Assembly (NCBI GenBank): GCA_904063045.1
Contig: CAJFCJ010000019.1
Location: 2,371,700-2,435,699, forward strand
DNA: 64,000 nt
Direction: 5' to 3'
Source: Dimorphilus gyrociliatus
Taxonomy: Eukaryota; Animalia; Annelida
The translations under genes and the position numbers were made by a program. Numbering within the stretch: the stretch's first letter is position 1; each line of letters starts with the position of its first letter. Below, one piece after another: positions 1 through 64,000 of this stretch. Under the pieces are notes generated by a model. The model had not been told where the DNA came from, did no database searches, and was given only the letters and a program-made list of their open reading frames with translations.

Positions 1-3000
1 TAAAGCAAAAATGTACTGTTTCTACATCTTGCATGAAGAGTGTACTCTTCAAAATCTTTCCGTTTATCGGCATAATGGGTAATTACAAGGTCAAAGAAGA
101 TTTACTTGGAGACCTTGTTAGCGGGTTTACTGTTGGTATTATGCATATTCCTCAAGGTAAGGAATTATTTTATGACACTCGTAAACTGAACTTGTCTTGG
201 CTCTGAAAGATATATTTTTTTCTGACTACTATTAAGTACAAAACGCGTAATTGGTAATTTATTTAAAAGATACATAAATATGCTATTTGTATATACGATC
301 TAGTCACTATAACATAATATAAAAAGTATACACATGTCTATATATAGACATAAATTTTTAGAAGTAGTATTTAAGACAATAGACTTTTTTCCCTCTCCTA
401 GTAATACTTTTCTTATTCACTCTTGTTATTTTGTCCTTTTTTATGCGCATTTGTTCCTAAAAAACGTAGACACACTATGCTATTATTTCTTTATATATTA
501 AAAAAAAAAAAAGAGAGAGAGAGAGAGAGACATGCAGCAGAGTAAAAAAAAATTAAACTAAAAAAACAAATCATTAAAGAGGAAAGATTGAAAACTTTCT
601 TCTATTGTTTTTTTTTTATTAAAATGAAAGCGTCTCCATTTGATTTATGTTTCTAATAGAAATATATAAATTTAGTAGTAGATTATACTAAGGAAAAATA
701 TTTGAGACTTTTTTTATATGCTTTTAGCCTATTGTATATAACGTTATGATTAAGCAATTTAAAATAACGTATACATAAATATAAATATATTTTTTAAATA
801 ATCTTATCTTAAAGTATCGTTTGTATAGTTCAAGTTTAAAGACTTAACTACAAAAGCTAATATGACAAGCATCGTTATAGCCTAATAGAGCAAAAATTTC
901 AGTGTACAAACTTATAAAGTTGGGTGTGGCATGTTTTGCTAGTCTTAATTGGGCGTCGCCTTTTCAAAGAGGAAGAATTGTATATAAATTTCCTCTACAA
1001 TATTTTGATTTCCCCCATTGATTGATTTATCCTAAATTATAAACTTTACTCTAAATAAGAAACTTAACGTATATGTTATTTTTAATATAAATTAAAGAGA
1101 TAGAAACATTAATGTTATAATTATAATATAAAAATGGTGTTTTAAGAATATCTACTCACTCAATTAACCAACTTTATCATATTTTGATGGAAGTATAATT
1201 GACGATTTAATAGATTTTTTTCAATTTACATGTATACATATACATTTATTTAGTAATATAAAGAGTATATATATATATATATATATATATATTCTCATTC
1301 CCTTACAACTTAGACATAAAACGATTAAAAAGTAGTATTTTATTTCAATACAATTAATGAAATATATTGATATGTAATATTCTTATGGTATAATTATCTC
1401 AGTCTTTCTTTTCCTAAATTACTATTTGTACATTTTATATTAAAAAACATGAAAATATTGGCAAAAGCATATCAATTCTTTTTCTTTTATATAATATAAC
1501 ACAGGAATGGCATATGGCCTTCTAACAGGTCTATCTCCAGTTTACGGCCTATACGTGTCTTTCTTTCCTGTGTTTTTCTATTTTTTTTTTGGAAGCTCTA
1601 AGCATGTATCCATTGGTAAGTCTAAGAGGAATTGTAATAGCTCCACTTCCGTGTATTATCTCTCTTTACTTTATTATTCTTTATTTCCCTCAATTTTCCC
1701 TTTATTACAAAATTTACTTTTTCTTTTTTTGCTCCTCTAATTTTACTTTTTTTTCTTTTTTTTCATTTCACTGACTTTTCTTTTCCTATTCTCTAAAAAT
1801 TCTTAACATTTAGGCATGGCTTATTCAACTCTTGCTGGACTTTCTCCTGTTTATGGTTTATACGTGTCCTTCTTTCCTGTTATCCTTTACTTTTTCTTTG
1901 GAACATCAAAGCATGTTTCACTTGGTTTGTTGTACTTAGCTAATGCTTTGCCTGATTCTACCTTTTGATTATTATTTTTTTTTGCATTCATTCAATTTTA
2001 TTTTCAATACTTCTAAGCTTTTCTCTTTTTCTCTTTATCTACTTTTCATTATATTTTAATTATATATTTATTGAGAAAAATATCTGGGCTTTTTTAAGGT
2101 ACATTTGCTGTGATAAGTCTAATGGTTGGCTCAGTTGTTGACAAGCATTATCAATCACTAATTAACACTGATAACAATACAACTATCAACGACACTAAGT
2201 AAGTTTTCTGAAAGTCTTTATATATAGGGTATTTAGATGAATATGGTAAATTATTAAACTTCATTCAATTTCAGTACAATTACAGAGGCGGAAGATAAAG
2301 CCAAAATATCTGTAGCAACCGCAGTAACATTAATGGCTGCTCTTATGCAGGTAATTAAAATGAAATTAATATATTAATATATTAAACATCAATTTTTTAA
2401 TAGCTTGGAATGGGTTTTCTACGTCTGGGTTTTTTGACAATTTACTTATCTGATCCTTTGACAAGAGGATTTACAACTGGAGCTGCATGCCACGTCTTTA
2501 CTAGTCAAATTAAACATGTCTTTGGCATAGAAGTGAAAAGATATTCAGGGCCGTTAAAACTTATTTATGTAAGTTTTTCTCATTAATAGATATTTTCCTG
2601 AATATATTAAAAATCAATATTCGTAAATTGCAAACATTTTTCATTCCAGACCTATATTGATTTATTCAAGAATATTAAAAGTACTCATTGGCTTCCAGTT
2701 GTCATTTCGGTTATTAGTATAATTGTCCTGTATGTTACCAAAGAGTATATAAATCCGATTGTTAAGAAGAGGATAAAAGCACCTTTACCTGTTGAGTTGT
2801 TCGTTGTTATCTTGGGAACAGTTGCCTCCAGCCAAGGGAAATTCGAAGTAAAGCATAACCTTAAAGTTGTAGGCGATATTCCAGAAGGGTATATTTATTT
2901 AATAATAATTATATACTATTTGTAAGTTATATATAGAAAGAAAAAAATGAAAGTTATGTACTATTGTATATATTTAGAAATTAGGGCTTTATGAAATCAA

Positions 3001-4548
3001 TTATAATTATTTTTATCTTCTGTATTATTATATAAATAATAATAATTTTTACTAGGTAAATAGATTGAAATGATACTTGAACATATTTTTATTATTTTGT
3101 TCTTTCTTCTTTACAGCTTTCCCAAACCATCTTTTCCCGATACTTCACTTTATTCAAAAGTTGTAGGAGATTCTGTTGCAATAGCAATTGTATCATTTGC
3201 CATTTCTGTTTCTATGGTTAAACTATTCGCTAAAAAACATGACTATGAAGTTGATGCTAATCAGGAATTAGTCGCTTATGGGATATCAAATTCCATTTCT
3301 TCCATGTTTAATTGCTTCCTTAGTTCTGTATCGCTATCAAGAAGTTTAGTTCAAGAACAAGTTGGGGGAAAGACGCAATTAGCCGGTCTATTTTCATGTG
3401 CTATTGTGCTAGCTGTTATATTAAAGATAGGAGGTCTATTCGAGAAATTGCCAAATGCTGTGCTTGCTTCAATTATCCTAGTTGCCTTAAAGGGAATGTT
3501 TAAACAATTTTTAGATTTAAAGAAGTTGTGGGCAATTTCGAAATATGATTTTGTAAGTTGAAAGTTTTTTCTTCTCTTTAACTGTATAAATTAGAAAGTG
3601 ATAAAAAAATTAGATCAAAATTGAAACATTCGATAAGGTAGATGATCGCCGAATAATTTTGATTTACTTTACGTACTACAAAAATCAAGATATAATGTCC
3701 TCTATTTTCGTTACTTTCAGTGTAGTCTCTTTGACTGATAGACTATAAATTATAGTTATAATCTTATCTTTAAATTTATTTATGATTTTGTATGTTTTAT
3801 TTATTTTATTCACAAAGTATTATTTTCCCTTTTCTTCCCTTCTGTATCTGCACAGGCTATATGGTTAGTAGTTTTTCTGGCCACGGTTATACTAGACGTC
3901 GATCTTGGTTTGGCTATTGGAGTCGGATTTTCCCTATTAACTGTAGTGTTTCGTACTCAACGTCCTTATACTGCAATCCTCGGTAGACTACCGGGAACTG
4001 ATTTATATAAAGATATATCCGTTGTTAAAGAAAAAATCGTCGAGGTCGAGGGAATCAAAATATTTAGATACGAAGCATCACTTTATTATGCGAATCGTGA
4101 ACACTTTGTCAGTAAAATCACAACTAAAACTGGCGTTAATGCTAGAAAATTGAAGATAAAACAAACCAAAATCTTAAAGAAAATCGAAGCATACGAAAAA
4201 GCTGCTAAAAAAAAGACGGAAGTGGAAGGAAACGAGAGCGAAATAATCGCTGAATTACGCAATGATTTACCTAAATGTGACATTCATACAATTATTGTCG
4301 ATTGTTCAACGATGGGTTATATTGATAGCGTTGGTGTCTCTGCTCTTGGACAAGTGATGTCAGATTATGCAGAAATTAACGTTAAAGTTCTACTTGCAAA
4401 CTGTAAAGCTGGTATACGTGAAATGCTACATAATGCTGGATTCTATGAAAGAATTGATAAAAAGAATATATTTTTAACAATTCATGACGCAGTACTATGG
4501 TGTTTAAGAGACAAGCCACATGAGTTTACGCAAGTACGTAGACTGTAA
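1..4548 (+). CDS. SLC26: SLC26 family anion transporter (prestin/SLC26A5-A6-like), 5' end outside window
   Basis: Exons 1-156 ([17 protein letters not shown]), 1505-1615 or 1814-1924, 2099-2198, 2275-2350, 2404-2568, 2650-2888, 3117-3552 ([15 protein letters not shown]), 3856-4548 (STAS domain, YIDSVG). All GT-AG and in phase. The C-terminus may extend by splicing to 5051-5143 and 5585-5596 or 5789-5839. Confidence 0.93.
500..530. repeat. Poly-A run followed by (AG)n microsatellite
   Basis: Directly visible in the SLC26 intron. Confidence 0.9.
1266..1291. repeat. (TA)n microsatellite
   Basis: About 13 TA units. Confidence 0.9.
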
Positions 4549-4861
4549 ATAGTCTTTAACTTATTCAGAAGTTATTATGTCATCGACGTTAAACTATTAA
4601 AAATAGCTATTTAATCATTATCTATCCAAAAATGCATACAAGCATGATAAAAAAGCACAGTGACTAAACGCTAAAAATCCTAAAAATTATATATTTTTCG
4701 GATTTCTTTTTATAAAATCACTAGAAATTCCTTTAGCTTTTGACTTATCTTTTTATAATCTTAAAGAGATTAGTAAGAACGTTAACTTTATCAATAAAAA
4801 AATGAACAAGTTATAGTTAATGCGCTCTATATAGAATTGCTCTTTTCCCCCATCACACATA

Positions 4862-4862
<1 letters not shown>

Positions 4863-4930
<68 letters not shown>
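4863..4930. repeat. Compound (CA)n(TA)n microsatellite
   Basis: CA run 4863-4894, TA run 4897-4930. Confidence 0.92.
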
Positions 4931-4933
<3 letters not shown>

Positions 4934-7214
4934 TCTTTCTCTTAGTTTAATATCGGTGACTTTTACTTATCATAGATTATCTTGATTATTATGTGTAATG
5001 ATCGCGCTTCATGATTTTTTTTTATTTTTTTCTTCTTTCCCTTACATTAGCTTCTACGGACAATGAGTATGGAAAGTGAACATTTTAGCGGCCTTCATCA
5101 AAATTCTACAGTGACTGCACAAAAAGAATTAGATGTGATAGATGTAAGTGTTTATTAGATTATAACTTTTATTTAAAAACAAATTTATAATACAAATACA
5201 CTATATATACAGTTTATTAGTATATACATATAAATATAATGCGCCGAAGTTGTATTGCTTTTGTAGTTATAGCATAGAGAATGCATTTATGTTTCCTCAA
5301 GTCACAACTTTCAATTGAATCGTTTTTTTAGTCAGTACTTTTGCAAACCTCACCGTCACTATTAACCCCAAAATTAAATACATTAACAATAACCAACCCT
5401 TGCCCCACATGGGGATGAAAAGTGATTTGTATGAAGAAAAGGGTCGATTTAACTTCGGAGAGCATATATATATATAGTGTATATACTATTTCATATATAG
5501 TGTTTATATTTGCATATTCATAATTTTAAGCCTGCTTAAGTATATTTTAATATTATTCCTAATCATTCTATCACTTACAAACAGTCGGAAATGTAGATGA
5601 AGTTTAGGTATGGTATATAGAGTGATCGTTAATTTGGTGATGTTATGATCTGTCTATTAATCTGCAGAAAATTGCTTTCTTTCATTAATACTGTATATAA
5701 ATGTCTTAATAAAATCTCAAGACATATTTCTAAAACAAACAACTTGAATTGTAATAAATATTGAAAAATATTAAAAAACTATAAACAGGAATGCAACATA
5801 GACGAAGAAGAGTACGGTGTATCAACCTACATGATCTGATGAATAAGAAATGATTATTCTCTGAAAGAAAAACAAAAATTTTAATAATTTGTCAATATTT
5901 TTATATTTTAAAGAATTGTTTCTAAATTCAAGAAAAATAAGGAAAAGCCAAAAGTCTAATTGTCTCTTTCTTTTCCTTTATTGTCTGAAGTCTAAAGATA
6001 TAATAATCCAATTTCCAGTAATATTTTATGTATGTTATATTTTAAAATGCGTAAATTTTATTGATATAAATATATATATATGTATACAACATAAAAGAAA
6101 AAGTATAATTATATTGTGTGTCACATAAACTAACTGTGAAGGAAAGGAAGATAACTGTTAACAATTGTCAAATACTTATTTTACGTTTTTTTGGATATAA
6201 AATCGTTTTTAATCGAAAAATGAATTTTAAAAGAAATAGAACGAAATAGGCTTTTTAAATATTATAATAATATCGTAAAAAGCCTTAAATATATTTTTTT
6301 ATTTATGTATATTACACAATGCTATGACTATATATTCATGCTGCTTATGTATGGATATTTATTTTCCTTTGTCTCTCCATCTCCTGCGCTGTCCCTTTAT
6401 CTATATATATACAGTATATTTAAATTCCTATCATTCTGAGTTTGTAATATATATATATACATATGTGAAATATGCTAATAATAGTCAAATATGAATAAAA
6501 TCAATATTGAATAACTCGCAAAGAACCTATAAACTCTCTTCCATTGTTCTTACTCTGAGTTAACTTCCCCCTTTTTTTTAAGATAAAAAGCGTATTAATA
6601 GTAAAAATTCTACTTCTTCATTTAAATATTTATAGACTTTCTTATTTCAATTTTTCTTCTTTATGTCTGCTAATTAAAAATTGAATATTTTAGTCGTTTT
6701 TTTTAATCTTAGATAAAAAAAGGAAATGTAACCAAAGTTCAATCTATTATTAAGCATTTGACTAAGTAATCCGTCACTGATCAAAGTATAGTTCGAACGA
6801 AATTTTTAATACTAAATCTATCTTGATCAGAGTCAATCTGATCACTTTCTTGCATTAGTACTTTATCTATAAAATCGATTTTAATGAATAAATTTATGTG
6901 CTAAAGTAATTATAAACAGAATATAAATCCAATTGTCAATGTGGATAAATCTTTTAATATTTATTTATAACTCCTTAGTAACACGTTAGCTATTTAATAT
7001 TGTTACTTCAATCTGTAATATACACGTCCATTTATGTTGGCTATAATTAAATTGAAATTCTATTAACCTATAGATGGCTCTTTCATCGTTTTTATCATTC
7101 TCCCTCTAGCGCACAGAAAACATCCGCCATCTTAGTTTTTGGCAATAATAAATAAATTGCGTTACACGAGTTTAGCTAATCTCACCGTTTCAGGAAGATT
7201 AAGGTTTTTAAGAA

Positions 7215-8531
7215 ATGGATCGTAATAATGATTGGCAAAGTGGGAACTTTAGAAATAACATTAGGATGAAAATACAAGAACAATTGGACAAATGCTTTGG
7301 ACCAAATGTCAAAAATGCAGTTGATCTAGAAAATAGCATATATATAAAATCATCCTCAAAGGAAGTTTATTCAAATCAAATAAAAAATTTGTTCCTTCAG
7401 CTAACAAAGCGTTTCGGAAATCGTCAAGGTCAAGAAGGAAATACTTTTCGACCTGCAAACCCTCAGCAAGCGAGACCTGCTAACCCTCAACAAGCGAGAA
7501 CAGCCTACCCTCGACCGGAAATGGTTGTCAGAGGACCTTATCATCCATACCAGCAAAATCCAAGAATTAATAACGTCAATAGTCCTATTCATGTCGTTCC
7601 ATATTCGCCGAGTCCTCAACAGCCTTCTCCTGTTCCTATGATACCGTCACCAGCAAATCCTCAAGCACAACCATCACCTCGATCCAATTTAAGTGTTCCC
7701 TCTCCATCCAGTCAAATAAACACTCCAGCCCAACCTGGTGCATCTCCCAATAACGAGAAAGCTCAAGTTGCAGCTAAGCTACGGGAATTACAAATCTACA
7801 TAGAACCCCTTAACAGAATGATCCATAAGCTTCAACAAGATAAATCTAAACATATGGAATTACATAAACTTCAAAAACTGAGGGATTTTCTTTTGGAAGA
7901 AAAACAGACGCCATTACCGACCCTCATCAAATGCGAAGAGGTTTTAAAACGTCTTCATTTATTAACTCCAGAACCAGCGGTTTCAGCGACCACTGACTCT
8001 CCAACAATTATCAAAAAAGAAACACATATGGGTCAGCACTTACTAACTGTTTTAGCACAATCTACAAGACGACCACGTCTGGCCCATGTCATACAGGATG
8101 TAGTTATATCTCATATGGCCTCTACACCATCGACTGTTTTACGACCAGATAGCGAAAAGCCTAAAACCAATGATATGGACTTTGTGCCTAGTATTGTACA
8201 AGGGGAGATAGCCAGGTTACCGAAAAGATTTAGAGCTCAACGAGACAAAGACAAACCGGCAGCTGGGGGAGAAGTAAACATGATAGTCGAACTTGTTTGC
8301 GAAGATCTACCTACAGTTCCGCCAATCTACATAAATGTTCCATCTAAATATACTGACAATGAAGCATCTCCAACTTACTCCCTATCTCATTATACCGGAA
8401 GTGATTTTCTAGAAGCTGTCAGTCAAACTGTCGACAAAAGGATCACATATTTGGAATCGCGATATTCTATCACAGAGGTTTTAACTTGTTGGGAAATGGC
8501 CGTTAGATCTATTGTTGCTAATTCTTGTTAA
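7215..8531 (+). CDS. MED15: Mediator subunit 15, single exon, 438 aa
   Basis: N-terminal KIX-like segment (DWQSGNFRNNIRMKIQEQL), P/Q/S-rich middle, C-terminal VPSIVQGEIARL and SITEVLTCWEMAVR typical of MED15. Confidence 0.85.
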   Translation: MDRNNDWQSGNFRNNIRMKIQEQLDKCFGPNVKNAVDLENSIYIKSSSKEVYSNQIKNLFLQLTKRFGNRQGQEGNTFRPANPQQARPANPQQARTAYPRPEMVVRGPYHPYQQNPRINNVNSPIHVVPYSPSPQQPSPVPMIPSPANPQAQPSPRSNLSVPSPSSQINTPAQPGASPNNEKAQVAAKLRELQIYIEPLNRMIHKLQQDKSKHMELHKLQKLRDFLLEEKQTPLPTLIKCEEVLKRLHLLTPEPAVSATTDSPTIIKKETHMGQHLLTVLAQSTRRPRLAHVIQDVVISHMASTPSTVLRPDSEKPKTNDMDFVPSIVQGEIARLPKRFRAQRDKDKPAAGGEVNMIVELVCEDLPTVPPIYINVPSKYTDNEASPTYSLSHYTGSDFLEAVSQTVDKRITYLESRYSITEVLTCWEMAVRSIVANSC

Positions 8532-9059
8532 TATCGCTCCATTCTGCATATTATAGGCCATACATACACATACAGTATAGAAATACATATATTTATGTAC
8601 TGTAGGCGGTATATGCGTATATTTATAAAATGTATAACATAGGTATACAGTATAACTTATGAAACTGATATGTCCATTTTCGTATATGTGTAATTTCAGC
8701 TTTGAATTGCTTTAAAAGGGAATGAAGCTGAGTTTTGTACTTGCATATAACAATATTTAATAAATGAATTATAATTGGCTAATTAAAACAATTGCAATAA
8801 AGTATTAAGCACTCTGTGTTCCAAGGTCATGATTCATTGACGCCGAGGCTATTACAAGGAATTCCCTTCATAATCTGATGACGTAGAATGACTCACCAAG
8901 AATTCACAGGCGGCTTTCGTTTCCTTGATTAGTTGTTCCGAAAACGTTACTTACTTCAGAAGTTAAACATATAATAATTTTATCAGGAGATTATTTAGAA
9001 ATCTTATGATTATTTAGTATTTATTAAATTATCTTCCTACATCTGACAAAACTGATAAA

Positions 9060-12000
9060 ATGGTAAGTTCAATAAAAACATGCACCTATATAAACCTGTT
9101 TCCTCACTGAATAATAGTATATGCAAGTGGAAAAAACAAATAGTTCGTTCTATATTACAGAAACGATTTTTTAATAGAATGTATAGAAATAATCGATTTG
9201 TATTAATATTACAAATGTCTGATTTGGAAAATGTTTTAATATATTGAATTCTAATACACGTTTTCTTTAGAGTGTTTTTTTAAATTAACAATGCATTTAT
9301 AGACACATCATTGGGAGAAAAATAAACGGCCGGGCGTCGATGACATGGTCCTGTTGAAATCATTTGAAGATAATGAAATAAAAAAGAACTTGCGAGAGAG
9401 ATTCATGCAAGATTGTATTTACGTACGTTCACTAAAATATTATTCACCATATTCCATTAATTCGTGACAACAATCTTCTATCATTTTTTTTTACTGTAGA
9501 CCTATATTGGACCAGTACTAATTTCTGTTAACCCATTTAAACAATTAAATATCTATACCGACAAAGAACTGGAGATTTATAGAGATGCTGTGAGTTTCCC
9601 CCTAGAATTAATTCATTAATTAATTTAATAAACAAGTGATTTTCTTTATTTCTATGAAATTAGGCTCCCTATGAAAATGCTCCGCATGTTTACGCCCTTA
9701 CTGATGATATGTATCGAAATATGCTAATTGACAATGATAGTCACTGTGTAATTATTAGGTATTTATAATTTAGAGAAGACTATAGTTTCTTACTCTATGG
9801 TTATCAATTAATTTAGCGGAGAATCAGGAGCAGGAAAAACTGTTGCTGCAAAATTTATTATGAGCTATATAACAAAAGTATCTGGTGGAAGTTCAACTGT
9901 GGAACGTCTAAAAGAGATTATCCTGAAATCAAATCCGTTATTAGAAGCTTTTGGAAACGCTAAAACACTTAGGAACAATAATTCTAGTCGTTTTGTAAGC
10001 TATTATACTTGATTATTTAATATCAATTTACTCAGTTTATCGATGAATAATTGAATTATCCAATTATCTTTATTCAGGGTAAATATGTTGAAATACAATT
10101 TAATAGAGGAGGCGAGCCAATTGGAGGTAGTATTAGAAATTTTCTCTTAGAAAAGTCTAGGGTTTTAGGATTGAATGTTGGAGAAAGAAATTTCCATATA
10201 TTTTATCAAATGATTGAGGGACTAAAAGGCAAAGGAAATCTAGCCAATGATTTATCTATACCTGAAAATGCTAACTACTTTTATTATTTAAATCAAACTG
10301 GAGAGTTCAAAGTTGATGGAGTAAACGATGTAAATGATTTTAAAGATACAGAGGTATAATTTCTTTTTTTTCATTTACGTTCTTCCCCTAATCATCTATT
10401 GTATTATTTTATTTTCATTTTAGTCAGCTTTATCCGTAACCGGAATTTGCCAAGAAGATCAGTACAATATATTTTGTATGATCAGTGGTATTTTACATCT
10501 CGGAAATATTGATTTTATAGATAATAACGGCTGTCAATTAAGAGATAGAGCATACTTGGACTGTCCTGCTTTCTACTTGGGAATTAACCAAAATGATTTA
10601 GAACAAAAACTATTACATCAAAATTTAAGAATGGATAATATTGGTATGCAAGCCCAGAGTATAATGAAAAGTCATAACGTTGAACAAGCTAAATATGCAA
10701 GAGATGCACTGGCGAAAGCTATTTATGCCCGTCTATTCGATTACCTAGTTCAACAAATTAACATTGCAATGCAAAATCCAGATAAGGATACCATTAATAT
10801 AGGAATTTTAGATATTTACGGTTTTGAAATATTTGAACGGAATGGTTTTGAACAATTCTGCATTAATTTTGTAAACGAAAAACTGCAACAGATTTTTATT
10901 GAATTAACACTCAGAAATGAACAAGAAGAGTACAGGAAAGAAGGAGTTAAATGGCGTGATATTGAATTTCTTGATAATAAAAGTATTTGTGAGCTGTTTG
11001 AAGGTGATGGAAGAGGTAAAGTTGGGATGTTTAGTGCATTAGATGACGTTTGTAAGACTCTGCACGCTGTTACCGCTGATTCGGATTCGAAATTCCTTGG
11101 TAAAATGAGGGAATTACAATTTGAAAGTTCACGGCACTGCCAAATATCTAGTAATAATTTCATTATTTCTCATTATGCTGGAAAAGTCAACTACACAGTG
11201 GAGGGTTTTTGTGAGAGAAATAGAGATGTACTTAATGTAGACCTTATACAGTTAATGCAATCTAGCAATGTTGACCTCATTAGAAGACTCTTCCCAGAAG
11301 ATGTCTCCCAACACACGAAACGACCAACAACTGCTGGAAAAAAGATTAGAACGCAGGCTAATAATTTGGTTGATGCTCTTATGAAGTGTACCCCACACTA
11401 TATACGTTGCATCAAACCGAACGAATCCAAAAGAGCGAGAGATTTCGAAGATGATCGAGTAATCCATCAAATTAAATATCTTGGCTTATCCGAAAATATT
11501 AGGGTAAGACGAGCTGGCTTCTCTTATCGTAGAGAATATGAAAAATTTGTTCAACGATATGCTATTCTCCATCAAGGAGTTTGGGTAAGATGGAGAAGGG
11601 CAGGAGGGGGCCAAATGGAGGCAAGACGAGATACTGAAATACTGCTAAAAGACTCACAGGTTGACCCCAACGAATACGAAATGGGAAGAACGAAAATATT
11701 TATAAGACGACCAGATTCGTTGTTTCTTTTAGAAGAGCAACGTGCAAGAAAATACGACGAATACGCAAGAAAGATTCAAAAATGGTTTAGAAAATATATT
11801 GGAGTTCGCTATTACGTTAAATTAAGAAAAGAAGCTGCAGATGTTCTGAAAGGAAGAAAAGAAAGGAGAAGAGCTAGCTTGAATAGAAAATTCTTAGGTG
11901 ACTATATAGACGTAGATAAAAAACCCGCTATATTAACTTTCTTTGAGAAACGAAGGGAAAAAATCGGAGAGAAGGTTCTCTTTGCCTTAACTGTTAACAA

Positions 12001-13267
12001 ATTTGATCGCAGATTCAAGTCGGTAAAGAGAGACTTGATATTAACTGATAAAAATTTATATCTCATTGGAAGAGAAAAAGTAAAGAAAGGTCCTAAAAAA
12101 GGACAAATCTGTGAAGTAGTAAAGAGAAAAATCCCCATTCAGGAAATTGAAGCAATATCCTGCAGTTGTAGACAGGATGACTTTTTTGCTCTGCATATTA
12201 AAAATGAATATGGTTCTCTTTTGGAATGCACATTAAAAACAGAGTTTTTTACTGTTTTAAGTAAACAATTAAAAGAAAAATATGGAATGCCTTTAAATTT
12301 AAATATCAATAATAGTTATTCATTTGCTGTAAAGAAAGAAGGTTTTAGAGGTGGTGGTTCACGAAATGTCAATGTCAGCAGAGACACTGGTGATCGGCAG
12401 CTAGTTCATATGAGACGATACGAAAATGTTGCTAATGTATCTTCAGTATTGAAAACATCGATGAAAACTTTGACTATTCTTGTTCCTGATGGCTTACCTC
12501 CCGGAACTCAACCATCATCGACGCTCGAAAGAGCTGCTGGAAATGGACATCGACACAGCAAGCCAGCTATACAAAGCTTCCGTCCTACTGCTCCAACTGG
12601 AATGGCCTTACAAAGTAACATAGTTCCAAAAAGAAGCTCTGGAAAGGCTGCTCCATTCTTCCCAAGAGAAGGTGCTGAAGTTTATGCCTCACAGGCGAAA
12701 ACAAGAGTAGGACAAATGGATCAAAGTTTCTTACAACGTCTTCCCGATAGGGGCGATATGTAAGTTGTTAATAAGTCATATTCTTTTTTTTAATATCTAC
12801 TTATTATACTGTATTTTCTCTTTAATAGAACTGTTAAGCTACCTAACCCAAATAAGAATAGGGCACTGCCAAAACCACCTATTGGACCAAAACCTGTAAC
12901 AAGACAGTTAGTACCTAATTTTTATTGACAAAGATAACTTTAAATTCAATTTTCTTTTTTATTTATTTTTATTTTCATTTACTTTTTAGACCTCCACCAG
13001 CTAAAATTGCTGAAGCATTATACAGTTACACTAGTACAGATGTCGACGAAATGTCATTTAATGAAGGAGATCGAATTGAAATAATAAGCAGTAAGAAACG
13101 CTTTTTATTATTGTTTTTTTTACACAATTATTACCTTTATATTGAATCATAATTATTAATTATGAAAATTTTTATTTTTATTAGCCGATGGAGATTGGTG
13201 GAAAGGTAAATCTAAGGATGGAAAAATGAAATTAATACCGTACAACTATGTCAAACTTATAAACTGA
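9060..13267 (+). CDS. MYO1E: Long-tailed class I myosin (MYO1E/F-like): motor, IQ, TH1, SH3
   Basis: Likely ATG-only first exon at 9060-9062 (ATG|gtaagt), then 9303-9422 (GVDDMVLL), 9500-9589, 9664-9758, 9817-9994 (GESGAGKT), 10078-10353, 10424-12759, 12829-12906, 12990-13090 and 13185-13267 (SH3: ALYSY...WWKG...PYNYV). Confidence 0.92.
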
Positions 13268-13611
13268 ACTATATAAACAAATTTTTAAGTTTTATTAAAA
13301 AATTAATTATATATATACACAATCTTATTACACTGAAGGAGTTACTCGCTATTCGTGCAATTGAATGGGAATGAAGATCATTGATGGAGCAGAAGAGAAA
13401 AGTTGGAGAGATTATTAATAATTTATTTTAATATCTCTATTTACCTATTTTATTTCTATGTGTTGCTGTTCTTTTCATTTTATTATAAATAATAATTTAC
13501 AAATATTTAGTTTTAATCTAGCTTATGCTAGATGTCCATTATTTTTAAAATTCAAAATTACTTCATTTTAATTTTAATTAACTTCTCATTTTCAATCCAT
13601 CTTAATGATTA

Positions 13612-14565
13612 ATGCTGCCACGTTTGGTTTTTATTGAAAGTTCTTCATCAACAACCGTTACAAAGCAGAAATTTGAAACAACAACCAATAGGCGTGCATT
13701 AAAATTACCAAATATTACTATTGATTTAAAAAAGTATTAAATTAATAATAATAATAATAATAATAATAAAAGAAGTAGATTTAAACGTTTATACTTTCTA
13801 TTTAGAAAAGAATCATCATCGACTGTTGAAGCTAAGATACGCAAATATGACGAGAAAAGAAATGTAATCGAAAGTAAATATAATTTATCTAAATATCGAA
13901 GGCGATCCCTAGTACTTGCCGAACGTAAAAGACGCATAAGAAAATTATCCGATGACGTTCGGTATCATATTATAAATCAATTGCAACTGGCGATTGTGAA
14001 ACAACATAATTATGAAAATATTGATTTAACGGCATTCAAATGGTTCTTGTTGATGAATTTCGGGTATACTCATTCGTTAGTTATCGAACGTTTATACAGA
14101 GCTGTTGAAAATTTGGGAGATGGTATTGTAAATATTAAATCTTGCTTGGAGTTATTTACAATCCTTTTAAATGGCGGCTTGGAAGGTAAAAGCCGTTTGG
14201 CCTTTTACGTATATGATATATCTGGGAAAGGATACATTCGTCGTCAAGATATTTTTTATTTCGTTAAGGGATCATTATCATGGGATATAAATGAAGTTCG
14301 TTCGGGTGGGGAAAAGGAATTATCTCTAATCGCTCTCCGATTACTTGATAAGGATAATGATGGATTAGTTAGCTGGCGGGATTTCATTCAGTCAGTGGAA
14401 GATAATCCCTTAGTACTAAATCTCCTAGCACCAATACTTCCGTCCGATTTTGAAATATCAGTGTTTTATTATCGTTCCCAAAATAACTATAAAAATAAGA
14501 AATATTTGAAAAGGCAAGATTCACTTGTTCTAAACCAAGAATTACGCAAGAACTATCTGCAATAA
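13612..14565 (+). CDS. EF-hand protein, calaxin/EFCAB1-like, divergent
   Basis: Exons 13612-13733 and 13806-14565 in phase. The C-terminal half follows the calaxin layout (ERLYRA, AFYVYDISGKGYI, LDKDNDGLVSWRDF, LLAPILP). Confidence 0.65.
13744..13769. repeat. (AAT)n microsatellite in intron
   Basis: Directly visible. Confidence 0.9.
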
Positions 14566-15687
14566 AAGCAAAAATTTTTCTCCTTAGTGTACTATAAAGG
14601 GTAATATCTCTTTGGCCAAAAAAATGAGACCTATCAAAGTAATCTTGTCAATAGATATTCATATTCTAGCTGTAAAGAATGTATGGCATTTTGTCAATTG
14701 TAAGCTATTTTATTTTACCCATTATAAAGGTTGTAGTTTAATTGACCTTTTTTAAGTGCAGTCTGACATCACTAAACGCATTTTTCGAATGTAAACATAC
14801 AATTATTATAGAACAAAAAACCAGTTGAATCATATTCAAGATAAATTTAAACTTGAACTATGAAATTCTGTGTGGTCAGTAATCAACTTTTAAATAGACC
14901 TATATCGTTATGAATAATACTAATACTTTATGCATTGTCAGGTAAAGGTTTCTCTATTTTCATTTTCATATTCAACCTATAAATTTAGGTAAAAAAAAAC
15001 CACATAACAAATATAAAACCACACTGTAGAGGATATTTTATTCGGTTTCAATAAGAACTTTGCTAATCTTACTGTAATACTATACTAATTAGCGCTGGAA
15101 AGAAATGGTTTTATTCCCTAATTAGGACGTATTTCTTTTGATTACATACTTTAGTAGGACAACAAAAATTTTTTTACCCCAAGCAGATTTTTTATAAATG
15201 ATGATGTAATTATAATTGTATGCCAATAATACAGTATAAATTTTTAAGGCAGATTATCGGATCATGTAATCCAAACACCTTATTTCAATAGCACTAGAGA
15301 TTAAGCTTTAGGTACATTTTACGAAATAATTGATTTTAGAAGGTAGATTATTCTTTCCGTTTAAAAACTATAACTAACTTAGAGTTGTTTATTCTTCAAC
15401 AATAAAAGCTTTAATGTTTAGAATATACAAATACAATAGAACTCAAACTAACTTAAAAACGATTAAATTTCAATTTTTACACCTCTGAAAGCACGTAATG
15501 GGTTATGTGAAAGGGGAGGGAGATGGGGAATGGACAGTAAGAATGACCAAATCAATAATAAAAACTTAAATAAACAATAATAACATAAAAACATTAATGC
15601 AATCATTAAGAAATTACATGTTTTTGTTCAAATAACTAACTACAGACTTCAGTTCCTAAATTTAAATAATCTAATTGTATAGATTGA

Positions 15688-16614
15688 TTATTCAGCAATT
15701 GCTTCCAAACATTCGTCAATATTGAAATTCTTTGTAGTTTTATCTTCATCGTCGAATTCATGCAATCGCCTTCGCCATATTCTAATTTGTTGATCGAAAG
15801 AGCGTCTTGAGCAAACTTGAAGTTTATCAGGAGTTCGTGGGTCTTGAGAACTCCTCTGATTTCTAATTAATCGTTACGTAATTACAAATAATTACTTAAC
15901 AGTTTAACCAATTAACTTTTATCTTACCTTTTCACTTTGTCAGTGTAATTGAGATACTCGGACGTTTTCTTTCCATAATTAATTTGTTTTTCCCGGCGAG
16001 ATATGACTTGAGTATCGCTTTCCACGGGAAGCTGATACGGTCGGGATCTATTTGAATCTTTTAGCGGCCTGATAAACCAAATTTATTACCTACAATATTA
16101 CGACTCTGAGAACCAGAAAAGTGCTTACTTGTTCTGATGTTCGCTCAGGTGCAACTTTCTTTTCGATCTTATATTACGATCTCGTAGTTTTTGCGCTTTA
16201 AGATTTGCTTTTGAGTCTTCTTCTTCAACTTGTTCTGCCCATGACAAATTTTGCTTTTTCAAAGAATCTGATAGCCTACAAAAAGACAATGATAAACCGA
16301 TAAATACGACATTCAATCTCAGTACAAACATCTTAAAGTCATCATCGTCAACGCTACTTCTTTCTTCGTCTGAACTGTTTAATAATACTTATTGATTTAA
16401 TACTTGAAAAAAAAACAAACAATATTAGGCCTTACCTATTCACCGCTTTATCTAGGTCGCTATTTAATGGACTTCTAAAACCTCCGACGGCATCCTTTCT
16501 TCTCCGAAAGCTGTTTACAATTTGGGCGCGAAATTAATACTAGCAAACGTCATAAAATTAATAAATTTCAAACCCTGAATTCTTTTGATCTGGGGTACTT
16601 GATGTTGATTGCAT
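15688..16614 (-). CDS. SLBP: Histone stem-loop binding protein
   Basis: Exons 16614-16574, 16510-16436, 16374-16330, 16275-16129, 16068-15928, 15862-15688. RNA-binding domain RREKQINYGK...RTPDK...SRRSFDQQIRIWRRRLHEFD and N-terminal SWAEQVEEE motif. Confidence 0.9.
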
Positions 16615-16694
16615 TTCTTCGGCCAGGTTAAAACTTCCTATAAACTAGAAACTTCAATTAAAATCACTTTACGGGTAAATTAACAGTTATATTG

Positions 16695-16704
16695 TTTCGC
16701 GCCC
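16695..16704 (+). promoter_or_regulatory. E2F-type site TTTCGCGCCC upstream of SLBP (identical site, opposite orientation, at 16524-16533 in SLBP intron 1)
   Basis: Two exact copies flanking the first exon of an S-phase gene. Confidence 0.6.
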
Positions 16705-16953
16705 ATATTGAATCTATCTATGAAGTGGTTCCCTGTCGGATACTTGAACCAGTTTAATATAGTCTAGTTTTTATCGAGCCTTGTGAGCGAAGCTGTCAAA
16801 TAGGACTATTAAAAAGTTCACCACGCATGCGTCAATATTTTCACTGTTCATTCGGTGCACAAAGATCCGTGCTAGAGGCCAACTGTACATGTCTCAACAG
16901 TTTTCGTAAGTCTGCACTGCGAGAAATGATACCGAACGACAATTATTGAAGAC

Positions 16954-17757
16954 ATGTATAGGATGTTTAGGTCATATTCACGGAAGTTGCCGTTAGATAC
17001 AACAACCGTTATATCAAATTTAGTCGATTACGTCAACAATGGAAAACGAAACAATATCAAATATGGCCTGATTAATGCTATCGATACACTTTCGTATGAT
17101 AACTCTTTCGAATTGACGAATATGGCGGAGAAAATTCCAATAGATGACATAAAGTTGTTAAATAAGAGCCTGCATAGGGTAATGGAGAGTATGTTCGGAG
17201 ATGGGAAAATTAGTTATGAAAGGATCTTGGGTTTGATTGTATTTGGAGGATTTCTTTGTAAAAAATGCTCTAAATATGGAGTCGAAAATAATGAGGTTGA
17301 AGTAATTAAGAAAATATTAGGGGAATTTGTAGATAAAAACTTGCTCGACTGGTTGCATAAATTGGGTGGATGGGTAATTATTTTGCTCCTCTTTTACTGT
17401 ATCTTACTTTATAATAATAAATTTACGCACGAAAATATCATTAATTTCAACTTAAAACATTTTTACTCTAAAAATTCACATAAAAAATTTCTTTTTACGA
17501 ATATCAAATGCTTTAAACATTTTGATTCAACTCAATTATCAAACTTTATCCTATTTCTATTGCTTCTAAAGAATTTGTTCTATTAGTATCTTATGAGCTA
17601 TTGAAAGTTTTCTTATAAATATTTAATGAATGAAAAAAATAATTGACAGGAAAGTTTTTACGACTACTTTGATCCTAAAAGTGAAAGTTTTGGTGAAAAA
17701 CTCCTCCAGAATGGTCTAAGTGCTGCCAAAATAATAATATCTTCTCTTCAAGTTTAG
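16954..17757 (+). CDS. Bcl-2 family protein, CED-9/Mcl-1-like
   Basis: Exons 16954-17373 and 17650-17757. BH1-like SYERILGLIVFGGFL and BH2 DWLHKLGGW|ESF, with the intron at the usual position inside BH2. Confidence 0.85.
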
Positions 17758-18072
17758 CACTAAGGAAGAAGGATATTTTGAACAATTTTACTTGAATATT
17801 TTCTTTAATTACGATATCTATTTATTTTTTATGCTTTGAGTCTATGTAAAGTATAAATGTTGAATTTTTCGACTATAAAAAGCGTTAGTTACAAGTTAAA
17901 TGTTTATGCAAGAAAAGTATGAACAAAATCAAGTGCAATCGATAAAATAAATCGCCGATAAAACAGACATTACTTTACCAAGTTTTTTTATACACTCATT
18001 CAATGAATTCGTAACTTCTCTTAAATCTTCAACGTATAAATATTAGCTTAATGTTGGCTAATTAATTAACCT

Positions 18073-19657
18073 CTAGATTCCTCCTATTTCATTAACAGAT
18101 AACAATCGTTTTGTTTCAGAAAAATCGCCTCTGTTACAGCCGTTTTTAAGTGTCAATAAATCAGTATCAAGTAGTAATTGATGATTAGCTTTTTTGTAAT
18201 CTAACGCCTCTGGTCGTATTGTTTTTAATTGTTTATGATATTCAACGGTTGTCCTCAAATTAGATACAATCTGAAAAAGAAAATAATGAGTCTTGCTTTG
18301 GACAGCATAAAATAATATTCTTTTTAAGCAAATTTCCATTCATGTTTTCACTTCAGAGTATTATCGGATTAATATGATAATAGTATTCTGTCATAATACA
18401 AAAATATAAATGAAAAACTTACTTCTGAGACATATTCTAATTTATTATTCACTCTTTTCACAACTGATCCAATTTTATAGTTGAAGTCACCTACATCTGA
18501 TTCGTTACGACCACACCATGGAAATATATCACTATCAAAAGTTTGAGAGAACATGCTTATTTGTTGAGAAACTTCATTAATTTCAATTTCTAGCTGTTTC
18601 AAAAGTCTCTCTCTGTCTTCATTGGTTCCCCTTTCAATGTTTATTTGATCGATATTTATCTCTGGTTGCTTGTTCTCCTCTCTATTATGCTAAGAAGAGA
18701 TAACATTATTAGCTTTATCAGTTAAAAAAATAGTAGAATTAATAAAGCTATGCTAACAGATACAAGATATCTACTAACAATGTCACAATTATTTAAACTC
18801 TTATCGAGCTGTGTTAAGTCTGGAATGGCCGGATCATTGATGTTATAACCTTGCTGTTTCCACCTATTATGTATGGATTTTTCGATAGATATCGGCACAA
18901 TATGCACATCAGGAGCAAATAAATCATCAAAATTTTCTCCTCTTGATAACACATCGATAAATTTACAATTTTCTTCATACTGATCAGCCAATGAGGGATG
19001 TAATCTATTGGGAAAAAACGTGTTTAGAGATATAAGTATAGCATATTTAAGTAACACAGTACCTATCTCCAATATCCACAAGAAAATCTCTGTCATACTT
19101 TTCTTTTATTTCGACATATTTTATTAGCTTCCTAAAAAATAAGAGCTGTTTTGCTGGTGGACAACTTCCCTAAGTATATGAAAAACAATATAATTGGATT
19201 TTAAATTGATTATTTATTTACTCACTGTAATTAAATCGATATCTTCCCTTTTGCATAAACCCAATAGTGTAGAGACAAATAGTAAATCTAAAATCACAAA
19301 GAATTTTTTAATAGTTTAAAAATACATCAAAAAGTATCATTCTCAGCATACTTCGAATTTTTTCATTTGAAAAGTTTCCAAAGTTTTTCTCAGAGTCAAG
19401 TATTAATGATAAAGATGGATCAAGAGTTTCAAAAAGCCACTTTAAAATCCTAAATCTCACTTCATTGGGCGATAATAAAAGCTCTCCAACCCAACTCTCT
19501 GTAAAATCTTCAATGAATGGGCATTTTAATTCCTGTTCTCAGAGAAGAGTAATTAACTATGATTTCATGTGAAATTACGTTCCAAACTCACTAAAAGAGA
19601 TCTCGTGATTTTCGTGAGAAAGTAGGAAGTTTTTTGTTTATCCTTTTTAGCGCTCAT
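18073..19657 (-). CDS. HAUS7: Augmin/HAUS complex subunit 7-like, multi-exon
   Basis: Minus-strand exons give LKCPFIEDF...ELLLSPNEVRFRILKWLF and LGLCKREDIDLITGSCPPAKQLLFF, resembling the HAUS7 N-terminus. ORFs at 18722-19096, 18369-18602 and 18073-18339 cover downstream exons. Confidence 0.65.
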
Positions 19658-19879
19658 ATCAGAAATTCCAAAAAAAGCGGAATCCCTACAGTCAAAACAT
19701 TTAATCAAGCTTTTAGTATGGCTCTTATTCAGGGCGCTACCTGAAACCCTTTAAAGTAGAACATATTAAGTAGCCTGATTAAAAAAACCTAAAATAAGGA
19801 ACTTCCGTTTCCTCCCTCATTGTTTGGGCATATTAGACTTATTACTTGAGGATCGGCAGGTTTTGGGATTTTTAATGCC

Positions 19880-20943
19880 ATGTCTACATCATCAGATATA
19901 GCTGGATTACCATCCGGATGGGCTCGAGAAGAAACTACTCGTAAAACTGGTATATCGGCAGGAAAAGTGGACGTTTATTATCACGGGTAAGCATATAATC
20001 ATTGTCTCATCACCTAATTAATCCCATTTCTAAATTCTACCGATAATAGACCAGACGGGCTCATTGTAAGAAGTAAACCTGAGCTGGCTAGAGCACTTGA
20101 AGGAAAGGTAGATTTGAGCTGTTTTGATTATAAATCGGGCAAGATTCTTCAAGGCTCTTTAAGAAAAAGTAAATCCAGGATGAGAACTATAACAGATGGT
20201 CGAGGTAAACTCATATATAAGAAGTATATTTTCTAAATTTGAAATTTTTTTTAATTATAGCTGGATATAGACATGATTCAAATCTTGTGTTGCCTATTCG
20301 CCAAACTGCCTCAATTTTTAAACAACCGGTTACTGTAATTAGAACTCAACCAAAGAGCCAAACGCGAAATGATATAAAACATGGCAGTCAAGAGCCACCA
20401 AGACAACTATTTTGGGAAAGACGATTGCGATCCTTGTTTGCCCGAAATATAAAGGGATCAAAATTCGAACCACTGAGCCTACCTTCCAAATTTCAACGTT
20501 GGTATTAATTAGATGTGACCCTATTTTTGATATTAATTATTTATCTACATTATATTCCAAAATAGCCTCTCTAGAGGATTTAACGTACGAAAACATGTTG
20601 CAAAGCATTGCTGCAATTCTGCATTTAAATCAAAAACCAGTAACTGGTCAGTGCACACCTAAAAATGCTTTAAGGCAAAACCCCGCTGTTTTGACTAACC
20701 CAGATCAGCCAGTCATTCAGGTAACGTGCAGTTTTCACACTCATACAAACTCTTTTAAGATAACTTGTATAATAATTGTCTTGTAAATAGGCTGTAGTCG
20801 TGACGGAAGATGATATTCGACAACAACAACACAAAGTATCGGAAACTCGAAAAGAATTAGAAAAAGTTATTAAGCTTTGTGAAAAATTGAACCATCAACC
20901 TCTTCCAAAGGACGATTTCGAAGATGAACCAATGGATTCTTAA
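19880..20943 (+). CDS. MBD2/3: Methyl-CpG-binding domain protein 2/3 (NuRD)
   Basis: MBD (LPSGWAREE..RKTGISAGKVDVYY..RSKPEL), PIRQTASIFKQPVT, QLFWERRL, C-terminal coiled coil (VTEDDIRQQQHKVSETRKRL); five exons. Confidence 0.92.
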
Positions 20944-21079
20944 ATGTTTATTTATACTTGTATATATATATAGCTATGTTATAGAAAGTGCTGGAACGTA
21001 GAGTTTTAATAGTTTTGAAATAATAAAAAAATCAATTATAAAATCATATAAAGAACAGTAGAAAAGAGTTTTTTTTTAT

Positions 21080-22868
21080 CTATATGCTACTTTGTTCGTT
21101 ACAGACTGTATTATCGTCATTATCTAAAGGTTTTTCATTATCTTGAGCGGTTTTCAAATGCATCATGTCGTCAGCATTAACTCTAGCAATGATTTCGTCA
21201 ACAGTCGTATAATGGGTTGAATAACTACGAACGACATCTAGAATTTCCTCTTTTTGAGTGGAGAGTAGCTGATTTCGTAGGAATTCAACTTCTCTAACAA
21301 GGAGAGATCTGTCTCTTAAAAGGTTTTGTTGCTGCGTTAAAAGTTCAACTATTTGAGATGCTGTATTTCCACCATGTTCATCTAGTTGTCGAATTCTTTC
21401 CCGTAATTTTTCATGGAGTACACCGTGTGCGTGATTTTGTTGTTCAAAGTCATCTAATCTCTCTTGAGCTTTGTTTAAACGTTCCCTTAGAATTTGATTT
21501 TGAGATTTTAACTTACTGTTCTCTTTTCTAGGAAATACAAGGATAATTTTAGACATGATAAGATAAAAGCCTGATTATGACATCTCACCTGTATTTGCTA
21601 TTGCAAAAGCTCAATTTTTCGGTCAAATTGTGACACTCTGATCTCAGCTGGTCGACTAGATGACGTTGAGCATTTGCTATATCTTCGAATTCAATTGTTC
21701 TTTTAGCTGTAAAAGATTAAAGTGGACAAGGACTATTGTTTTATGGCGAAATATAGGACTCACCACTCTTTGTCTCTAAAGTATCCAAAAGCACATTAAG
21801 TTCTTGCTCTCTTTTCTGAGCTTGTAAAGATAATGATTTTAAGTCATCACTACGATTTTTTTCAATCGTCTCCTTAGCCAATTTAGCACCATGAGCATCT
21901 CTTTCTAACTCTTGTAGCCTATTCATTAATTCAATACAGTTTTCTTTAGAATCTATAAGCTGTTTTTCAGCCGTAGCTAATCTTCTTTGAAGGTTATCAT
22001 TTTCCATTTGCAATCTTTCCTTTTCTTTTGTAGAGTCGTTGATAGTTTTCTCCAAATGAACTCGCATTTTTCTCATTTCATTAATAGCTGCATTACGTTC
22101 AATAGTTGAATGGGTTGCTGTCATTTTCATTGAGTCAGTTGCATGGCCGTAGTTGAAGTCATATTTTGATAATTCTTCCTTCAACCTCTCAACTTCCGCC
22201 AACAGATCTACTTTGTCCCTGCAAACAGTTTCCAACTCTGATTTGGCTTTTATGAACGAAGAGGACGCTGTGTTCAATTTTTCGTTTAGATCATTTAACT
22301 CATCAGCCACCTCCTTGCGAATAATACTTCGTTCCTCGACCATTTTTGCTGCAGTCTCTTCAGTATGTTTTTCCATTCTGAGATGCATTTCAGCCAATCT
22401 CTCCCTAAGCTGCTCTTTTTCATATAAGGCTTGAGTTCTCTCTAATTGAGACTCTTCAACGAATGCTACACTTTGCTTTACTTGTTCGTATGCCTCCTGT
22501 TCCCTAGACCTAGAAACGTTTAGTTGTTTTTGAGCCTCTAACATTTTTTGAGCCAATTCATCTCTCTCTTTCGTAATATTTTCAACAGCTTTATTAGGTG
22601 TTGTTGAAGATGTAGACAGAACAGCTTCATTTCTACCACAACTAACGCACAATCCAGTCAGTATTTGATCAGGAGACACATTCAATGCATTTTTCAATCT
22701 TAATTCGGATTTAACGTCTTCTAATTCTTTACTTTTTTCTTCTAATTCGGTTCTAATAATGTTTACGTGTAAAGAATAATAAATTATAATTTAATAACTT
22801 ACTTTAAATGATTAACTTGAACTTCAAGCCGATTAGCTTTCGTGTAGTGTAAAGTTTTTAATTTTTCC

Positions 22869-22908
<40 letters not shown>

Positions 22909-23721
22909 GGATAGAGAACAAAAAAGATAAATTACATAATGAATTTTCTATTATGTTTAATGAAATTAGTTTAAAAAAACCTTACAATTTCTCTTTGCCA
23001 TGTTGATAAGTCAGCTTTTGAATATTCATTTCTTTCATTGGTTATCGCTGCTCCTAATAATTGGTTTTCTTGTAGCTTTAAAATTAAAATTAATTGAATT
23101 AGTAGTTAACTCGAAGAATGTTAATTACATGAGCGGTTTCAAACGTGTCTTGTTGGAGCATTAGATTAATTAATCCGGATTTTAATTCCTCATGTAATAC
23201 GTTGTTTTCTTCAACAACTGTAAGGAGCTTAGTACGAAATTCTTGAAGTTGTTCCTAATAATAAACGATTTATTATATCTATTTGAATAATTGAACTTGT
23301 TCAAATTGAATAAATTACTTTTAAGTACTCATTTTCATTTTCAACATGCTTTAAGAGAATTGATTGTTTCTTTAAAATAGGTACAACTTCCTCTGGTTTT
23401 GGTAGAAATCCTTCATAGTGATAATCTTTGTAAGAAGTCTTATTTGAAATAATTTTATAAGATTAATTTGTATAGATGCTTGATTAAAGATTTCACATAC
23501 TCGCTCATTAAATAAAACATTTCTATCATCTCTTCCCTTAGGATTGTTAATCAACTTCTGCAAATCGTGAACAGCTCTCGAGTAAGTTCTGTCACTGAAT
23601 TCCGTTTGCCTATTCTCTGTGTACAGACTATCATACTGGTTTCGTCTAGTTAGCTTTTGCTGAATAGAAGGATAGGTCGAAAAAGCTTCTTGCAAATCTT
23701 GGTGCGATCCCAGTGCTTTAT
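21080..23721 (-). CDS. SDCCAG8: Centrosomal coiled-coil protein SDCCAG8/CCCAP; start exon not resolved
   Basis: GLCVSCGRNEAVLS, KERDEL, REQEAYEQVKQ and upstream VVPILKKQSILLKHVENE match recalled SDCCAG8 motifs; multiple GT-AG introns. Confidence 0.8.
22876..22905. repeat. (GA)n microsatellite in SDCCAG8 intron
   Basis: Directly visible; forms the polypyrimidine tract on the minus strand. Confidence 0.9.
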
Positions 23722-24237
23722 CTTGAAAATTTTAAAAATATATTAGTAAACACAACGCCATCTGTGAAGTACCGCTAACTAAACGTGTTTGAACGAGTTT
23801 ACAATTAAAATTCGAAATCGAAAAATTTACGAAATTGGAATGCGAATCAAAATAAAATTTGAACTATTCATTTCCATGTTCAATGCATTTTTAGATTGTC
23901 TTCCCTTGTTTTGAAATAATGAAAACCCAGGCAATAAAAAATTCATACCTCGGAGGGAATGTTTGTAATGATCGTAAGTTAGCTCCGTATCATTCATTTA
24001 TCAAGGTTTCATTTATTAATTGATAAAACAAACCATGTAACAGAACAAACTATATAATAAAAAGGATTCAAATTATAAAATAGCAATTCTTTTGGATTTT
24101 CTTCAATGCATACTGCAACATAGGAACCAGTCTAAAATCCTAAGAAATTAAGTGCGGCCCTGAATGTAAACAATTTCAAGTCTGCCTAGATTCGGCACGA
24201 ATTTCTTAACTTTTGACTGAAATGTAATTTACAAATT

Positions 24238-25246
24238 ATGTCGGAAGAACTAGAGGATCAGATATTAGAAGATTTATACAGTTGGTTGGACCAGATTCCT
24301 TTATCAAGAGAAAAGAAGTCGGTGAGAAGGGATTTTGCAGATGGAGGTAAAGTTTCTATTCAATTATTTATTCATATAGTCAAAGTTTCCAATACTTTAG
24401 TTTTGGTAGCCGAGATAATTAAGTTTTACTTCCCCGAAATGGTTGATCTACATAATTATCCACCAGCCAGTATGATACAGAGAAAAACTGACAATTGGAA
24501 TCTCTTAAATAAGTTCGAAAATATTTTAAGTCGTACCGTATATTTGTTTACTTTTTAATCCGTATTATTTTATAGGAAGGTCTTCCGGAAGTTGGGATTT
24601 GAACTACAACAGGTATTTGTCTAATATATAAAGATCAAAGATATTTAACACCATTTTTCCTTTTAGGACGTCATAAGTAAATTAGTTGCGGGTCGTCAAG
24701 GAGAACATGCTGCGGAACATTTCCTCCTCATGCTACGGAGTAAGGTGGAAAGAAAATTGTTTCAGAAAAAGAGACAAACCGAGAGTGAGGTCATCGACAG
24801 AAAGTCAAAATCGGAACGAGATCAACAGGTTCCTCCACTAACGTATCCTGCAGTACAGAAGTTAAGAGGAACTTTGGAAGCAGGGTATATTTATTTATTG
24901 TTTGTGGCTTAACTTTACAATATATAATGTCAATCGATATTTCAGAAGTGTAATGGCTAACGAGCGGAAGTTAAACTATAAATTTTCAACTCCTCGGACA
25001 AAGCCTCCTAATCAACAAGATACGGTATCGAAACTTGCTTTGGAAGAGGTGGAGCAAGAGTTGCTAACTCGCGACGAAACTATTCAGGTCCTACAAGCTA
25101 AAGTTCGACGTTTAGAGCACTTATTGCATTTAAAAGACATCCGAATCGAAGATTTACAATCTAGGCTGCAGATGGCAAACCAAGAGAAAATAAGTAGGGC
25201 CCAGCAACTGTTCAGTCAGCATAAGGTTACAACGAAACATAGATGA
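24238..25246 (+). CDS. SPEF1: Sperm flagellar protein 1 (CLAMP), CH domain plus coiled coil
   Basis: LYSWLDQIPLSREKKSVRRDFADG|VLVAEIIKFYFPEMVDLHNY and C-terminal DETIQVLQAKVRRLEHLLHLKDIRIEDL. Confidence 0.9.
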
Positions 25247-25422
25247 CTGGGAAAGTGATCGTTAATTGATTTTCTATGCTCAGTGAAAGCTTAAATTACT
25301 TAATATACGAAGTCTTAAATTAATATTAAAGAAAAGCAAATACTATTTGCTTTTTTCATTATTTTATGTTGAATTCAGAAACTTATCGTCTATTTCAACT
25401 AAGTGACAAATTGATGTACCTA

Positions 25423-25893
25423 TTAAATGTCCCAAACAGCTTTTTCTGCACGGTAGTCTTCTTCAACTACAGCTTGGGTTTCTGTTGCTTTTTCAGCTTC
25501 TTGCGCTTTAACATCACCGATTCCAACTGCTTCCAAAGTGGGGTCGGAAAAAGAGAAAGATGGGAAGGATGTGGGATCTTCGTTCTTTCCAATATATTGT
25601 CGTTCAATTTTTTCCATTTCATCAGACAAAGATTTTTTCAAGGCAGTCGTAGCTTCTACAAGCCTGTCGCCAGACGATTTAGCTTTTTTGTCATATTCGT
25701 GAATTTTGTCGACGAATAGTTGCTGAATAGGATCGAGTTTTTGACTGGTCGGTGCAGCTGCTAAATATATGAAATGCATTAGAATGGAATTTATTTGATA
25801 CTCTAACAATAAAAAAATTTAATACATACTAGCAAAGAACCTTGTATTTGTTTGAGCTAAGCGAGCTCCCCTGCAAACCAGTTGACGAAACAT
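25423..25893 (-). CDS. ATP5PF: Mitochondrial ATP synthase coupling factor 6
   Basis: Presequence-like exon (MFRQLVCRGARLAQTNTRFFA), then DPIQQLFVDKIHEY...FPSFSFSDP. Confidence 0.85.
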
Positions 25894-26167
25894 TGCTCTT
25901 AGAAGATGGTTTCTATAAAGAGTATTGGATTATTCACTTTATTAAAATCTTATCAGATGAACTAAATTAAATATTACAATTTGAATAGATACTAGAGAAA
26001 AACAAGCATTTACCCGAGTTCCGAGTGACCGTCAAAGTCTTGTCCTTGACCAAGCGATTTTGGTAGTATCGCACAAAATAATTATTAAACTATTCTATTT
26101 CCGATTCCTCCATTTCGTGCGTAACTCTAACATCGGGACGGGGACCAGGTTGTAAACAAACGCGTCC

Positions 26168-28856
26168 ATGGCAACCAAAAAGACTACGAAAAAAAGTGGG
26201 AAAAAGGGTATTGAAAGTTCCCCAACAATAGATAATTCAACACCCGAGGAAAATTCTTTAAAAGTTGAGAGTATAGTAGAAGAAACTACAGATAAGGAAG
26301 AAGATAATAAAGAAACTCCTGAAGAAGCAAAGGCAGTAGAGCTGGAAGAAGAGTATGAAATCCCTGTTTTAGCTCAGATTATTGTAGAAAATTACGAAGG
26401 GGATATAGAAAAAGGCTTCTTTCATGGAAACGGTGAAGCTAGTTTCGAAGGCGGATGCCATTATAAGGGCCAATTTGTTAAAGGCGAAATGCATGGAGAA
26501 GGCATTTATACTTGGCCCGATGGATTGGTTTACGAAGGTAATTTTGAGCGCAATAGAATAAATGGAAAGGGTAAATATTATTGGTTGGATGGAACTGTTT
26601 ACGAGGGGGAAGTTGAAAATGGTGTTAGACAAGGATATGGTACTCAAGTCATTAAAGGAGGGAAAAAATACGAAGGGGAGTGGAAGTTAGGTAAAAGATG
26701 TGGAAGAGGGAAAATGGACTATGATGAAGAGGGAACGAGTTATTATAGTGGAGACTGGGTTGACAACATAAGACAAGGTTAAATTTCTTATTAATTTTTT
26801 ATTAAACAAGCAATCACGTAAAAATGTATTGTTAGGCTGGGGCATGAGAAGATATCCGTCAGGATCAATTTATGTTGGATGTTGGTGGAGGAACCGTCGG
26901 CATGGGCATGGAAAAATGAGATGGAAAAATGAATATTATGTTGGAGAGTTTAAGGATGGTATTCAACACGGACGTGGGCAACACGTTTGGCTATCTAAAG
27001 GAAAGTCTGATAGCTCTCAGTACCCGCTTCGAAATATATACGATGGTGAATGGAAAATGGGTGAAAGAGAAGGATATGGAGTTTTCTTTTACGCTAATGG
27101 AGCACGGTATATCTTCATAATACTCCTAAAAAGTATAATATCTAAAAATTGCTTTATTTTTTAATAGCTACGAGGGTCAATGGAAAAGAAATGCAAAAGA
27201 GGGAAAAGGAAAATTTATCTTCAAGAATGGTAGAGTTTACGAGGGAGAATTTCACAAAGATCATATTGTAGATTATCCTGATTTCACTATGGATCACGCA
27301 ACTACCCCTGATTTGACTAACATAAGAACGCGAACTCCTCTACCAAGTGAGGCTGCAATGTCCGTCCAATCCAATGAGAGTAGAAATACATTAGGACCAA
27401 GCTTTCAATTAGATATACCAATAGAAGCTCAAGATGATGCAGATCAGGTTGTTTTCATATTCTTAATTGAATTGCAAAGTTGATTCAAACGCTAACATAA
27501 TCACTTTAAAATAGGTCAAGAACATCGTTATTAGATATATTACGGAATTAAGAAAGATATATTCATTTTATAGCTGTTTGGGTATTGATCATGAAAAAGA
27601 TCCGGAAGAAGTTTATGTCATGGATAAATTACAATTTTGGCGTTTCTTGAAAGACATTAAGCTACACCTCCGACAGTCTTTATTCGACCTTGATCTAATT
27701 CTTGGTACAAGGCATGATCCTGATCAGCCCGTTTTATTCAGAGATTTTCTTCAATATATTGTTAACCTTTCCGCTCATATATATGGCAGTAATAATTTAG
27801 CCGCATCTGTAAAGAGATTAATTGGTGAAAATATCCTTAAGTATGCTTGTACAGTTGGTGGTCTTATTTTTTCTGATCCAAGGAGAACTCCACATATTAC
27901 ATCTTATCGGAGAGATGCCTATGCTATATTTCTAGCACTTGGAGGAGAGTCTTTAACAGCTCGACAGTTCCTCATATTGTTAAAAACTCTTAATTTATTA
28001 TCAAAGGAACTAACGGCAAAAAATGTTATTGATGTCTTGGCTAGTGATGATGATCTTATTCGCCCTGAAGAAAATGCTCTAAACCTTGAAAGGAAAATCG
28101 TTTTCTTAGAGTTTTTAGAGGCTCTCGTTGGGTGTGCCCAAGTGTTTGTCACACCGGACTTAGCTCAGAGTGCTGTAAGGGCCTCATTGACACCTTCGCC
28201 TCCACCATCTATGACACTTCAGGAACCACAAGACGCAGAAATCATTGAAGTAAAGAGTGCTGTAAGTCTTACAGAAAGGAAATCTTCATCTAAAGCTTTT
28301 ATTAAAGAAGATTCGAAAGCTAGTATTAATGTAGCAAAAACACCAGGTTAGCGTTTTTCCTCAGCAATAAATCATTGCTCTTTAAAAAGTCATAAAAGAG
28401 AATAATTGCGTAATATTTTTTATTATCTAAAATATAGAATTAGATTATGATAAAGCGCCTGCGTCGGCGACTGAAGAGGGTAGAAGCTTAGCTGAAGAAG
28501 AGTTTATCGAAGAAGTTGGCGAAGAGGAAGAAGAGGAGAAAGACTGGGAAAAAGAAGCTGAAGACGAAATGGACGAATCAACAAGGCAGTATCATTTATG
28601 GACTCACCAAATTCACGTCTTCTTTAAACTAAACTTTTTTCCTTCTGCTGAAAAGGAAATTATATTAGCAAAAGCCATAGAATGCAGATTAAAATATGAG
28701 AAGAAGCACCAGAGGTGTTTAGAGAGGATAAGAAAAGAAAAAGATGACACAGATTGGCCGGATGCGCAGAGGAGTATCGAAGATGAAGACAGGTCAAGGG
28801 CAGCAACAGCTAGTCAAGGACAATTGTCCAGCGCCAATATAAGTACTGTGGCTTAA
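26168..28856 (+). CDS. RSPH10B: Radial spoke head 10B-like MORN-repeat protein
   Basis: Acidic N-terminus, many MORN repeats (YEGEW..G.R.G.G), then MDKLQFWRFLKD and IVFLEFLEALVGCA; multi-exon, in phase. Confidence 0.85.
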
Positions 28857-31800
28857 CAAAAAAGACTGATAAAGCGTAGTAATATTTAAAAAGGAATAAA
28901 TAAAATACTTTATATGAAATTTTTAATAGAATAAAAATATTGAAAAAAATAAAAAGACTTTCTAAATGGATTTTCAAATTTAATCTTCTCTTGGAATAGT
29001 AGTTTATATGATGAAATTAAAAACTAATTATAGCTTGTTTAAAGGAAGATAAAGATAGAAGAAGAAAGAGAATAAAATCTATTAATTCTACTTAAATTGA
29101 TAAAGACATAAAAGATTTTGTAAAATTCGATTAAAACATTATCAATTTCTACAGCTTGTCGATGAATTATGGTTTCAAAACACAAGTATAACAAGAATAT
29201 ATCCTGGTAGACATATTAAGTATAATCTATACAGTATGTAAAGCCTGTATCTTATCCATTGTACCTTTTATATTCACTCACAGTAGCGTAAATAAAAATA
29301 TTAGTGGTGGCTTTCACATCTATACATCTTTTTCTCTCGAATTCGTGTCACTTTCTATTTAATTATATAGTGGAAAAGTACTTGACAAAGTCACGCTTAT
29401 CACGTTTATACGCCTACTTAAATTGGTACCCTATCGTCATTTTGAAAGGAAAGAGAAGGATAAAAATATAAGATCAAAAATTTATGAATTTAGACAACTA
29501 TTGGTTTTAATAAGTATTAATGTATTACTTCTTTCTCTACAACCCTTTATTTAATTTTTCTTCTGGTATAGTACTCAATTTAGTAAACCTATTTACAAGT
29601 CGACCTTAATTAGTCGCAGGTGGTAGGGTTCGCACTTAATATACGATTACATCCCCTTTCGCTAAACATCTAGAAAATATTGTCTAGTTTCATTTGGTTA
29701 TAAAATACTTACGGAAAGCTATTTTAAAACGGGAAAAGGCCTAAGGAAGAGTGAGAGAGAGAGAGAGAGACGAGGAAAGAGATTCCTCATTTGACACTCT
29801 CTTTTATTAGATATTAAAAACAGCAATTTTTATCATCTACAAGTCCTTATAGGGTGATAATTATATTTCTTTTATAGAAAAGCTTTGAATCTTCTTATAT
29901 ATAGATTTTCTTGGAAATTTCATGTCTTCAAATTTTTTAAGAAAAGAGCTCAATTAAATTTTCTAAATTTTACAGGAAAGAAAAAAAAACTATCGTCTGC
30001 ACTGACAATTTCTTCACAAGTTATATTAATACAGGTGGGCTGAATTTAGTTCATTTAGATTATTAACTGTAATTGAGAGAAAAATATTGCTAACAAGTTA
30101 TTATTAATGCTATTATTTAGCAATAACAAACAAATACAGTCAGTTTTGTTAATAATATCTAGAAGCATTTGTTTTTGTTGACAAACTATACTGAACCCAT
30201 ATTCTTGGAATAGGAATACGAAAGAGAGAGAGAGAGAGAGTAAAGGAACTCTCCACCCCTGCGAAATTTATTACGAGTTTAGACAATTGATAAAGAATAT
30301 CTGAGCAACGCACTACGTATTGACAAGAGGATTAACTAGGGGAAATTATGGATAAGTCACATGATCTCTTTCAGAGATTTATAACGTAGTAGAAAAAAGG
30401 ATCGAGATAAACAATATGTTAGGTTTCCTAATAATATGAAAGATGCTATTATTCTATACCACTAAATATCTATATTGCATTATTTATAATGGACAGTTTA
30501 TTTAAAAACTGGATATAAATCGATTATTCTTTAAAGTTTATATAATGAGAAATTAACATTTTCCCCAAATTAGCTGTCTTTTTTCAGTTAAAATCCTGCA
30601 AACTTAGTTTGTCGCGACGTTAAATGAAAAGAATACATAGTGTTAAGTTGTATTCTTTTTAAATGAAAAGATATTGTCGTATGAAAAAGAAATTACGCTT
30701 GTTTAGACGCTTTAAAAAATGGGGCAAGAAATTGGCTTAGCATCCATCCGAGGTTTATATAGAAGAAAAAATAGTAATAATAGAAAAGTAGAGAGAATCT
30801 ATATCTTGTTAAGTAGTTCTTTTGTCAACTTTTTTCCTTTATAGTTTTCTCATTTGGGGTTTTTTTTTTTTAAGAAAAAAAGAGGAAATAAAGAAATATT
30901 AAGAGAGACGGATAGATAGAGATACAGATAGAGATAATTACGGAAAACTTTATATTATATTCTTTCATTTTTCTTTTTCGCTAATTTTTAAATATTTTAT
31001 AAGTTTGATAGAAATGCAAAGAGACAGTTAGCCTAAATCTAAATGACATTTTGTCGTAGTTACATCCTAAGAAGATCATAAAATTTTAAGACAAATGATG
31101 ACTAAAAAATGATACTAATCAGTCTAAGAATTTTCTAAAAGATATATCTTTTGATAGGTAAATAAGTTTGCATTTACGTTCGTTCTCTTTTCTTCTTCCA
31201 AGCAATTTATTTCGTGTCCATCTCTCAAAAGATATTCTCTCCTTTATCTTTATCTCGAATTCTATCTCAATCTCTACGTCTATCTATCTCTCTCTCTTCT
31301 GCTTATATTTTATATTGTCCAGTAGCTTGCAATACAACTTCATTATTTATGTAAAAGAAGCTAAGCGAATGGTATATGTTAGAAGCTGTCTAGTTCAGGA
31401 CGAAGACTCGGAAGTGTTTTGTTTCAAACAGAATTCCAAGTTGTCTCTAACTACGAAGAAATGTTTTCTCATTTAATGAGACAATGTATTGTTCTGGAGT
31501 TGACTAACCTTTATTATGAATTGATAGTTCAATATTTATCCTATGTTTCATATCATGAAACCTCCCAAATTCCCTAAACATAGCTATAATTAAATTTATT
31601 GTTAAATATAAATAGAACTGATAGAAAAATCAATTCCTGACAAACTTTATAAATTGTCTAATAACAAATTTTATACTTAATGAAAATTACGTTTATTTGC
31701 TATTATTTTTATATTTTTCAATCCTTCTAAAAATAGTTCAAAAGATACTTTGGGACAATATCATTCCTATCTCTCTTCCTCTCTCCCTGCACTTTTTCCT

Positions 31801-34800
31801 TTTCTGCTTGTCTCTTTCTATCTTGTTTTTTTTCCCTTTTTTTTATCTTTATTTTAATATTTATACACTTTGCCATATATGTACACAATTATTCTATATA
31901 AATACAAAGGTTTTATGTTACATTACTGGAAGTTTACCATTGTAAAGGAGGACGAAAAAGAAGAACATAGAGAGGAATAAGAGGAAATTGACGCTGTAGA
32001 GGAATCTCAATAAATAGAAAATTAAATTAAACCTAACATAATTGACGTTCATTTTCGTAAGAATACTATTTTTTTCGCTTTAAAAGTAGCAAAGTAGTTG
32101 CTTAGATAGATTGAGAGAGAGAGTGAGAGAGAAAACGAAAGAAAAAAAAGTAAGATGAGAAGTAAGGATGAGGATGAGGAGGGAGATAGGTGAAGAAAGA
32201 GTATTTCTTGGGTGTTTTTTTCTTTTATTTGTTCTATTTTAAAAGCTATTTCTAATTCATTCTAAGAGTATAATTGATCAACAAGTCCTCATTCTAGACT
32301 CTTTTATCTTGTGTGTTTGGTACATTTTTTTAATTCTCTTCCTAAGCTACTTTAAATAAAGCAATAGGGTGTTTTTTAAAAAAAGAGGAAGTCATAAATA
32401 ACGCAAAGAGAAGACATCGAATAGTGCGCCTTCTAAAGAGAAAGGTAATATTCATGAATACCTTGGGAGCAGAGACTCTTCGAGAAAATTAATTCTCTTA
32501 TCTTTCTTTTATTTTCCATTTACGTTTCGAAATATAATAAAAAATTTATCAATAATTTGAGAATTGAATTTTCGCCTATAAGAATAACTATCCTAAATAT
32601 TTTATCTGGTCGATAGATGTCGCCTCAACAAAAAAAGTGACGCTCATAATAAGAACTCTTAAAAGTCCTCATCGTCTCAAAATGCCAATCACTCTTCTAC
32701 CGTAATCCGATCGACTAGCAGTTGACCAAGACAGAAAAAAGGAGAGGAGAGAAAAAAACACGGAACAGAAATTGGACAAAATATCTGCTGGCATTAATCA
32801 GAATAAAATAAAAGAAAACGAGAAAATCTACAAGGAAATCTCTTTAAACAAAAGGTAAACTTCAATTTCCAATTGACAGTATTGGAATCTCTTTACATTA
32901 GAAAAGTTGGCTAAAATCGTTTCTATATTTAAATCTATCGATAGTTGATTAAATTTCTAAAACTTGTCCATAATTATCATATTTATCCCTTTCTTATTAT
33001 TGTCTCTTCCTCCCCCATCTTATCCATAGAAATTATCTTCTGCTTCTTCTGTCTTGTCATTCCGTTCTTCTAACGCGAGTTCGAATTAATTAGACTATCT
33101 CCAGATAAGTTTATTGATGACCGTTTGGTGAGAGACAATTCTCTTCCTAGGCCTAACTCCCCTTCCATCTTACACTTAAAGAAATTGTCTCTTTCCGGAA
33201 TAACTTTGTATAACTAAAACCGAAATCTTTCGAATCGTCAAGAAGAGTTAGCTAATCGAATATTCAGCGATATTTAAAAGAGAACACATCCATGCCCACA
33301 AGTATTTGTGAATAAAGTTTTAACAAAACTCAATTATATGCATATAATTTCTCTTCTATCAGTTTTCAATTCGTATAGGACTATATATGCAATTTAATTA
33401 TGAGAATGGAACGCTATTTGATGTTTTTTTTCCTAAGTTATTGAGCTAAAAACTTGCGCATTACATAAAAGATTATTTTATAGAAACATTTTATTTAAAG
33501 AGTAAAACATACGCTGTGTAGTAAATAAAGAAATTAATACAACGCCATTTCCTGCAATATGCAGTATATGAACTTGTCTATACTATATAGACTTTATATT
33601 ATTATATATGGATATAAAGGAAATAGAAAGACATTTGTCGAACTAGTTCTTTAACTGTTAAGAAGAGAGTATAACATTAGACAGTTGTATAGATACAGTC
33701 TTCTCCGTTTCTCTTCTTTTGGACCATTAAGAATAAGACGATCTGACGTCTTCTTCATACGTTTTCACTTTTATTTGCTAATTTATTTCCTTGCTTTTAC
33801 CGAGCATGATGTTTCTTAGCTGATCTTCTAACGTAGAAATAGGTTTAAAAAGCTTGAGGATATGTATGTCCCTAAATTGTATCAGTTTGGGTTAGAGTAC
33901 CAATTCGCTTCCCCTCTGTGTAACGATTAATTCCATTTTCCGATCTTTCCTAATCGCCCTATCTTCAGCGTCATTGGAATAAATTGGTCCCCTCTATAAA
34001 TAAAAAACGATATACAATCTGCCTTTCCATTTTTATAAGAGTATATAAAACCTATCGATATCATTTAACCTTATATCTTCGCTTATTAGAGAACCCGATT
34101 CACTGTGCAATTAAATCAGCTCAAAAGCCGGGCACACTTGCAAGTTGAGGGTAATAAGGCGAAGCGTTACAAGTATTTATTGCTTAATTGAAAAAAATCG
34201 AGCGTCTCTTTCCTCCACACCTATCTAAAAACTTTTTATGAATGATGGAATCTGTCCAAAAAATGGAATATTCACTCGAAAAGAGAAAAAGATACTATAC
34301 AAATCCTGCATTATTTGCACCTAAATTTTATTATTATAAGACTTTGTCGTCGTCTGATTAAAAACGGATTTTCTCTTGATTATTAGATCAAAGCTCCTAA
34401 GTTTCTTAACCATTTTTTTCATCTATATACGGACAGTTTTCCTTCTTTTTCCTTTTTTCCTCATTTCTACTATTTTATAGCTTAAATTTATTTCTGTTTA
34501 TATTCTAAGCATACGACAAAGGAAAGTGACAAACAACAATAAGAACCAACGATAATGAATGGGATAATTTTTTATGCTAGAGAAGAGAAAAAAAAAATTA
34601 CAACTACCGTTTTTGTTTATTATTAACGCATAGACATTTATAAGTAATTAATTATATATAAAAAAAGCATGATATCCTTAGGAAAGAGATTCTATTATAT
34701 TTACTTGAATTAAATATGTTGTGTACTATATTCCTTTTTACATAACTAATTAATTTAATTGGGTGAGCGGAAAACTGCAAAGTAGAGAAAAAAACAATAC

Positions 34801-35169
34801 AATCTATTTTTAGGGTAGAGTTTCAGTTCAATAATTTCATTTTCTGTAGATAAATTATAAGCAACTTACTATTTCTACAGATCAATTATCATTAAGGCTT
34901 GGTGAAGGATTACATAGAATAAGGATTAATATCGTCTATCTTATTTATATAGTTGTAAGAATTAGCAGAAAATATAAGAAAAACATATTCATTATTTCAA
35001 AATTTGACAAGCATTTTCAATTTTTTAACACCTATCTATCTCTTCCTCTTATCCTCTCCTATACGCATTCCATTATTAAAAGACATGACGAGTTTTTTTC
35101 ACTCCTATTCGATATAACACTATAGGCTGAATTGTTTTTATATCAATTGCAGGGATATATTGATATAAA

Positions 35170-36304
35170 ATGATCGCGTTCGTCTTCGTCTCGAGAATCG
35201 TCGGACTGGTAAGTACTATAAAATAGGGTAGCACCGTAATTAATCACTGCCTCTAAGAGTAACTCGTTTATATCGAAAAGCTCCTAGGAATATTCGCCTT
35301 TTCCACAACGACTTCACACAGTACCACTAGCATCATTCATGTTCACTGCCCAATAGAAAATTCTATGGTACAGATCAACATAAATGTTTCATTTCCCTAT
35401 AATATTGCAAGTAATGGATTTAAAACGGATCCTTGCAATCCAAAATCAGCCGATTCACATCCATACGGATCGTATGCATTCCAATCAATCGGTTTCGTCG
35501 TCCTTGCTATACTCAGCTCTTTAGTATGCCTTCTTGGCTTAATTGTTTATATCTGTTTCGACGAAGCCTATAGGGAAAACTACAAATTACCAAACGCTGA
35601 TTTTTTATTGTCCGTCGTTATTGTCTGCTTATGGATCGTTTGTACGACAGTCTGGGCGGACGGATTTGTCAAGGTAGGACAAACTTAAGTCCCTTGGGAG
35701 ATAATAATTTGACTTTTGTTTTATTTTTGAGCCTAATTAATTACCTTTTATTATGTATTCTTTTATCCGATATCCTGCTTGTAGATTCAAGATATTTATC
35801 CTCCTTTTTCGTTGAAATGACTCCTTATATAGTTCATTCTAAGTTTTAGTTATTACATTGTCTTTAGTAGAGGGATCTTTTTTTTAAATCAATATTCCTA
35901 TAGCTCCTTCTGATTGTCCCCTCTTGGGTCTCTAAACAATTTAACTGACTTTACTTAATCAATCAAAACGCTTGTTGATAAACAGATAAAACATTATATC
36001 GATCTGCAAACACTACGGGTCAACGGCCACTTGGAGGGTTGCAAGGATTTGCCTCATAAATGCATTACCGTAAGCCACGGAAAATTTGCTAGCATTTATG
36101 CTTCATTGGTAAATTGTCATTGATTTAAATTTTTCGTATAATATAATCTGGTCTTCTTCCCTTATTTATTCCTTGCAGTGTTTCGGTTACCTTAACGCTC
36201 TACTTTGGGCTGGTAAACTGTGGTTTCTCTTCTCTGAAACGTCTTTCTACAAAGGTCAACCGGTACCTATAAAGGAAGAAGACTGCGAACCATTTCGAAT
36301 TTGA
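35170..36304 (+). CDS. Synaptophysin/synaptoporin-like MARVEL tetraspan protein, divergent
   Basis: Exons 35170-35208, 35281-35673 (LLGIFAFSTT..FPY..four-TM pattern), 35986-36108, 36179-36304 (CFGYLNALLWAGKLWFLFSET, compare physin FGFLNxxLWxGNxWFxxKET). Confidence 0.75.
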
Positions 36305-37541
36305 GTCTCTTTTTATTTTAATAAATAAATTAAAGTCGTCAATTATTTATAATAAATAATGAAAAGACTTTATCATATAAGACGTCAATCATAGAATTTT
36401 TAAATAGACTATAAATGGGTTTGTTGTTATTCTATAAGTTATTTTTAATAGTTTGATAATTTACATTTTTCCCTTTTTATAAAACAAGAGGAAATGTCTA
36501 GTCGTATATCTATCAGTACAATCTTATAGGAAATTAATGATCTTTATTCTCAAAAAATAACGCCATCTAAGGGAAGGAAATGAATTACCTCAGAGAAGTA
36601 GCGGTGAAATCAATAGCCATGGCAGTAAATTGATAGTATAGTGGTTTGACATCAATTTTAGCACATTTTAGGTTTGGTAAAAAATTGCAGATTGCCCATG
36701 GCAAAATAATACATTAAACATCGAAAGGGGCTACTGAAAGAGCAATTTCTTTCTGCTCTACTCTGACACAGTCGTTTGTTTATTATATTGGATGCATCAT
36801 TTCTATGCAACCGGATAGGTTGTTGTCAATTCAGCAGTAAAACGTTTGACGTTATATTGAAAAGCGAAAGGAACCAACGATTTTATTTACTCCACTATCG
36901 TAATGCCACATGGAAGCGGTCCCAAAGCCTACTTGCCATGATTAGCTGATAGCTAATATCGTTTCCCTTCAAAGTAGCCTTCAACGAAGATATAGCTGTC
37001 AATATAAAACTAATAGCCAAATCAACGAAACTATTCCATATGTTTTACATATTCAAATTTTATTTACCAAGGTCATTGATGTATAGGGCAATCAAGAAAC
37101 CTGTTTCCCAGAAATATACGAATTTATTATGCAACGATTTGGCATTTTAATGAAATTCCCATTCTGTTTCTAGGGGTACAACTAATTTCTCGGTTCAATA
37201 AACAAATAATCTCTATAGATTTAAACTCTATTTAAAGTGTAGTTAATATTTCTAATAAATACATCTCAAGAGAATGCAACTTAATGGTTGAGTAAACATG
37301 TTGTGTATAATTACGTCTCTCCCCAAAGAGAAACAAAAATTGAGATAATTCCTATGTATATTACAAGAAATATGCGTGTAATTCATTAATAATAACTAGA
37401 AAAAATAATTTCTAAACTTTTCTTTCTTAGTTTCTTTTTTAGAAAAAAAATTGCATGTCAATTGTAAAAACTTTGATCATTTATAATTTTAGAATATTGT
37501 ATATTTCTTACTGAAAAATTTACAAAAAAACACAAACGAAC

Positions 37542-38465
37542 CTACAACTCTTTTATAACGTCCTGAAGCTCATCCTTTGAAAACATTTGAAACATCTTTT
37601 CAGGGGTTACGACCGCCATCTAAGTTCAAATTTAAAAGATTTTAATATGGAAGTGGAAAATTTAATAAAAATGTACATACCTCAACGTTGGTTTCATTTA
37701 ATTTTTCTTCCATTACTTGCTTAAGGATGGTAAGAGCCTGTTTACAAGCTTCTTTCAAGGTCATTGATTTATGGTAGACGTCTTGCAACGCTTGTTGAGC
37801 GCCTTCCGAACCGGATCCAATCGCCTTTGCATCGTACTGAATGAACGTTCCCGATGGATCCATATGGAACAGTTGTGGTCCTTTTTCATCTACACCGGCA
37901 AACAATAGAGCTACCCCGAATGGTCGACTCTGAAAAGCAAACAATTATATCGTTGATCCATTTTTCTCTAAATGCCAGAGATAAATTGTTTCAGAGTTTG
38001 ACGACTCTTCAAAAAATGTCAGAAAACTCTGAAAAGAAAGTAGGATGTCAAATTTTGATAGCTTACCATTGCACCAGGATCCGCGTCATCATCTCCAAAA
38101 GCTAATGCCAGATTGCTAACTGCTTGAGTAACACTTTCTACACTCATTCTCTCATTGTAAGTAAACCAGTGGTTTTGAGCTTCCAATCTTGCTCTGTCTA
38201 TCATTGTTCTGGAGTCAGCGATAAGTCCACTCATTGCACAACCGATATGAGTGTCAACTTCCATAATCTTTTCAATGCTGTTAGCTTCTATGAGTGGAGA
38301 AGTTACTCTTTTTTCAACGGCTAAAACAACACCCTCGGCCGTTTGTATTCCTATAGCTGTTGAGCCCAATTTTATAGCTTCGATTGCATATTCCACTTGA
38401 AACAGACGACCTTCAGGAGAAAAAGTATTTACACCACGGTCGTATTCTGATCTGGTCAAAAACAT
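37542..38465 (-). CDS. PSMA5: Proteasome subunit alpha type-5
   Basis: [34 protein letters not shown]; exons 38465-38065, about 37930-37682 and about 37619-37542. Confidence 0.97.
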
Positions 38466-38982
38466 TTCTGAAAATAAAAATTCTTTTATGAGTGATTTTT
38501 CAAAATAAAAAGAGTCAAAACAAGATAACATGTGAAGTTTAACAGTATTTACTCAAAAGAATTGACACGTGTTTCTAACTATTATAAATAGATATTTATT
38601 TTTTCTCTGAAGAAATAAGTAACTTAAAAAGTTGAGATACAGTTGGTATATACGTTCACTAAATGCAACATCACTGAGCGATAAACGATAAAATAATAAT
38701 TTCACAAAAAATTTCAAATGAATTAAGCAATTAAATTTGACAAAAATATGGTAAGAGTAAATGAAATCTTACTAGCAGCTAGATATCGAAATGTTTTATT
38801 GAAAAAGACTGTAGATTATGTTATTGAGCCAAGTATATACTCGATGAGAGCCGCTCTGTAAACGGAAACGGAAATTATTTTGAGGATGTGGTCGCCTGAT
38901 CCGTGGCTGGTTTGACATATTATCGCGACAATTTAGTCGGCTAGAAATTTTCTAAATAAAATTGTTCGAAAAAACTGCTGGT

Positions 38983-40737
38983 ATGAGTACTCTAGATATG
39001 CATGATCTTAAAAAATTGGCGAGGGAAGAACTCCAACTAAAGTTCAGTGATACTTATCCCAAAATTTTAGTTGTCGATAATGCTCTCCTTCGCCCGTTAG
39101 ATAAACTATTTGGTAATAGTTTTATTCGGGAAACTGCAAGATTGAAGAGGTTATATACCCTAGACTCCATGGAAGATAAGCTATTTGATGCACAGCACAT
39201 AACTTTTATGATTAGACCGACCTGCGACAAGGTTAAAAGAATTATTAATCACGTTCAAGGCCTTATTGCCAAAGGAAAGAATCACATTTATACACTTGTA
39301 TGTGTACCTAGAAGATTACACGTATGTATGACAATTTTGGAGGAGGAGGGACTACATGACGTCATAAAATTAGATGATTTTGCCATTGATTGCGTTCCAT
39401 TAGACACAGATTTGGTCTCCTTAGAGATTTCTGATTGCTTTTCATCATTATTTTTAGATAAAGATAAAAAATATCTATACGACGTCGCACATTCCTTGCA
39501 CACCTTGTATTGCTGCTTCGGAAAGTTTGTCAATTACTACACAGTTGGCGAAAATGCTCTTGCTGCCTATGAATTATTTGACAAGCTTCTAGTTTGTAAC
39601 GGTGATATATCGCATTCCCGAGAAGATGTATACCATGTACTTCTTGTAGATAGAAATGTCGATCTTATTTCGCCTTTATTATCTTCACAAGTTTATCCCG
39701 CACTAGCCGCCGATATCTTTGATATAAAATGCAGTCAAATTGAACTTTCGCAACAACAGGTTGTTAGCTTTGACAACACTGACCCATTTTATCAACAAAA
39801 ATTTAGAGATGCTTTATATCCAAAAGCACAAACAATACTTAAAGAATTATTAATTACCTTAAAAGATAAAAAGGATGAAAGTAAAACATTGAGAAACGTT
39901 GCGGATATGAAAAATTTCGTTTCAACGGAACTAAAAGGAGCGATGGATATGAAAAATTCGGTTGCCAAACATTTAAAAATATGCGAATTGATTAAATCAA
40001 AGAAATATGACCCTCTACAAAATAATATTGAATTTATTCAAACAATGGAGCAAAAGATGCTTTTGGGAATAGATTATAAAGAAACTGCAACGTTTGTTGA
40101 AGAATTTATCGTTCAACAATCCGATCCTAGTCATGCTTTACGCTTATTATCCTTATTAAATTTAACTCAAGATTGTATTCCTCGCTCTAAAATGGAAGAA
40201 TACTTTAAATATTTCTTACAAGCTTATGGTTTTCAATATTTAACTTGGTTGCACAATGCTAAAAAGGCATCATTCTTGGGAGATTCCGATCAAAGCTTTC
40301 AAACCAGACCTACTTTCAAGACTTTTTCCGGCAAAAAGTGTCCTCTTGTAAATAAAGCCGGCACTGCAGAGAGTAGTAATATTGAAGATAATTTCGCTCC
40401 AAATTACGTGTATGGCGGGTACTATACGCCTCTGGTAGCTCACTTAGTTGACAAACTAATACTGAATAGGCCTGAAACTAAACAGATATATGATGACTAC
40501 GGTAAAATGCTAAATGTTCCCGTAAAATTTTTTACTAAAGGGGAATCTGCTCGAGGTGGAAATCGAAAACCGATGTATACTAAAACGATACTCGTCTATT
40601 TCATTGGAGGCTGTACGAGAGCAGAGCTCTCAGCCCTAAGGACTTATGCAAGACCTTCTAAAAATTATAGACTCATTTTTGCAACAACCGAAATGCTTAA
40701 TAGCGTTTCATTAATAGATTCAGTAAAATGTACATAA
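38983..40737 (+). CDS. VPS33B: Sec1/Munc18 family vacuolar protein sorting 33B, single exon
   Basis: LKKLAREEL, LEEEGL, PLDTDLVSLE, LLVDRNVDL, YFIGGCTRAELSALR. First ATG in the ORF is at 38983. Confidence 0.85.
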   Translation: MSTLDMHDLKKLAREELQLKFSDTYPKILVVDNALLRPLDKLFGNSFIRETARLKRLYTLDSMEDKLFDAQHITFMIRPTCDKVKRIINHVQGLIAKGKNHIYTLVCVPRRLHVCMTILEEEGLHDVIKLDDFAIDCVPLDTDLVSLEISDCFSSLFLDKDKKYLYDVAHSLHTLYCCFGKFVNYYTVGENALAAYELFDKLLVCNGDISHSREDVYHVLLVDRNVDLISPLLSSQVYPALAADIFDIKCSQIELSQQQVVSFDNTDPFYQQKFRDALYPKAQTILKELLITLKDKKDESKTLRNVADMKNFVSTELKGAMDMKNSVAKHLKICELIKSKKYDPLQNNIEFIQTMEQKMLLGIDYKETATFVEEFIVQQSDPSHALRLLSLLNLTQDCIPRSKMEEYFKYFLQAYGFQYLTWLHNAKKASFLGDSDQSFQTRPTFKTFSGKKCPLVNKAGTAESSNIEDNFAPNYVYGGYYTPLVAHLVDKLILNRPETKQIYDDYGKMLNVPVKFFTKGESARGGNRKPMYTKTILVYFIGGCTRAELSALRTYARPSKNYRLIFATTEMLNSVSLIDSVKCT

Positions 40738-40840
40738 ACTAACTACTCAATTATCATTAATATTCCAGTAACTTTTTACATAATGCTTGCTTCTTTACAT
40801 TTTTGTTGATTTATATTTGTTAATTATCGAATTGAATTAA

Positions 40841-43800
40841 TTATTTATTCTTTATCATTTTATCAATATAATTTCGAAGTTCGCTAACTTCCTCTTGTAA
40901 AATAGCTTTTTCTGTCATTAATTGCGCTCTTTCGTCTTCTAGTTCCCTTTGAGTGTTTATAGTAAACTCTTTCACCTCTCTACGAAGTTTGTCCATTTCC
41001 AATTTTCTATAATAAATAATAAAATGTGAAAATAATGATTCAAATAAGAAAAAAGAGTTCTAAATATACAAACTTTTCATTTTTATTCAAGTCTGTATTG
41101 ATCTAAAGTAGACAAAATATGATTGTTAAATAATTAATTATAGATAAGTAGGAAATTTGAATACTCACGTTATACTTTGAATTTTCTATAGTATTTTCCA
41201 AGTCATCAATTTGATTCTTTAGTCTGAAAATTTCCTCTTGCTGAGATGATAATAAATCTTTCTCGTCTAATTGGAAGACTTGTTCTTTCGATCCAATATC
41301 AAAGTCTTCGTGTTTTTCCAAAATGGATACTTGCAATTGCCTGTAAGCAACTAATAACTGCTCGTATTTTTTAACTAATCCTTTTTTAATATTCTTCTCT
41401 TTGACAACAGCTTCGCATAGTTGTTCTTCTCTGGTTTTGTACGATTTTTTCAACTCTTGCAGCATTTCATCAACTTTTTTTCTTAAATTATTTATTTTAT
41501 CGGAAGAGAATTCGTAATTTCTCTGATTGTCAGCGATTATAGCAATATCGTTGATATATTTCGTTAAAGTTGACCTAAATTCCGAAGTCTTGTCTTTTAC
41601 TTTATGTTGTAACCTATTATATTCTTTTTCAATCTCGTCTTTTTCACTTTTTACATATATAAGTTCACTTTCCAGTTTGGCTAGTCGAAGCTGTTTGTCA
41701 TGGTCGGATTGTCTATATCTTTTTAAATCAGTCTGTAATTGCGCTCTGTTAAAATATAAATTATTAATTATCATTAAAAGTTTGTTAATATTGCTATGTT
41801 CTTCTATATTACATTCTTAATTCTAAGGAGTCTCCAGATTTTTCAAAATCTGTCTTTAATTTATCCATTTTCTCCCTAAATTCATTTTCGCGGAGAAAGT
41901 ACTGAAATCAAAATTGCAATATTATAAAAAGAACCCCTTGATCAATAATTGTCAATTATTTTTACATTATCTTCTAATTCTTGTCTAATTCTTCTATTAG
42001 GGATTTTTGCTTCATCATCAGTAACTAGATGGCGCCATCGTTCACCTTCCTCCTCATCAACTCGTTGTCCAAGTTGTTGTTGTAGATTTGCCTTCTCCTT
42101 GACTAGTCTGAGCAACTCTACGCTTAAATCTATCACTTTTCTTTTCTAATTAAGATAATTGTTCTATTAAAAATGACAAATAGGCATTAATAGGGAACTT
42201 CACCTCATTTTCAGCGGTCATTCTCATTTCGGCATAGGAAGCTCGAAGATCAGTATACTCATCTGAAAGATCTTTGTAGACTTTTTGAAGTTCTAGCAAT
42301 CTTTCTTCGGCATATTTGGCTTTTTGCTCCTCTTTTTGTTTATCAGATAGCACCCCATTCAACTTCTCTTCCATGTTCAAAATTTTATTCTTCAAATGAT
42401 ATTGAACTTCTTCGTATTCTTCCCTTAATTGATGATTTTTTAATTTTAAATCGACTAACGTCTGTGAAATTTGTAGACGGTCTTTCTGAGTCAATAGAAG
42501 TTGTTCTGAAACGTCTGCTTTACTGTTAGCTAGTGTTCCAACGTGGGTTTTTAAAGAGGTATGCTGATGTTGGAGTTTTTCCACGTGATCCCTTAGCTCT
42601 ATCTTTTAGCAAAAAACAATAATTATTAAGGGCCCTCTTTTACACATATACAGTATATATGATATATTAATATTATACATTTTCTGATTGTAGAGCCAAT
42701 AATTCGCTTTGTATATCTTTAGAAAATGGTGCATTTGCGCCAAATCCTGCAATATTCTGAAGATAAATCAATCTAGCCCTGTATTGGGTGATTAATTGCT
42801 AAAGGGGAAAACGAGAAGAAAGATTTAGAATACATTATTATTTATAAAGAGAAAAGCAAGTCATACCAGAGCTAAATTATCATTAACTAATGGAAAATTT
42901 TTAACTTGACTAAATTGGGCGCACATTCTTAAAATTGGATCAACGACAGAACTTTCCTTTTTCGGTTTTAAGCAAACAAGAACTGTTGTTTTACTGTTTC
43001 CTCCAATTTCTTCTTTAAGCATGGTAGTAAGTTTTGAATGACTATAGAATGTAATATAATAGTATATAGCGAGATACCCTGAGGAGATATATTAATATAT
43101 CCCGTACTTACTTATAAGGAATTACTCTATCAGCATGTGGTTGATTAGCAAGACTTGCTACCAGTTGTGATAGAGTGATTATGGATTTTGATAAGTTTTC
43201 GCCTTCTCTTTTAATTAGAACTGTGTCGTCTCGTAGTCTTTCTGCTCCTTGAGTTACACAAATGGTAAATCTACTACTATGACTTTGATTCTGATCTCTT
43301 AGTTTAACGTTAAGATCAAGATATATAACTATATTAGAAAATTGTTCAGATGACCCATAGTCAGTTTCCATTGCCGATCTTTTATTAAGACCCCGCCTAA
43401 ATAAGCCACATCCTTCAAGAACATTTGGCACAGTTCCCACTGTTCCATTTTGTACGAATGTGCCCTTTTCAGCTGATTCTTCAAATTGGCAGAATTCAAC
43501 TTTGGGTGTTACAGCCAACAGATCTCTGACATTTTCATTAAAAATTTCATACATTTGCATTTTTAATCTTCCTGGTGGATGACGTCTTTCATCCCCGTAA
43601 TATTCTTCATCTATTAACAGGATGTCAATTTGTAAGCTTTCGATTTACTGTATATAAATGACTATTTATAAGGGCGATTTACCTTCTCCAATCTTACTGA
43701 ATATATGATACAATATCTGAGAGAAAATGCCAGACGAACTACTATTATTTCCAACAACAGTAAATGCTTTCCCAGAATTGGATTCACCAGTAACAATTAA

Positions 43801-44078
43801 ACAGCAGTTGAATCCGCTTGCCCACAAGTCGACCAGGGGACGAGTAGTAAGGGAGAAAATGTCAGAGTTCGTCGTAGAAGTGGGAAATATTTCATTTATA
43901 CTACAATGAATAAAGTATTGTACTGAAGATCAAATAATAGATTTTATATCAACCTATGATATGGCGCACCAGGTCGATTGACTAATTGCTCAATGCTGCT
44001 TTGGAAGCTCTCGGATATATGAACAGCTCTTTCCCCATGTACTGATGGTCTTACCCTACCATAAACTTCAATATTCAT
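40841..44078 (-). CDS. CCDC78: Kinesin motor-like domain (degenerate) fused in frame to a CCDC78/DUF4472-like coiled coil
   Basis: Exons 44078-43954 (NIEVYGRVRP), 43900-43683 (GESNSGKAFT), 43610-43112 (YEIFNENVRDLL), 43041-42866 (SKLTTMLKEEIGGNSKT), 42798-42679, 42602-42204 (RLQISQTLVDLKL), then further exons to the stop at 40841 (FTINTQRELEDERAQL). Splice phases are compatible across the motor/coil junction. Confidence 0.75.
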
Positions 44079-44921
44079 ATTTGAAATGATTCAATAATTA
44101 AACATTAATATTTCTTTAACCAGCTGTTTTCGATGAGCGATATAATGTTAGTACCTATAAACAATGTTGCCAAGGAAGACTAATTTCAATATTTAGCTGA
44201 TCTATTTATGGCGGGAAATTGTGCTAAACTAGCGACATCTAACCAGAAAATCATGTACCGTAGTGCTTATTCTATTTTTGACCCACACAGCAAATCGTAG
44301 CTGCAGCCATACTTATTTTCGGAAACGGAAGTTGCTCAAATTTGTGAAACCAGAATATTCAGTATTTCAACATTTCATAAACCAATTCAATAATTGATCA
44401 TATAAATAAGACTCATTTTTTGGATTTCTCACTAAGTAATTAAGTTCGTGACATCAACAATAACAAAAACTTCTATATAGTATAACCTGAATTTGTAAAA
44501 AAAAAAATAAGGTTTGTATGTGGCAGCTTTATTTTATGTTTTTTTCAGAAAATGTATATTCCTTAATAGAAATATTTGGTGTAATATGTTTTTTATAAAT
44601 CTGTTTGTCTATTTCTCTAAATCAAGGTAAAATATATGACAACATTAGGCATTGTGGGAGTCTTAAATGTCCTTGAATATATTAATATTTTATTAAAACT
44701 ACCCACATAAATGGTTTCAGGGCTATACTTCAGTAATTGTAATTTATATCATTAGTATGATGCTTATATTAATAATAAATATTTTTATTCAATTATGCTT
44801 GTACAAAACGAACTAGTAACCGGACACTGTAAATGTTTTAGAGTATTTTCTGTACTTTTTATATAAAATGTTAGCAAACAAAATAAATAAAACTGGAAAC
44901 ATTATTTTCCATAGATAGACA

Positions 44922-45685
44922 ATGCCTAAGAAATTCAAAGGAGAAAATACAAAAGCCGTGGTAGCGAGACAAAGGAAAGCCGATGCAAGACACGAAAGAG
45001 AGGAAAGAATTGCTAAACAGAAAGAAGATGAATACTGGAAAGACGATGATAAGCATATTGCTCGTAAACAACAGCGCAAAGTAATGCTTGATCTAATTTA
45101 AAATATCCAAATTAATACCGAAGTAACCTCGTTTCCAGGAAGAAAAGGAGAAGAAACGACAAGAACAATTAGAGCGCAAGTTAGAAAATCAAAAAGCTTT
45201 AGAAGATGAACTGAAGGCTTTACCGTCTAAGAAGAGTACAAAACCTGCTAAAGTGACCAGACATGAAATACAAGAAAGAAAAGAGACCGTCGATCATGGT
45301 ACTCTATCGTCATCGGCTAGAACTAGCATCTCTGAGGAACAGCCATTGGAAGAAAATTTGAATCATATGACGTTGGACGGAGAAGAGGCCAGAAACGTTG
45401 ATGAGGCCTTATCAATTCTAGGGTTTTATATTTTTCGACATAGGATTTATAATAATACTAATGCCCGTAAACATATGCAGGAAACAAGATCACTCTGACC
45501 GCCACCCGGAGCGACGTCTCAAAGCTACTTTTGCAGCATTCGAAGCTAAACATCTACCAAGACTTAAGGCAGAAAATCCACATTTACGACTTTCCCAACT
45601 AAAACAGATGCTGACAAAGGATTGGATGAAATCAGAAGAAAATCCTATGAACATGCATCCAACTACATACAACTATAAGCCTTGA
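44922..45685 (+). CDS. CCDC124: Coiled-coil domain-containing 124 (Lso2-like ribosome hibernation factor)
   Basis: MPKKFKGENTKAVVARQRKA...DRHPERRLKATFAAFE..LPRLKAENPHLRLSQLKQML. Confidence 0.93.
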
Positions 45686-45886
45686 CTTCTTATATGAAAT
45701 CATGCTTTTATTTATAGATAAATCAACAAATATAAAACAAAAAGACGGACATTTTTAAGGATAAAGCAAAATAGTGTGCTATTTTGCAAAATAAATAAAT
45801 TAGGAATCTTAACAAAATATGAAAATCAACCCGAATAGAGAAGTTTTTTTGCATACTACTATGTTTTTAATAAAAAACTACAGGTA

Positions 45887-46885
45887 TTAAATCATTTTGT
45901 GCCCTTTTATTTGAAAACATGAACAGCTGATTGGACTTAATTCTTGTTTAATCGACAACTGTTTCATTATTACTTCTATTGCCCTTTGATGTTGGGCATA
46001 CAACTCGTCTCTAGGACCAGTAACACTTAACGATTGAACCAACGAACTATACGGCAGGGGAGTATTGGTCATTTGGACGGCTTCTTTGGGTTGATGTTTA
46101 CTTTGACCTGCTTTAAGTGTTTTACGTTTTCTAGGGAATCTATAAGGAGCGAACCGACCAACCTTGAAAGCATCAATACACACTGGATGTATTGTCCACC
46201 AATGTCCCTTTTTTTTCCCAGCTAAATTGGTTTTTACAAAACACCGATTTAGCGATAGATTATAGCGAACAGAATTTTTCCATCCTCTCGCATCTCTGCT
46301 ATACATAGTATACTTCTCTGCTATGTAATTGTAAATCTGTTGTAGAAACATCCTATTATCCTCTTTTGACAGTATTGCTTCCGCAATCAGCTTGACATAC
46401 CTAACGCTCGGGTTTTTAGGCGTTCTCATGTCATTAGATGAACTTAGAGGTATATTCATGGTTCTTGGAATAAAATAATCAGTCAAACGTGAACCAACGT
46501 CCAAAGAACATGATATATCTGGCCGAACACAATATTCATTTGGCGATTTGTTTGATATGAAGGGTGTTTCAACTTCCGAACAGGGAGAATCAGCTAAAAA
46601 ACTAGGTAGATCCCAATCAAAACAGTCCGATTCTACCAAATTATTATTGAAGTCATTCTTAAAATTCATTAGAGGCGATCCCAAATCAGAGAAAGTGAAA
46701 TCATTCGATAAATCATTTTGCTCATAAATAGGAGTTTTCAAGTTATTTAAGTTATCCAATTCATCTAGAAGTTGTGCAATATCATCATAGTTTTGAGATA
46801 AAGCTGGTGATGCTCCAGTTACATTATGAGAAAGGCTGTCAGACATGGAAGCTGAATCCCAATTAAGGTAATCCGGAAATGTCAT
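45887..46885 (-). CDS. Forkhead transcription factor, divergent foxQ2-like, single exon
   Basis: Forkhead domain YVKLIAEAILS..QIYNYIAEKY..WKNSVRYNLSLNRCFVK..KGHWWTIHP; the W.IHP.C..F..G.F tail is FoxQ2-like. Confidence 0.75.
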   Translation of the reverse strand: MTFPDYLNWDSASMSDSLSHNVTGASPALSQNYDDIAQLLDELDNLNNLKTPIYEQNDLSNDFTFSDLGSPLMNFKNDFNNNLVESDCFDWDLPSFLADSPCSEVETPFISNKSPNEYCVRPDISCSLDVGSRLTDYFIPRTMNIPLSSSNDMRTPKNPSVRYVKLIAEAILSKEDNRMFLQQIYNYIAEKYTMYSRDARGWKNSVRYNLSLNRCFVKTNLAGKKKGHWWTIHPVCIDAFKVGRFAPYRFPRKRKTLKAGQSKHQPKEAVQMTNTPLPYSSLVQSLSVTGPRDELYAQHQRAIEVIMKQLSIKQELSPISCSCFQIKGHKMI

Positions 46886-47587
46886 AGTCGTTTGAATTTT
46901 TTTTGAACTTTTTACCTGTAATTTTCTTACTTTAATGAAGTAACTTAAGTTGATCTATATATTGTTTAAATGCCATTTTCAAGTTTTTTATATTGTCTAT
47001 AGAATATATGCGCAATATTTCCTGTTTACATTGTTATAAAGCAACGAACGAACTTTGACTTACCTAATAAAAAGCCGCTAGCCTCTGGAGCACCAACTAA
47101 TTTCAAGCACGTGGCTGTAGACATATTTGACATTACTCAATTCTAGCAAAAAATAATTAAATAGGTCTTTTGAGTCAGTCACATTGTACAGTCAACTACT
47201 TTTTACTAACAAAAATATTTCATTATTTATAAACGGATATTTCGATGAGAAAAATGGTTGTTTATTTAATCTTGTCCTTAATCTATGCCATAAAGTCTCC
47301 TCATAACATCGAAAACATCAAAAACACTAAAACAACAAACAACAACAAAAAGATTTCAATTTTCCAATTTCTTTATCAATTCATTCCACATTGTATCATT
47401 ATAAGATAGAATAAATTCAGACATATCTGGAATATATGAAAGTATACAATATCAATTAGCTTTGGGTATTATATGAAATGCTGTAGATTATAGTGAAATA
47501 TCTCTTGTGATAGATATACAATCACAATTATAACAGAGAAGTAAATTTATAATTACTTTTTATTTAAAATACATTTTAAAGCTTAAG

Positions 47588-50183
47588 CTATTCATCTATG
47601 GGCTTACGCTTTCCAATTTTCTCAGGAAAAAGATAAGCATCAACTGTCACAGCTTGGGAATAAAGTTTGTGTATATTCTCTTTCTTGTACAATCCAGCTA
47701 TTCCATAATAGGACATGATTAAGCTGTTTTTTTATTATAAAAATAAAAATAAATAACGAGCGTAAGTGAAAACAATATCATATATACCCTCGAGCTATTT
47801 GCTTTAACTTCTTCGTAATGAAATTAATGGCATTTCCATACCAACTTTTACTTTTTAAACTTTTGACAAGACGTTTCGTTTTATGCCCTAAAAAATCATT
47901 TAGGTTATTTTCAAGTTGAACGTCTTCCCGATTTCTCGCTGAAGTATATTAAAAACTTGCTAGATTTGAATAAGATGTACATAATTTTTTCATACCGATT
48001 GGGATGCTATAGTTTTTCTTTGACCATTCATTTAATTTTTGTCTTTTTTTTGATTCCGAAACGTTGGTATATATGTACATGTAACAAGACGGTTTGTCAG
48101 ATATTGTTGTTACATTATGATATGTAGCACTAGGTAAAATTATAGTTTCATTTGTATGTAATATTCTTGTATATCCCTCATATTCAAATCGAACTGTTCC
48201 ATTTAAAACTTTTAGCGTCGTGTTCTCAAAATCCGGTTGAATATAGTTTTCTAGAGTCAATCCAGGAAAATCAGCTATGAAAGTAACATCCATAAATTCT
48301 GAAAAATAATACGACTGTCTAATTTTCTCTAATTCGTCTCTCCAATTTGATAATTCTATTAGTAGCGGCTGGACCCACTTTGTAGCTTTAAATGGATGCC
48401 AATTAGCTTTTACAATGTCAATACGAGGATCGAACTGTCGTTGGTGAAATCTCCCGTTCATTGATTTCCAAATATCGAAATATATTTTGACATTATGTAA
48501 ATCATGCTTTTTTAGTCGCTCAGATATGCAAACTGCATATTGCTTAGCCATATCTGCATGCGATGTCCATCGTTTAGAGTTAGTAAAAGCCTGAAAAATT
48601 AAAACAACTCTATGTGTACTTCAAAATGAAATTTAATAATGATATACAGAAGGGTCAAGATATCCAATCTCTCCAGTTGCAGGATCTTCGAAGGTAATTC
48701 GACTATGTTGGGTATGCCAAGAGTGAACCATCATATCCCAGCTGTAGCCATACAAACCATTGGTCCAATTATTATAACCCTTTTGGTTTAATTATAAAGG
48801 AAAATATAATAATTGAGAGAGGTTTATAATATCAAATACCTTCGTAATTGAATGAGAAAAAGGCAAGAATAATTGAATACCTATATAAAGTATAGTGAAA
48901 ATACAGCCTCCGTTTTGCCTAAATCTAGTCTTCACTGAAATGTCAGTCTTTTCCTCTCCATATGAGCAATGAGTCGATTTTTCAGAATCAGCTATAGTCA
49001 TAAAGAATTTTTGGAACTTGCATGGAAGTCCTTTAACAAAGTTTTTAGGAGAATCAGATCTACAAAATACGAAGAGCGTAGCCAGGCAGACATAGGGAAA
49101 CATACCTAGATTTTAAATATTATTATATATGACAGAAGTACAATGATGTAAATCAATAAATCAAACCTATGTGAAACATTTGAGAATTCATTACATGGAA
49201 ACTGGCTCCAAAGATAAAGCCAAAGATTCTTGTTTGGTCAAAGAAAATGAAAAAGCCTAATGATAGGTCTAAGAGAAATCCAAATCGATGAACTATCCAT
49301 AAATCAATTTGTTTTTCATTCAAGAATAATTTAAACGGTTCAAATATGAAATGTTCTGATAAACTCCTCATGGAATATCCTTGAATCCAGTCAGATTCAA
49401 ATTTTTTCAATCCAGCGAAAAAATATAGTATGAAAATTTGTGTTCTAACTAAAGTATAATTCCACAATGGTATATGTTTATTTCTTATTGAAGAGTCAAA
49501 GAATGAATCTATAGAGCTAAAAGTACAACTTTGCATATTTATTAGATATCAAAGTAAGATATATACCAGTATCTGTTGGCATCACTTATCAACAGGATAA
49601 TTGAGAAAAGTCCAAAGAGATATGAATGATTATTCCAAGATGTTTTGTCTAGCAGGAAAACATACCAATAACCTAGAGAAAATACCAGGCAACACGTCCT
49701 GAAGAAAAATCCAAAAATGATTCCAAGTGTACCTTTGAACAAGAACAATGTATTAAATATCAAATTTTCAGTAATTTTCGCTTACCTATGAGCATTACGG
49801 CGTATAGCACATACATCCATCTCAGAGGTAAAGGTTTAAGAAAATTTATCAACGGAAACCGACACTCTTCCTCATTCACCCAAATGACATCTGCCTGAGA
49901 AAGACCTCGTTCTTGGAAAAGGTCTAATAGCATCAAAATTCCTTTAGGACAAATACAAAAGAAATGAAAAGAATATATAATCAATGCTTTCTCAAAACAA
50001 CATACCATATGCTATACGAACATAGGCTATCAAAGAAGGATCCATAGGCCTATGAAGAAGACTCCTAAAGCGGCTCCAACTTGAAAAGTCAGATATTCTA
50101 AAGCCAAACAAGTCTTTGAAACATAGTGGACCATCAACCATACTTCTATTTGCCTGTTTTTTATCTTCCATGAGAGAATTCAT
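47588..50183 (-). CDS. GGCX: Vitamin K-dependent gamma-glutamyl carboxylase
   Basis: [56 protein letters not shown]. About 10 exons. An upstream acceptor near 50237 means the N-terminus may be longer. Confidence 0.93.
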
Positions 50184-51089
50184 AACTACTGGTGACGTTT
50201 TCGTTCGCCTGCGCAATATTATATTTGACGATGAAGCCTGTAAGAAAATTAATTAAAAGACGTGATTCGCATACGAACTAGAACATTTATAAATGAGATC
50301 CCAGTCTCGTTATTGTATATTATTTAGCTATAAACAACAACAACAAACGTAACGACTAATGTTTATCTTGTCAATAAATAGGATATTTCGGTGTCCAGAC
50401 GTCTTTATTTTATTTTTGCTCTTAAACTTTAAACATATAATCGCTTGCTATATAAACACTTGATAACACTCCCTACATTTTATAGTAATTTTTAATTGTA
50501 TAAATGGTTACTCTTGATATGTTCATGAACTGCCCTTTGGAATATAGGCCTAGTCTGCATTGAAGAATAAATTTTCCAAAACTTACCAGATTTTTCTATT
50601 TACTAAATAAAAATATGTTTGCTTTCCGAAGTGAAAGACTACAATTTATATCTTATTTTCTTCATTTAGCTTTTTATGTAATATTCATTTAATAATAAAT
50701 CAAATTAAATGTCTATAAGATATATTTTTTCATAAGATACAACGTTAGAACGAAAAAAAGATGCCGGTTGAATTAGATTCGAATTTGTAATTGATTATTT
50801 ACAGTGTCCTTGAAGAGCGCGTTTAATTTTAATTATAAAGATTACAAAGTAAGTTTGTAGTTTAAAAACTATGTTGGTGCGTCGGTGTCCAACTGCTTTT
50901 AAAGTTATGAATAATAATTCAAATGAATAAATATGAGGAAATTTTTTTCGTTATGATTAATCAGGAGAAGAAAGAAATTAAAAAAAAATTCTTGATCATT
51001 CTCGCGAGGTATTTGATGACGTATATAAAGTTTAGCAGACGTTTTTCTCATTGTACAGTTTACCTCCTTCTTGTTCAAAGTTCGTAAAT

Positions 51090-52076
51090 ATGGCCGCGAC
51101 CAGATGGGGAATTATTAGTGCAGGCAGAATTTCATCAGACTTTGCCACTTGCTTGACACATCTACCAGATAATGAACATATCGTAACAGCAGTAGCTGCC
51201 CGAAACCTTGACGATGCCAACGCATTTGCGAAAAGATTCAACATTCCAAAGACGTATGGAAGCTATGATGAGATAGCCGATGACAATAATATAGATGTAT
51301 ATTACATTGGAACAATACATCCAACTCATCATCCAATAGCATTGAATTTGATTAATAAGGGTAAAAATGTTTTATGCGAAAAACCCCTATGCATGAATGT
51401 GAAAGAAACAAAAGAATTGGTTGAAGCTGCAAGAAAAAACAAAGTCTTTCTAATGGAAGGTTTCTGGAGTAGATTTTTTCCGGTTTATGAAGAATTAAGA
51501 AGTGAACTGAAAGCAGGAAGCATAGGAACACCCGTTGTTTTAACTTGCACAGCTGGAATTAATGCTCCAAATGTGCCTCGTTTAAGAGAACGTGCTTTGG
51601 GTGGTAGTTCGCTTTTAGATTTAGGTTGTTACTTAATTCAATTGGCTTTGTTGGTTTTCGGGGAAAAGCCTATTAAAATTACAGCTTCTGGTCATCTTTT
51701 TGAGTCCGGTGTAGATTCTCTTGCAAGTTACACGTTATTATTCAAAAATGGTGGAGCTGCAAATCTTTTGTCCACTTGTACCGTAGAAATGAAAAACGTC
51801 GGAAGAATCTTTGGTACAAAAGGCTCTATTGAATTTCCTAAATTCCATGCCCCAACTGAAATAGAAACACCAAGTGGAAAAAAATCTTTTGATCTCCCGA
51901 ATATTAGTAAACCTATGAATTTTCCCAATTCCACAGGGTTTTGTTATGAGGCTCAAGCAGTAAGAGAAGCCCTTCTCCAAGGAAAAACTGAACATGAACT
52001 TATGCCTTTAAATGACACAATTTCTATTGCCGAAATAATGGAGGAAATTCTTGCACAAATAGGCGTTACGTACTAG
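51090..52076 (+). CDS. DHDH: Trans-1,2-dihydrobenzene-1,2-diol dehydrogenase / D-xylose dehydrogenase (Gfo/Idh/MocA), single exon
   Basis: RWGIISAGRIS Rossmann motif, VLCEKP, FLMEGFWSRFFP, GGSSLLDLGCY. Confidence 0.9.
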   Translation: MAATRWGIISAGRISSDFATCLTHLPDNEHIVTAVAARNLDDANAFAKRFNIPKTYGSYDEIADDNNIDVYYIGTIHPTHHPIALNLINKGKNVLCEKPLCMNVKETKELVEAARKNKVFLMEGFWSRFFPVYEELRSELKAGSIGTPVVLTCTAGINAPNVPRLRERALGGSSLLDLGCYLIQLALLVFGEKPIKITASGHLFESGVDSLASYTLLFKNGGAANLLSTCTVEMKNVGRIFGTKGSIEFPKFHAPTEIETPSGKKSFDLPNISKPMNFPNSTGFCYEAQAVREALLQGKTEHELMPLNDTISIAEIMEEILAQIGVTY

Positions 52077-52210
52077 TAGCAATTACTTGCGAAATAAAGG
52101 TTTTTTGAAACAATAAAGCTTTTTTGAATAAGATTCTTGTTGATCTATATTGACTATCTATAATCTTAAATAATTCACAATAGAATGTATCTGTAAATTT
52201 AAGTAAAGTT

Positions 52211-52243
52211 TTTCGCGCCGAAGACCAAGCGTTGCCGGGCAAC
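52211..52243 (+). promoter_or_regulatory. E2F-type site (TTTCGCGCC) plus RFX X-box (GTTGCCGGGCAAC) just upstream of TEX47
   Basis: Near-perfect palindromic X-box at 52231-52243, 15 bp before the ATG of a cilia/flagella-associated gene. Confidence 0.6.
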
Positions 52244-52258
52244 AATGCAAACTAAAAC

Positions 52259-54202
52259 ATGGCGAACGACGATGATTCTGTTCTATTTGATCGAACGTCG
52301 CTTTTGGACGTTATTGAGGACAAGAACAGGACTCTCAATAAGGTAAAATGACAAGGCCTAAAAATTATTAAACGTTTTATGCATAGATCAAGAATAATTC
52401 AAAGTAAATATTTGCACAATTTTCCTTTCTCGAGCGATTGTTTGCGTTTATGCTCATATGAAAGGCTTGAGCTAGCGGTTAGTCGTTCAGTTTCTAGCCA
52501 AAATGAATGAAGGCGAAACAACAACATTAGAAACTATGAGACGTTATGTCTATGAAAATTCAGATACTCCTGAACCACATCAACATTCAAATTTATTTGA
52601 ATTAAAGTTGGATAGAGTCTACGTAGCTGAATCTGGATATGTAAATAATCGAACGAATGACTGCTTTCTTCTTTAATTTGTACCATATCATAATGATATT
52701 AAGCCTACCTTCTACTATTTTTTTCAGAAAAACCTATTACATAGGGCCGTTATAGTTTGTAAAACAAAAGGAAAGAATAACTTCGAAGAAATCGGAAGTA
52801 AGATAATTAATTAAATAAAAAGTTTGTGTTTTTGTTTGTAAAATAAAAGCTTTTTACCTTATTAGGATACTATGAAAAATTTTTCGTTACTGCTGCAAAT
52901 CAACTTCAAACCGAAACTGCACATGGATTGCTATTAGTTTACCCTGAGTACTGTGTGCACGTGGTAGAGGTTGGTAAACTAAATAGGTTTGCTTAGAATT
53001 CATTTGATAGTAAAGAGAATATTGCTTTTAAAATAAGGCTTCTATGGAAATGATTTTGGAATTGTTAAGAGATATAACAAACACTACCCCAGAAAATGAA
53101 TACAGAACGAATATAGCTAAATTATTGTCTATATCTCGGGATATATCCTTTATTTTTAATAGCATTTAGAATAATTCGAATATTACATATTGAAATTTAA
53201 CCTTAACTCTTACATTACATACCCTATCCATTATATCAATCATGGTCTTATCGGAGTATAGATATTGTTGCTCAGAAGATTGACGAATACGAACCTTCAG
53301 AGACAGAAGATAAGCTAGTTATTGATATGTTAACCCAACTTTTAAAATTGGGTAAGCATTTAAAGCAAACCAAGGTAAGAAAATTTAAGCATGGTTAAAT
53401 TATTTAGTTGAATAGTATTAACAACATAAACAATTTTTAAACGACGATGTTTAACATTAATTAACTCAAGTTTGAAACGTTAATTTAATATTCTAAAAAG
53501 AAAAGCGTTTTCAGGAAAGGACGAATAGCGATGGAGGTTCGGCCAAATCGAACCAAATGCGTATGAGTGTTGTAAGTGACCAAGAAAATATTTAGTTTTA
53601 GAAATCCAAGCTTATTTTATGAAAACAAAATTTTTGTTTTGGCTTATTTTTTGTTTCCAATCATTTTTTCGAAGAAGATTATTTATGTGATTTATGTAGC
53701 TTTGTTAGATTTTTAAATATTCTTTATGTATGATCCTCATACTGTATATTGCATGAATCGATTTGTTTACTTTTTTTTGTCGATTTCCTATTTTTGCATA
53801 TTCAATTTTGTACCATTTTGATAAAAAAATTTTGTGGTAAACTTAAAAACTATTTTCATTAAATTATCATCTGCAGGCCCTTGGTGGAGCACCAGTATCT
53901 GATTCCCTGCATGAAAGAGTACCCGAACTTTTACCTAGACAAGGTAAAATTTTGAATATTAAATACAAATTCTATTTTTAGTTTTCTGTTAAATTGCAGA
54001 GGTGTTAGGTTATCTGCTGGATAATCAAGTTGATTGTATTATGACGCCTAGAGACCTTATTGAAAAGTACGATACACCATTTGATGTGGCTTTGGCAGGA
54101 GGTATGAGCGAGTTGATTCTAATCAAAAGAAGCCTATTTTCAAATTTTTTCATTGCAGATATGGTGTGGCCCTTAAACGTGCGGCTATTTCCGTATAGTT
54201 AG
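52259..54202 (+). CDS. TEX47: Testis-expressed protein 47-like (BLUF-like fold)
   Basis: Exons 52259-52342, 52728-52797 (KNLLHRAVIVCK), 52866-52969 (GLLLVYPEYCVHVVE), 53038-53142, 53219-53374, 53877-53943, 54000-54101, 54159-54202 (DMVWP). Confidence 0.8.
53143..53218 (+). other. U12-type (minor spliceosome) AT-AC intron
   Basis: 5' site ATATCCTTT, branch CCTTAAC at 53201-53207, 3' AC at 53217-53218. Removal restores the frame: SRD|IPYPLYQSW. Confidence 0.85.
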
Positions 54203-54271
54203 GCAAAAAGATTTACTGTATACAATCAGCATAATTTAATTTTTATTATAATAAACGAGATGTAAATGAAT

Positions 54272-56218
54272 TCAAATTAAGTTGTTGAAATTATCATTTA
54301 AAACTTTCTTTTTCATTTCTTTCTTTTCATTTTTCTTTTCATTTTTCTTTTCATTTTTCTTTTCCGGCTTCTTTTCGCTATCCTCTTCTTTATCTTCTCT
54401 TTCAAGCATTTCGTGTTCTTCTTTACGCCACTGGTCTTCAACAACCCTTCTCATAGCAAAATTCATCCGTTCAAGTTTACCAGGTAGTGATTCGTAAAGG
54501 GCATTAGCAAGATTCATTTCGTCCCGCAGAGATGTTCGTATTTGTTTTATTCTTATTGGTTTGTTAACTATCTTTTTTGCTTGATGTTTATTTTTCATTT
54601 TTAAGGGAAAGTCATATTCAGCAGTTGGTAAATAGATATATGATAGATTTTTAGCTATGAGGCCATATAATGACTTTTCAAGAACAGTTGGAATGTAATC
54701 TTGAACAACTTTTGCTGAATCCAAAACACGTTTGTCCATTTCATATCTCTGCACGTGAAGAATTGCTTGCCAAGCAGCGTTCGCTAAATTATCATTCATT
54801 TTGTCTTTTTCAAAAAACCTATAAACATTCCAGACTTGTTCGTAAGCAACCGATCGAACCTTCCATGATATTTTAGACTCTTGATCATAAAATAGAAGGC
54901 CTAGTAGGGAAAAATTCTTTAGCGACTCGTCTTCTCCCACTAAAGCAGTTTTTCGAATCTTTGATGAGGCACTTTTTATAACAATTTCTTTTAATATAGA
55001 AATATATCCCAGACAGCATTGCCATGGCCAAGATGCAAAACCAGAACCGACTTCGGGTTGATGAGTTGAGGCAGTTATGGCTCTGGTACCCAAGCTACCG
55101 TCATCAGCGGCGGCTGATGCGTCAAAGTCTTGCTGCACTGCAGATGTAGTACTAAGTCTAGTTTCTTTTGGAGGTAGCTTTCTCACTGGATCTTTTGGTC
55201 CCTTAGCCATGTGAAACAGGCAATGAAGAACGTCTGTATTTGCTTGACCAGCATCTCCTAGTATATTTAAAGCGGTGAAAACGTCTACCCAATTTTCATC
55301 AGTCACGTGCCAGGCGCAATCTAAAAGGGCAGTTAAACTTATTCTTAAATCCTTAGATGCCTTCTCCACACTCTTCCAAACATCTAAGGAGTGCCAAAGT
55401 GTAGGACTGAGGTCATGAACACAAGATGATATATAGTCTGGAGATTTATGATTAGTTTCAGTTTCTCCCTTAGGAGAGCCTTCTTCTTGCGGTTGAAGAT
55501 CTTCAGATACGTCAGCAGTCAACATTCTTCCAATTTCATGAATAAACTTCATTCGAAGAACACATACAGGATACGGCTCATACGCATTTTCTGAATCAAT
55601 AAAACCTTCTAAATATGTATGTAAACGATCCTTAAATGTATTGAATCCTCCTAGCTCTCCCGCCATGTAATGAAAAAAGAGTCTAAAAAATGTATTCATT
55701 CCAATTTCTAATAGTATAATTTCATTTTTTCTTAAATATGGCTGCGTCAAAGAGTCAGTCCTTAGCCAGTATAGAGTTGTTTCAGCTAAGTAGAACAAAG
55801 CTGGTACTTGTTGCCTATCAAATGGAGATTGTTGAAGAGATTCATTTAAAATTTTTAAACAGTCAGTTTGTATTTTGTGCTGACATTGAGCAAGTTGCGC
55901 GAGTTCCGTCCAAGCTAAAGGGAGATCCACGTGTTTTCCCTCTCCAGCTGTGCTGGCTCCACAGCGTCGTTTAGCTCGTTCAAGCATTTTTTTTGCGACA
56001 TCCAATAATTTTTGTCTATCGTCTGCATTTGTGCAGTTGTTAAATTTATTCACAAAATCCTCGTTAACCTCCAAACTATCTTTTGAGACTTTGGATGATT
56101 TTCCATCTTTAAAAGTTGAAATATATATGTTTCTCTGAATACGCTCTTGAAGTTCATCTCTGTGAGATTGGGATATAATCCCGAACTTATGAACTACAGG
56201 TATTTTGATTACAGGCAT
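54272..56218 (-). CDS. TMEM232: TMEM232-like protein, single exon, 648 aa
   Basis: GKHVDLPLAWTELAQLAQC, VPALFYLAETTLY, LEIGMNTFFRLFFH match the recalled TMEM232 N-terminal domain. Confidence 0.8.
   Translation of the reverse strand: MPVIKIPVVHKFGIISQSHRDELQERIQRNIYISTFKDGKSSKVSKDSLEVNEDFVNKFNNCTNADDRQKLLDVAKKMLERAKRRCGASTAGEGKHVDLPLAWTELAQLAQCQHKIQTDCLKILNESLQQSPFDRQQVPALFYLAETTLYWLRTDSLTQPYLRKNEIILLEIGMNTFFRLFFHYMAGELGGFNTFKDRLHTYLEGFIDSENAYEPYPVCVLRMKFIHEIGRMLTADVSEDLQPQEEGSPKGETETNHKSPDYISSCVHDLSPTLWHSLDVWKSVEKASKDLRISLTALLDCAWHVTDENWVDVFTALNILGDAGQANTDVLHCLFHMAKGPKDPVRKLPPKETRLSTTSAVQQDFDASAAADDGSLGTRAITASTHQPEVGSGFASWPWQCCLGYISILKEIVIKSASSKIRKTALVGEDESLKNFSLLGLLFYDQESKISWKVRSVAYEQVWNVYRFFEKDKMNDNLANAAWQAILHVQRYEMDKRVLDSAKVVQDYIPTVLEKSLYGLIAKNLSYIYLPTAEYDFPLKMKNKHQAKKIVNKPIRIKQIRTSLRDEMNLANALYESLPGKLERMNFAMRRVVEDQWRKEEHEMLEREDKEEDSEKKPEKKNEKKNEKKNEKKEMKKKVLNDNFNNLI
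54329..54364 (-). repeat. Three perfect 12-nt tandem copies encoding EKKN
   Basis: atttttcttttc x3 on the plus strand. Confidence 0.9.
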
Positions 56219-56343
56219 ATCTACTATGAAGCCATTATGTTTACCTTGACAACTAAATTAACGACATCTAACGGATTTAAACAAAACTATAGATAAATTC
56301 ATCATCATCAAACGTGTATTGAAAAAGCATTCATAGTTTATAA

Positions 56344-57194
56344 TTATTCGTTTCTCATCATCATCTTTTGCTTTTTCAGCTTCTTCTGTGAAACTTTCTT
56401 CTTTGTTGGTTCGTCCTCAGCCGGCTTGGCTACGACATCTTCTCTTTCACCAAGAATAACTTCAATATGGCACGGGCTACTCATGTAAGCTAAAAAGTTC
56501 AGATTCGTTAGTAAATTTTACTTGGTTTTAGAATCCAAACGTACGATTAATCCTTCCGTGCGCTCTGTAGGTTCTTCTTCTCATTTTAGGAGCTCTATTC
56601 ACCTGAATATGTTCGATAACCAGATGATCCACGTCTAAACCTTTGAATTCAGCGTTACTTTCGGCATTCTTTAACAATTGAAGCAGAAAGTTGGCGCTCT
56701 TAATGGGCCAACGTCCTTGAGTGGTTCCATGGTTCTTAGCCTGGGCGCATCTACCGACACAAGCGGTATAACGACGGAAAGGAACGCATTCTTTTTTTGA
56801 TACCACGTTCTTAAGGTATTTAACGGCTCTACGAAGATGCATTTTCTTTATCGCTTGAGCTGTTTCGCGAGTGTTCTAGAATTAGAAAAAAATATAAAAT
56901 AGGTATTAATGGGTATTTCATACAGTGAGTTTGTATTTACCTTGAAGTGCACTCTGAGATGCGAACCTCTAGCCTTCGCAGCTGAAAACAGAAAAAAGTT
57001 AGAAAAAAAGGGAAGCGCATGGCAATTGCGATATATGACTGTTACAATAGTGCTTCAGTCTCTAAAATTAACAACATATATAAATTTAGACATATGCTTG
57101 TCAATATATCATCATTAAAATTACTTTGAATGTAAATATTATAAATGTACTCACACTTGGACGCATTTTCTGGATCTATTGAATATCGTGTCAT
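56344..57194 (-). CDS. RPL17: 60S ribosomal protein L17 (uL22)
   Basis: Exons 57194-57155, 56981-56941 ([14 protein letters not shown]), 56875-56545, 56489-56344 (YMSSPCHIE). Confidence 0.97.
57050..57120 (-). ncRNA. SNORD27: Box C/D snoRNA, U27/SNORD27/snR74-like, intronic in RPL17
   Basis: C box ATGATGA (57115-57109), 12-nt guide GACAAGCATATG complementary to 18S CAUAUGCUUGUC, D' box CTAA, D box CTGA (57058-57055). Confidence 0.8.
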
Positions 57195-57276
57195 TGTGAA
57201 TTTCAGCTGAAAAGAAAGCACCGGGTATGAACGAATTGGTCGTGTACAAGTGGCGCATTATAAAATCGGGTACGAA

Positions 57277-57361
57277 GTTACAATTTCAGTAATTTTACTA
57301 TCAAATTATAAATCAGTCGTTTATATAACAAATTATGTTAAAATAAACTCATGATTGTAAC
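57277..57361 (-). ncRNA. Candidate second box C/D snoRNA in the RPL17 5'UTR intron
   Basis: Terminal inverted repeat gttacaat/attgtaac, C-like ATCATGA, internal CTGA (D') and terminal CTGA (D). No target recognised. Confidence 0.4.
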
Positions 57362-57421
57362 TTTAATATCCGATATTTTGAGATTGTAAATTTTTACATA
57401 CACACTGCGTCTGCTGAAACC

Positions 57422-57433
57422 GGAAAAGGAAAA
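57422..57433 (-). promoter_or_regulatory. 5' TOP pyrimidine tract / start region of RPL17
   Basis: TTTTCCTTTTCC on the minus strand, just before a short non-coding exon ending at a gtatgt donor. Confidence 0.6.
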
Positions 57434-57551
57434 TTCCTTGTAGGTTAGGACCGCCGTAAATTTCTAGTGGAAACTGGTAGATGTATAAGTGAAATATTAC
57501 ACATAATTCGAAAATTCAAATATATTTAACAACAATTAAATCTAAGATATT

Positions 57552-58480
57552 ATGAGTAAATATAAGGTGTCATCAACTGAAAGTACATCAACCATGGACC
57601 CATTAGATCTTCCAGAAGGAGTTAAAATTCTAAGTCACCAAGTTGCTGGTCATATTCATAGCGCTACCTGTTTTGGTAATTCTAGTTATTTTATGAGTTT
57701 GCTTTTATTAAGTTTATATTCAATTTTTTAATAGGTTTACTTGAAAGGGGTAATATAGTATTAAAACCAGTCCAGAGATTTCCTAAAGGAAATCGAGAAC
57801 TAGAATTTTACGAAGCAGTAAATAATAAAAACCAAACAGATCAGGTTTTCATTGATATTAGGAAATTTGTCCCAAAATTTTATGGAATCGAATATATTCC
57901 AATTTCTAATAAAAACGCCAAGTATATGAGACTCGAAGATATAACGAAAGTTTTTGATAGACCATGTATCACCGATTTGAAAATCGGTAAGCAAACTTTC
58001 AATCCTTTGGCAAATCCTGATAAGATAATTAAAGAGAAATCAAAATACCCAAGATTGCCAGAAGTTGGATTCCAGATTTTGGGAATGCGTATTTATGATA
58101 CAGTAACCAATAACTATGTTCAATATGATAGAGTTTATGGGCGTTCGTTAGCACCCGAAGATTTAGGTGATAAAGGTCTGAAATTATATCTTACACAGGG
58201 AAATTGCTTCAGAGTTGACGTTTTGAAAGAGATTATAAAGCAAATTAAGGAAATTAGAGATTTTTTCCAAAATCAGACAAAGCTATCTTTCTACTCAAGT
58301 AGTTTACTGGTGGTTTATGAAGGAAATATGAAGGCAAAAAAGCAAATACCTAATGTAGCTCTTGTCAAGATGATCGACTTTGCTCATGTGTTTTCAACTC
58401 AAGAGCATGATGAAAATTATGCTTTTGGGCTAGAAATACTTTTGAAATTATTTACTAATATGCTACCAACTAAAATATAA
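57552..58480 (+). CDS. IPMK: Inositol polyphosphate multikinase (IPK family)
   Basis: HQVAGH, LKPVQRFPKGNRELEFY, PCITDLKIG (PxxxDxKxG), SSSLLVVYEG, MIDFAH; one intron at about 57676-57734. Confidence 0.9.
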
Positions 58481-58782
58481 GCTAAATGACTTGAAAGTAA
58501 TCTTAAGCCTAATTGAAATTTTGTTTAGCGGTACAGTTTATGGAGATAAAGGTAAATTAGGTAAGTATATGCATAAACAGTGTTTATCAATACATGTACA
58601 CGAAGACTAGAAGATAGACAGATCACCAGTAAAACATTGAACGTAAAGAAATTTCACAATAATTATACCATATAGGGTGGGGAAGGCAAAAATACTAAAG
58701 ACAAATGATACCTAGGCCGGCACCAGTTTCCACTAAAGTGGAATGACTAGATAGAGTAGAACAAAATGGTTTTCAGGAATGG

Positions 58783-61319
58783 TTAATGGCTGTGTTCAGG
58801 TCCTCCAATGCAAACAATATTGGGGACATGCCCTGAATCCCATATTCCAGGTCCACATAAAGTACAAAGGCCACTCAAAGTACAGGGAATAGTGGACCTA
58901 GTTCTAAAATCGTGTAATATGGCTCGAGCTTTTCTTAAAACAGCTTCAGCCAACATATGCATTGCCAGCGAAGAGAAATGAAGAAGGATTTCATCAGATG
59001 GTAGGTTTTGTTGAACAACATCTTCCCCATATAACGCTATAATAGCCACGCAAATGAATAAATGAAAATAATCAGTTTGGTAGTGGGCCCAGCATGCTTG
59101 CCACATCCGTAAAGCGTCAGCTTCGCAAAATTCTCGTTTGAAGCACAATAAAATCCAACGGTGGCAAAATAGCAAGTCTAATCCATCAGACTGTTTGCTA
59201 ATATGTTCATAAAAACTGCTCAGCATTATTCGCAAAAGTTCCCTTAAGTAGACCAATTGTTTATCCATATCAACATCCTTAGGGGATGAAACAAATATAG
59301 TATTTCTCATTAAACCAGAAAAGCACCAAAAGGAATCGGATTCATGCTGCAGTTCGGCAAGAATGGGAGCTAACAGGTCCGACATGCCTTGGGTATAACC
59401 GTATTGAGGGTAAAGAGTGGCATAGTTAAGTAAAATATTTTGTAAGACTTCTATGTTAGGATTGTCTTCACCCCGAAAGTAAGCGTGACTTCGATCAGTT
59501 CTGACGACATCTTTTTCAACAATACATTGAATATTTCGAGTAAAAGCTTCTCGCTCCTCCTCGCTCATCTCTTCTCTGAGCTTTCGAATATTTTGATATT
59601 CGATGTATTTTTCGTTTCGAATCTGCTCTCTTTCGTCGAAAGTCGATGAATACGGGTAGTAACTCAAAAGAAAAGGCCACATTTCTCTACGTAGACTCTG
59701 GTCGATTCCAGCAAAAAATACAGCCTGTAAATTATTGAATATTCAACAAAATTAATATCAGTCTTTTTTTTCAAAAATATATTTATGGATATACCTTCCT
59801 CAAAGTATAGCTGTCTTCGATCTGACCCTTTTCGTTCATATGCTGATTCCATGTATCTAAATTGACTTTCGAATATGCTCCCTCTTCTGGATGAACATGT
59901 TTTTCTATATGAGGTCTTACAACTGTCAATTGACGACAGTCGCCATTAATTCTAGCAGCAAAAAACTGAAATTCACTTAGCGTTTGTCGTATTTTATCTA
60001 AACCACCATGATGAAAATGCAATACTTTATACTGGCTTTCACGACTTGCAATAACCATTTGCCCACTGCAAGATGATTCGTCTTCGAAAAAAAATCTAAG
60101 TGATCTCATTTGCCCAAGATCGACAGAAAATACACCGCATATTTTCTCAACGGCTGAGGCAGGAGACGATGGAGAATCAATCGGCGGCGAAGTTTGGTAA
60201 GTAACACTGTTGTCTGGAAAAGAAAATTGATGAACACATATAGGAGAACGACTAGAGGGAGAATCTGGTCCGGAAGTATCGGTTGAAGATCTTGAATCTG
60301 AGCGAATTCTTATTGCAGGCGTATTTGATCCTTCCAGGTTAAGCTTGAAAGAAGCTTTCAGTTTGTCGACCTTGGCTTTTGAATCGTTTTCAAAAACATC
60401 TTCTTCAGATACCACTGTAAGTTGTTCACCTTCCATTTCAATACTTAAAGATTTTTGTGAACTTCCACTTCCTGAGGAGCTTTTCTTTAGACGCTTTTTT
60501 GTTGGATTTTTTAAACATTTCCCACTGTCTGATTCAGTACTCTCACTTACTCTTGGCGTTTCAGAAGTTTCAGATTTTTCCTCTCCCTTCTCTTTTTCAT
60601 CGAAAGAAGTAGCCTTGAAATAGGATGTAACTGATGTCCAAGTGTCAGCCAACGCAGCGTGAACCTCTTCCTTGCTTGGCAATCTATATTCGTACTCTTC
60701 TGTTTCGTCTAAAACGTTAGTCACACCAAGTGTTGTTGGTGGAGGTTCCTCCGGACTAACATAGTCTTCACTAGCGAAGTCTTGCCGCGGAGACCTCCTA
60801 GGGCTAATTCTATTATTTTTTCCTGAATGAGCAGGACTGTTCTCCACAGTACGCGGATTGTTTTCCAAATTAGAATTCGGAATCCAAGTAAGAATTAAAG
60901 TTGTACCCAAAACCTGAATGGAATACAATGGGATAAGTTAAGTTAATTTCTATTGTTTAGAAACTTTAATGAAACATATGCCACCCCCAAAAAAATACAC
61001 CGTACACTAAGACAACTAACGTGCTTTCCATGATATATTTGCTTGCCTTTAGGCTAATCCCAATATAGAATAACAGTATTAAAAAAGGAAATCATTCTAG
61101 ATATGCTTTAATAATTCTTACCTGGTCATCTTGTGACTTGATTGTCAAGTATCCAGGAAAATGTTGTACCTGATTGCTTAATACAGCTGGAGGATGAACA
61201 CATACGTTATTCTTGCAGAAGACAATTTCACCGTCAATCGGAGGATGTTTCCTATTGTTCGAGTCATAATCGATTCCAAGAAGGCTAGAAGCTCTCTTTA
61301 TAAATTGTGTAAACGGCAT
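58783..61319 (-). CDS. TBC1D16: Rab-GAP TBC1 domain family member 16
   Basis: IVFCKNNVCVHPP, VDLGQMRSLRFFF, ASRESQYKVLHFHHGGLDK, TBC core (KDVVRTDR, YTQGMSDL), LCGPGIWDSG; three exons. Confidence 0.93.
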
Positions 61320-61647
61320 TCTGTTAATTAATTGTAGTTTATTGCAATTTCTTCATTTTCGCTCCCATTTTTTCCATCTACTCTTGCAATCGAAAACCAA
61401 AATTGTCGTTAAGATAAATAATTTTTTGGAATCTAGCTAAATAAATCTTAAGAAATTGGTTAATCCATTCTTAGTGGATCAGCTGATGAACTGTAATAAA
61501 ACATAAAGTAAATGTAATTTTAATCATTATTTTACAGCGCCACCTGTACAAAAGTAAACTGTTAAATAAAATAATATTTTACGCGCACGAATTTTAGTTT
61601 ATTTAAAAATGAAAAGAGATTAAAATAACATTACGTCCAATGTTGAA

Positions 61648-63216
61648 ATGACATTAAAACACCAACGAATAGCATTTTCTCCAATAGTGGAAGTTTGTTT
61701 ATTCGATATCAATGAGTATGAAAGCGAAAGTGATCAGAGGATATTACGCCGCCTTAGAATCAACCCTAATTACTCACGGGAAAAAAGCGGAAAACGATCG
61801 TCACCCAATTGTTTTGCACAGCAGTGCCACCAAAGTTTAAAACCTATTACGTGCGTATATACATTTATCTATTTTAGTTATTTATGAGATAAAGTGTGTA
61901 AATATGTGGGTGTGTTGATTATATGAATATATTTTTTCTTTAAAATCAGTGATACAGCAACGCTGAAGATTTATGAAACTTGGAAAAACGTCGTAGATGT
62001 ATCATTTACACAAAAAATGGCTCAAAAGATATATAATGTATTAAAAAAGAAAAATACAGGAAATTACAAATCAGGAATCTATTCCGACTACGAGGTGCCT
62101 AAGGATCATTTACCTTTAGCAAAGCTCATGTGGAATTGGTTAAGGATGGTAGACAAACCAGAAGAACAGGTTAATTTTCAATTGTTCGAAAATATCATTT
62201 TATTTTAAAGTTAAAGTATAAAAAGAAAATTCGATAATAATTATAAATCACTTTCATCAAACTGTTCACTAGGCTGAATTTAAACAATAGGATAATTAAA
62301 CGCTATTAGTTCCGAATGAATCACCCCGAAGTCAGCAAAAAAAAAAATTAATATATATCATGAATAAAGAGATACTTGATAAGAGTTACAAATATGAAAT
62401 TGACTTTATTTCAATTTAAGTGAAGGCGTATTTACTTTCTTCAGCAGAAATCAATAAAAAACTAATGAATCTAAATTACTTTAGTATTGTATCTCACTTA
62501 CTCTTGAGTCAGATTTCTAGAGAAAAATTATTGTGTAATAAAAATGATTTACTCTTTATTTACAGTGTGACGTCCTCATCCTTGTTGCAAGTAATGACAT
62601 ACGATGTGCGAAATATGCTGTACAGCTTTATCATGAAGGTTTAGCTAAGACGATTTTGATTACCGGAAAGTCAAGTAACGTTAGCAAGTACTTAACAAAA
62701 GAACCTGATTGGCAAACATTCGTACGCTACCTCTTTACAAATGGAGTTCCACCTTGTTCTATTATCTTAGAAAATAAAGCGACAAACACTATTGAAAATA
62801 TTTTATTCTCCGAAAAGAAGTTATATGATCTGAAAACGAACTATTCTTCATTAATTTTCGTTACTGTGCCCTGGCTTTGTCGGCGTTTTAGCGCTATCTT
62901 TGAAAAGAATTGGCCTAATTCTAAATCATACAGAGCGTTATTCACTTGTCCTTCGTTTGCATTGGAAGACTTTCCGAACGATAAAACTGGTTCTTTAGCC
63001 GATGCAATAATACTTATGATGTGCACTATAAAGAGGATGTCTTCTATTTTTACGGAGCATTTACAAGGTCATGTAAATATACCAAAAGAAATTATCGACG
63101 CCTACGATATACTTATAAGTAGCAGGCAATATTCAACTTTTTTTGAGATGGAGCAAACTATACCAAATACGCCTTATGAACAAACTAAAGAAGTACCATA
63201 TATAATTTATAAATAA
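61648..63216 (+). CDS. DUF218/YdcF (ElyC/SanA-like) domain protein with N-terminal extension
   Basis: Exons 61648-61850 (less certain), 61950-62169, 62566-63216, in phase. LAKLMWNWLRM..CDVLILVASND..AVQLYHEG..GVPPCSIILENKATNTIENILFS..VPWLCRR. Confidence 0.7.
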
Positions 63217-63389
63217 TTTTCGATCTCATTTAATAAACGACGTAAAACACAAATTTTTTACATTTTTCTTGTAATATTCTAAAGTATTTCTCAATATTTT
63301 TTATACTATCGCAAAGTACCAGTTTATATTAGGATAAGACCAGTCATTGTAGTCCATTTCCTTCTTACATAATTCCTAACTGAAAGAAA

Positions 63390-64000
63390 ATGTCTGGCAA
63401 AGTCATAGTCGTTCCAACTGATGTCGAATTTGTGCAGCATCTTAAAAATGCTGGCAACAAGCTTGTTGTTGTTGATTTTTTTGCAGATTGGTACGTATTG
63501 GATAAAATTCATTTAATATCGCTCAGTATCTACATATTCCCTTTTAGGTCTGGCCCATGCCGACAAATCGCACCAAAGTTTGAAGAATTTGCTGCTAAAT
63601 ATACCAATGCTGTATTTTTGAAAGTTGATGTAGATCAATGCGAGGTCTGAATTCGTAAAAGCGCCAATATATTGTTTAAAGCATTCGGTTTTACAGGAGA
63701 CAGCTCAATCTCAAGGTGTTTCTGCAATGCCCACTTTTGTTTTATACAAAGTACAAAAAAAATTGGATAAAATGAGTGGTGCTAATGCTAATGGACTAGA
63801 AGAACTTATAAAGAAGCATTATCAAGCTGATGACGATGATGATGTACAAGTAAAAGGATATGTATGTTGCTATCATCCATTTTTCCAATAATTTATCAAA
63901 TGTTTCATTAGCAATTTATAAAATTAGCTTTGTTTTGTTATAGGTTGATTTGTCAACTTTCCTTGATAAATCTGGATGTGTTTGTTTAAATTCTGACGAT
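63390..64000 (+). CDS. TXNL1: Thioredoxin-like protein 1 (Trx + PITH), 3' end outside window
   Basis: [11 protein letters not shown]|[19 protein letters not shown]|[31 protein letters not shown]|[16 protein letters not shown] (start of PITH). Confidence 0.9.

What the first reader, a model, noticed from the sequence alone, without database searches (positions are those of the whole stretch)
40841..44078. Pseudo-kinesin motor fused to CCDC78: candidate unrecognised centriole/cilia scaffold
A full kinesin fold (RVRP start, EIFNENVRDLL, PY..SKLT..L...GGNSKT, terminal KNFPLVN) splices in phase through 42798-42679 into a CCDC78/DUF4472-like coil with no stop. All nucleotide motifs are broken: P-loop GESNSGKA (vs GxTGSGKT, Mg-binding Thr lost; 43765-43788), switch I GSSEQFSN (vs NxxSSRSH) and switch II VTQGAE (vs DLAGSE). 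The microtubule-binding loop-12/helix-5 region is conserved. The inference is an ATP-independent microtubule tether on a protein that in vertebrates, without a motor domain, acts in deuterosome centriole amplification. An X-box-like motif upstream fits a multiciliated-cell role.
Basis: partly seen in the sequence, partly recalled or inferred. Interest (0 to 1): 0.82.

Follow-up and report, generated by a model that had tools for sequence, protein, structure and literature searches.

The report
Full-length CCDC78 with dead kinesin head
This is one expressed 11-exon gene encoding the ancestral long form of the cilia protein CCDC78, a kinesin-like head with broken ATPase motifs joined to the CCDC78 coiled coil; public databases show this layout across animals, so the gene is real and interesting but not a new kind of protein.

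Summary
An 11-exon minus-strand gene (44078-40841, 858 aa, all GT-AG introns of 53-76 nt) encodes a kinesin motor domain followed in frame by the DUF4472/CCDC78 coiled coil. A public transcript contig removes all ten introns at exactly the predicted junctions. The Walker-A Thr, switch I and the switch II Asp are all lost, while the microtubule-binding helix alpha4, L12/alpha5 and the neck linker are kept.

The claim that this is unrecognised does not hold. The same layout is routine in RefSeq proteins named CCDC78 or CCDC78-like. It occurs in molluscs, brachiopods, annelids, echinoderms, hemichordates, amphioxus, tunicates, cnidarians, a choanoflagellate and many vertebrates (sharks, lungfish, caecilians, salamanders, alligator). 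It has also been noted in print for a Tetrahymena ciliary-tip kinesin.

All 65 full-length relatives lack switch I, so the dead motor is a family trait. This gene is a fast-evolving member, probably from an annelid, with two further losses.

[quoted passage not shown] The likeliest role is therefore a non-motile, dimeric microtubule binder at cilia tips, not primarily a deuterosome scaffold. The X-box-like motif is no more than chance would give.

I rate it a new member of a known kind, of moderate interest.

The parts
40841..44078 (-). Whole coding region of the gene: 11 exons, 858 aa, from ATG at 44078 to TAA at 40843-40841.
   Evidence: Splice model. All 10 junctions are present in a transcript contig. 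The product is colinear with 65 full-length relatives.
43954..44078 (-). Exon 1: start codon, beta1 and the N4 motif RVRP (44057-44046).
   Evidence: The N-terminus MNIEVYGRVRPS matches the family consensus MNI.V..R.RPS.
43683..43900 (-). Exon 2: kinesin P-loop region. The degenerate Walker A GESNSGKA lies at 43788-43765.
   Evidence: Pfam Kinesin 49.8 bits. Aligned to GATGAGKT of KIF18A.
43112..43610 (-). Exon 3: core of the motor. It holds switch I GSSEQFSN (43356-43333), switch II VTQGAE (43257-43240) and helix alpha4 (43197-43147).
   Evidence: Pfam Kinesin 60.9 bits. Alignment to the 2owm and KIF4 structures.
42867..43041 (-). Exon 4: L12/alpha5 (SKLTTMLKEEIGGNSKT), alpha6 and the neck linker VKNFPLVND (42905-42879).
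   Evidence: Pfam Kinesin 23.8 bits, profile positions 282-310. Family conservation.
42679..42798 (-). Exon 5: neck coil (LITQYRARLIYLQ) and a linker. This is the in-phase bridge from the motor to the coiled coil.
   Evidence: LxTQYRARI is conserved across the family.
42204..42602 (-). Exon 6: the DUF4472 (CCDC78) domain. The Pfam hit covers 42485-42207.
   Evidence: PF14739 at 51.6 bits against a cut-off of 26.6. A search of 1.84 billion proteins returns only CCDC78-family proteins at the top.
40841..42145 (-). Exons 7-11: 42145-41966, 41901-41813, 41745-41169, 41102-41074 (a 29-nt mini-exon) and 41006-40841. They encode the C-terminal coiled coil of CCDC78.
   Evidence: This region is 33-38% identical to the same region of Lingula and mollusc CCDC78-like proteins.
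44166..44180 (-). X-box-like sequence GTCTTCCTTGGCAAC, 88 nt upstream of the ATG. Only the right half-site is canonical.
   Evidence: the relaxed pattern is seen 5 times against 4.3 expected. It does not match the strict consensus.

Best explanation
The locus is the orthologue, in a fast-evolving lophotrochozoan (probably an annelid), of the ancestral long form of CCDC78. The protein has an N-terminal kinesin-fold head, a conserved neck linker and neck coil, then the DUF4472 domain and a long C-terminal coiled coil.

The head is a pseudo-motor. Switch I is missing in every family member examined. In this protein the Walker-A Ser/Thr (GKA) and the switch II Asp (VTQGAE) are lost as well. ATP hydrolysis and stepping are therefore very unlikely. 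The tubulin-facing elements (alpha4, L12/alpha5) are retained.

Inferred mechanism: the coiled coil dimerises the protein, and the two dead heads bind the microtubule lattice or plus ends statically, in a rigor-like manner that does not depend on nucleotide turnover. [quoted passage not shown]

What is shown: gene structure, expression of the spliced form, domain identity, orthology, and the motif states. What is inferred: lack of ATPase activity, static microtubule binding, and ciliary-tip localisation.
For: Gene and transcript: the 11-exon model is, and one transcript contig carries all 10 joints at the predicted positions.

Domains: Kinesin and DUF4472 both score above Pfam cut-offs.

Orthology: the model aligns over residues 1-855 of 858 with CCDC78-like proteins at 32-40% identity, with E values down to 1e-177. 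The family tree follows the species tree. The window sits inside Lophotrochozoa (support 100/100), next to the annelid Paralvinella (88/96).

Architecture: 16 of 27 first hits, and dozens of named RefSeq entries, carry PF00225+PF14739.

Dead motor: alignments to solved kinesins are. None of the 65 relatives has SSRSH.

Maintained, not decaying: the motor is as conserved as the coil (34-39% against 33-38% identity). L12/alpha5 (RVINYxDSKLTxLLxxxLGGNCKT) and the neck (VKNFPxxND) are among the best conserved stretches.

Function by homology: Tetrahymena I7LVY1, a kinesin with a CCDC78 domain, is a candidate ciliary-tip cap protein and is depleted in FAP256/CEP104 knock-outs (PMC10522465). Xenopus, mouse and human CCDC78 mark the extreme distal tip of motile cilia. 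[quoted passage not shown]
Against: There is no biochemical or localisation data for this protein or for any metazoan long form. Most family members keep GxxxxGK[ST] and RxRP, so nucleotide binding, and conceivably some nucleotide-dependent switching, may persist in the family. Here Lys86 and RVRP are kept, so binding without Mg cannot be excluded. Vertebrate CCDC78 also localises to deuterosomes, and in muscle to the sarcoplasmic reticulum, so the tip role need not be the only one. The transcript contig is 9.7 kb and runs into neighbouring genes. It proves the splice joints but not the ends of a single mRNA. The run's library type is not on record. The long terminal branch (1.44 against a median of 0.4) could reflect relaxed constraint in this lineage.
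Confidence: 0.7

Rival explanations
1. The protein is chiefly a deuterosome or centriole-amplification scaffold of multiciliated cells, and the dead motor tethers that scaffold to cytoplasmic microtubules.
For: Vertebrate CCDC78 marks deuterosomes, and its knock-down lowers centriole number (Klos Dehring 2013, as cited in PMC10522465 and PMC12796433). The coil of this protein is orthologous to that of vertebrate CCDC78.
Against: The long form exists in a choanoflagellate and a ciliate relative, which do not make deuterosomes. The only localisation reported for a motor-bearing homologue is the ciliary tip. The X-box-like motif offered in support is at chance level. This role does not exclude the tip role.
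Confidence: 0.15
2. The head is still a working, slow or atypical ATPase motor, comparable to KIF7. It would move to or track plus ends at the ciliary tip.
For: The P-loop Lys and the RVRP motif are kept. The neck linker and neck coil are strongly conserved. Most family members keep GxxxxGK[ST].
Against: Switch I SSRSH is entirely replaced (GSSEQFSN). The Walker-A Thr is Ala and the switch II Asp is Val. By established kinesin enzymology, these residues coordinate Mg and the gamma-phosphate and close the switch I-II salt bridge.
Confidence: 0.08
3. The motor part is a decaying relic with no function of its own, on its way to the loss already seen in frogs, birds, mammals and ray-finned fishes.
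For: There is extra motif loss and a long branch in this lineage. Several vertebrate groups are annotated only with the form that lacks the motor.
Against: The reading frame is open across four motor exons. Identity to relatives in the motor equals or exceeds that in the coil. The microtubule-binding and neck elements are conserved. The layout has persisted since before animals arose.
Confidence: 0.05
4. The fusion is an artefact: two adjacent genes, a kinesin and CCDC78, wrongly joined.
For: The transcript contig is longer than the gene and also covers its neighbours, so contig continuity alone does not prove one mRNA.
Against: The motor-to-coil links are canonical spliced introns of 68 and 76 nt, in phase, with no stop and no room for a terminator or promoter. 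In addition, 65 relatives from many phyla have the same colinear protein.
Confidence: 0.02

Closest known systems
Invertebrate and early-branching vertebrate 'coiled-coil domain-containing protein 78(-like)' proteins of about 900 aa (RefSeq/UniProt). Examples: Lingula anatina XP_013398549, Crassostrea, Ostrea, Mytilus, Branchiostoma XP_035676411, Chiloscyllium XP_072416067, Nematostella XP_048584307.
   Same: They share the architecture (Kinesin PF00225 + DUF4472 PF14739 + C-terminal coil) and a similar length. They align end to end with the window protein. Switch I is missing in them too, and L12/alpha5 and the neck are conserved.
   Different: Most keep GK[ST] in the P-loop and D/E-LPG-x-E-K in switch II. 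The window protein has GKA and VTQGAE and sits on a much longer branch. It is also about 40-60 aa shorter at the C-terminus.
Tetrahymena thermophila I7LVY1 (kinesin with a CCDC78 domain, candidate ciliary-tip cap-complex component).
   Same: It has a kinesin head plus CCDC78-type coiled coil. [quoted passage not shown]
   Different: I could not retrieve its sequence with the tools, so the state of its catalytic motifs is unknown to me. It is 1066 aa, and its orthology is only asserted in the papers.
Vertebrate short CCDC78 (Xenopus, mouse, human; about 440-570 aa).
   Same: Its DUF4472 domain and C-terminal coil are orthologous to those of the window protein. It binds and bundles microtubules, sits at the cilia tip and at deuterosomes, and partners with CCDC33 (PMC12796433).
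   Different: It has no kinesin head. Microtubule binding must therefore reside in the coil or in partners.
Immotile or catalytically impaired kinesin-fold proteins: KIF26A/B, KIF7/Costal2, NOD, Vik1/Cik1 (from my own knowledge, not tested here).
   Same: In these proteins a kinesin fold serves as a static or slowly cycling microtubule binder. KIF7 also acts at the cilium tip.
   Different: They belong to different kinesin families and have different tails. The CCDC78 head matches KIF4, CENP-E, KIF14 and KIF18A about equally well (E about 1e-34 to 1e-30 for the shark head), so it belongs to no named family.

Membership tests
CCDC78 family (DUF4472, PF14739) | DUF4472 domain scoring above Pfam's gathering threshold. 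| tested here: met
   Exon 6 scores 51.6 bits against a cut-off of 26.6, E 1.6e-13. All other coiled-coil families fall below their thresholds.
CCDC78 family (DUF4472, PF14739) | Colinear, full-length similarity to named CCDC78 proteins, and placement inside their tree. | tested here: met
   Residues 1-855 of 858 align at 32-40% identity, E down to 1e-177. The protein sits inside the lophotrochozoan clade of a family tree that follows the species tree.
CCDC78 family (DUF4472, PF14739) | [quoted passage not shown] | not testable with these tools
   This is known only for Xenopus, mouse, human and Tetrahymena homologues.
Kinesin superfamily (PF00225 fold) | Kinesin motor-domain profile match. 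| tested here: met
   Exons 2, 3 and 4 score 49.8, 60.9 and 23.8 bits and cover profile positions 46-310 of 327. There are matches to solved kinesin structures.
Catalytically competent kinesin motor | Walker A GxxxxGK[ST]. | tested here: not met
   The sequence is GESNSGKA: the Lys is kept and the Ser/Thr is replaced by Ala. It aligns to GATGAGKT of KIF18A.
Catalytically competent kinesin motor | Switch I NxxSSRSH. | tested here: not met
   GSSEQFSN aligns to NDTSSRSH of 2owm. The motif is absent in all 65 relatives.
Catalytically competent kinesin motor | Switch II DxxGxE. | tested here: not met
   VTQGAE aligns to DLAGSE. Gly and Glu are kept and Asp is lost.
Catalytically competent kinesin motor | Microtubule-binding alpha4-L12-alpha5 and the neck linker. 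| tested here: met
   NLSKSIITLSQLVASLA, IPYNHSKLTTMLKEEIGGNSKT and VKNFPLVND are conserved with the family and with canonical kinesins.
RFX (X-box) regulated ciliary gene | Consensus X-box GTNRCC(N0-3)RGYAAC close to the start of the gene. | tested here: inconclusive
   GTCTTCCTTGGCAAC at 44180-44166 fails the strict consensus. The relaxed pattern occurs 5 times against 4.3 expected.

The most novel reading that the evidence does not exclude
The kinesin-CCDC78 proteins would form an ancient clade of pseudokinesins specific to motile cilia, predating animals and not described in the literature. Its switch I was lost before choanoflagellates and animals diverged, yet its P-loop, neck and tubulin-binding face stayed under selection. 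These proteins would bind nucleotide without hydrolysing it and act as static caps or bundlers of ciliary-tip microtubules. The head-less CCDC78 studied in frog, mouse and human would then be a derived, truncated form. The window gene would be a natural further-dead variant (GKA, VTQGAE), useful for asking whether nucleotide binding matters at all.
Probability: 0.45. Interest if true: 0.55.

Novelty: new member of a known kind. Interest (0 to 1): 0.38.

Why it matters
CCDC78 has just been shown to organise the extreme distal tip of motile cilia and to bundle microtubules (PMC12796433). The papers I could search treat it as a pure coiled-coil protein and call the kinesin domain absent from vertebrate Ccdc78. 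The comparative picture assembled here points to a different ancestral state. In animals generally, and in sharks, lungfish, caecilians, salamanders and alligator, the protein carries a kinesin-fold head whose hydrolytic machinery is gone while its microtubule face is conserved.

That gives a concrete, testable explanation of how the ancestral protein binds tip microtubules. It also raises the question of what replaced the head in frogs, birds and mammals. The individual locus adds one more orthologue, with a somewhat more degenerate nucleotide pocket. It does not reveal a new kind of system.

Tried and rejected
Folding. I could not fold or search the whole spliced protein with the structure and word-search tools, because a spliced product has no reference and long sequences may not be typed. 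I therefore worked exon by exon and through full-length relatives. No AlphaFold model was made, and folding a single 165-aa exon was judged uninformative.

Sequencing runs. Only one run holds the locus and its library type is not on record. It behaves as a transcript assembly, but it gives no strand, no transcript ends and no expression level.

X-box. The strict consensus is not met, and the relaxed match is at chance frequency. I rejected it as evidence.

Literature. 'DUF4472' occurs in no held paper. 'pseudokinesin' occurs in one unrelated paper. The follow-up Tetrahymena tip-structure preprint does not mention this kinesin, and PMC12258958 is not held.

Kinesin classification. I tried to place the head in the Wickstead classification (cilia-restricted Kinesin-16/17). 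The supplementary tables use other identifiers, and Kinesin-17 members score like canonical motors, so no assignment was possible. PDB best hits (KIF4, CENP-E, KIF14, KIF18A) do not single out a family.

Earlier scan notes. The notes on this genome contain nothing on this gene.

Tetrahymena I7LVY1. Its sequence was not among the listed hits, so its motif states remain unchecked.
Full report
**1. What is in the sequence**

The window is AT-rich (32% G+C) and eukaryotic, with very short introns. On the minus strand between 44078 and 40841 I built an explicit splice model.

- The model has eleven exons: 44078-43954, 43900-43683, 43610-43112, 43041-42867, 42798-42679, 42602-42204, 42145-41966, 41901-41813, 41745-41169, 41102-41074 and 41006-40841.
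- Every intron is GT-AG and 53-76 nt long, and all exon phases are compatible.
- The product is 858 aa and ends at a TAA.

**2. Is it one gene?**

Only one public run holds this DNA. Laying its contigs on the locus shows a single contig from which all ten predicted introns are removed at exactly the predicted positions. The skipped ends read CT..AC on the plus strand, which is GT..AG on the gene's strand.

This includes the two joints that link the last kinesin exon to exon 5 and exon 5 to the DUF4472 exon. The motor and the CCDC78 coil are therefore connected by ordinary cis-splicing.

Two caveats apply. The run's library type is not on record. The contig is 9.7 kb and continues into neighbouring genes, so it proves the joints but not the transcript ends.

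Independent support comes from relatives. The model aligns from residue 1 to 855 with full-length proteins of many phyla.

**3. What the domains are**

- Pfam finds Kinesin (PF00225) on exons 2, 3 and 4, jointly covering profile positions 46-310 of 327.
- Pfam finds DUF4472 (PF14739), the CCDC78 domain, on exon 6 at 51.6 bits against a cut-off of 26.6. Every other coiled-coil family is below its threshold.
- A search of 1.84 billion representative proteins with exon 6 alone gave 45 hits. At least a dozen are 840-970 aa and carry the match at residues ~370-515, the same position as here (380-512).
- Pfam on 27 of these hits gave DUF4472 in 26 and Kinesin in 16.

**4. The motor is catalytically broken but structurally maintained**

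HMMER alignments to solved kinesins give the following correspondences:

| Window motif | Aligns with | Source |
|---|---|---|
| GESNSGKA | P-loop GATGAGKT of KIF18A | |
| GSSEQFSN | switch I NDTSSRSH | |
| VTQGAE | switch II DLAGSE | |

From established kinesin enzymology (my knowledge):
- The Walker-A Thr and the switch I serines coordinate Mg and the gamma-phosphate.
- The switch I Arg pairs with the switch II Glu.
- The switch II Asp holds Mg through water.

Losing all of these makes hydrolysis very unlikely. By contrast, these elements are kept:
- RVRP
- the P-loop Lys
- helix alpha4 (NLSKSIITLSQLVASLA)
- L12/alpha5 (IPYNHSKLTTMLKEEIGGNSKT)
- the neck linker (VKNFPLVND)
- the neck coil (LITQYRARLIYLQ)

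The motor region is as similar to relatives as the coil is: 34-39% against 33-38% identity with Lingula, oyster, chiton, acorn worm and shark proteins. That argues for a maintained pseudo-motor rather than a decaying remnant.

**5. The dead motor is a family trait**

I extracted the motifs from 65 full-length relatives.

- Switch I: none has SSRSH. The family consensus there is D[FYH]GPAxxxxx.
- P-loop: most members keep GE[ST]xSGK[ST]. GKA occurs in two others and GKL in two.
- Switch II: usually [DERK]LPGxEK.

The window protein is thus at the degenerate end of a family that is already non-canonical. The choanoflagellate Salpingoeca kvevrii has the same layout and also lacks switch I, so the condition predates animals.

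The shark head matches KIF4, CENP-E, KIF14 and KIF18A about equally well. The head belongs to no named kinesin family, which explains database names such as 'CENPE' or 'Kif16B-like'.

**6. Distribution and orthology**

A profile search with eleven long forms lists Kinesin+DUF4472 proteins, mostly named CCDC78 or CCDC78-like by RefSeq.

- Groups with the long form: bivalves, gastropods, a chiton, Lingula, annelids, hemichordates, echinoderms, amphioxus, tunicates and corals.
- Vertebrates with the long form: sharks and rays, lungfish, coelacanth, caecilians, salamanders and alligator.
- Groups listed only with DUF4472-only forms of about 560 aa: frogs, turtles, birds, lizards and ray-finned fishes.

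A maximum-likelihood tree of 30 sequences follows the species tree. It places the window protein inside Lophotrochozoa (support 100/100), next to the annelid Paralvinella (88/96). Its terminal branch is 1.44 against a median of 0.4. The source is therefore probably a fast-evolving annelid with a compact genome. I did not identify the species.

**7. What is already known**

- Legal et al. 2023 (PMC10522465) list Tetrahymena I7LVY1 as a predicted kinesin that also contains a CCDC78 domain. It is depleted from cilia lacking FAP256/CEP104 and was proposed to bind central-pair microtubules in the tip cap.
- The 2025 Nature Communications paper (PMC12796433) covers vertebrate CCDC78:
  - Xenopus, mouse and human CCDC78 occupy the extreme distal tip of multiciliated-cell cilia.
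  - CCDC78 is needed to localise CCDC33 there.
  - It bundles microtubules in vivo and in vitro.
  - It controls cilia length.
  - The paper notes that the Tetrahymena homologue has a kinesin domain 'absent from vertebrate Ccdc78'.
- No held paper mentions DUF4472 or describes the animal long form or its broken motifs.

So the architecture is known in databases and, for a ciliate, in print. What seems not to have been written up is its generality in animals and the family-wide loss of switch I.

**8. Most likely mechanism**

A coiled-coil dimer presents two hydrolysis-dead kinesin heads. These heads bind microtubules statically through the conserved alpha4/L12/alpha5 face. The DUF4472 and C-terminal coil mediate self-association and partner binding (CCDC33/C2D1 in other species). 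[quoted passage not shown]

- Shown: the gene, the spliced transcript, the domains, the orthology and the motif states.
- Inferred: no ATPase activity, rigor-like binding and tip localisation.

It is less likely to be ancestral, because unicellular relatives have the protein.

**9. The X-box**

GTCTTCCTTGGCAAC (44180-44166, minus strand) lies 88 nt upstream of the ATG. Only its right half-site is canonical. The relaxed pattern it satisfies occurs 5 times in the window against 4.3 expected from shuffles, and it fails the strict consensus. It neither supports nor contradicts a ciliary role.

**10. Verdict**

The gene is a new member of a known kind: the long, pseudo-kinesin form of CCDC78. It has some extra motif loss.

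Interest is moderate. The locus itself is ordinary for its family. The family-level picture, a conserved dead kinesin head on a ciliary-tip protein retained in many vertebrates, is worth a specialist's attention and is directly testable.

Noticed in passing
Relatives, not the window: P0005, P0087, P0092-P0094, P0097, P0103, P0112, P0114: Many vertebrates are annotated with a CCDC78 of about 850-950 aa that carries a kinesin domain: sharks and rays, lungfish, coelacanth, caecilians, salamanders and alligator isoform A. This is at odds with the published statement that the kinesin domain is absent from vertebrate Ccdc78. Alligator has both long and short isoforms, which hints at an alternative promoter rather than simple loss.
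   Followed up: partly
window 52231-52243: A perfect palindromic X-box, GTTGCCCGGCAAC, is the only strict RFX-consensus match in the window (2 strand-hits against 0.27 expected). It lies between a Gfo/Idh/MocA-like dehydrogenase ORF (51051-52076, +) and an ORF starting at 52503 (+). The downstream gene may be a genuine RFX-regulated ciliary gene.
   Followed up: no
window 40700-44300 and beyond: The transcript contig that covers this gene is 9719 nt long. It continues about 5 kb upstream of 44300 and 1.8 kb downstream of 40700, so it runs into neighbouring genes on both sides. That suggests overlapping transcripts or UTRs in this compact genome, or chimeric assembly.
   Followed up: no
window 38962-40841: A 591-aa intron-less ORF with a Sec1/VPS33-like look (38962-40737, +; not verified by any search) converges on this gene. 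The two stop codons are only about 100 nt apart (40737 and 40841), so the 3' UTRs must overlap or be extremely short.
   Followed up: no
window 41074-41102: A 29-nt mini-exon (exon 10) is required to keep the frame. Both of its joints are confirmed by the transcript contig.
   Followed up: yes
P0032 (Salpingoeca kvevrii): A choanoflagellate has a 903-aa Kinesin+DUF4472 protein with an intact GAGKT P-loop but no switch I and a degenerate switch II (ALPSTEAL). The pseudo-motor state therefore predates Metazoa.
   Followed up: partly
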